Part shown: positions 1 through 38,844 of the stretch, piece after piece
Layout of the letters: every line of letters begins with the position of its first letter
How positions within the stretch are numbered: position 1 is the stretch's first letter
DNA from: Verrucomicrobiota bacterium
GTDB lineage: Bacteria > Verrucomicrobiota > Verrucomicrobiia > Verrucomicrobiales > DEV007
Assembly: GCA_045046875.1 (NCBI GenBank)
Contig: JASFYY010000013.1
Location: 1-38,844, forward strand
Direction of reading: 5' to 3'
Length of the DNA stretch: 38,844 nt
Translations under genes and position numbers: made by a program
Notes under the pieces: model-generated
Seen by the model: only the letters and a program-made list of their open reading frames with translations
Told to the model about the DNA's origin: nothing
Databases searched by the model: none

Positions 1-104
1 CCTCTGCCCGTTTTGAGTTGTGATTTCATTTTTAACTCGTTACTCTTTCGTGTAAGCCACCCTCGCACTCTGGCAGAGGATCGACTACATTCAAACGTTG
101 TGCC
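1..104 (+). mobile_element. Integron attC-like site, 5'-truncated by the window edge
   Basis: Ends in core site GTTGTGCC (97-104), 6 nt before the ATG at 111. Inner inverted repeat CCTCTGCC (1-8) / GGCAGAGG (72-79). Confidence 0.7.
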
Positions 105-110
105 TGGAAA

Positions 111-458
111 ATGAAGAGGCGAATTTACATATTGGTAATTTTTTTACTTGGAATAATAGTGGGAGGCTATTTGATTGGGCCGTCTGGGTATTCTCTGATC
201 TTTGCTCCCTTTCCTGATCAATGGTCTGATATTTCTATAGGAATGACTTCAGATAAAGCTCGGAAAATACTTGGAGTCCCTACAGCAAACGGACGGAATT
301 TAAAATTACTTGATCGGTGGATTATCATGAAAGGTGGAGTTTTTCTCCACCTCGACCTTTGGATTGAACCTAACGAATCTGGAACGGATCGAGTTAATAG
401 AATTGACCGATTCCGTCGTATTTCTGATTATACTTTTGACCATCAAACCAAAACTTAA
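111..458 (+). CDS. Cassette 1: membrane-anchored hypothetical protein with a SmpA/OmlA(BamE)-like motif
   Basis: 115 aa, AT-rich, N-terminal hydrophobic helix and an IGMTxxxARKILGVP motif. It fills the space between two core sites. Confidence 0.75.
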   Translation: MKRRIYILVIFLLGIIVGGYLIGPSGYSLIFAPFPDQWSDISIGMTSDKARKILGVPTANGRNLKLLDRWIIMKGGVFLHLDLWIEPNESGTDRVNRIDRFRRISDYTFDHQTKT

Positions 459-462
459 CTTG

Positions 463-583
463 GGCACAACAAACGGCGTAGCCAAGCCACTACCCACCTA
501 CAGTTATGGCTCACCGAAATCCCAACCATCAAATACAGAAGCAACGCTTGCTCCCAGTGTCTGGTTAGCCTCCACGTTGTGCC
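463..583 (+). mobile_element. attC site 1 (121 bp)
   Basis: GGCACAAC (463-470) is exactly complementary to GTTGTGCC (576-583). Inner arms GGCGTAGCCA / TGGTTAGCC pair imperfectly with one unpaired base. Begins 4 nt after the stop and ends 6 nt before the next ATG. Confidence 0.88.
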
Positions 584-589
584 TAAAAA

Positions 590-904
590 ATGAAAACGTC
601 CATCGTAACTTCATCACGCATAGCGCTTCTTGTATTTAGCACGGCTTCGATATTTCTCTTGATGATAGTATGTAGCAGTTGGAGCAGCTTTTCTTCACCT
701 GATCCCAATCCTACCCAATTACGCTGGCTAGTAGTTTCAGACATACTCACACTTCCCACAAAGGTATTCCCGAACAACTTACATGGATCAACCCTATTCA
801 TCTTTGTCCTAATATTCTGGTCGGCAGCTCTATACGCTATTAGTTACTTTCTTATTTTCATCCTCAACAGAATATCGAAAAACATCCGTGGAGTTCAGGT
901 CTAA
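590..904 (+). CDS. Cassette 2: small two-TM hypothetical membrane protein
   Basis: 104 aa with two hydrophobic stretches, bounded by attC sites. Confidence 0.7.
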   Translation: MKTSIVTSSRIALLVFSTASIFLLMIVCSSWSSFSSPDPNPTQLRWLVVSDILTLPTKVFPNNLHGSTLFIFVLIFWSAALYAISYFLIFILNRISKNIRGVQV

Positions 905-910
905 TAAAGA

Positions 911-1038
911 TGCACAGCAAAACGGCGTAGACCAAGCCGCCACCCACCGGCAGTTATGACTCACCTTAATTTTAAACATCAAACCCTTCATCAACGCACA
1001 CTCCTGTTCAGGGATGCGGTGTGACTTGACGTTGTGCC
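911..1038 (+). mobile_element. attC site 2 (128 bp) with a degenerate inverse core
   Basis: TGCACAGC ... GTTGTGCC (1031-1038). The left part aligns with attC1 at about 52 of 64 positions by manual count. Confidence 0.82.
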
Positions 1039-1046
1039 AAATAAAT

Positions 1047-1571
1047 ATGAACCGCGCTAAAGAAATGTTTTGGCAATATGCCTGCAACCACTTTTTTATC
1101 GCGCGCGATGGCTTCTATGAGGAATACAAAAAGCTCGGTGGAGGAAACAAGGATGAGGAGGCGCTATGGAAGTTGGAGTTTATTGCTGACCAGTTAACGA
1201 AACTCTCCACCGATGATTTCAAACCACTTCATCAACTTTGCAGTGCCAAAGCAGGTGAGGCCATACCTGCTTTACTCGACGTCGACGAATATGGCGATGA
1301 TTTATCGCGATTCTGGTACGCCTTCACACTTCATGACCTTACTCGTCATGGGTTTATATCGGAAGAAAATAAGAAGAAGGCACTTATGAAAGCGAATGAA
1401 TTGTGGTAAGGCATTTTAAAGCATCCCGTCGGAATTACTGAAGTGAATCGCACTCAGGTATCTGAATTCATGGTAAAGGATCTTGAAGTGAAGACGGCGG
1501 AAGGTTATGTTAGGGATTATGCACAATCGAAGCTCCAAGAAGCAAGTCGCAGAACAAACGAGAGTAGGTAA
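1047..1571 (+). pseudogene. Cassette 3: helical hypothetical protein interrupted by an in-frame TAA at 1407-1409
   Basis: ATG at 1047. The same frame stays open after the TAA (GILKHPVGITEVNRTQVSEFMVKDLEVKTAEGYVRDYAQSKLQEASRRTNESR) to a TAA at 1569-1571 inside the next attC. Confidence 0.7.
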
Positions 1572-1682
1572 TTTCTTCCTCGCCTTTAGTTCTCTTGCAT
1601 TCTAGTTTTGATTACGTCACAATTTGGCCGCAAAAGCGGCAGGGTTTCGTTCCAGGAATCATCTGTCTCTGAACGTTGTGCG
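1548..1682 (+). mobile_element. attC site 3 (135 bp)
   Basis: CGCAGAAC (1548-1555) ... GTTGTGCG (1675-1682), with imperfect inner arms GAGAGTAGGTAATTTCTT / AGGAATCATCTGTCTCT. Confidence 0.75.
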
Positions 1683-1689
1683 AAGTACA

Positions 1690-1930
1690 ATGAAAACAGG
1701 ATTGAGGCAATATTTGGAATTTACTATTCTGTGTTAGATTAAAATTGAGGGTAACAAAATATGAAGGTGCTAACTATTATCTCGACTTGTGTGATGTCAG
1801 TATCAGAACAAGGAGCTGTGGATTGAGTGTTGAACTTATTGAAGCAAAAGAAGGGACCCGGCTAAAGGGGCCTCATTTTGATTATCCGGATCCAAGGCGA
1901 GTTGCTGATTTCATCAACAAACATGGATGA
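1690..1930 (+). pseudogene. Cassette 4 remnant (probably frameshifted, no closing attC)
   Basis: The ATG at 1690 sits at the usual distance from the core site but stops after 15 codons. Another frame is open from 1706 to the TGA at 1928-1930. Confidence 0.45.
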
Positions 1931-2070
1931 CGGGGATGCACGGGATGGTGAAGGAGGGTGGAAAAATTCTAGAGAGGGGGTGATTTCAAAAATGCGGTGC
2001 CCCATGACGGATCCTGGTTCCGCGTGATGTGGCTTGACAGTGATCTTGGCGCAGTCCAAGTCTAAGGACT

Positions 2071-2733
2071 ATGCCTGAAGATACTCCGGAAGTTCCACTT
2101 GACCCTACCTCTTTGCGCCTTGCGGCGTCGTCGGCCTTGATCCGTCGTCGGCGTACGATCAAGCCTGAGCAGATGAATACCCGTGCGGTGGACAAGCGTT
2201 TCATTGCTGCAATTTTGGAAAATGCCAATTGGGCGCCGAGTCATGGTTTGACCGAACCCTGGCGCTTTACAGTTTTCACCGGTGAGTCGCGGGAGGATCT
2301 GGCGGCTTATTTGCGCCGTTTGTATGTGCTGAAAACGACGGAGGAGAATTTTCGCGAGGACAAACTGGAGAAGCTGGGGCTCAATCCTTTGCGGGCTGAT
2401 GTGGCGATTGTGTTGGGGATGAAACGTCAGGACTCGGAGAAAATTCCCGAGGTGGAGGAAATCGAGGCGGTGGCTTGTGCGGTGCAGAACATGCATTTGA
2501 CGGCCTCGGCGATTGGCCTGGGGGCATTTTGGTCAACTCCGCCGATTGTCTATACGCCGGAAATGGTGAAATTTATTGAACTCGATCCTGAGCGTGACCA
2601 GTGTTTGGGAATATTTTATCTCGGCTGGCCAGAGGGCAGTGATGCGGAGGAAAAGGGGAAACCCGGTGAGGAAAGTCACTGGCCAGAGGGTAAAAGGGGG
2701 CCGGTGGCAGAGAAGATCAATTGGAAGGATTGA
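2071..2733 (+). CDS. Nitroreductase family protein (YdjA-like)
   Basis: IRRRRTIK, AxWAPSHGLTEPWRF and AVQNMHLTASAIGLGAFWST motifs; AAGGA upstream of the ATG. Confidence 0.9.
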   Translation: MPEDTPEVPLDPTSLRLAASSALIRRRRTIKPEQMNTRAVDKRFIAAILENANWAPSHGLTEPWRFTVFTGESREDLAAYLRRLYVLKTTEENFREDKLEKLGLNPLRADVAIVLGMKRQDSEKIPEVEEIEAVACAVQNMHLTASAIGLGAFWSTPPIVYTPEMVKFIELDPERDQCLGIFYLGWPEGSDAEEKGKPGEESHWPEGKRGPVAEKINWKD

Positions 2734-2826
2734 TGGGCGTGGGTTTTAGTTGTTTGCCAGCGGGTTTGCGGTGGAAACAAAGTTGGAGATTTGTTTTACG
2801 ATGAGGGTATTTTTAGACGCAAGGTG

Positions 2827-3333
2827 ATGGAAATTTTTATCGTAACGGTCAAATGGTTCACGGTGGTAACTTTGATGTTCGGGGGATTGGTGGGTACTTT
2901 TCTGCCGATCCTGCCCGGTTCGTTTTTCATCTTGATGGGGGCGGTGGCGCATTATTTTTTGTTTGGGCAGAGTGAGAGTGGTTTGTCATGGTTGAGTTTT
3001 GTGGTGCTGACCTTGTTGTTCGCTGTTTCGATTCTGGTGGATTGGGTCAGTGGGGCGATCGGGGCGAAGTGGTTCGGTGCTAGCAAGTGGGGCATTGGCG
3101 GGGCGATCCTGGGCGGGATCGTGGGGATTTTTTTTGGTTTCATTGGTCTCATCATCGGGCCGCTGCTGGGGGCTTTTTTGTTTGAAATGATTTTTGCTAA
3201 AAAGCAGCTCAATCTGGCGACCAAATCGACCTGGGGCACTTTGATCGGTGGCGGCGCGGGGCTGGTGGCGAAGCTGATGGTTTCGGTGGCGATGATAGCT
3301 TATTACATTATGGATGCATTTTTTGTGAATTGA
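2827..3333 (+). CDS. DUF456 (YqgC-like) membrane protein
   Basis: GTFLPILPG and GASKWGIGGAILGGIVG motifs with several Gly-rich TM helices. Start placed at ATG 2827. Confidence 0.85.
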   Translation: MEIFIVTVKWFTVVTLMFGGLVGTFLPILPGSFFILMGAVAHYFLFGQSESGLSWLSFVVLTLLFAVSILVDWVSGAIGAKWFGASKWGIGGAILGGIVGIFFGFIGLIIGPLLGAFLFEMIFAKKQLNLATKSTWGTLIGGGAGLVAKLMVSVAMIAYYIMDAFFVN

Positions 3334-3373
3334 CTCCCTTTACCTGGACTGACTTCGCCTATAGAGTCGCAGG

Positions 3374-3836
3374 GTGGAACAGGTCGGTGACGATCGCTGT
3401 TTTCGCGGCTTCGGCTGTTGGATTCAGAGGAAAGTCCGGACACCATAAGGCAGCGTCGCCCTGAGAAACCAGGGGAGGCGGGCAGCGAAAGCTCCCGTCG
3501 ACGGAAAGTGTCGCAGAAAACAAACCGCTTTTTTTGGCTTCGGCGAAAAGGAGTAAGGGTGAAAAGGCGAGGTAAGAGCTCACCGCTCCTTTGGGTAACC
3601 GGGGAGGCACGATAAACCCCATGCGGTGCAAGACATAACAGGACAAACGGGCCGCCTGCCCGGCTTCCGGAAGCTTCGGCGGACGGGAATGAGTCCGGGT
3701 ATTAGTCGCACCCTGCTTCGGCGGGGAAGGCTGCTGGCTTTCGGGTCGGTGGTTTTAGATAAATGATCGTACTTTTTTCACTTCGGTTCGCCGGGGTGGG
3801 GGAAGAACAGAATCCGGCTTACAAGACCTGTTCCAC
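3374..3836 (+). ncRNA. rnpB: RNase P RNA, bacterial type A
   Basis: GAGGAAAGTCCGG, GGGTGAAAAGGCGAGGTAAGAGC, AGATAAATGATC and ACAGAATCCGGCTTA motifs. P1 helix GTGGAACAGGTC / GACCTGTTCCAC. Confidence 0.97.
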
Positions 3837-3857
3837 ACTTTTTTGAGCGGCTTGTGT

Positions 3858-3886
3858 TTGCTTTGTTTTTGCATTTGAGATAGATT
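3858..3886 (+). promoter_or_regulatory. Putative sigma70 promoter of the TA pair (leaderless geometry)
   Basis: TTGCTT-17 bp-TAGATT; the ATG at 3893 begins 7 nt after the -10 box and no RBS is visible. Confidence 0.5.
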
Positions 3887-3892
3887 AGTCGC

Positions 3893-4090
3893 ATGACCGT
3901 TGAACAGCTAAAGAAGGAGGCTGAAGATCTAAGCTTTGAGGAAAAGGGGCAGTTGGCGGCTTATTTGGTGCATTTGCGAAATCGGCAGGATCCGGATTAC
4001 CTAAATGAAATGCAGAACCGGATCGAGGATGGGAAGGCATCCAATTGGTTGAGTCCAGATGAATTCGAGACTCGCTTGCAAGACCGCTGA
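3893..4090 (+). CDS. Putative antitoxin (addiction-module component)
   Basis: 65 aa, acidic. The MTVEQLKKEAxxLSxEEKxQLA start resembles addiction-module components, and it ends 2 nt before a toxin-like ORF. Confidence 0.7.
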   Translation: MTVEQLKKEAEDLSFEEKGQLAAYLVHLRNRQDPDYLNEMQNRIEDGKASNWLSPDEFETRLQDR

Positions 4091-4092
4091 TC

Positions 4093-4350
4093 ATGTCGCC
4101 TTATGCCGTGTATGTGCATGAGAAGGTGCTGATAGAGGCGCTGCCAAGTGGAAATACACATAAGTTGGTGCTGCAGTTTATACGGGACTTGGCGGATGAC
4201 CCTTTTCAAAAAGGGGATTTTCAAGACCGTGATGAAGCTGGCCATGAGCTTGAAATCAAAGTAGTAGGGAGTTTGGCGATTACTTATTGGGTAGATCTCG
4301 CGGTGCGTGAGGTGAAAGTGATCAATTTGCAGGGAGCGGACGAGGGATAA
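4093..4350 (+). CDS. Putative RelE/ParE-fold toxin
   Basis: 85 aa with the pattern YxVxV...IxxLAxDP...VGSLAITYWVD...VKVINL, downstream of a small acidic ORF. Confidence 0.65.
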   Translation: MSPYAVYVHEKVLIEALPSGNTHKLVLQFIRDLADDPFQKGDFQDRDEAGHELEIKVVGSLAITYWVDLAVREVKVINLQGADEG

Positions 4351-4432
4351 AAAGTGGGGTCTGTAAAAATAGGTGTAGGGTGGGGCAATTAATCGTTTTT
4401 TGAAAAACTTCTTACCTATCCACGCTGAACTA

Positions 4433-4520
4433 TCATTTTGCCCTTTCAGGGCAAGATGTCAATGGCGCTCCAGTCCCAGAGTTTCACTCTGGGCTATCTC
4501 ATTTTGCCCTTTCAGGGCAA
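4433..4520. repeat. REP-like cluster of three TTC-loop hairpins
   Basis: TCATTTTGCCCTTTCAGGGCAA occurs at 4433-4454 and 4499-4520, flanking CCCAGAGT-TTC-ACTCTGGG (4475-4493). Confidence 0.8.
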
Positions 4521-4620
4521 ACTTGTTTCACACTTTTTTATTGAAGAAGTGAATAATTGCGAAGACAATACGTCGAAGCTGTAACGCTGGAACTATAATC
4601 GATAATCAAATCAAAAAGCT

Positions 4621-4986
4621 ATGAAACCAACGAACCTTTTTTTGCTGACAGCCGTGGCGGCGATTGGCCTTTCTTCTACTTCTTGCAGTCAATACGCTCC
4701 CAATACTAAAAACGGAGCGGTGATAGGCGGCTTGATTGGAGCTGGAGCAGGTGCACTGATCGGCGATCACAACGGGCGTGGATTGGAAGGTGCTGCGATT
4801 GGCGCGGCAGCCGGGGCATTGGGCGGAGGCTTGATTGGTAGCGCTCGCGATGACCGTGAGCGGCGGTATTATAATGAGCAGCAGCGCAGGCAGCAGCAGT
4901 ATGATAACGGGTATGGACATGATCATCCGCCACAGAATTCAGGACAGTATTATCAGCACGACCGGCGCCAGCCCAGGTATTATTGA
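4621..4986 (+). CDS. Glycine-zipper lipoprotein
   Basis: Signal peptide ending STSC, then GAVIGGLIGAGAGALIG and GAAIGAAAGALGGGLIG, and a Q/Y-rich tail. Confidence 0.88.
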   Translation: MKPTNLFLLTAVAAIGLSSTSCSQYAPNTKNGAVIGGLIGAGAGALIGDHNGRGLEGAAIGAAAGALGGGLIGSARDDRERRYYNEQQRRQQQYDNGYGHDHPPQNSGQYYQHDRRQPRYY

Positions 4987-6548
4987 TCCTTGGCAGCGCC
5001 TTTGTTTTTCCATACGGTGAGCCGTCCGACTCTGCCGAGCGGGCCGGGCACGTGCATGCCGCCGCCGATGATGTCGGGGCGTTGATCTCCATCGATATCG
5101 CCGATATCGATGGTGGCTAGATTACTAGGGGAGTAAGCGATGCGGCGACGGGTGAAGTTTTGTTTGCCGTCATTTTCCAGCCAGATCAGACTGGGCAAAT
5201 CGTGTTCTTTCCAGTCGAAGTAGAGGCTGGAGCCGACCACGTCAAGGTCCCCGTCCCCGTCCATGTCGGCCGCGACGGCGCGATAACAGCTGTGGTAGCG
5301 GGTGATGTCGTGGAAGGTGAAGTTGAGCTTGCCGTCGTTTTCGAGCCACTGGATGCCGTGGTAGGGCTTGGGTGAGGGGTCGGTGTCCATCAGGTCGCCG
5401 TTGGAATAGAGGATGTCGGGATCGCCGTCTTGATCCATATCAACAATCTGGAATCCGGAGGAGCCGAAGGTCGGGTGTTTGGGTTGGCCGACCAGGAAGG
5501 GTTCGAACTTGCCTTGCCCCTGGTTCATGAAGCGCAGGATCATTTCGTGTTGTTGACTGACCAAGGCGACCAGGTCGAGGCGTCCGTCCTGGTCGAGGTC
5601 GACGATTTCCATGTGCATCACGCCGTTGATCTGGGAAATAATGTGCAGTTCGAATTTCTCCGGGGTGATTTGCTCCAGCCAGGCGGCGGCGCCGGTGGTG
5701 CGCCAGCCAAACATGGCGAGGCCAAAATCGATGTCGCCATCGCCGTCGAGATCAGCAGGCTGCATATCGGAGATGCGCGGGGTGCCGGAAATGAGCACGC
5801 GTTTTTCGAAATTCTGCTGGCCGTCATTGATCAATAGAATCGCCTCGCCGATCAGTAGGTCATTAGGGTTCATGTGGCCCATCGAGGCGATGGCAATGTC
5901 GAGATCGCCGTCTCCATCGAAGTCAAATACCTCCGAGTGCACTGGAGCGAGCACCATGGCGAGCTCGATTTCTTCTGTATCGGATATAGGGGAAGAAGAG
6001 GGGTTGCCGCCGTTTTTATAAGGCAGCCACGATACGGTGCCAATCAATTCGTCGCAGACAATCACATCGGCATGCCCGTCCTGGTCGAGGTCGGTGATGT
6101 TGACGTTGGTGATGTGCGGGCGATCACTGACGGGGGGATTGCCGACAGGCTGGGCTTCGAATAGCAATTTTGAGGGTAGGAAATCGTCGGGCAGGCGTGG
6201 AATGCGCTCCATGCTGAAACTTTCGTAGAAATGGCGCAATTCTGCGGTTTGTTGGTTGGTGAGCGGGACTTTTTGGTCGCGCAAATGTCCGGCCATGTCT
6301 TGGATCACCCGGGCCCAGGCAGCTCGAGGCATGACTAAAGGGTCGGGTACGCTGTGACAGATCGCGCAGGCGGCGCGCCGGAGTCGCAATACGGATTCGG
6401 GCACATTTTGGTAGCGGGCGATGTCTTGTGCGAGAGCTTGCTGCGGTGATTTGAGCTCCGCGGCGCCAAGGGGGGCAGCTGTGGTGAATAGCAGCGCGAC
6501 AAGGCTGGCGAGGAGAATATAGGGTTGGAAAGGCGACGACTGAGCCAT
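4980..6548 (-). CDS. Secreted FG-GAP/VCBS-repeat beta-propeller protein with an N-terminal CxxCH motif
   Basis: Signal-like N-terminus, CAICH, and seven DxDxDGxxD repeats. Confidence 0.85.
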   Translation of the reverse strand: MAQSSPFQPYILLASLVALLFTTAAPLGAAELKSPQQALAQDIARYQNVPESVLRLRRAACAICHSVPDPLVMPRAAWARVIQDMAGHLRDQKVPLTNQQTAELRHFYESFSMERIPRLPDDFLPSKLLFEAQPVGNPPVSDRPHITNVNITDLDQDGHADVIVCDELIGTVSWLPYKNGGNPSSSPISDTEEIELAMVLAPVHSEVFDFDGDGDLDIAIASMGHMNPNDLLIGEAILLINDGQQNFEKRVLISGTPRISDMQPADLDGDGDIDFGLAMFGWRTTGAAAWLEQITPEKFELHIISQINGVMHMEIVDLDQDGRLDLVALVSQQHEMILRFMNQGQGKFEPFLVGQPKHPTFGSSGFQIVDMDQDGDPDILYSNGDLMDTDPSPKPYHGIQWLENDGKLNFTFHDITRYHSCYRAVAADMDGDGDLDVVGSSLYFDWKEHDLPSLIWLENDGKQNFTRRRIAYSPSNLATIDIGDIDGDQRPDIIGGGMHVPGPLGRVGRLTVWKNKGAAKDQ

Positions 6549-6800
6549 GTATTATAGAATTGAGCTGCCATCTGATCACCCGAAGCGTGCTGTGGAGCAA
6601 CAGAAAACTGGTTCAGATGGATTAAATGGCAACTCGCAGATGTGGGAAAGGCATCGAAAAAGCTGGTGTGTTCCATAGATTATTCCTTGCAATTGGCCTT
6701 TAGCCAACCATAAATAGATTAGATCATTTGGGGCTCTGCATGGACTTTCGTGTCTGGTAGGGCTTCGCATGACGAGAGTTTGATTTTTTATTAAAAACCC

Positions 6801-8075
6801 ATGTTAAAACAATTACGTCAAAGAGAGGATAATCCCCTGCGGGTGGGGTTGGTAGGCTTAGGAGCTATGGGGCGAGGTATTGCCTGGCAGGTCAGCATCA
6901 CACCTGGCATGGTTTTAGGCTTCATTGCAGATATCGACTTGGAAGTGGCTCGGGATGCCGCCAAGTTGATCGGTTTGGAAGCAGTTGAGTTCGATGGCAA
7001 GGAAATTCCGGTTTTGACTGAAAAGCAGGTTTTGATTTCGACGGATGCTTTGAGTTTGCTGAAGCGTAATGATGAGCTCAAGCTCGATGCGTTTGTGGAG
7101 GCCACCAACGCGATTGCCGAGGCGGCGGAGTATTGTCTGGCGGCGATAGAGGGGAGCATGCATGTCATTCTGATGAATGCAGAGGTGGATCTTGTGTATG
7201 GCCCTCTGTTGAATGCCGAGGCGGCGAAGAAAGGGGTTATCGTGACGAGTGATGCTGGAGACCAGCATGGAGTTCTCATGGTGATGATCGATGAGATTGA
7301 AATGTGGGGATTTGAAATCGTACAGGCGGGTAACATCAAAGGATTTCTCGATCGTTACGCCACTCCGGACTCTATTCGGTTTGAAGCGGAAAAACGTAAT
7401 TTGAGTGCGGTGCAGTGCTGCGCTTATACCGACGGGAGCAAGTTGAACGTAGAGATGGCTCTGGTTTGTAATGCAACCGGCTTGGTGCCTTTTGTCGATG
7501 GCATGGAGGGACCTGCTTGTAAGGAGGTGAGCGAGGTGATGGATGGTTTGTTCGATTTTGACGCTTACCAAGGACAGGGGCGGGTTGACTATATTCTCGG
7601 CGCCGAACCCGGTGGCGGGGTTTATGTGGTGGGGCGCTGCGATGCGGAATTCCAAAAGCCTTACCTTGAGTATTATAAACTGGGAGATGGCCCTTATTAT
7701 CTTTTTTCTCGTCCGTATCATTTGTGTCACTTGGAAACGCCCAGGGCAATTGCCAAGGTTTGTTTGAATAAAAAGGCGATTCTGGTGCCGGATCATGGTC
7801 AGGTGGCCGATGTCTACGCTTACGCAAAAACTGATCTGAAAACAGGGCAGGAAGTCGAGCACAGTATTGGCGGAGCTGAATGTTATGGTTTGATCCGAAC
7901 TTGTGAAGCGGCCAGAGCCGATAATCATATACCGCTTGCGTGGTTGGAAGGTGAACCTGGAAAGAAGGCGGTTTTGAAACGCGACATCGCCAAGGATGAA
8001 GTGGTGAAAGTGGATGACGTTGAGTTTCCCGATATTTTGTTGCACCGTTTGCTTCAGCGTCAGGCTGAAATTTAA
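6801..8075 (+). CDS. NAD(P)-dependent oxidoreductase, homoserine-dehydrogenase-like with a C-terminal SAF domain
   Basis: VGLVGLGAMG Rossmann motif, GDQHG, YTDGSKLNVEMA, RPYHLCHLE and a SAF-like AKTDLKTG...LKRDIAKDEVV segment. Confidence 0.85.
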   Translation: MLKQLRQREDNPLRVGLVGLGAMGRGIAWQVSITPGMVLGFIADIDLEVARDAAKLIGLEAVEFDGKEIPVLTEKQVLISTDALSLLKRNDELKLDAFVEATNAIAEAAEYCLAAIEGSMHVILMNAEVDLVYGPLLNAEAAKKGVIVTSDAGDQHGVLMVMIDEIEMWGFEIVQAGNIKGFLDRYATPDSIRFEAEKRNLSAVQCCAYTDGSKLNVEMALVCNATGLVPFVDGMEGPACKEVSEVMDGLFDFDAYQGQGRVDYILGAEPGGGVYVVGRCDAEFQKPYLEYYKLGDGPYYLFSRPYHLCHLETPRAIAKVCLNKKAILVPDHGQVADVYAYAKTDLKTGQEVEHSIGGAECYGLIRTCEAARADNHIPLAWLEGEPGKKAVLKRDIAKDEVVKVDDVEFPDILLHRLLQRQAEI

Positions 8076-8089
8076 ACCCCGCTCAAAAC

Positions 8090-9553
8090 GTGGAGTCACC
8101 CGAGGGAGTCGAGAATGCGTCCGCTGACGAAGCGCATGCCGGCTCATCGGCTGCGAATGAGATGGTCGTCCTGGGTGGTGGTCCCTGCGGCATGTATGCG
8201 GCCTTGACCTTGGCCAAGGCAGGCAAAAAGGTCACCCTGTTGGAGAAAGAGGAAGTGACCGGTGGTTTGGCACGCGGGCACAAACGCGGCGAGAATTTTT
8301 ATGATCTCGGTTGCCACATGTTGCACGCTTTTGATAAAGAGATCTTTGAAACCATCAAGGGCATCATGGGCGAGGAGCGCATCGAGGTGCCATTGAATGC
8401 GACGATCAAATGGGCGGGAGCTTTTTATCGTTACCCGCTGCAGTTTGGCGATATGGTGAAAGGCATGCCGAAGGTTATGTTGATTCGCTGTTCAGTGGGT
8501 TTGCTTTTTTATCAATTGCTCAACAAGATCAATCCCAAGGAGCCGCAAAACGCGGAAGAGGCTTTGATTCAACTTTACGGCAAACCGCTGTATCGTTTTT
8601 TCTTCAAAGATTTCACCGAGAATTACTGGGGTTTCCCGACCACTGAATTGTCGGCGACTTTTATCACCACCAAAATGCCGCGCTTGTCGGCGGTGGATGT
8701 GATCAAGAAAATGCTCGGCAAGTTCGGGATCAAGGAAAAGGATGGAGGTGCGGTGGAGAGTGCGTTGGCGGAGGAAACTTTGCATTATTCGCGCAATGGC
8801 GCTGAAGGCATGGCTCGCTGTCTCGCGGGTGAGATTGAAAAGCTGGGTTGCCGGGTGATCACCAATGCCGAGGTGAGTAAAATCCACCGCGAGGGGGATC
8901 GCATCGCTTCGATCACTTATCGTGAGGTGCAGGACGGGGGAGGTAGCAAGCAGCATGAGATCAGATGTGATCAAGTGATCTCGACAATACCAATTCATGA
9001 TTTTGTCAAAGCGGCGGGTGAGCTGGCTCCGGATGAGGTGCGTGAGGCAGCGGATCAATTACGCACCAAGCCGATCGCGGTTTATGGTTTGTTGGTGAAA
9101 AAAGAAAAAGCGATCAATTCACTTTATATCTATTACCGCAGTCGTTGTTTCCACCGGGTGGGAGAACCTAAAAACGCAGGGCTGACGGTGAGGCCGGCGG
9201 ATCACACGGTATTGATTGTCGAGACCACTTGTGAGGTGGGGGATGAAAAATGGAATGGGGAGCAGTCGTTCATTGATAAAATCGCAGCTGATCTCGAGGA
9301 CGAAGGCATTTGCACAAAAGAGGAAATCGTCGAGACCCATGTGTTGCGAACCCGGCATGGTTATCCAGTGTTTGATTTGGGTTTTGAGCCTCATCTGGAG
9401 AGCGTGCAGAACTTCGTCGCCTCGCTGCTGAATGTGCAGTCGGTGGGGCGCCAAGGCGGCTTTTGTTACCCTAACATGCACTCTGCGATGCGTATGGGGG
9501 CGAATGCGGCGGATGAAATTCTCAAACAGACGGTCGATGCAAGTGAAAGCTAA
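8090..9553 (+). CDS. FAD-dependent oxidoreductase (protoporphyrinogen oxidase / UDP-Galp mutase-like superfamily)
   Basis: VVLGGGPCGMYAA...LEK...GGLA, DLGCH and C-terminal GRQGGFCYPNM motifs. Confidence 0.85.
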   Translation: MESPEGVENASADEAHAGSSAANEMVVLGGGPCGMYAALTLAKAGKKVTLLEKEEVTGGLARGHKRGENFYDLGCHMLHAFDKEIFETIKGIMGEERIEVPLNATIKWAGAFYRYPLQFGDMVKGMPKVMLIRCSVGLLFYQLLNKINPKEPQNAEEALIQLYGKPLYRFFFKDFTENYWGFPTTELSATFITTKMPRLSAVDVIKKMLGKFGIKEKDGGAVESALAEETLHYSRNGAEGMARCLAGEIEKLGCRVITNAEVSKIHREGDRIASITYREVQDGGGSKQHEIRCDQVISTIPIHDFVKAAGELAPDEVREAADQLRTKPIAVYGLLVKKEKAINSLYIYYRSRCFHRVGEPKNAGLTVRPADHTVLIVETTCEVGDEKWNGEQSFIDKIAADLEDEGICTKEEIVETHVLRTRHGYPVFDLGFEPHLESVQNFVASLLNVQSVGRQGGFCYPNMHSAMRMGANAADEILKQTVDASES

Positions 9554-9653
9554 GTCGAAATTTGAAATGGGCTGTTCGGAGATGGGGCAAGCGGTGCGCT
9601 CGTCTTACAATTTTGCTGCGGGGAGGGCGTCTTCAGTGAACCGCTTTTGAGTT

Positions 9654-11570
9654 ATGTGTGCTATTTTTGGATTCTCCGGTTTTAATGATCCCGACTACCT
9701 GCGTCGCATGGGGAAGATATTGCGGCATCGTGGGCCGGACGGGGAAGGTTTTTTTGAAGCGGACCGGTTTGCTTTTGGCAACCGCCGGCTTTCGATCATT
9801 GACTTGGAAGGCGGTGATCAGCCGATCTACAATGAGGACGATGATCTGGTGGTTGTCCAGAATGGTGAGATCTACAATTATGTTGAATTGCGCGAGCAGC
9901 TCAAGGCTTGCGGGCATGTGTTCAAGACTCATTCGGATACCGAAGTGCTGGTACACGGTTTTGAAGAGTGGGGCGAGCAGGTGGTGCAGAAGCTCAATGG
10001 CATGTTTGCTTTTGCGGTTCACAATCGCAAAAGCGGCGATACCTTTTTCGCTCGTGATCGCTGCGGGCAGAAGCCGTTTTATTACTGGAACCAGCAGGGA
10101 AAATTTGTTTTTGCTTCGGAGATCAAAGCGATTGTGGCCTGTCCGCATGTTGAACGGGCGGCGAATCTCAATGCGATCGATCCCTATCTGACTCTGCGCT
10201 ACGTGCCGGAGCCGGAGACGATGTTCAAGGATATTTATACCTTGCCGGCGGGGCATACGCTGACCTTGAAGGCCTCGGGCGAGGTGGCGGTCAAGCGCTA
10301 CTGGCAGCCGCCTTTGAAACAGGATCGCGATTACGCTTCCGACGGTGAGTATCTGGAGCAGCTCGATCACAAGTTTCGCGATGCAGTGAAGCTGACGATG
10401 CGCAGTGATGTGCCGGTGGCGGCCTATTTGAGTGCGGGGGTGGATTCTTCGATCATCACGGCGGCGGCCAAGGAATTTAATTCTGATCTGCATACCTTTT
10501 CGCTGGGTTTTGACTCGCCGATTGATGAAACCAAAGACGCGGCGGCGACCGCGAAATTGCTGGGTACCACTCATCATGAGATCGACGTGGTGCCCGACGA
10601 CTTTGATCGTCTGCCGGAGATTATTTGGCAGATGGATCGTCCGGTGGGTGATGCTTTGATCATTGCCTTTGACCGTTTGGCGGCCAGTTGTTCGCAGGAT
10701 TTTAAAGTGGTGCTGGGTGGTGAGGGAGCGGATGAGATGTTCGCCGGTTATTCTTTTCACAAGATCACCCAGTTGGTTGAACTTTATAGAAAGACCGTGC
10801 CGGGGTTTATGCATTCGGGTTTGGCGATGCCTTCGTTGAAAATGCTACCGGTGGGTTTGCTGAATAAGTTTTTCGCTTTTCCGGCTTACCTCGGAGAGAG
10901 TGGCAAGCAGCGTTTGGTGGAATTTATGGGCCCTTATTACAAAAGGCCGATGCGGGAAAACTATTTTGCTTTAAAAACTTTGTGGAGTGAGGATGATCGC
11001 CGTGCTGCTTATGGAAGTCATGAGCAGTTGCGCGCGTCGAGCGATTGGATCGCGGCGACTCCAGATGAGAAGGGGCCGTTCCTCGATCGTTTGCTCAAAT
11101 TGCAATATGACGAGTGGTTACAGGACTGGGCACTGATTCGGCAGGATAAAAACACCATGGCGCACTCATTGGAAATCCGGCTGCCTTTTCTCGATCATGA
11201 GCTGATCGATCTGGCTTTTCAAATGCCACCGCATTTAAAAGCGAAGTGGTTCAAGGACAAGATCATCGAGCGTCAGCTCGCGGCGAAGATGTTGCCATCG
11301 GAAGTGGCCAACCGTCCCAAAAATCCGTTTTTCCTGCCGATGGAATATTTTTTCACCAACCCGAAGATCAAGGAGCTGATCGAGTTGACCTTGAATGAAG
11401 AGCAGGTGAAAAAGCGCGGTTATTTCGATCCCAAAGTGATCCGCAATTTGGTTGACGGCATGCAGGGGCAGGACTTCGTCAGCTTGAAGCAGGTTATGTC
11501 ACTGGTTATCCTTGAGCTGTGGCACATGATCTTCATCGATCAATCGATACGCTTTGATGACGAGGCTTAG
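9654..11570 (+). CDS. asnB: Asparagine synthase-family glutamine amidotransferase
   Basis: N-terminal Cys2, HRGPD, RRLSIIDL, NGEIYN, LSAGVDSS, GEGADE and SLEIRLPFLD motifs. Confidence 0.92.
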   Translation: MCAIFGFSGFNDPDYLRRMGKILRHRGPDGEGFFEADRFAFGNRRLSIIDLEGGDQPIYNEDDDLVVVQNGEIYNYVELREQLKACGHVFKTHSDTEVLVHGFEEWGEQVVQKLNGMFAFAVHNRKSGDTFFARDRCGQKPFYYWNQQGKFVFASEIKAIVACPHVERAANLNAIDPYLTLRYVPEPETMFKDIYTLPAGHTLTLKASGEVAVKRYWQPPLKQDRDYASDGEYLEQLDHKFRDAVKLTMRSDVPVAAYLSAGVDSSIITAAAKEFNSDLHTFSLGFDSPIDETKDAAATAKLLGTTHHEIDVVPDDFDRLPEIIWQMDRPVGDALIIAFDRLAASCSQDFKVVLGGEGADEMFAGYSFHKITQLVELYRKTVPGFMHSGLAMPSLKMLPVGLLNKFFAFPAYLGESGKQRLVEFMGPYYKRPMRENYFALKTLWSEDDRRAAYGSHEQLRASSDWIAATPDEKGPFLDRLLKLQYDEWLQDWALIRQDKNTMAHSLEIRLPFLDHELIDLAFQMPPHLKAKWFKDKIIERQLAAKMLPSEVANRPKNPFFLPMEYFFTNPKIKELIELTLNEEQVKKRGYFDPKVIRNLVDGMQGQDFVSLKQVMSLVILELWHMIFIDQSIRFDDEA

Positions 11571-11598
11571 GGGATTGAGCCAATATCTCAGGCGGTCA

Positions 11599-12546
11599 TT
11601 ATTTTTCAAGTGCATCCGCAGCTAGGGCGCTGCTGCCGATGATGCCGGCGTCGTTGCCGAGTTGGGCGGGGATGATCTTGAGATCGGTCCAGAATTCAGC
11701 GCTGAGAGTGGTGCGCAGTTGTTCTTTTAGTGGATCAAATAACACGTCGCCGGCGTGGGCGACTCCGCCGCCGATGACGATGGCGTCGGGGTTGAGCAGG
11801 TAGATGGTGCTGGCCAGGGTGGTGCCGAGGTAGAGCGCGACATCCTGCCAGACCTGGGCAGCGATTTTGTCTCCATCGGAGGCGGCTTTGACCAGGGTTT
11901 CGAGTGAGGCCAATTCGGGTGAATCGTCGGGACGGCGTCCGGCATTGCGGAAGCGGCGCACGGCGATTTCGTGGATCTGTTGGTGGCCGACGTAGCGCTC
12001 AAGCGCCCCGTGGTTTCCATAAGGGCCGTCCACGCCTCTGTAATCGATGCTCATCTGTCCGATCTCGCCGGCGACAAACTGGCTACCGCGATAGAGGCGT
12101 CCATCGAGGATCAGCGCGCCGCCGACTCCGGTGCCGAGGGTGACGGCGATGACGTTGCGCAGGCCCTTGGCGGCACCGAATTTCCACTCGGCGTAGGCCA
12201 TGCAGTTGGCGTCGTTGTCCATGGTGACGGGCAGCCTGACTTGTTCGGTGATCAATGATCCGGCGGCGACGCCAAACCAACCGGGAACATTGGTGAGGTT
12301 GTAAGTCACTCCTTTTTCGATATCGACGGCACCGGGGATGCCTAGGCCGATGGCTTGCACCTCTTCGGTGCTTAGACTGCGTAGCTGCTGCACCGCGTCA
12401 ACCATGGCACTGATCGCGGCATCGGGAGAACCCAGTTCGTGAGTGGACAGGCGGATGATATCTCCGAGGCGCTCGGGGCCACGGGTGAGTGCGCATTTGA
12501 TACTGGTGCCGCCGAAGTCGATGCCGATCGTGAGAGGATGAGTCAT
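11599..12546 (-). CDS. ROK family sugar kinase (glucokinase-like)
   Basis: IGIDFGGT, NDANC, TLGTGVGG and GEIGQ motifs. Start placed at ATG 12546. Confidence 0.92.
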   Translation of the reverse strand: MTHPLTIGIDFGGTSIKCALTRGPERLGDIIRLSTHELGSPDAAISAMVDAVQQLRSLSTEEVQAIGLGIPGAVDIEKGVTYNLTNVPGWFGVAAGSLITEQVRLPVTMDNDANCMAYAEWKFGAAKGLRNVIAVTLGTGVGGALILDGRLYRGSQFVAGEIGQMSIDYRGVDGPYGNHGALERYVGHQQIHEIAVRRFRNAGRRPDDSPELASLETLVKAASDGDKIAAQVWQDVALYLGTTLASTIYLLNPDAIVIGGGVAHAGDVLFDPLKEQLRTTLSAEFWTDLKIIPAQLGNDAGIIGSSALAADALEK

Positions 12547-12617
12547 GTTAGGAAAAATCAGGAAGTGAAATTGAGGTTGCCGATGTGATTCAATCACTAT
12601 CGTAATTCAAACATATC

Positions 12618-12693
12618 TCAGTGTCTATCCGTGTGAATCAGTGGTTAAATATTAATTTGAGGTTTAACCACTGAGGGCACTGATGAACACTGA
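12618..12693. repeat. Imperfect inverted repeat built from short iterated units
   Basis: TCAGTGGTTAAA (12638-12649) / TTTAACCACTGA (12663-12674), extended outward by TCAGTG/TCCGTG units on the left and CACTGA units on the right at 9-10 bp spacing. Confidence 0.75.
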
Positions 12694-12716
12694 TTTTTTT
12701 AAGGGCTGCGGTCCTT

Positions 12717-13493
12717 TTACTGAACGTGCGGGTGTTTAAAATTGAGGTTGCCGATGATGCGCAAACCTTCCAGGGTGAGGTAGCTTTCGACGGTTTGGAT
12801 TTGCGGCAGTCCGGCAGCGATCAGTTCGGCGTATCCGCCGGTGGCTACGATCATCGGTGATTTGCCGGAGGGCAGTTCTTTTTCGACTTGGACCAGAATC
12901 TCCTGCACCAGTCCGCGGTAGCCGTGCACCGCGCCGGAGAGCATGGCGTCGACAGTGGATTTGCCGATGGCGGCGGGCGGTTCGGCGAGGTCGATTTTGG
13001 GTAAGAGGGCGGTGCGCTGGTGCATGTAGTCGGTCATGACATCGAGGCCGGGTGCGATCACGCCACCGATGTAAGCGCGGTCGGCTGAGATGATGTCGAA
13101 GGTGACCGCGGTACCAAAATCGACCACCACTGCCGGGGTGCTGTGATGCAGTGCAACGACGGCGGCGGCGTTAGCGAGGCGGTCGGCGCCGATGCTGGCA
13201 GGGTTGGGGAAGTCCACAGTGATGCCGAGTTGGATCTGGTGATTGATGTCGAGCAGCGGGTATTGCTGGGAAAGGGCATCACGGATGAGCCGGGCTTTTT
13301 CCGGCACCACGGAAGCGAGGATGATTTTTTCGAATTGCCAGCCCTGTAATTCGTTGAGCAGGGTTTTTGCGGTGAGCGTGCGGGTATCGGTGACGCGGTG
13401 TTCGAGCAGTTCGTCGCGATTGGCCAGCGCAAATTTGGTGCGCGAGTTGTTGTTATTGATCAGTAGGTAGGGCGCAGAGGTCTTGGGTGTCAT
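12717..13493 (-). CDS. coaX: Type III pantothenate kinase
   Basis: ASVVP, IGADRLAN, VVDFGTAVTFD, GGVIAPG and ATGG motifs. Confidence 0.93.
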   Translation of the reverse strand: MTPKTSAPYLLINNNNSRTKFALANRDELLEHRVTDTRTLTAKTLLNELQGWQFEKIILASVVPEKARLIRDALSQQYPLLDINHQIQLGITVDFPNPASIGADRLANAAAVVALHHSTPAVVVDFGTAVTFDIISADRAYIGGVIAPGLDVMTDYMHQRTALLPKIDLAEPPAAIGKSTVDAMLSGAVHGYRGLVQEILVQVEKELPSGKSPMIVATGGYAELIAAGLPQIQTVESYLTLEGLRIIGNLNFKHPHVQ

Positions 13494-13495
13494 GG

Positions 13496-14041
13496 CTAGG
13501 GAGAGTTAGGTTTGCCGGCCCACTGGCTGCTGGTGTATGAACGACTTTGTTGGTCGGGCAGGTCATCTATTTTGAACGCCGCTGTTTTGATGAGCAGCGT
13601 GGAATGGGCGATTTTTAATGTCAGCGGCCCCTTGAGATCGTCGGCGGTGAGCCAGTAGCGCAAGGTGAAGGTTTTGCCTTTCGATTCGGGGATGGGTGTG
13701 GGGCTATGGAAGGGCAGGAAAAATACCGGCACCTCGCGGGCACCCGCGGCGAGCAGTTGGGTGTCGGGAGGGTTGAGCAGGAGGGTTTGGTCGCTGTCCT
13801 TTTGGCATTCGATTTCGATTTGAGCGAGAAAATGATCGCCGTCCCGGCTGAGAGTAGTTTTTTGTAGCGAAAACCGTGGCTGGGCTTGCTTGCTTGGTTT
13901 TTGTTCAGGATGGGTTTGGGCGAGGGTGATGGGTTTGCGGCCGGCGCTTTTGTCGAGAGGTTGCAAGTTGAGGACATAGTAGAGCCCGCCTGCGATGAGG
14001 ATCAGTAGTAGCCAGAGCTCGAATCTTTTTAACAAAGCCAT
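13496..14041 (-). CDS. Hypothetical membrane-anchored protein
   Basis: N-terminal TM helix (FELWLLLILIAGGLYYVL); ends 2 nt before the coaX start. Confidence 0.7.
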   Translation of the reverse strand: MALLKRFELWLLLILIAGGLYYVLNLQPLDKSAGRKPITLAQTHPEQKPSKQAQPRFSLQKTTLSRDGDHFLAQIEIECQKDSDQTLLLNPPDTQLLAAGAREVPVFFLPFHSPTPIPESKGKTFTLRYWLTADDLKGPLTLKIAHSTLLIKTAAFKIDDLPDQQSRSYTSSQWAGKPNSP

Positions 14042-14153
14042 TGGTGGTGGAATTGAACTTATCATAAGACCGCAGGGAGGCAGAAGAAAAGCGTTTTTAC
14101 CATTTCTCTTACGCTTTCCGTGAGGGTTACAGCCGCACACAACAAAACTTTTG

Positions 14154-14195
14154 CATGGGGTGCCTCCCTATAGTCATGGGGTGCCTCCCTATAGT
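14154..14195. repeat. Perfect 21-bp tandem duplication
   Basis: CATGGGGTGCCTCCCTATAGT occurs twice in tandem. Confidence 0.9.
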
Positions 14196-14315
14196 CAAAT
14201 TGGCGGGCAAGTGAAGGGAGGGGCAAGAAATTGACGGCAGAAGAGGTAAAGGCGACGGGATCGGAAGTTTTTGTCGAGGAGATTACCCTATCTGGCAAGA
14301 GGATGCGGCGGATGA

Positions 14316-14339
14316 GGCAGATATGAAAATCTGCCCTAC
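14316..14339 (-). repeat. GTAG-type REP-like hairpin
   Basis: The minus strand reads GTAG-GGCAGAT-TTTCAT-ATCTGCC. Confidence 0.55.
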
Positions 14340-14451
14340 GCTTTGTTTTAGCCTATGTGGTCTGTTTAGAGCAGGAGTGAAGCGAGACAAAGGCTTGCGG
14401 CAGGAGGATTTGTCCACTATGAATGGCGGCTCACAACAGTGATTGATAAAG

Positions 14452-16995
14452 ATGACGGAACGACGCAAACAATTTCCTTTTGACGAGTTTGAACCCAAGT
14501 GGCAGGCGCTGTGGGACAAAAACAAGACTTTCGCGGTGGCCAATCCGGGTGATGCGGGTTTTGATCCGTCAAAACCCAAGTATTTTGTGCTCGATATGTA
14601 CCCTTACCCGAGTGGCTCGGGTTTGCATGTGGGGCATCCGGAGGGTTACACCGCGACGGATATCATTGGGCGTTTTAAGGCACGCAGTGGTTTTAATGTA
14701 TTGCATCCGATGGGCTGGGACGCTTTTGGTCTGCCGGCCGAGCAGCACGCGATCAAAACAGGTGAGCATCCGCGCATCAATACTGCTAACAATATAGATA
14801 ATTTTCGCCGCCAGCTGAAGTCTTTGGGTTTTGCCTACGACTGGGATCGTGAGATCAATACCACGGACCCGGATTATGTGAAGTGGACGCAGTGGATTTT
14901 TCTCCAGCTTTATAACAGTTATTTTGACGAAAAGACGCAAAAAGCCCGCCCGGTGAGCGAGTTGGAAGAACAGGGTTTGAGCCGCGATGAGATTGATGAT
15001 CGTCGTTTGGCCTACGTGGCGGAGACGCCGGTGAACTGGTCGCCGGATCTTGGTACGGTATTGGCGAATGAAGAGGTGGAGGAATGGCGAGCCAAAGGGC
15101 ACACGGTCGAGCGTCGCCCGTTGCGTCAGTGGATGCTGAGGATCACGGCTTACGCCCAGCGTTTGATTGATGAATTGGACGATTTGGATTGGCCGGAGGG
15201 GATCAAGTTGTTGCAGAAAAACTGGATCGGCCGCAGCGAGGGCGCTGAGGTGGCTTTTCAGATTGGAGATCAGTCGGTGACGGTTTTCACCACCCGCCCG
15301 GATACGCTTTATGGGGCGACCTACATGGTGCTGGCACCGGAGCATCCACTGGTGGATGAAATCGCTGGTGATGAGCAAAAGCAGGCGATAGCGGATTATC
15401 GGGTGAAGTGTTCGGTTAAGTCGGATTTGGAGCGCACCGAGTTGGCGAAAGAGAAGAGCGGGGTGTTCACGGGTGGTTATGCGGTGAATCCGGTTAATGA
15501 TGAAAAGATCCCAGTGTGGATCGCTGATTATGTGCTGATGAGTTACGGCACCGGAGCGATCATGGCGGTACCCGCACACGATGAACGGGATTTCGAATTT
15601 GCCCAGCAGTATGACATCCCAATCGTCGAGGTGGTGAAAAATACGTCCGACGAAAAAAATGAAGGCGATTGTTTTTCAGGCGAGGGCATCGCGATCAACT
15701 CGCCGATGTTTGAGGGCTTGCCGACGGCTGAGGCCAAGGAGAAAATCTGTGCCTGGTTGGAGGAAAAAGAATTGGGACGCAAGACGGTGAATTACAAATT
15801 GCGCGACTGGTTATTTTCGCGTCAACGTTACTGGGGCGAACCTTTTCCGATCGTCTGGCGGGATGGCAAACACGAAGCGCTTGCCGAGAGCGAACTGCCC
15901 TTGTTGGCACCGGAGCTGGAGAATTACAAGCCCAGCGGTACACCCGAACCACTGTTGTCAAAAGCGACGGAGTGGGTGAATTGCGGAGAAGGCTTGAAAC
16001 GCGAAACCAATACCATGCCGCAGTGGGCGGGTTCGTGTTGGTATTACTTGAGATACTGTGATGCTAAAAACAAGGAGCGTTTTGTGTCCGAAGAAGCGGA
16101 GAATTATTGGATGAATGTCGATCTTTATATCGGCGGCACCGAGCACGCGGTATTGCATCTGTTGTATGCGCGTTTTTGGCACAAGGTCTTGCACGATCTC
16201 GGTCAGGTTTCGACGATTGAACCGTTTCAGAGATTGGTGAATCAAGGGCTGATCATGGGCGAGGACGGGGTCAAGATGTCCAAGAGCCGTGGTAATGTGG
16301 TGAACCCCGATGACGTGGTGGAAGGTTATGGCGCGGACAGCCTGCGTTTGTATGAGATGTTCATGGGCCCCTTGGAGCAGGTCAAGCCCTGGTCGATGAA
16401 AGGGGTGGAGGGCGTGTACCGTTTCCTTGGTCGTGTGTGGCGCCTGGTGATGGAGATGGATCAAGAGGGGAGCTGGAGCATGCAGGACAAGTTGGCGCAA
16501 GCGGACTGTGATAAAAAAACGCTCAAGGTGTTGCACCAGACGATCAAAAAAGTCAGTGAGGATATCGAGAGCCTGAGTTTTAACACGGCGATTTCGCAGA
16601 TGATGGTTTGCACCAATGAGTTGAACAAACTCGAGGTATTGCCGCTGTCTGCGGTGGAGACCCTGTTGAGTGTGTTGAACCCTTTCGCTCCGCATGTGAC
16701 GGAGGAGTTGCATGCTTTGCTGGCCGAAAAGTTTCCGCAGAGTGTGTCTGGTGAACTTTCCCAAATCGACTGGCCACAGTGGAACGAGGATTACTTGATC
16801 GAAGACGAAATTGAAATAGTTGTGCAGGTGAATGGCAAGCTGCGAGATAGGATAACCATCAGTAAGGATGCTGATAAGGAGGAAGTGGAGAAACTGGCTT
16901 TGGATCGGGATAAGGTGAAAGAACACATTGATGGTAAGACGGTGCGGAAGGTGATTGTCGTGCCGGGTAGGCTGGTGAACGTGGTGGCGAATTGA
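14452..16995 (+). CDS. leuS: Leucine--tRNA ligase
   Basis: [21 protein letters not shown] editing domain, [24 protein letters not shown] and VQVNGKLR motifs. Confidence 0.98.
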
Positions 16996-17054
16996 GGGAT
17001 AAGGCCACCGTCAGCAAAGAGGTCGAGAAAGACGAAGTGGAAAATCAGTCTTTG
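16992..17054 (+). pseudogene. Diverged duplicate fragment of the leuS 3' region
   Basis: [21 protein letters not shown] aligns without gaps to Leu[22 protein letters not shown] (16840-16902) at 11/21 aa and 43/63 nt. Confidence 0.75.
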
Positions 17055-17182
17055 ATCACCGTTATTCCAGCACAGGACTCCCGTCCCGTGTGCGGTCGCC
17101 ATCGGATCGAGGATCGAGCTCACCGGATGTTTTTGAAGGCGAATGTGATTGGGGTAAACCACAGGGCAGGGAGGTCTGGTAG
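17055..17182 (+). pseudogene. mazE: MazE-type antitoxin, C-terminal remnant
   Basis: GRHRIED followed, in another frame, by the typical DWGKPQGREVW* ending. The N-terminal AbrB domain is absent. Confidence 0.8.
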
Positions 17183-17549
17183 AGTCTTCCTATGTTCCGG
17201 CACAAGGCGATTTTGTTGTGATCTCCTTTGACCCCCAAGCTGGCCATGAGCAGAGATGGCGACGACCAGGGCTCATGGTAAGTGTAGATCAGTTCAACCG
17301 AGGGGAGGTCTGGCATTTTGCTGCCCGATAACGAACACAGGTCGCGGCACGGCTTTTCATGTGCCTGCTCCTGTTGATTCAGGACTAACTGGATTTGTGA
17401 GGTGTGAACAGATGAAGTCTATCGATTATCGAGCACGAAGCATCAAACGGGCGGGTGAAGCATCCCGAAAATTTTTGGAGGAGGTGCTCTCGGTAATCGA
17501 CGCCTGCCTTTTCACCAAGAGCGAACAAAGCATTGATCCAAATACCTGA
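17183..17549 (+). pseudogene. mazF: MazF/PemK endoribonuclease toxin, frameshifted
   Basis: YVPAQGDFVVISFDPQAGHEQRWRRPGLMVS, then a frameshift near 17305 into GLAFCCPITNT...EQMKSIDYRAR. There is no ATG at the expected start. Confidence 0.88.
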
Positions 17550-17661
17550 GTAGCGACCATAAGTTATGAGATTTTTACAAAAAAGGTCATACTTCCTCGC
17601 GCGCTCTTTAATCTGTTTCAAAAATCAGGTATTTTCGGGTATAATCTGGCAATAATAACAG

Positions 17662-17712
17662 TAATCATCCTTGCATATTAAAAGCATGCATTTTAATATG
17701 CAAGGATGATTA
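17662..17712 (+). promoter_or_regulatory. Perfect 22-bp inverted repeat overlapping a sigma70 promoter and the start codon
   Basis: TAATCATCCTTGCATATTAAAA-7 nt-TTTTAATATGCAAGGATGATTA, containing TTGCAT-17 bp-TAATAT and the ATG at 17706. Confidence 0.75.
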
Positions 17713-18878
17713 AGAGGGCAGTATATGAAAAAACGCTCCAAGCGCTTACTCGGCAAGCCGCTGTAGCCCTTATCGGGCCACGACAAGTTGGCAAAACAAC
17801 TTTGGCTTATGATATAGCTGAAGGTAGAAAATCTGTGTATCTCGACCTTGAAGCGATTGAAGATCGAGAAAAGCTTAATAATACGGTGTTATTTCTGACT
17901 CAGAATGAAGATAAGCTGGTTATTCTTGATGAGATCCATCGCATGCCGGAAATATTTCAAACCTTGCGCGGTCTGATTGACCAAGGGCGCCGCAAGGGTT
18001 TGCGCACAGGACGTTTTCTCATCTTAGGATCTGCGTCAATTGATCTCTTGCGCCAATCCGGTGAATCGCTTGCTGGCCGGATTGAGTATATTGATATGGT
18101 GCCTTTGAATATTTTGGAAACTAATGTCGGAGAGAATCCGGATCCGAGCAAACTATGGGTGCGCGGCGGGTTTCCTGACAGTTATCTGGCTGCGAATGAT
18201 GAAGATAGTTATGTTTATAGACGCAATTTTATTCGTACCTATTTGGAAAGGGATGTGCCACAATTTGGTCCTCGTATAGCCGCAGAAACGCTTGAGCGGT
18301 TATGGATCATGCTGGCCCATAGTCAGGGGCAGTTTTTGAATGCATCGAAGTTAGCTGGAAGTCTCTCTATTTCTGCGCCAACAGTAAGCAGCTATATTGA
18401 TCTTTTAACTGATCTTTTACTTGTCCGGCGGTTGCCGCCTTTGCATGCCAATACAAAAAAACGCCTTGTCAAAGCACCACGTATTTATGTGCGTGATAGT
18501 GGTATCACCCACGCATTGCTGGGTCTTTGCGATTATAATCAGCTTTCCGGACATCCTGTGTTTGGAGCAAGTTGGGAAGGTTTTGTCATTGAAACCCTTT
18601 TATCCGTTGCCTCAGAAAGAACCAAAGCCAGTTTTTACAGAACATCTGCGGGCGCAGAAATTGACTTGATACTAGAATTTCCCAGCGGTGAAAAATGGGC
18701 TATTGAGATTAAAAGTGGTTTGAGCGTAAAGCTGGAAAAGGGTTTTCACAATGCGCTTGAGGATATAAACCCTGATCGCAGCTTTGTGGTTTATGCTGGG
18801 TCAGATCGCTTCCCTGTTACTCAAGAAACTGATGCTATCAGCTTGGCAGAACTGGCACAGGTGTTGAAAGAAATATAG
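17706..18878 (+). CDS. AAA+ ATPase (AAA_14 + DUF4143, COG1373-like)
   Basis: Walker A GPRQVGKT, Walker B VILDEI, LAGRI, RGGFP, an HTH-like region and a C-terminal EIDLI...AIEIK nuclease-like motif. AT-richer than its neighbours. Confidence 0.92.
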   Translation: MIKRAVYEKTLQALTRQAAVALIGPRQVGKTTLAYDIAEGRKSVYLDLEAIEDREKLNNTVLFLTQNEDKLVILDEIHRMPEIFQTLRGLIDQGRRKGLRTGRFLILGSASIDLLRQSGESLAGRIEYIDMVPLNILETNVGENPDPSKLWVRGGFPDSYLAANDEDSYVYRRNFIRTYLERDVPQFGPRIAAETLERLWIMLAHSQGQFLNASKLAGSLSISAPTVSSYIDLLTDLLLVRRLPPLHANTKKRLVKAPRIYVRDSGITHALLGLCDYNQLSGHPVFGASWEGFVIETLLSVASERTKASFYRTSAGAEIDLILEFPSGEKWAIEIKSGLSVKLEKGFHNALEDINPDRSFVVYAGSDRFPVTQETDAISLAELAQVLKEI

Positions 18879-18902
18879 GGAAAATTAAGGGGCTTGGTGA
18901 TT

Positions 18903-19364
18903 CTAAATGTTGTTACCCAAGCGGGAATTTTTCGTATTCTCCACCGCTTCCTTCAACCTCCTGAGCATGTAATAAATCGTGCGGCTGCGCAGGCGGTGGA
19001 GTTCGCTGCCGATGATGCGTGGGATGAAGGATTCGGGCAGCGCGAGGATCTCTTCGGTGGAACAGTCTTTGAGACCTTTGCAGAGGATGGAGGTCAGGGC
19101 CCGGGTCAAGGTTTGCACTTGTGTGCCGAGACTGATTTTGAATTCGATTTTGCCGGTATTGCTGGTTTTGACAAAGATGCCTACGGTGTCGGAGCACTCG
19201 TTGTCTTTGCGCAGGTCTTCGACTTCGAAGGTCTCACCTTCTTGCGGGGCGTATTGCTGCGCTTGTCCGGCTTCGTTGATCAGAGCTTCCCGTTTTTCGT
19301 CATCGGGCAGCTGCTCATAGAAATCAATGATCTGCTGCAAGCGCTGAGGGATGGAATCATTCAT
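18903..19364 (-). CDS. sufE: SufE family sulfur-acceptor protein
   Basis: Conserved-position Cys (ECSDTV), the TEEILALPESFI segment and a C-terminal LRSR motif. Confidence 0.75.
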   Translation of the reverse strand: MNDSIPQRLQQIIDFYEQLPDDEKREALINEAGQAQQYAPQEGETFEVEDLRKDNECSDTVGIFVKTSNTGKIEFKISLGTQVQTLTRALTSILCKGLKDCSTEEILALPESFIPRIIGSELHRLRSRTIYYMLRRLKEAVENTKNSRLGNNI

Positions 19365-19438
19365 CTCCCCTATCTACAATCTAAAAGTCTAAACGTCTAT
19401 CCGCCTTCGCCAGCTGCGTCGCGACAAGCAGCTTTCTT

Positions 19439-20164
19439 CTAGCCTAGTTTTTTCATCCAGCGGCGACCGAAGGCTTTGGCGGAGATCACGCAACAGAGGA
19501 TGCCATATTGTAATGAGCGGGAAAAATTGATCGAGCTGCTGTCCTCTTCATACACGGTGGGGCAGGTGATTTCGCAGGTTTGCATGTCGGCTTCGACAGC
19601 GGCGATCAGCAGTTCGTTATCAAAAATGAAATCATTGCTGAGGGCGTGGAAGTCGATGGTCTCGAGCAGATGCCGTGAGTAGGCGCGGTAACCGGTGTGG
19701 TATTCGGTGTGGCGGCGTCCGAGGCAGAGATCCATGAAACTGGTGATGGCAAAGTTGGAGAGGTATTTCCATACCGGCATGCCGCCGCTTAGAGCGCCGC
19801 GTCCGGAGATGCGCGAACCAAGACACAAATCGTAGGGGCTTTGTGCCAGCATTGAGGCCATTGGCAGGATCAGTTTGGGGGTGTACTGGTAGTCGGGGTG
19901 CAACAGCACGATGATGTCAGCCCCGGTGTCCAGCGCTCGTTGCAGGCATTGTTTGACATTGCCGCCGTAGTTGAGATTTTTTTCATTTTGGTGAACTTCG
20001 ATGCCGAGCTCCCTGCCGATCTCTACGGTGCGATCCTTGGAGCAGTCGTCGTTGAGGATGATGTTGTCCACCACGTCGCGGGGAATATCATCGACGGTCT
20101 TTTTGAGCGTTTTCTCGGCGTAATAGCTCGGCATGGTGACGGCAACTCGTTTGTTTTGGATCAT
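19439..20164 (-). CDS. Glycosyltransferase family 2 (DPM1-like)
   Basis: VTMPSY, DDCSKDRT, NLNYGG, HPDYQY and EYHTGYRAYSR motifs. Start placed at ATG 20164. Confidence 0.9.
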   Translation of the reverse strand: MIQNKRVAVTMPSYYAEKTLKKTVDDIPRDVVDNIILNDDCSKDRTVEIGRELGIEVHQNEKNLNYGGNVKQCLQRALDTGADIIVLLHPDYQYTPKLILPMASMLAQSPYDLCLGSRISGRGALSGGMPVWKYLSNFAITSFMDLCLGRRHTEYHTGYRAYSRHLLETIDFHALSNDFIFDNELLIAAVEADMQTCEITCPTVYEEDSSSINFSRSLQYGILCCVISAKAFGRRWMKKLG

Positions 20165-20294
20165 GGAATACCTGGTTTTAGATTCACTTTCAGGCCTCGC
20201 AGAACTGGGCACTGAGCGGCGAACCATGCAGGCATCCGGACAAAAGCGCAAGGTTTGTATTGCGGTTGGGTGCAGTGAGGTGGAAAATGGCGGG

Positions 20295-20780
20295 GTGAAG
20301 AATGTATTAATAAAAATTTCAGAGGTCTCCGGCGAGGGAGGGGTGGGTCGATTGGGCTTGTTGTTGCTGACGCTGGTGCTTGGCTCTTGTGCCAATACCG
20401 AATTACCCAGTATGCCATCGATGTCACCGAGTGAGAGTAAGGAGTATCCTATTTATACGGTGACGATGAACCGGGCTCCGTTTTATTTGAAGAACTCTCC
20501 AAATTCCATGGGGGGTAAAAAAAGCCTGCCTTATTTGTATCTCAGCAAAGGAATGACGGTCAGCATGATGAAAAATGCCCAGCCATTTAGCAAGGTTTCA
20601 TTGATCAATGGGATGCAGGGCTGGATGCCGATATCGGTTTTGGCACCACAAATGGCAAAATACGAGGGTGAGGGCACCTCAGCCGTGAGCCCCGCTGCGG
20701 GGCAGGGGGCAACGGGCGCATCGCCTGCAGAGAAGCCGCCCAAGCCGGCTAGAGCGGTTAAATTGCCGTCTTATTATTGA
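20295..20780 (+). CDS. Putative lipoprotein with an SH3-like domain
   Basis: LLLLTLVLGSC lipobox and a LSKGMTV...SKVSLINGMQGWMP pattern. The start is uncertain. Confidence 0.65.
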   Translation: MKNVLIKISEVSGEGGVGRLGLLLLTLVLGSCANTELPSMPSMSPSESKEYPIYTVTMNRAPFYLKNSPNSMGGKKSLPYLYLSKGMTVSMMKNAQPFSKVSLINGMQGWMPISVLAPQMAKYEGEGTSAVSPAAGQGATGASPAEKPPKPARAVKLPSYY

Positions 20781-20788
20781 TTGGCCGG

Positions 20789-21385
20789 CTAATAGCCTGC
20801 GGTCGTCATGGTTGCAGCGGTTTTGTCGGCTCCTTCGAGCAACTCGGCAATGGGATCCCAGCGTCCGCTGATGAGGGCATCACTGGCGGTGTTGGGAATA
20901 CTGGCGGCAATGGACTGGCCGTCACCGTAATTGATTTGGCTGTTTTCCACATCAATGGTGATTTCGAGACCGGGATCCGCGTCGATCGCTGCGGCTAGGG
21001 TTTTGATGTCATCGCTGGAAGCGATCGCACAGGGCATGCCGAGGGTGGTGCAGTTGCCAAAAAAGATCTCGGCGAAGGATTGTGCGATCACCGCTTTGAT
21101 GCCAAAACGGTTGAGCGCCTGGGGAGCGTGCTCGCGCGAACTGCCGCAGCCGAAGTTTTCTCCACTCAACAAGATGCTGGCAGCGGAAAAGCGAGGGTCG
21201 TCCAAGGGATGACCTTTTTTGCTGCCGTCTTCGTTGTAACGCACATCGTAGAACAGGTATTCTCCGAGTCCGTCAAAGGTGACACATTTCATGAAACGTG
21301 CGGGGATGATGCGGTCGGTGTCGATGTCCGAGCCTGGGACATAAACGCCCTGCCCGCTGACTTGTGTGATTTTTTCGAGAGCCAT
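20789..21385 (-). CDS. leuD: 3-isopropylmalate dehydratase small subunit
   Basis: DIDTDRIIPARF, NFGCGSSREHA and SFAEIFFGN motifs. Confidence 0.96.
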   Translation of the reverse strand: MALEKITQVSGQGVYVPGSDIDTDRIIPARFMKCVTFDGLGEYLFYDVRYNEDGSKKGHPLDDPRFSAASILLSGENFGCGSSREHAPQALNRFGIKAVIAQSFAEIFFGNCTTLGMPCAIASSDDIKTLAAAIDADPGLEITIDVENSQINYGDGQSIAASIPNTASDALISGRWDPIAELLEGADKTAATMTTAGY

Positions 21386-21427
21386 TTTTCTAAAAGTAAA
21401 AGTTACAGATTAAATATTATCGTCGGG

Positions 21428-22855
21428 TTAGTTGGCATTCATGGAGAACACCTCACGTGCGTCGGCGATTTCGCCGGCGACGGCCGCTGCAGCGACCATC
21501 ACGGGAGACATCAGCACGGTGCGTCCGGTGATGCTGCCCTGTCGGCCTTTGAAGTTGCGGTTGGAGCTGCTGGCGCAAAGTTGGTCGCCTTGCAATTTGT
21601 CCGGGTTCATTGCCAGGCACATCGAACAGCCGGCTTTACGCCACTGGAAGCCTGCTTCTTCGAAGATGAGATGCAAACCTTCGTCCTCACATTGTTTGGC
21701 GACGATTTGTGATCCGGGAACGGCGATGGCTTTCACGCCTGCTGCGACGTGATGGCCTTTCAGCAATCGTGCGGCTTCCTGGAAATCACTGAGCCTTCCG
21801 TTGGTGCAAGAGCCGATGAAAGCTACATTGACCGGGATGCCTTTGACCGGCGTGCCGGCTTCGAGTTTCATGTATTCCAGCGCGTCTTCAATTGATACTT
21901 TTTGTGCGTCGCTGTCAGCATCTGCAGGATCGGGCACACATTCGTTGATGAACACACCTTGGTCCGGGCTGATGCCCCAAGTCACCGATGGGGCGATATC
22001 TTCGGCTCTGATATTGATCACGTCGTCGTATTGACAATCGGCATCGGAGGTGAAGGATTGCCAGCGCTCGACCGCCTCGTCCCAGTCATCACCCTGTGGG
22101 CTGTAGGGGCGGCCTTTGAGGTAGGCGAAAGTTTTCTCATCAGGATTGACGTAACCGCAGCGAGCGCCGCCTTCGATGGACATGTTGCAGACCGTCATGC
22201 GCTCTTCCATTGAAAAACCGTCGATGATCGAGCCGCCGTATTCGTAGGCGTAACCGATACCGCCTTTGGCGCCGAGCAGTTTGATGATGTGCAGGATGAC
22301 GTCCTTGGCATAAACGCCGACCGGCAAGTCGCCGTCCACATTGATGCGGCGGACTTTCATTTTCTCCATTGCCATGGTCTGGGTAGCGAGCACGTCACGC
22401 ACCTGGGTGGTGCCGATACCAAAAGCGATGGCGCCAAAAGCACCGTGTGTCGCGGTGTGTGAATCTCCACAGGCGATGGTGGTGCCGGGCTGGGTGATGC
22501 CCTCTTCGGGGCCAACGACGTGAACCACGCCCTGTTTGCCGCTGGGCAGGTCAAAATAGGTGATGCCAAATTCCTTGGCATTGTTGTCGAGTTCTTTGAT
22601 CATCGCTTCGGCGAGCGGATCGGCGAAAGGCATTTGCTGGTTATCCGTCGGCACGATGTGGTCCACGGTGGCAAAAGTGCGTTCGGGGTATTTCACCTTC
22701 AGGTTCAAATCGCGCAGCATGCCGAAGGCTTGCGGGCTGGTCACCTCGTGAATGAGGTGGGTGCCGATCAAGAGCTGGGTTTGTCCGTTGGAGAGGGTGC
22801 GTACCGCGTGGGCGTTCCACACTTTCTCATAGAGGCTCTGCGCTGTTTGACTCAT
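21428..22855 (-). CDS. leuC: 3-isopropylmalate dehydratase large subunit
   Basis: [33 protein letters not shown] and [10 protein letters not shown] motifs. Confidence 0.97.
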
Positions 22856-23073
22856 AATGTAACGATTTTTACTGGATTTCCCTTAGTCTCCCGCCCGTAT
22901 TTGGCGGGGCGTGATCATAGCATAGCTTCCACATTGCGGATAATGGAAACTTTGTTCGCTGTAAAAATGAGGTGAAAAGCTGTATTTTGTGCTTTGCAGA
23001 ACGACTTAAATAGGTTAAATCACCGCAAAGGCGCGTTTTGGCGCAAAAAACAAACAAACCAAATAAGATAATC

Positions 23074-23328
23074 ATGAAACTTAAATCTCTCAATTCAGTG
23101 TTGGCTATGACTGCTGCTTTCGGAATCGCATTTGTTGGCGTGAGCTGCAAACCTGCTGACAAAGCAGATGGTGGTGCAGAAGACAAAGGTTCTGCTCCAG
23201 CAAAAGAAGAAGCCGCTAAAAAAGACGCTCACGCTGATCACAAAGCGGACGCTAAAAAAGCAGATGCTCCTAAAGCGGACGCTAAAAAAGCAGATGCTAA
23301 AAAAGAAGAAGCTCCTAAAGCTAAATAA
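23074..23328 (+). CDS. Small Lys/Ala/Asp-rich low-complexity lipoprotein
   Basis: Signal peptide ending VGVSC, KKADA repeats, strongly biased GCT/AAA codons and its own terminator. Confidence 0.8.
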   Translation: MKLKSLNSVLAMTAAFGIAFVGVSCKPADKADGGAEDKGSAPAKEEAAKKDAHADHKADAKKADAPKADAKKADAKKEEAPKAK

Positions 23329-23344
23329 GCTTTTAGAAGTTATT

Positions 23345-23379
23345 AAAAAAGCGGGCTCCGGAAGGAGTCCGCTTTTTTT
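23345..23379. terminator. Bidirectional rho-independent terminator
   Basis: A6-GCGGGCTCC-GGAA-GGAGTCCGC-T7 between convergent genes. Confidence 0.88.
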
Positions 23380-23416
23380 GTGAAACTTTGTATGAAACTG
23401 AACTCCCGCTGCTAGT

Positions 23417-23469
23417 GGGCAAGCGGAGCGCCCGCCCTACAAAGTTGTAGGGCAGCCGCTTCGGCTACC
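23417..23469. repeat. Back-to-back pair of GTAG-type REP-like hairpins
   Basis: GGGCAAGCGGAGCGCCCGCCCTAC, a short spacer, then GTAGGGCAGCCGCTTCGGCTACC. Confidence 0.6.
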
Positions 23470-23486
23470 TGATTTGACTAAGGGGT

Positions 23487-24770
23487 TCAAAGGATCATGC
23501 CTGCGGCCACCGTCTCATTGCTTTGTTCGTCGATGAGAATGAAGCTGCCGGTCACGCGGTTTTTTTTGTAGCTGTCGTAGAACAGCGGGCCGGAGGTGCG
23601 TAGTTTGATACGCCCGATGTCATTGAGCGTGAGCTCAAGGTCATCCTCGATTTTGTGCAGGGTGTTGATGTTGATTTTATATCGCACCTCCTGCACCACG
23701 GCTTTAACTTCTTTGGTGGTATGGCGCAGAATAAACTTGCTGCGTCCGGTCAGACTTTTTGCTTCGGAGAACCAACAGATCATCGCTTCGATCTCCTGAC
23801 CCTTGTGCGGCGGGTTGTTGGCTTTGACGATCATGTCGCCGCGACTGATGTCGATCTCATCCTCCAGGGTGATGGTGGTGGAGAGCGGGGCGTAGGCTTC
23901 TTCAAGCGGCCCGTCCAGAGACTCGATGCTTTTGATCTTGGTGGTGAAGCCGGAGGGTTGCACCACCACGTCATCACCGGGTTTGAATACGCCGCCGGCC
24001 ACACGTCCGCCGTAACCACGGAAGTCGTGGTATTTTTCCGAGTGGGGACGGATCACCCATTGCACCGGGAAACGGGCTTCGACGTGATTTTGGTCCGAGC
24101 CGATATAGACGGTTTCCAAATGATAGAGCAGAGTAGTGCCTTCATACCAAGGCATGTTCTCCGAGGCATCCACCACATTGTCACCATTCAGTGCGCTGAT
24201 GGGGATGAAGGTCATATCGACAATGTTGTCCAAGCGCGAGGCGAACTCTTTGAACTGGTTCACGATTTTGTTGAAAGCTTCTTCGCTGTGATCAACAAGA
24301 TCCATTTTGTTAACGGCGACCACCACATGGCGGATGCGCAACAAGTCAGCGATGAAGGCGTGGCGGCAAGTTTGCTCGATCACGCCGTGACGCGCATCGA
24401 CGAGGATGATGGCCAGGTTGGCGGTGGAGGCGCCGGTGACCATGTTGCGGGTGTATTGGATGTGGCCCGGTGTATCGGCGATGATGAATTTGCGTTTGGG
24501 GGTGGCAAAATAACGATAGGCGACGTCGATGGTGATGCCTTGTTCGCGTTCGGCTTTTAGTCCGTCAGTCAGCAGGGCGAGGTTGACGTGTTCGTCTCCG
24601 CGTTGGCGGCTGGATTCCTCCACGGCCTCCAGTTGGTCCTCGAAGAGGTTCTTGCTGTCGTAGAGCAGTCTGCCGATCAGGGTGCTTTTGCCGTCGTCCA
24701 CGCTGCCCGCTGTTGTGAAGCGCAGCAGGTCCATGTCGAGGTAGCCTTTGGTATCAATTGGTTCGTCCAT
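23487..24770 (-). CDS. cysN: Sulfate adenylyltransferase subunit 1
   Basis: GSVDDGKSTLIGRLL, EREQGITIDVAYR, DTPGH and NKMD motifs; no fused APS kinase. Confidence 0.96.
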   Translation of the reverse strand: MDEPIDTKGYLDMDLLRFTTAGSVDDGKSTLIGRLLYDSKNLFEDQLEAVEESSRQRGDEHVNLALLTDGLKAEREQGITIDVAYRYFATPKRKFIIADTPGHIQYTRNMVTGASTANLAIILVDARHGVIEQTCRHAFIADLLRIRHVVVAVNKMDLVDHSEEAFNKIVNQFKEFASRLDNIVDMTFIPISALNGDNVVDASENMPWYEGTTLLYHLETVYIGSDQNHVEARFPVQWVIRPHSEKYHDFRGYGGRVAGGVFKPGDDVVVQPSGFTTKIKSIESLDGPLEEAYAPLSTTITLEDEIDISRGDMIVKANNPPHKGQEIEAMICWFSEAKSLTGRSKFILRHTTKEVKAVVQEVRYKININTLHKIEDDLELTLNDIGRIKLRTSGPLFYDSYKKNRVTGSFILIDEQSNETVAAGMIL

Positions 24771-24833
24771 TGTCAAAATTGGTTGTGATTATTTTTTGTG
24801 TTAGCAAATAAAAATAGCGAGGTTGGAGGAAAC

Positions 24834-25739
24834 CTAAAAGTAACCTTCGCGTTTACGATCTTCCATGGCGGTCTCCGAGCGTTTGTCGTCAGAGCGGGTG
24901 CCGCGTTCGGTTTGGCGGGCGGTGGCCACTTCCTGGATGACTTTGTCCAGCGTGTCGGCGTCGGATTCGACGGCTCCAGTGCAGGTCATGTCGCCGATGG
25001 TGCGGAAGCGAACTTGCAGGGTTTCGGTGGTTTCGTCCGGTTGGGCTTGCACCACATCGGAGACGGCTAGTAGAGTGCCGCTCCTTTTCACCACTTCGCG
25101 ATCATGGGCGAAGTAGAGATTGGGCAGGTCGATATTTTCGAGTTTCAGGTACTGCCAGATATCCATCTCGGTCCAGTTGCTGAGCGGGAAAACGCGGAAG
25201 TGTTCGCCGTGGTGTTTGCGGCCATTGAATATATTCCACAGCTCGGGGCGTTGGTTTTTCGGATCCCACTGACCGAAGTCGTCGCGGTGGGAGAAAAAGC
25301 GTTCTTTGGCACGGGCTTTTTCTTCATCCCTTCTACCACCACCGAGACAGGCATCAAAACCGCAGTCTTCGATGGCGTCGAGCAGGGTCACGGTTTGCAG
25401 TTTGTTACGGCTGGCGTGGATGCCTTTTTCCTCTACCACTTTACCTTGATCGATAGAATCCTGAACCAGAGCTACGGTGAGGTCGGCGCTGATTTCATTG
25501 ACATAACGATCACGAAATTCCAGCGTTTCGGGGAAGTTGTGGCCGGTATCGACATGCAACAGCGGAAAAGGCAGGCGCGAGGGCCAGAAAGCTTTGCGCG
25601 CCAGATGCGCCATGACGATGGAATCTTTGCCGCCGGAAAAAAGCAGGCCGGGTTTTTCAAACTGGGCGGCGGTTTCCCGCAGGATGTAAATCGCTTCGGA
25701 CTCCAGTTGTTTGAGGTGACTGACTCGGTAGGAATTCAT
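24834..25739 (-). CDS. cysD: Sulfate adenylyltransferase subunit 2
   Basis: FSGGKDS, GGRRDEEKARAKER, WDPKNQRPELW and C-terminal KREGYF motifs. Confidence 0.97.
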   Translation of the reverse strand: MNSYRVSHLKQLESEAIYILRETAAQFEKPGLLFSGGKDSIVMAHLARKAFWPSRLPFPLLHVDTGHNFPETLEFRDRYVNEISADLTVALVQDSIDQGKVVEEKGIHASRNKLQTVTLLDAIEDCGFDACLGGGRRDEEKARAKERFFSHRDDFGQWDPKNQRPELWNIFNGRKHHGEHFRVFPLSNWTEMDIWQYLKLENIDLPNLYFAHDREVVKRSGTLLAVSDVVQAQPDETTETLQVRFRTIGDMTCTGAVESDADTLDKVIQEVATARQTERGTRSDDKRSETAMEDRKREGYF

Positions 25740-25771
25740 TTTTTCTATTGAGTGTGTGTTTGAAAGTTAGA

Positions 25772-26392
25772 TTATTTTGAAATGTGTTGGCTGACCCACT
25801 GATAAAGTTTTTCCAGTGACTCACTTTCGCTCTCTGCATCGGTGTCGAGGGTGAGGTCGGGTCGTGGGGCTTGTGGTTCTTCAAATGAGGAATCCTTGCC
25901 GGTGAATTGTTTGAGGTCACCGGATTTGGCTTTGGCGTAGAGTCCTTTGACGTCGCGTTCGGCGCAGGTTTCAAAAGAGCATTTCACATAGATCTCGATG
26001 AAGTCATCCGCCCCGATGATATCTCCGGCGAGTTCACGTAGGTCTCTTTTGGGAGTGATGAAAGATGCCAGGGTGACGGTGCCGTTGGCACAGAAAAGTT
26101 TGGCGACCTCGGCGACGCGGCGGATGTTTTCCTGGCGGTCTTGATCGGAAAAACCGAGGTTGTTGTTGAGCCCTGAGCGTACATTGTCACCGTCGAGCAA
26201 TTTGACCAATAGACCTTCGGCATGCAGGCGGCGTTCGAGTTGATTGGCGAGAGTGCTTTTTCCCGAGCCGCTCAAACCATACAACCACACCACGCAGCCT
26301 TTTTGCTGCAACAGGGTTTCTTTGGCCTGACGATCCAGCATCCGGTCGAATTCCGGATGGATGTTTTCTGGAGTGTGTTTATGGGATGGCAT
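25772..26392 (-). CDS. cysC: Adenylyl-sulfate kinase
   Basis: GLSGSGKST, LDGDNVR, ENIRRVAEVAK and RDVKGLY motifs. Confidence 0.96.
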   Translation of the reverse strand: MPSHKHTPENIHPEFDRMLDRQAKETLLQQKGCVVWLYGLSGSGKSTLANQLERRLHAEGLLVKLLDGDNVRSGLNNNLGFSDQDRQENIRRVAEVAKLFCANGTVTLASFITPKRDLRELAGDIIGADDFIEIYVKCSFETCAERDVKGLYAKAKSGDLKQFTGKDSSFEEPQAPRPDLTLDTDAESESESLEKLYQWVSQHISK

Positions 26393-26458
26393 GATGGGAT
26401 GTGAGCAAGTCGTAAGATTTAGCGGAAGATGGCGAAGACTCAAGCGTAGAAATACAGC

Positions 26459-27250
26459 TCAGATGACATAGTCGGCATCGTCGTGCAGCCCGCACTCGCG
26501 TTTGAGACCAAAAAAGCGTGTTTCTTCGGCGCTCATGCCATCGGTCAATTTACGCGAAGTGTGCCAGTCCCCGAGGGAGACATAACCTTCATGCCACAGC
26601 GGATGATAAGGCAGGTCGTGTTTTTTGAGATAATCGTAAACGTCGCGATCGGTCCAATCGACGATCGGGTGGATTTTGAGCCGTGATTTGCTGATCGTGA
26701 TGACCGGCAGATTCTGTCTTGATTCACTCTGACTGCGGCGCAGGCCGGCGAGCCAGACGTCTGCTCCAAGTTCGTCGAATGCGCGTTGCATGGGCTCGAC
26801 TTTGTTCATTTGGTTGTATTGCTCGAGCCCTTTCACTCCGTGTTCCCACAATTTACCGTAGCGTGCCTCCTGCCAAGCGGGGCTGAGCTCCTGTTGGCGG
26901 TAAATTTTCAGGTTGAGTGACAATTTTTCGGTCAGTTCATCGATGAAATTGTAGGTTTCGGGAAAAAGATAACCGGTATCAACCAGAATCACGGGGATGT
27001 TGGGTTGGGCAGTGGTGGCCAGATGCAGCGATACGGCTGCCTGGGCTCCGAAGCTGGAAGACAACGTGATACGTTGAGGAAAACGTTCGACTGCCCATTC
27101 AACACGTTGCTGGGCGGTTTTTGCGCTGAGTTCACGATCCAGAGCAGCCAGGTCGAGCTCGGGAAAAGGGCGGGCAATGGGCGCAACTTGAGTGCAGCTA
27201 ACTGGCAAGGGATCGTTTTTTGTTAATGTGACTGTGGTTTGTGAGCTCAT
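26459..27250 (-). CDS. cysH: PAPS reductase (type lacking the Fe-S cluster)
   Basis: [28 protein letters not shown] and RECGLH motifs. It has NKVEPM without the CC pair or CxxC of APS reductases. Confidence 0.94.
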
Positions 27251-27403
27251 TTGCTAAACACCTAATTCTCTATAGGGTATTCGGGAATAGCCGGGGATCA
27301 AGTGATTTTTTGAGCATTCTTGAATTTGGGGCTATGGTCGGGCTCAATCGCTTTAGCTATAGAATATATAGTTATCGGGTTTTGACTTAACAGATCACAT
27401 ATT

Positions 27404-28114
27404 ATGGGCAGGGCATTTGAATATCGTCGGAAATCGAAGGAAAAACGTTGGGGCACCATGTCGCGGGTTTTTCCCAAGCTGGGCAAGGTGATCACCATGG
27501 CAGCCAAAGAGGGCGGTGCGGATCCGGAGAGCAACTCTAAACTGCGGGCGGCGATCCTAAATGCGCGTGGTCAGAACATGCCTAAGGATAATATCGATGC
27601 GGCGATCAAGAGGGCGAGCGGTAAGGATGCCAAGGATATTCTCGAAGTGAATTACGAAGGCAAAGGACCGCACGGGGTGTTGTTATTCATCGAGTGTGCG
27701 ACTGATAATACTAATCGTTCGGTAGCCAACGTGAAGACGTATTTTAACAAAAACGGCGGTGAAGTGGTCAATAACGGAGCTTTTGATTTTCTTTTTTCGC
27801 GTAAGGCGGTGATTGAAATGGAACAAACCGAAGGTGTTGATTTTGAAGAAGTCGAGTTGGAGTTGATCGATGCCGGACTGGAGGAATTTGAAGTGATCGA
27901 TGACAGAGCTTTTGCCTATGGTGACTACAAATCATTTGGTAGTCTCAGCGAAGCAGCGCAGACCCTGGGGGTGACTATTAAGAAGGCGAGTTTGCAGCGG
28001 ATCCCTAACTCGCCGGTCGAGTTCAGCGAAGCGCAATTGGAGGAAATTGAAAATCTGATCGACAAGCTGGAGGAGGATGAGGATGTGCAGGCGGTGTATA
28101 ACAACATCGCTTGA
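27404..28114 (+). CDS. yebC: YebC/PmpR family protein
   Basis: [30 protein letters not shown] and [10 protein letters not shown] motifs. Confidence 0.95.
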
Positions 28115-28222
28115 TGAGTGTGGGGGATGTGGGGAAAGCGAAGAGTTATTTCACTCGAATGGACGTGAGTGAAGAAGGGGGTGGGATTTTTTTGAGTTGA
28201 GTTGCAGACAATCAGAAAAATA

Positions 28223-28265
28223 AAAAGGGTCTGGCCCCAGGCGGGACGAAAAGGGTCTGACTCCA
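28223..28265. repeat. Short direct repeat, GGGTCTGACCC-like motif
   Basis: AAAAGGGTCTGGCCCCA (28223-28239) and AAAAGGGTCTGACTCCA (28249-28265). Confidence 0.55.
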
Positions 28266-28290
28266 AGCGCCGAGCAGATCAGGCCGGGGT

Positions 28291-29040
28291 TTAGCTGGAA
28301 AGGTTCTGAGTTGAGTTGAGTTGTTCGTTTTGCTGATCCGAGATGAAAACGGCATTCACTCTGCCCGTTTGGGTATACACTGTGACGAGGGCGATGAAAT
28401 ATTGCAGGAGTAACAATAAGGCGAATGCTCCTGTGGCATCTTTTATGTAAAGCGGAATGCTGTAGATCAGAGATATTACGACGCCGGTGCAGAGTATAAA
28501 TACAATAATCAGGCCGATGGCGAATACGGGCAGGGTTATCAGTGCGAGTAGGATGTAAACCGTAATAAAGCTCGTCAGGTCACGGTCTTTTTTACGTAGA
28601 AATACGTAACGAAATAATTGACCCAGTCCAAGGACGGTGATGATGTAGAGGGTATAAAGGGCGCTGGCTTGGATGACGATTAATCCAAAAATACTCAGAG
28701 CGTCCACAAGTGATTGGGATCGGGTGAAGAAGATGATCAGGGCAAAATGAAGAAGTATCTCCAAGACTGCCTTCAATGCCGGAATTCGTTCCGATGGAAA
28801 GGTGTAAGGGAAATGAGAAAACATGCGAAAGATATAGAAACCGATGTTTGCAAGTAGTCCGATGAAAGCAAAATCCGTCCATGCGACGTCTAGCTGGAAA
28901 AGGCCGTCTTGCTGAATCTTGAACGCCGCGAGTCCGACAAATCCGGCGGGGAGAATGACGATCAGGAGGAATTGAACAAGGTAGAGAGTTTTGTTGAGTC
29001 CATCTCTTTGGGAAAATTTTGTCCGGGTATAACGTTTCAT
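28291..29040 (-). CDS. Hypothetical multi-pass membrane protein
   Basis: 249 aa with about six or seven hydrophobic segments; AT-richer than the backbone. Confidence 0.75.
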   Translation of the reverse strand: MKRYTRTKFSQRDGLNKTLYLVQFLLIVILPAGFVGLAAFKIQQDGLFQLDVAWTDFAFIGLLANIGFYIFRMFSHFPYTFPSERIPALKAVLEILLHFALIIFFTRSQSLVDALSIFGLIVIQASALYTLYIITVLGLGQLFRYVFLRKKDRDLTSFITVYILLALITLPVFAIGLIIVFILCTGVVISLIYSIPLYIKDATGAFALLLLLQYFIALVTVYTQTGRVNAVFISDQQNEQLNSTQNLSS

Positions 29041-29180
29041 AGACGGTTGTCATAGTAGGGTAGAAAAAGGTATCTGCCAGCAAATTGCTATAACAGGACC
29101 CGATACGAAGGCAGAAGAAACAATGAAGGTGTTGAAAGGTATTGTCTTATGCGCACTTCAAATTAAGATATGGCTTGAAA

Positions 29181-31619
29181 ATGAAAAATTATTCAGTGCC
29201 GCCTTTACCTAATTCCGGAGAAAAGACGAATGGTCAAGATGCGGCTTCAGGAGGAATGCTGGGAATGCTAGCCGCTTGTGTTGGAGGAGTAGCGATTCTC
29301 GCTTTAGCGGCTTCGATCTTCCTTTTGTATCAGGAAGAAAAAACGATGTCGGTGGCGAGTTTGGTGGTGGCGGGGCTTTCGGTTTTTGCTGGCTTGATTG
29401 CCATGGTTATGGGTTTTGTTGCGGTGTTGTCAGCAAAGAGGGGACGTCGAGCTTCGGCGATATTTGGCCTGACAACAGGGGTGATTGCGGTATTAGCCAT
29501 CATTGTGGTATCGGCATTGGGAGTGTTTCGTGAAATCGAGCAGAAGTTTCAAATCACCGAGCAAGGGATTGTGGTGGAAGCGCCCGACATGGCACCTCTG
29601 GTGATCAAGGAGCAGGCAAAGTCTGTGGACGATAATTATTACCTTTGGATGGGCTGGTTTGAGGAAAATCTGTTGAAGCCGATGGAGCCTCGCTTGCGGG
29701 GTAAGCCGTGGGAAAAAGAGGGGCGCGATGTGATGGATGCTTTTGTTTCGATTTGGTTGGGAAAGTGGGATATGCGCACTGAAGAGCAGTGGCAGATCAT
29801 GGCGGCGGATCTGTGGCGACTGGAGTGCGATGACCCTATGCTGCTCTACATGGTATCGAGATCTTGTGATGTCGGGGGATCAAAAAACGGTGTTTTGAGC
29901 CGGGCAACTAAAGAGTTGGGCAAATCTGATTTTAATCCGCTGTGGGCGTTCATGGCTCAGATCGAGAAGATGGCACGAGTGGACTATGGCAAAAAAGAAA
30001 AGCAGATGGAGGCGCTTGATGGCGAAGCTTTGCGGCGCTTGGAGAAAGCCTGCCAGGCAGGTTGTTTTGAGGGTGAGAACTTGTGGTTGCTGCATCAGTT
30101 GCTGAGAACGATGAGCGGGGAAAAGTTCAGCGAACGACAGGGTGACAAGATAGCTGCTGTGTTTAAGCGAACAGGGATGCCTCAGTGGACGGCGCATTGG
30201 ATGAAGGGGATCAAAGAGATTGAATTGGCATGGAAAAGCCGTGGCAGCTCTTATTCTAACAAGGTGACGGAGGCGGGTTGGAAGGGTTTTCGCGAACATT
30301 TGGTGATGGCGCGAGATGAATTAACCCAGGCTTGGGAGTTGGCGCCAGAGTTTCCTTTTGCTGCTGCGGAGATGATAAGGGTGAGCATGGGCAGCAGTGA
30401 CGACTCGTTGACAGAGATGCGCCTGTGGTTGGATCGGGCGATGCAGGCGCAAGTGGATTATCCCAGAGCGTTGAAATCTTATTTGTGGGGCATTCACCCA
30501 AGGTGGGGCGGCAGCACTAAGATGATGCGGCAGTTTGGAGATCATTGTCTAGAAAATGGTCAGTATGTGACAGCTTTGCCGGGTTTCTATCGAGATGTGA
30601 TAATCAGCTTGGCGAAGGAGTCGGACAATTTTGAAGCTTATTATCAACAGGACTGGGTCTATGAGAGCCTGATGGGGATGCATGAAGGACAGGCGAAGGC
30701 TTGTGTGGATGATGCGGGGAGGCATTACAATTGGACTGAAATGGCGGTATTGGCGTACCGGATGGAGGATTATGATGAATTAACCAGGGTCTGGAAAAAA
30801 CTAGCAGGACGACCATGGCGGAAGGCGTTAGATCGACACTGGAAGTTGGATCGCGAAGATTTCGCTTTTTGTGCTCAGATTGATCAATTCGATAGGCGGA
30901 TTAAGTCGGCACGGGTTTTCAGAGAGCAGAAGCTGTATGGCTCGGCGATTGACGAGTATGAGGTGTATTTGAGCCAAGAAGGGATTGGTGAAGATGAGCA
31001 GAAATTATTAAGAAAAAGGATAGCTCTTTTGAAGTTGGAGGAAAAATGGGATGCCGGGGATTGGGTGACCCTTTGGCCGACGGATTCCCCGGAATTGTGG
31101 CGGGCGGCGGAGGGCAGTTGGGAAAAACTTGAGAGCGGGGCATTGGAAGCAAGCTCGAAGAGCTTTCGTTATGCCATCGAGCATGCTTTGTATGTTGGTG
31201 AAAATTATGAAGTGGAAGCGAGCGTTGGGCCAGCAAAAGGAATTCCGAGTGCTGGAGGGCACGGGCTCTGGTTAAGTAAGCTTAGTTGGAGCGGAACTCA
31301 CTGGGACGCTCTGGTTTTTGGCTCGATGAATAAAAACCAGTTTTATGTAGGCGCACGGCGATGGCGTTACCGGACAGATTGGTTCAAAAAAATCAAACGC
31401 CATGAACCCCACCTTGTGAATCTAGAATGCCACGAGAATTTTTGGCAGGTTAGTGTGGATGGAAAAAAATTAAGCGACAAGGAAATCAAAATGGATGGTC
31501 ACCATAATGGGGAGCTAACACGATTGGCCTTGGGCGGGTATGTGGATCCTGACAAAGATACAAAGGTCGAGTATCAGAGTGTAAGGGTGAGGAAGTTGGA
31601 TCAGAGGGAGAAAAAATAG
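29181..31619 (+). CDS. Large membrane-anchored protein with a DUF4034-like helical region and a C-terminal beta domain
   Basis: Three N-terminal TM helices, AWKSRGSSYSNKVTEAGWKGFREHL and PRWGGS motifs, and a beta-rich C-terminus. Confidence 0.7.
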   Translation: MKNYSVPPLPNSGEKTNGQDAASGGMLGMLAACVGGVAILALAASIFLLYQEEKTMSVASLVVAGLSVFAGLIAMVMGFVAVLSAKRGRRASAIFGLTTGVIAVLAIIVVSALGVFREIEQKFQITEQGIVVEAPDMAPLVIKEQAKSVDDNYYLWMGWFEENLLKPMEPRLRGKPWEKEGRDVMDAFVSIWLGKWDMRTEEQWQIMAADLWRLECDDPMLLYMVSRSCDVGGSKNGVLSRATKELGKSDFNPLWAFMAQIEKMARVDYGKKEKQMEALDGEALRRLEKACQAGCFEGENLWLLHQLLRTMSGEKFSERQGDKIAAVFKRTGMPQWTAHWMKGIKEIELAWKSRGSSYSNKVTEAGWKGFREHLVMARDELTQAWELAPEFPFAAAEMIRVSMGSSDDSLTEMRLWLDRAMQAQVDYPRALKSYLWGIHPRWGGSTKMMRQFGDHCLENGQYVTALPGFYRDVIISLAKESDNFEAYYQQDWVYESLMGMHEGQAKACVDDAGRHYNWTEMAVLAYRMEDYDELTRVWKKLAGRPWRKALDRHWKLDREDFAFCAQIDQFDRRIKSARVFREQKLYGSAIDEYEVYLSQEGIGEDEQKLLRKRIALLKLEEKWDAGDWVTLWPTDSPELWRAAEGSWEKLESGALEASSKSFRYAIEHALYVGENYEVEASVGPAKGIPSAGGHGLWLSKLSWSGTHWDALVFGSMNKNQFYVGARRWRYRTDWFKKIKRHEPHLVNLECHENFWQVSVDGKKLSDKEIKMDGHHNGELTRLALGGYVDPDKDTKVEYQSVRVRKLDQREKK

Positions 31620-31749
31620 CAGGATTGATTATTTGCCTCCGGGTAAACTCTTCAGCTGGTCTAATCGCCGAGAGGGTATGTCGGGTAGGAAAACCCGCGC
31701 CCCTTTGTGAAGCAGTGGGCTGCTGGAACAGAGGATTGGAAATCTCAGT

Positions 31750-31786
31750 AAAAAAAGCGGCGCTTGTTGGTGAGAACAAGCGCCGC
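31750..31786 (-). terminator. Rho-independent terminator of nfeD-flotillin
   Basis: 12-bp perfect stem GCGGCGCTTGTT / AACAAGCGCCGC with a U7 tail on the minus strand. Confidence 0.88.
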
Positions 31787-31825
31787 GATTTCAGTAATTT
31801 GGCTTTGGCAAGCCATCAAGTTTGC

Positions 31826-33415
31826 TTAACCCAGTGGAGGTAAGTCTGGTGGTGTCTGGGATACTTCACCATTTTCCAAATGGATGACCTTTTCCGGACG
31901 TTTCCTTTTGGCAGCTTGTTTGGCCGGTGCCGGTGCTTGTCCGCCGGAATCATTTCCGCCGGCTTTAGGCTTAGCGGACTTTTTCACCACATCGGTGGTT
32001 TTTTCCAAAGATCCGAGATACTCGGGAAGCTTGACGCCTACGTTTTCAGTTAGCTCATGCAGGGGTGGAAGTGATTTGACCAAGCTGGAAACAAAGTCGG
32101 AAGTAGCGTTGCCGCCTTTTCCATCCTTGCCGCCATTGCCACTGTCCCAAACGGTGATCTTGTCGATCTTGAGGTTGGAGATGGCTTTGACCTGCTCGGC
32201 AACCAAGGCGGGCAGTTGTTCCATGATCATCATCAAGCTGGCGAAATCCGGATCGTTGCCGGCGGCGCTGTAGAGGTTCTTGATACCTTCCGCTTTCGCG
32301 TCCAGTTGAGCCTGGATACCTTCGGCTTCGACTTTCATCGCTTCGGCTTTGGCGACCAAGTTGGCTTTCACCCCATCAGCTTCCGCTTGTTTCACCAGGC
32401 GGATACCATCGGCTTCACCTCGGCGGGTTCGCCGCACCCGTTCCGCTTCGGCTTCAGCGAGGGTTTCAATTTTTTGTTTCTCAACCTCGGCAGGAACCAC
32501 GATGTTGGCATACTGGGTGGCTTTTTCGCGATTGGCACGTTCGCGTTCGGCTAGTTCTTCAGAGGAATAAGCCTCACGCAACGCGTCCGCTTGTTTGACT
32601 TGTTCGGCAGCAGAACCCTTACGTTCGGATTCGGCTTCGGCTTCACGACGCAGGGCGTTGGACTGGGCCACGGTCACGGCGGCGGTGTTTTCCCCTTCGA
32701 CGGCACCCGCGTGAGCGGCGGCCACTTGCACACGCTGGCTTTGCTCGGCGTTGGCTTTACCAATTTCACCATCACGGAGTTTTTCCGCTACTTTGACTTT
32801 GGCTTCGTTGATGGCATGGGCGGCAGCTTCTTTACCTAGCGCGTCGATGTATCCAGATTCATCTGTGATGTCCTGAATGTTGACGTTGATCAGACGCAGG
32901 CCGACTTTTTTCAGTTCGACTTCAACCCCGGAATAGATCTTTTCGATCAATTTGTCTCGGTCAGCGTTGATTTCCTCAATCGGCATGGTGGCGATCACCA
33001 CACGCATCTGACCGAAGATGATGTCTTTGGCGAGCTCTTGCACTCGACCAAGGTCCAGGCCGAGCAAACGTTCGGCAGCGTTTTCCATCACGCCCGTTTC
33101 GGTGGAGATACCAACGGTGAAGGTGGATGGGGTGTTGACGCGGATGTTCTGTTGCGATAGCGCGCCCTCGAGTCGAATGTCGATCGGAATCGGGGTCAGG
33201 TCGAGGTAGCTGAAGCTTTGTATAATTGGCCAGACAAAAGCGCCGCCGCCATGATAACAGCGCGCACTGCGCCCTTTGCCGCTGGTTTTACCGTAGATCA
33301 CCAGAACTTGGTCTGGCGGGCACTTTTTATAGCGCTTGATCATCGAATAGAGGGCGACAATGACGAACAATATAATGCCGCCGGGGAGAATGAGAGATAG
33401 GGTGGATGTGTCCAT
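31826..33415 (-). CDS. Flotillin / SPFH domain protein
   Basis: GGGAFVWPIIQ, INVNIQDITDESGYIDALG, AEA-rich coiled coil and KIDKITVWD motifs. Confidence 0.93.
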   Translation of the reverse strand: MDTSTLSLILPGGIILFVIVALYSMIKRYKKCPPDQVLVIYGKTSGKGRSARCYHGGGAFVWPIIQSFSYLDLTPIPIDIRLEGALSQQNIRVNTPSTFTVGISTETGVMENAAERLLGLDLGRVQELAKDIIFGQMRVVIATMPIEEINADRDKLIEKIYSGVEVELKKVGLRLINVNIQDITDESGYIDALGKEAAAHAINEAKVKVAEKLRDGEIGKANAEQSQRVQVAAAHAGAVEGENTAAVTVAQSNALRREAEAESERKGSAAEQVKQADALREAYSSEELAERERANREKATQYANIVVPAEVEKQKIETLAEAEAERVRRTRRGEADGIRLVKQAEADGVKANLVAKAEAMKVEAEGIQAQLDAKAEGIKNLYSAAGNDPDFASLMMIMEQLPALVAEQVKAISNLKIDKITVWDSGNGGKDGKGGNATSDFVSSLVKSLPPLHELTENVGVKLPEYLGSLEKTTDVVKKSAKPKAGGNDSGGQAPAPAKQAAKRKRPEKVIHLENGEVSQTPPDLPPLG

Positions 33416-33461
33416 AGTTAGTTTGAGTTAGGGGTTAATGTTAGGTTTGTTGTTAGAGTGA

Positions 33462-34043
33462 TCAAGAAAGAGGTTCTACCAGCAGTCCGTTTTCACCGAT
33501 GACGTCGACGACTTTGACTTTGCTGCCGTTTTCGAGTTTGTGTTCTCCTTTGTGGAAAGCTTCCATGACGGAGAGTCGTCCTTGCACCACGACTTCGATT
33601 TTTCCGGCTTGCTGTCCCCCGGCAGGTATGGGGAGATAGACGGTGCCGATCTGGTCGATGGCGTTGCGGTAGTTGATCGTGCCGTCTTGGCGCAGGCTGT
33701 TGATCAGGCGCATCAATCCGAAGAGTAAAAATAGCATGGCCGTTCCGGCGGCTATCGCGGCAAGAATAGTCAGGCCTATGCCGAGGCCGGATTGCAGGCA
33801 AAGGGCCCCCGTCCAGCCAAAAGCGAAGAGGAAACCCGTGATGCTACGGACTGAAAGGATGTGACCACCGCCATCATGGTCGAGGTCGAAGTCGGTATCC
33901 ATGTCCAGTGCACCGTCGCCGATACCTAGAACCATCAGTGCGGTTTGCATCAGCAGGATGCTGCCTGAGAAAATACCGAGTGCATAAAAAATCTGTAGAG
34001 TCAGATCCAGGCCTCCCCACCATTCTGTAAAGATGTTCATCAT
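33462..34043 (-). CDS. NfeD-like membrane protein
   Basis: TM helices plus a C-terminal OB-fold pattern (GTVYLPIP...GKIEV...VKVVDV...LLVEP), directly upstream of flotillin. Confidence 0.85.
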   Translation of the reverse strand: MMNIFTEWWGGLDLTLQIFYALGIFSGSILLMQTALMVLGIGDGALDMDTDFDLDHDGGGHILSVRSITGFLFAFGWTGALCLQSGLGIGLTILAAIAAGTAMLFLLFGLMRLINSLRQDGTINYRNAIDQIGTVYLPIPAGGQQAGKIEVVVQGRLSVMEAFHKGEHKLENGSKVKVVDVIGENGLLVEPLS

Positions 34044-34206
34044 TATAGTGTTTCCCTCTGTTTATGAGTTCGCTGACAGATTAGAGGGTAGTAGGGGAGA
34101 GTGCCATTATAAAAAAGCAAAGATTTTCTAATGGGTGTTTGATCCACTGCAATTGGCTGAAAAGGCGGCTTGCTTTGTTTTATGTCGCCCGCTAATCTGC
34201 TCATCG

Positions 34207-35454
34207 ATGAGAAGTTTGATTATTTTGGGAGGCTTGAAGTTCGGGGTGCTGTTGATCACTGCTGCCTTGACTGGCTGTGGAGGCGGTAAAAATGAATTCA
34301 AGCCGGCTCCGCCACCGGATGTGACGGTTCAGCAGCCGGAGCAGCGGGATGTGACGACTTATATGGAGTTTCCCGGACGTACGAGCCCGTATCGAACGGT
34401 TGAGATTCGTGCCCGCGTTAAGGGATTCCTGGAAAAAAGAGAATTTGAGCAGGGGCAGGCGGTGAAAAAGGGTGATCTGCTCTTCACCATCGAACCGGAA
34501 TCGTTCGAGGCTGCGGTTGAAGCATCCGAGGGTGATCTGGCAAGTGCTCAGGCGGCTTTACAAATTTCCACCACTGATCGGGCGATGAAGGAAAGAGCGG
34601 GGAAGACCAATGCGATTTCAAAATTGGATGTGGAAAAAGCACGGGCCAATGAAAAAGCAGCGGCAGCGGCAGTGAAGGTGGCGCAGGCGGCTTTGGACAA
34701 TGCCAAGATCGATCTGAGTTACACTAAGATCACCGCTCCAGAACCGGGCCGGACTTCGCGTGCTTTGGTGGACATTGGTAACCTGGTAGGGTCGGCAGAT
34801 GCCACTTTGCTGACGACGATCATCAATGACAGTGTCATTTATGCCTATTTTGAGGTGAACGAGCGCATTATTTTACCGTATTTGGGCAAGCGGGAAAAGG
34901 TCGCTGATGAAGAACCCAAAAAGGTGAAGAACCATGGCCATGTTCGCCTGCGCCTGGGCAATGGCGAAGAATACTCACAAGATGGGGTTATTGATTTTGT
35001 GGATAATACAGTGGATGCCAATACAGGTACAATTCAACTGCGTGGCAAGTTTGATAATAGCGGCGCCGAACTCGTTTCGGGGCTTTTTGTCAGGGTGATG
35101 ATTCCTGAGGAGGTTAAAGCAGCTATTCTGGTGCCGCGTCAGGCGATTCAACGGGACATGCAGGGAGATTTTGTGTTGGTGGTGAATGAGGAAAACATGG
35201 TGGAACGTAGAAATGTCACGGCCTCTGATGTGGTGGGTGAAACGAAGATTATCAAAAAAGGTCTGGAAGCTAACGAGCGGGTGGTGGTGCAGGGCTTGCA
35301 ACGGGCGAGGGAGGGGATTGAGGTGAATCCTAAGGAAGCAGCTGATTCTGATCAGAAAAAGGCAGCAGACGGGAAAGAAGATAAGAAACCGGATGAGGAG
35401 CAAAAAAAAGCTGAGCCAGAAAAGTCTCAGGCGCCTGGAGAAGAAGGAAAGTAA
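34207..35454 (+). CDS. RND efflux periplasmic adaptor subunit
   Basis: LTGC lipobox, VEIRARVKGFL, LSYTKITAP and FVDNTVDANTGTI motifs. Confidence 0.93.
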   Translation: MRSLIILGGLKFGVLLITAALTGCGGGKNEFKPAPPPDVTVQQPEQRDVTTYMEFPGRTSPYRTVEIRARVKGFLEKREFEQGQAVKKGDLLFTIEPESFEAAVEASEGDLASAQAALQISTTDRAMKERAGKTNAISKLDVEKARANEKAAAAAVKVAQAALDNAKIDLSYTKITAPEPGRTSRALVDIGNLVGSADATLLTTIINDSVIYAYFEVNERIILPYLGKREKVADEEPKKVKNHGHVRLRLGNGEEYSQDGVIDFVDNTVDANTGTIQLRGKFDNSGAELVSGLFVRVMIPEEVKAAILVPRQAIQRDMQGDFVLVVNEENMVERRNVTASDVVGETKIIKKGLEANERVVVQGLQRAREGIEVNPKEAADSDQKKAADGKEDKKPDEEQKKAEPEKSQAPGEEGK

Positions 35455-35486
35455 GATTCAAGTAAAGCTACCTACCCGATTTTTTC

Positions 35487-38400
35487 ATGTTCAGTTTGTT
35501 TTTCATTCAACGCCCTATTTTTGCTTCGGTCATTTCGATCCTGATAGTGATCGTAGGTCTAGTCGCTCTGGTTTCGTTGCCGATTGCCCGTTACCCGGAC
35601 CTTGCGCCGCCGACGATCACAGTGAGCGCCATTTATCCGGGGGCCAATGCGCAGACGGTGTCAGATACCGTTGCCACACCCATCGAGCAGGAGGTCAACG
35701 GGGTGGAAGGCATGATCTACATGTCGAGTGTGAATGCCAATGATGGCAGTATGACTTTGACGGTGACTTTCGAGCCAGGCACGGATTTGGATATTGCCAA
35801 TGTATTGGTGCAGAATCGAGTGTCGGTGGCGGAGGCTAAGTTGCCGGAAGAAGTCAAGCGTCAGGGGGTGACGGTGAGTAAAAAATCCACCGATGTGGTT
35901 TTGTACATGGGGATTTTTTCACCAGGAGGAGAGTATACTGACCAGTATCTAAGTAATTATGTTAACTTGCGCATTAAGGATGAGTTGGCCCGGGTGAAGG
36001 ATGTGGGTGATGTGATGGTGTATGGGGTGGGGGATTACAGCATGCGGATGTGGCTTGATCCTGATAAATTAAGGGCTTATTCTTTAGTTCCAGGGGATGT
36101 GGTTCAGGCGATTCGTGAGCAGAATGTGCAAGTGGCTGCAGGTAAGGTGGGTGCGTCTCCTGCGCCAAAAGGAACGGCTTTTGAGTATGTGATCAGCACA
36201 CGCGGTCGATTGGTCGAGGCTGAGGAATTTGCCGAGATTGTGGTCAAGACCAGCTCGGACGGCCGAGTCATTCGCTTCAAGGATATAGGCCGGGTCGAAT
36301 TGGGTTCGGATTCTTATAATTTCTTGTCTTTCATGGATGGACAGCCTTCGGCAACGATTGCTATTTACCAGATTCCCGGTTCCAACATGATTGCAGTGGA
36401 CGATGGAGTGAAAGCCAAGATGGAGGAATTGGCCAAAGGTTTTCCCAAGGGAATGGAGTACCGAATCATCAATGATTCGACTGATATTATCCACGCTTCC
36501 ATTGCCGAGGTGATGGAGACCTTGGCGATCACTCTGGTGCTGGTGATTTTCACCGTGTATATTTTCCTGCAAAATTTTCGCGCGACGATCGTGCCGGCTT
36601 TGACGATTCCGGTGGCGCTCATTGGGACCTTTGCCGCACTTGCTGCGCTTGGGTTTTCGATTAACCAGCTGACTTTGTTTGGCTTGGTTCTGGTGATCGG
36701 TATTGTGGTGGATGATGCGATCGTGGTAGTTGAGAATGCGACCCGGCATGTGGAGGACGGGTTGAGCCCCAAGGAGGCGACGAGCAAAGCCATGCTTGAG
36801 ATATCAGGGCCGGTGATTGCGACCACTCTGGTGTTATTAGCGGTTTTTGTGCCGACGATTTTTATGCCCGGTATCACGGGGATGTTGTTCAAGCAGTTTG
36901 CGGTGACGATTTCAGTGGCTACGGTTTTCAGCTCGATCAATGCGCTGACTCTCAGTCCGGCCATGTGCGGATTGCTGCTTCGCAAGCAGAAAAATGAGCC
37001 TCGCGGTTTTTTTAAGTTGTTCAATACGACCTTAGATAAAACCACTAATGGCTATTTGAATATTACACGCTTCGCTATTCGCAAAGCCTTTCTTGCAGTG
37101 CTGATTTTCATTGGTCTGACTTGGTTGGCAATGTCTGGCATGGGCAAGTTGCCGACCGGTTTTGTTCCGCAGGAAGATGAAGGTTACTGCCTAGTCAGTG
37201 TGATGTTGGCTGACGGGGCATCGATTCAACGAACCCAGGAAGTGTTGAAGGAGATGGATGGAGTCATGAACGAAGCGCCCGGAAAAAAACATTTCCTTAG
37301 TGTGGCGGGTTATTCATTGACGGATGGGGCGGCGAGTACCAATACGGCATTTTGTGTTTTTTCAATGACTCCGTGGGATGAGAGGACGACCAAGGAGTTG
37401 AGTTATAATGGGATAATGGGGCATCTGCAGGGCGAGTTTGACAAGATCCAGGGTGCGAAGATTCAGGTGTTGCCGGTGCCTTCCCTGCCTGGGATTGGTT
37501 TGACTGGTGGGTTTACGTTTATGTTGCAGGATCGTGGAGGATCCGGAATGGAGATGCTGCAAACCGTGGCTAGTGAAATCATTGTGGAAGGCAATTCCCA
37601 GTCAGGACTGAAGGGCTTGGGCACTCCTTTTCGCGCGAATGTGCCGCAGCTGTTTGTGGATATTGATCGTGAGCAAGTCATGAAAACCGGAACTTCGGTG
37701 CAGGCGGTGTTCGATACTCTGCAGATGTATCTTGGATCTGCCTACGTAAACGATTTCACACTCTTCGGTAGGGTGTTCAAAGTGTATGCTCAGGCGGATG
37801 GTGAGTATCGTGCGACGCCAGCTGATATCCAGCGACTGGAATTGAGAGGGGCTGAGGGCGAGATGATTCCGATTGGGTCGGTGGCGGAAGTGAAGGAGAT
37901 TCTCGGCCCGCAAACGATCACCCGCTTCAATTTGTATCCTGCGGTGAAGATTCTCGGTGGGGCAGCGGATGGATTCAGTTCCGGGCAGGCTTTGGGCATT
38001 ATGGAGGATATGGCGGTCAAAAAGTTGCCAGCTAGTATGGGTTACAACTGGTCGGAACTCTCCTATCAGGAAAAACAGGCGGGTGGCACCACCATGATTT
38101 TCGTTTTTGCGGTGGTACTGGTTTATCTGGTGCTGGCGGCTCAGTATGAAAGCTGGTCGCTACCGGTTTCCGTGGTGCTGTCGGTTCCGACGGCTCTGTT
38201 GGGTGCGGTGGCTGGCATGATGTTGCGGGGGATGGATAATGATGTGTATATGCAAATTGGTATTGTGCTGTTGATCGGACTGGCGACCAAGAGCGCGATT
38301 TTGATCGTGGAATTTGCCAAAGTGGAACGCGAGGAGGGTAAGAGCATCTTCGATGCGGCGATGAACGCCACCCGGCTGCGTTTCCGGGCGGTGTTGATGA

Positions 38401-38603
38401 CGGCGTTTTCTTTTATTCTCGGGGTGATTCCTTTGCTGGTTGCTTCTGGAGCTGGCTCGGCAAGTCGTCAAGTTCTCGGAACCACAGTGTTTTCCGGAAT
38501 GCTGGTGGCTACGGCTTTGAGTTTCACAACGGTTCCATTGTTCTATTACTTGATGCAGACGCTGTCCGAAAAGATGGGTGGCAAGAAGGATGAAAAATCC
38601 TGA
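35487..38603 (+). CDS. RND efflux permease (HAE1 family)
   Basis: FIQRPIFASV, GIVVDDAIVVVEN, KSAILIVEF and RFRAVLMT motifs; 1038 aa. Confidence 0.96.
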   Translation: MFSLFFIQRPIFASVISILIVIVGLVALVSLPIARYPDLAPPTITVSAIYPGANAQTVSDTVATPIEQEVNGVEGMIYMSSVNANDGSMTLTVTFEPGTDLDIANVLVQNRVSVAEAKLPEEVKRQGVTVSKKSTDVVLYMGIFSPGGEYTDQYLSNYVNLRIKDELARVKDVGDVMVYGVGDYSMRMWLDPDKLRAYSLVPGDVVQAIREQNVQVAAGKVGASPAPKGTAFEYVISTRGRLVEAEEFAEIVVKTSSDGRVIRFKDIGRVELGSDSYNFLSFMDGQPSATIAIYQIPGSNMIAVDDGVKAKMEELAKGFPKGMEYRIINDSTDIIHASIAEVMETLAITLVLVIFTVYIFLQNFRATIVPALTIPVALIGTFAALAALGFSINQLTLFGLVLVIGIVVDDAIVVVENATRHVEDGLSPKEATSKAMLEISGPVIATTLVLLAVFVPTIFMPGITGMLFKQFAVTISVATVFSSINALTLSPAMCGLLLRKQKNEPRGFFKLFNTTLDKTTNGYLNITRFAIRKAFLAVLIFIGLTWLAMSGMGKLPTGFVPQEDEGYCLVSVMLADGASIQRTQEVLKEMDGVMNEAPGKKHFLSVAGYSLTDGAASTNTAFCVFSMTPWDERTTKELSYNGIMGHLQGEFDKIQGAKIQVLPVPSLPGIGLTGGFTFMLQDRGGSGMEMLQTVASEIIVEGNSQSGLKGLGTPFRANVPQLFVDIDREQVMKTGTSVQAVFDTLQMYLGSAYVNDFTLFGRVFKVYAQADGEYRATPADIQRLELRGAEGEMIPIGSVAEVKEILGPQTITRFNLYPAVKILGGAADGFSSGQALGIMEDMAVKKLPASMGYNWSELSYQEKQAGGTTMIFVFAVVLVYLVLAAQYESWSLPVSVVLSVPTALLGAVAGMMLRGMDNDVYMQIGIVLLIGLATKSAILIVEFAKVEREEGKSIFDAAMNATRLRFRAVLMTAFSFILGVIPLLVASGAGSASRQVLGTTVFSGMLVATALSFTTVPLFYYLMQTLSEKMGGKKDEKS

Positions 38604-38695
38604 ACCCGCTGTATCTGACCGGTTGAAGTGTGGGTGACAAAAAAACGGAGAGTGTCAGGGCTTTATTTATTTTAGCCCTGCATTCATTTTCCCGC

Positions 38696-38723
38696 TTGCA
38701 GAGCGGGATAAAGTCGCTAGTCT
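38696..38723 (+). promoter_or_regulatory. Putative promoter of the tRNA
   Basis: TTGCAG-16 bp-TAGTCT about 40 nt upstream of the tRNA. Confidence 0.4.
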
Positions 38724-38765
38724 AGCCAAGTGCTGCCGATTCTCAAATCGAGGATCGATCAAGCG

Positions 38766-38841
38766 GCCAGCTTAGCTCAGTTGGTAGAGCAGCTGATTTG
38801 TAATCAGCAGGTCAACGGTTCGAGCCCGTTAGCTGGCTCCA
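38766..38841 (+). tRNA. tRNA-Thr(TGT)
   Basis: 76-nt cloverleaf with acceptor GCCAGCT / AGCTGGC, anticodon arm GCTGA-TTTGTAA-TCAGC, GGTTCGAG T-loop and encoded CCA. Confidence 0.97.
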
Positions 38842-38844
38842 TTT

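Follow-up and report, generated by a model that had tools for sequence, protein, structure and literature searches.

In the bacterial family f48, the 3' end of leuS, an essential aminoacyl-tRNA synthetase gene, is trailed by further leuS 3' ends (orphan tails) that alternate with cargo genes, and the end of the gene seems to be swapped again and again as new DNA arrives, apparently without an integrase. Family f48 comprises G347, G398, G633 and others, and its closest named leuS tail is that of a Kiritimatiellales MAG (80%). The starting point was a decayed copy of the leuS end in the window, by which we mean the whole stretch of 38,844 nucleotides under analysis. The first-pass annotation had proposed a cargo-accretion hotspot at this site and predicted tail-plus-cargo arrays in related genomes. 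Such arrays exist in f48, with old tails pushed downstream. The hotspot holds for f48, which belongs to another class of the phylum, but not in the window's own family, where 134 genomes were searched, 119 had a tail and only two, the window genome and G029, had a downstream copy. Taken as a whole, the earlier reading is partly supported at the window locus and well supported in f48.

In a sample of 401 genomes from the phylum, 13 held more than one tail match: six carry downstream tails on the same contig (G347, G398, G633, G361, G582 and G425), four have tails elsewhere or at contig edges (G292, G440, G621 and G622) and three gave weak, unrelated matches. Within f48, extra leuS tails were present in 20 of the 54 genomes searched, 40 of the 54 having a usable tail. 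Eighteen of these 20 were found at E<=0.02, and G633 and G663 were added by DNA; 18 were inspected on DNA, the exceptions being G661 and G686, and G649 was left out as ambiguous. The loci examined on DNA were selected partly by their tail matches and therefore give no rate by themselves. When the same search design was applied to control genes, guaA yielded no extra tail in the 47 f48 genomes that have the gene and lysS at most one, a contig-edge candidate, in 48 genomes, leaving aside 13 weak matches. As a background, 800 kb of G347 with 524 other genes showed an orphan tail at 1-2 of them, and 7 of 3535 genes were flagged in the window's genome, leuS included and two of them doubtful. The class to which G347 belongs was represented by 141 genomes, 130 with a match, and extra or tail-only matches outside f48 were confined to G361, G292, G440, G701 and, weakly, G695, indicating that the high rate is specific to f48. 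Outside the phylum sample, blastn detected no orphan at 78 genome loci, mostly from Gammaproteobacteria (2 of 80 were too short), or at 62 metagenome leuS loci (18 of 80 too short); the same test missed the window's own orphan, so that it detects only well-kept tails.

The arrays record the order in which modules arrived. In G347, a stretch of 9.3 kb contains four long tails and a piece of 24 nt, alternating with cargo genes, and the first orphan tail differs from leuS by 11 synonymous and 1 non-synonymous codons; four long extra tails in a row between cargo genes is the maximum in f48. Across the 675 nt that precede the last bin, the genomes G682, G685 and G347 agree at 87-96%, but over the last 75 nt G682 drops to 75-80% against the other two (the G682/G347 pair from 95% to 75%), while G685 against G347 stays at 92%. 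By contrast, the orphans that precede the same four-helix-bundle gene in G682 and G347 are alike at 62 of 66 positions. Close relatives thus differ in the last 75 nt while their orphans stay alike, which argues that the old tails moved downstream. In G559 and G688 one gene pair follows leuS directly, and G633 has that pair behind an orphan; the G685 tail is a mosaic, G347-like from -76 to -28 and G682-like afterwards, where the cargo of G682 follows. Together with the G682 and G347 orphans, these observations indicate that new modules enter beside leuS, with crossovers within the last 25-80 nt. In line with this placement, synonymous diversity among 19 genomes peaks in the last 20 codons (0.51-0.56 versus 0.26-0.46). 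The divergent tracts begin within about 80 nt of the stop in f48 and within 150-210 nt of it in the window, and if the donor were nearly identical, an anchor further upstream would leave no trace. A polarity test at pdxA gave 57/66 to both copies, and a tail at a contig start in G684, which may be an orphan or a true end, was kept out of the polarity evidence.

The left ends of 27 orphan tails are spread from -62 to -177, 20 of them within -62 to -104, and longer copies occur besides (270 nt in G361). Sixteen of the 27 orphans start within 45 nt of the end of the upstream ORF, and 24 of the 27 upstream ORFs run in the direction of leuS. Tail pairs with common downstream DNA are barely more alike than others (50.7 versus 49.1 of 66, one frameshifted orphan included), which counts against a linkage between tail and cargo. 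A CATG/ATCATG junction motif, which had looked frequent, was considered and rejected: among 5376 words at 30 junctions, with one duplicate removed, the best p was 7e-5, short of significance once corrected. A 45-nt stretch common to the DNA upstream of two G347 orphans gave no informative match elsewhere in 5 genomes.

At the window locus, 16992-17054 had been read as a second LeuS tail that starts at the leuS stop and runs into a mazE remnant. The match to leuS is real. The segment agrees with 16840-16902 at 43 of 63 nt and 11 of 21 aa, the mismatches fall 5/4/11 on the three codon positions, and no other of the genome's roughly 11 million 63-nt windows scores above 37/63. The best ungapped BLOSUM62 score of the fragment anywhere along LeuS is 61, at residue 800, and none of 5000 shuffles scored as high; for the 14-aa core alone the score is 43, again equalled by 0 of 5000 shuffles. 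The preceding bases read GGELRD against NGKLRD in LeuS, as claimed. The limits had to be corrected, since the fragment is composite: 16992-17000 is the stop region of leuS itself, that is the stop and 5 nt common to the sister genome G005, which is without an insert, and ENQSL, from about 17039, aligns to the intact mazE of G003 and G005. The second leuS piece proper, which is joined to mazE, is therefore limited to about 17001-17044. Over the first 38 nt of this core, leuS of G005 and of G003 each agree at 28 positions and the genome's own leuS at 25, compared with 15/38 and 8/38 for mazE. An identity of the fragment with mazE, which had been named as a possible refutation, was accordingly rejected for 17001-17038, where the fit to LeuS is far better, and holds only from about 17039. 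The orphan agrees with G003 leuS at 34 of 39 nt. The 38-nt core is not unique within its own genome, where 5 windows reach 25/38; the 44-nt core scores 30 and the next best window 28. This decayed example is weak, and its value lies in the arrays to which it led.

Features of the leuS-sufE interval in the window (positions are those of the whole stretch)
Feature	Position	Strand	Observation
leuS	14443..16995	+	intact 850-codon ORF; tRNA-synt_1, editing and anticodon domains
current leuS tail, last 52 codons	16837..16995	+	probably replaced by recombination; third-position excess versus G005
left junction	16986..17000	+	natural microhomology of the leuS stop region with the GKLRD codons that lie 152 nt upstream; homologous to the empty allele as far as 17000
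orphan leuS fragment (LeuS residues about 803-816)	17001..17044	+	decayed; congener-level divergence
right junction	17039..17056	+	microhomology between leuS EVEK/LAL codons and mid-mazE
mazE 3' half	17039..17182	+	aligned to intact mazE of G003 and G005; 10-nt deletion near 17112; promoter and N-terminal half missing
mazF pseudogene	17182..17549	+	PemK_toxin matches in two frames
22-nt perfect inverted repeat at ATPase start	17662..17712	.	accompanies the gene in G003 too
AAA_14 + DUF4143 ATPase, PADLOC candidate defence gene PDC-S01	17706..18878	+	intact; E 3.6e-88
sufE, convergent	18903..19364	-	homology to G005 resumes at 18937

Both joins in the window sit on microhomologies, and position 17000 is also the stopping point of a contig from sequencing run X4 and of a joint in run X1. 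The downstream toxin-antitoxin pair has the order expected of MazEF, a PemK/MazF domain gene preceded by mazE, with both genes broken. Its nucleotide identity is 78% to G003 and 71% to G005. The mazF gene has an altered start, a frameshift near 17307 and missense changes, and about 7.5% of its first and second codon positions are changed (15/200 sites), so that decay is considerable. In G003, mazEF (78%) and the ATPase (77%) are both present, at loci other than leuS. The final codons of sufE differ from those of G005 because homology to that genome resumes only within the gene.

What suggests that the current leuS tail was probably replaced by recombination, in a direction not proven at this locus, is its excess of synonymous divergence from G005. 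Third-position differences from G005 amount to 17/52 in the tail and 100/780 in the body (p=2e-4), and synonymous differences grow dense at codon 801, that is at the LRD codons, which is the left edge of the orphan. When polarised, 10 tail differences are derived in the window genome, 6 in G005 and 3 are ambiguous. The tail is also richer in rare Ile and Arg codons, as had been judged by eye: 4/9 in the last 52 codons versus 9/73 before them (p=0.03), the G005 tail having 2/9. At all 3 clearly polarised sites within its span the orphan carries the base of G005 and not that of the current tail. Third positions of the orphan disagree with G005 in 6 of 14 cases, and among congeners both the orphan and mazEF score best against G003. 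The orphan is therefore probably not the vertical tail of this lineage but an earlier visitor, which would have arrived together with mazEF. The first-pass annotation had incoming DNA recombining near VNGKLRD and pushing the old tail down; the synonymous excess from the LRD codons fits that claim, but the current tail is 96% aa and 88% nt identical to that of G005, shares the same 5 nt past the stop and came without cargo. The comparison of body and tail trees is not clearly discordant either: both give the same broad order, and the tail is poorly supported (31% bootstrap). Of 10 congener pairs, 7 show a raised last bin, and among 8 control genes leuC likewise has a divergent end (13/52).

Among relatives of the window genome, the insert is absent from G005, which has about 120 bp between leuS and sufE, and the empty form recurs in runs X1 and X4, on contigs from related populations. 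Adjacency of leuS and sufE was found only in the window genome and in G005-like DNA, and the DNA behind leuS differs in all 4 congeners with leuS in view. No sequencing run held half of the words, and no RNA run was among those listed. Contigs assembled from the runs are G005-like and none spans 17003-17169, so that they do not confirm the junction. In G029, the tail copy of 101 nt has four synonymous differences and flanks an IS200-like Y1 transposase gene. Neither mazEF nor this ATPase stood behind leuS at any of the 62 metagenome loci, and among the other loci examined only the window itself has them there.

The reading towards which we lean, with modest confidence, is a serial displacement of the leuS 3' end by host recombination, with this end as an integrase-free landing site and the window as a collapsed relic. 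A module would consist of one leuS tail and the gene or genes behind it. DNA of a relative would cross into the resident leuS near its end and bring in a synonymous new tail, while its other end would join the resident old tail, either by microhomology or by homology via the donor's own orphan tail; the old tail and its cargo would shift downstream and then decay. The first event would be an illegitimate join, and afterwards orphan tails could supply the second homologous end, or tail-to-tail excision could yield a circle. As orphans would provide both recombination ends, the site would feed itself, which would explain why the arrays are specific to one gene and one lineage. We infer this route and its positive feedback from the arrays themselves, the order of their modules, the confinement of divergence to the tails, the variable left ends and the lack of a nearby integrase. 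For the window, a G003-like module (tail plus mazEF) would have sat on leuS; at the LRD/stop microhomology, a tail from the G005-like species group would later have been placed ahead of this module; a second deletion by microhomology would have removed what remained of the old tail together with the mazE promoter and half of mazE; and mazF would have been inactivated.

Reversed polarity at the window is an unlikely account, although it has the match of the current tail and the 5 nt after its stop to the empty allele of G005 on its side. Here the native tail would have been kept, and a congener's leuS tail with mazEF would have been joined behind the stop at the stop/LRD microhomology and trimmed later by deletion. 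The 6/14 third-position differences between orphan and G005 are congener-like, as this account expects, and tail-plus-cargo modules are found at other gene ends too: G622 has a leuS tail that is joined in frame to a gene, which from its motifs we take to be RsmB-like, and an ATPase-like ORF follows. Yet reversed polarity leaves it a coincidence that the excess divergence of the current tail starts at the orphan's left edge, and it offers no homologous anchor on the right, given that leuS and sufE are adjacent only in the window genome and G005-like DNA. We give still less credence to a local slip, in which a 152-nt tandem duplication of the genome's own leuS end via the built-in microhomology was followed by neutral decay and a deletion into the adjacent mazE. 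The repeat unit does run exactly from the stop region to the LRD codons, a third-position bias relative to the current gene could arise from the coding copy alone, and mazF has itself decayed considerably (the 15/200 first and second positions given above). The orphan is nearer to G005 and G003 (28/38) than to its own gene (25/38), however, and has residues typical of other congeners, and a slip would leave the arrays elsewhere without explanation.

Serial displacement has a close likeness in the WHO elements of Torulaspora/Lachancea yeasts, in which the 3' end of FBA1 is replaced, old ends are pushed downstream and a downstream fragment acts as a second recombination site, according to the account in PMC7282813 (follow-up preprint: bioRxiv 10.64898/2026.08.13.744650). 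Both systems share an essential gene whose 3' end is repeatedly replaced, fragments that alternate with inserted genes, a newest module beside the gene and a hyperdiverse 3' part. The leuS arrays likewise have 3' fragments interspersed with inserted genes (G347), a more diverse 3' part and old ends moved downstream. Unlike WHO elements, they are bacterial, their cargo consists of unrelated genes and not of one endonuclease family, and the starts of the 27 fragments are spread from -62 to -177 instead of marking a common cleavage position, although later trimming could hide a site.

These differences bear on a WHO-like homing model, in which an endonuclease would cut the conserved K-T-x-R-K-V-I-V-V-P codons and repair from a donor would install a resistant, recoded tail together with cargo. 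The architecture fits the WHO model as described in PMC7282813, the most conserved codons are where differences concentrate, as at 835-839 in the window, five codons in succession, and heavily recoded alleles occur in G347, G685 and G398. We nevertheless consider homing quite improbable in view of the spread of left ends, which show no motif after correction, and of the cargo, for which 85 of 128 nearby ORFs were scanned against Pfam and subsets against NCBIfam, PHROGs and PADLOC. No nuclease family is shared among these 85 ORFs; what they offer in this respect is limited to a DpnII-like enzyme, a YajD-type HNH piece and an AlbA_2 protein. Modules mostly hold one or two genes, and the cargo includes R-M genes, Fic/SoFic, AbiE, AlbA_2, ORF6N, PDC-S01, four-helix-bundle proteins, hydrolases and metabolic enzymes, while about 30 of the scanned ORFs match no family. 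A recurrent 151-aa cargo protein matches only unnamed, often phage, clusters.

Integrases were absent from the 85 scanned cargo ORFs, and a search with PF00589, which covers tyrosine integrases only, gave no match on the contig of the window, on G347:C6 or, in G692, within 200 kb of leuS. Prophage e14 is integrase-driven and a single element. By its insertion icd acquires a new 3' end, and the former end remains as the pseudogene icdC, as reported in PMC13626634; in this respect e14 resembles the leuS sites. Remnants of integrase-encoded islands that had their attB in the leuS 3' end could invoke this precedent, which leaves the same type of C-terminal pseudogene (PMC13626634), and the crowding of 20 of 27 left ends into -62 to -104, but they are hardly credible given the PF00589 results, the absence of a leuS tail from the viral contigs searched, the 14 matching phage records, which span the whole query and not a short end, and the small size of the modules.

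Rhs and MafB loci offer a further parallel to serial displacement, with C-terminal displacement and a proposed circular intermediate (PMC2935791), as do the effector-immunity arrays of the V. cholerae T6SS, for which homology-facilitated illegitimate recombination (HFIR) was proposed (PMC5361080). As these sources present them, strings of orphan 3' fragments of variable length lie behind an intact gene without an integrase. The likeness to Rhs/CDI orphan modules drawn by the first-pass annotation therefore holds for the layout, with variable-length orphans downstream of an intact gene, but not for the content: there the tip carries the variable function in the form of a non-homologous toxin domain, with an immunity gene, whereas the leuS tails are near-synonymous LeuS ends and the novelty lies in separate downstream genes. 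HFIR, usually described as deleting resident DNA and rare in experiments (PMC3240628), combines one homologous end with one short-microhomology join, as outlined there; both window junctions are microhomologous, the f48 junctions are not resolved to the base, and HFIR by itself does not explain a gene-specific serial array. Hotspots of gene transfer without an integrase have been attributed to recombination in flanking core genes, with a double crossover replacement model, in PMC5635113, whose main text does not mention leuS. They share with leuS a fast cargo turnover beside a core gene, defence-type cargo and the lack of a mobile element, but the double crossover model as given there leaves no orphan tails. 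The leuS arrays thus act like WHO/FBA1 and Rhs displacement arrays, yet lack the defining features of each, one nuclease family and toxin tips, respectively. In the literature searched we found no paper on leuS tail arrays, although supplementary tables of island target sites could list leuS.

A bolder extension, which we regard as doubtful, is that the leuS 3' end serves as attachment site for a cassette system that propagates itself without an integrase, in which cargo flanked by two tails would leave and re-enter by tail recombination, possibly driven by a putative nuclease acting on the conserved terminal codons. If true, prokaryotes would have in this system a counterpart of the WHO elements, or else an integron that lacks an integrase. 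Many hotspots of gene transfer are without an integrase or a known mechanism (PMC5635113), and the leuS arrays keep the scar of every event, so that the order of arrivals, the crossover position and the distance of the donor can be read directly. With its R-M, Fic/SoFic, AbiE, AlbA_2, ORF6N and PDC-S01 genes and many ORFs of unknown family, mostly co-oriented with leuS, the cargo provides a ready list of candidate defence genes. At the same time, the repeated exchange affects the last 20-30 codons of an essential aminoacyl-tRNA synthetase gene, and phylogenies that use this end would be misled.

Behind leuS in the window, the cargo gap is closed on its far side by sufE, whose last codons differ across all six of the genomes of the genus examined; we therefore conclude that the gap has been remodelled from the sufE side too. 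Elsewhere, the first cargo directly behind leuS in G347 (a family f48 genome carrying a leuS tail array) and in G375 is an unknown protein of 151-171 aa that has phage look-alikes, and in the phylum-sample genome G621 a 166-codon ORF is bracketed by a 36-nt direct repeat that starts at the leuS stop.

leuS tails were also found away from leuS or behind other genes. In G622, another phylum-sample genome, the end of a gene whose motifs suggest that it is RsmB-like carries an in-frame fused leuS tail, followed by an ATPase-like ORF; the fusion lies ~8.5 kb from leuS and on the opposite strand to it. A 130-codon leuS 3' fragment in G292, from the same sample, stands immediately behind a long coiled-coil gene, SMC-like as judged by eye, on a different contig from leuS.

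Gene-end repeats with cargo occur at other genes of G000, taken as the window's own genome. At one site, empty in the sister genome G005, which lacks the leuS insert, a toxin-antitoxin-like pair, PemK-like by eye, is flanked by 62-nt direct repeats, which comprise a tonB-like gene's end together with the beginning of the following gene. At another, the order is a pdxA-like gene, a 468-codon ORF on the other strand and a 66-nt orphan pdxA tail (56/66 match); this cargo is also present in G005. Two further G000 genes have their own ends copied short 0.4-2.7 kb downstream, the copy on C19 being similar to a repeated gene-end motif common to adjacent small ORFs, and a 515-codon gene in G347 has an orphan end copy (40/44 nt) 2.2 kb downstream.

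Coordinates of the features discussed
Feature	Genome, contig or locus	Position
sufE last codons	window	18903-18936
First cargo behind leuS	G347, L126	17897-18409
First cargo behind leuS	G375, L141	13394-13846
Repeat-bracketed ORF	G621:C116 (L133)	
RsmB-like/leuS-tail fusion	G622:C5 (L136)	~119100-122100
leuS 3' fragment	G292:C23 (L137)	
tonB-like end repeats	G000:C107 (L102)	~16405-17140
pdxA-like gene to orphan tail	G000:C47 (L101)	23380-26073
Gene with short end copy	G000:C106	27029-27487
Gene with short end copy	G000:C19	70622-71158
515-codon gene	G347:C1, L271	11760-13304
Inverted repeat	window	17662-17712

Within the window cargo, a perfect 22-nt inverted repeat overlaps the start of the PDC-S01 ATPase gene, a candidate defence gene, and the two are kept together in the congener G003. 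This repeat may be an autoregulatory operator.
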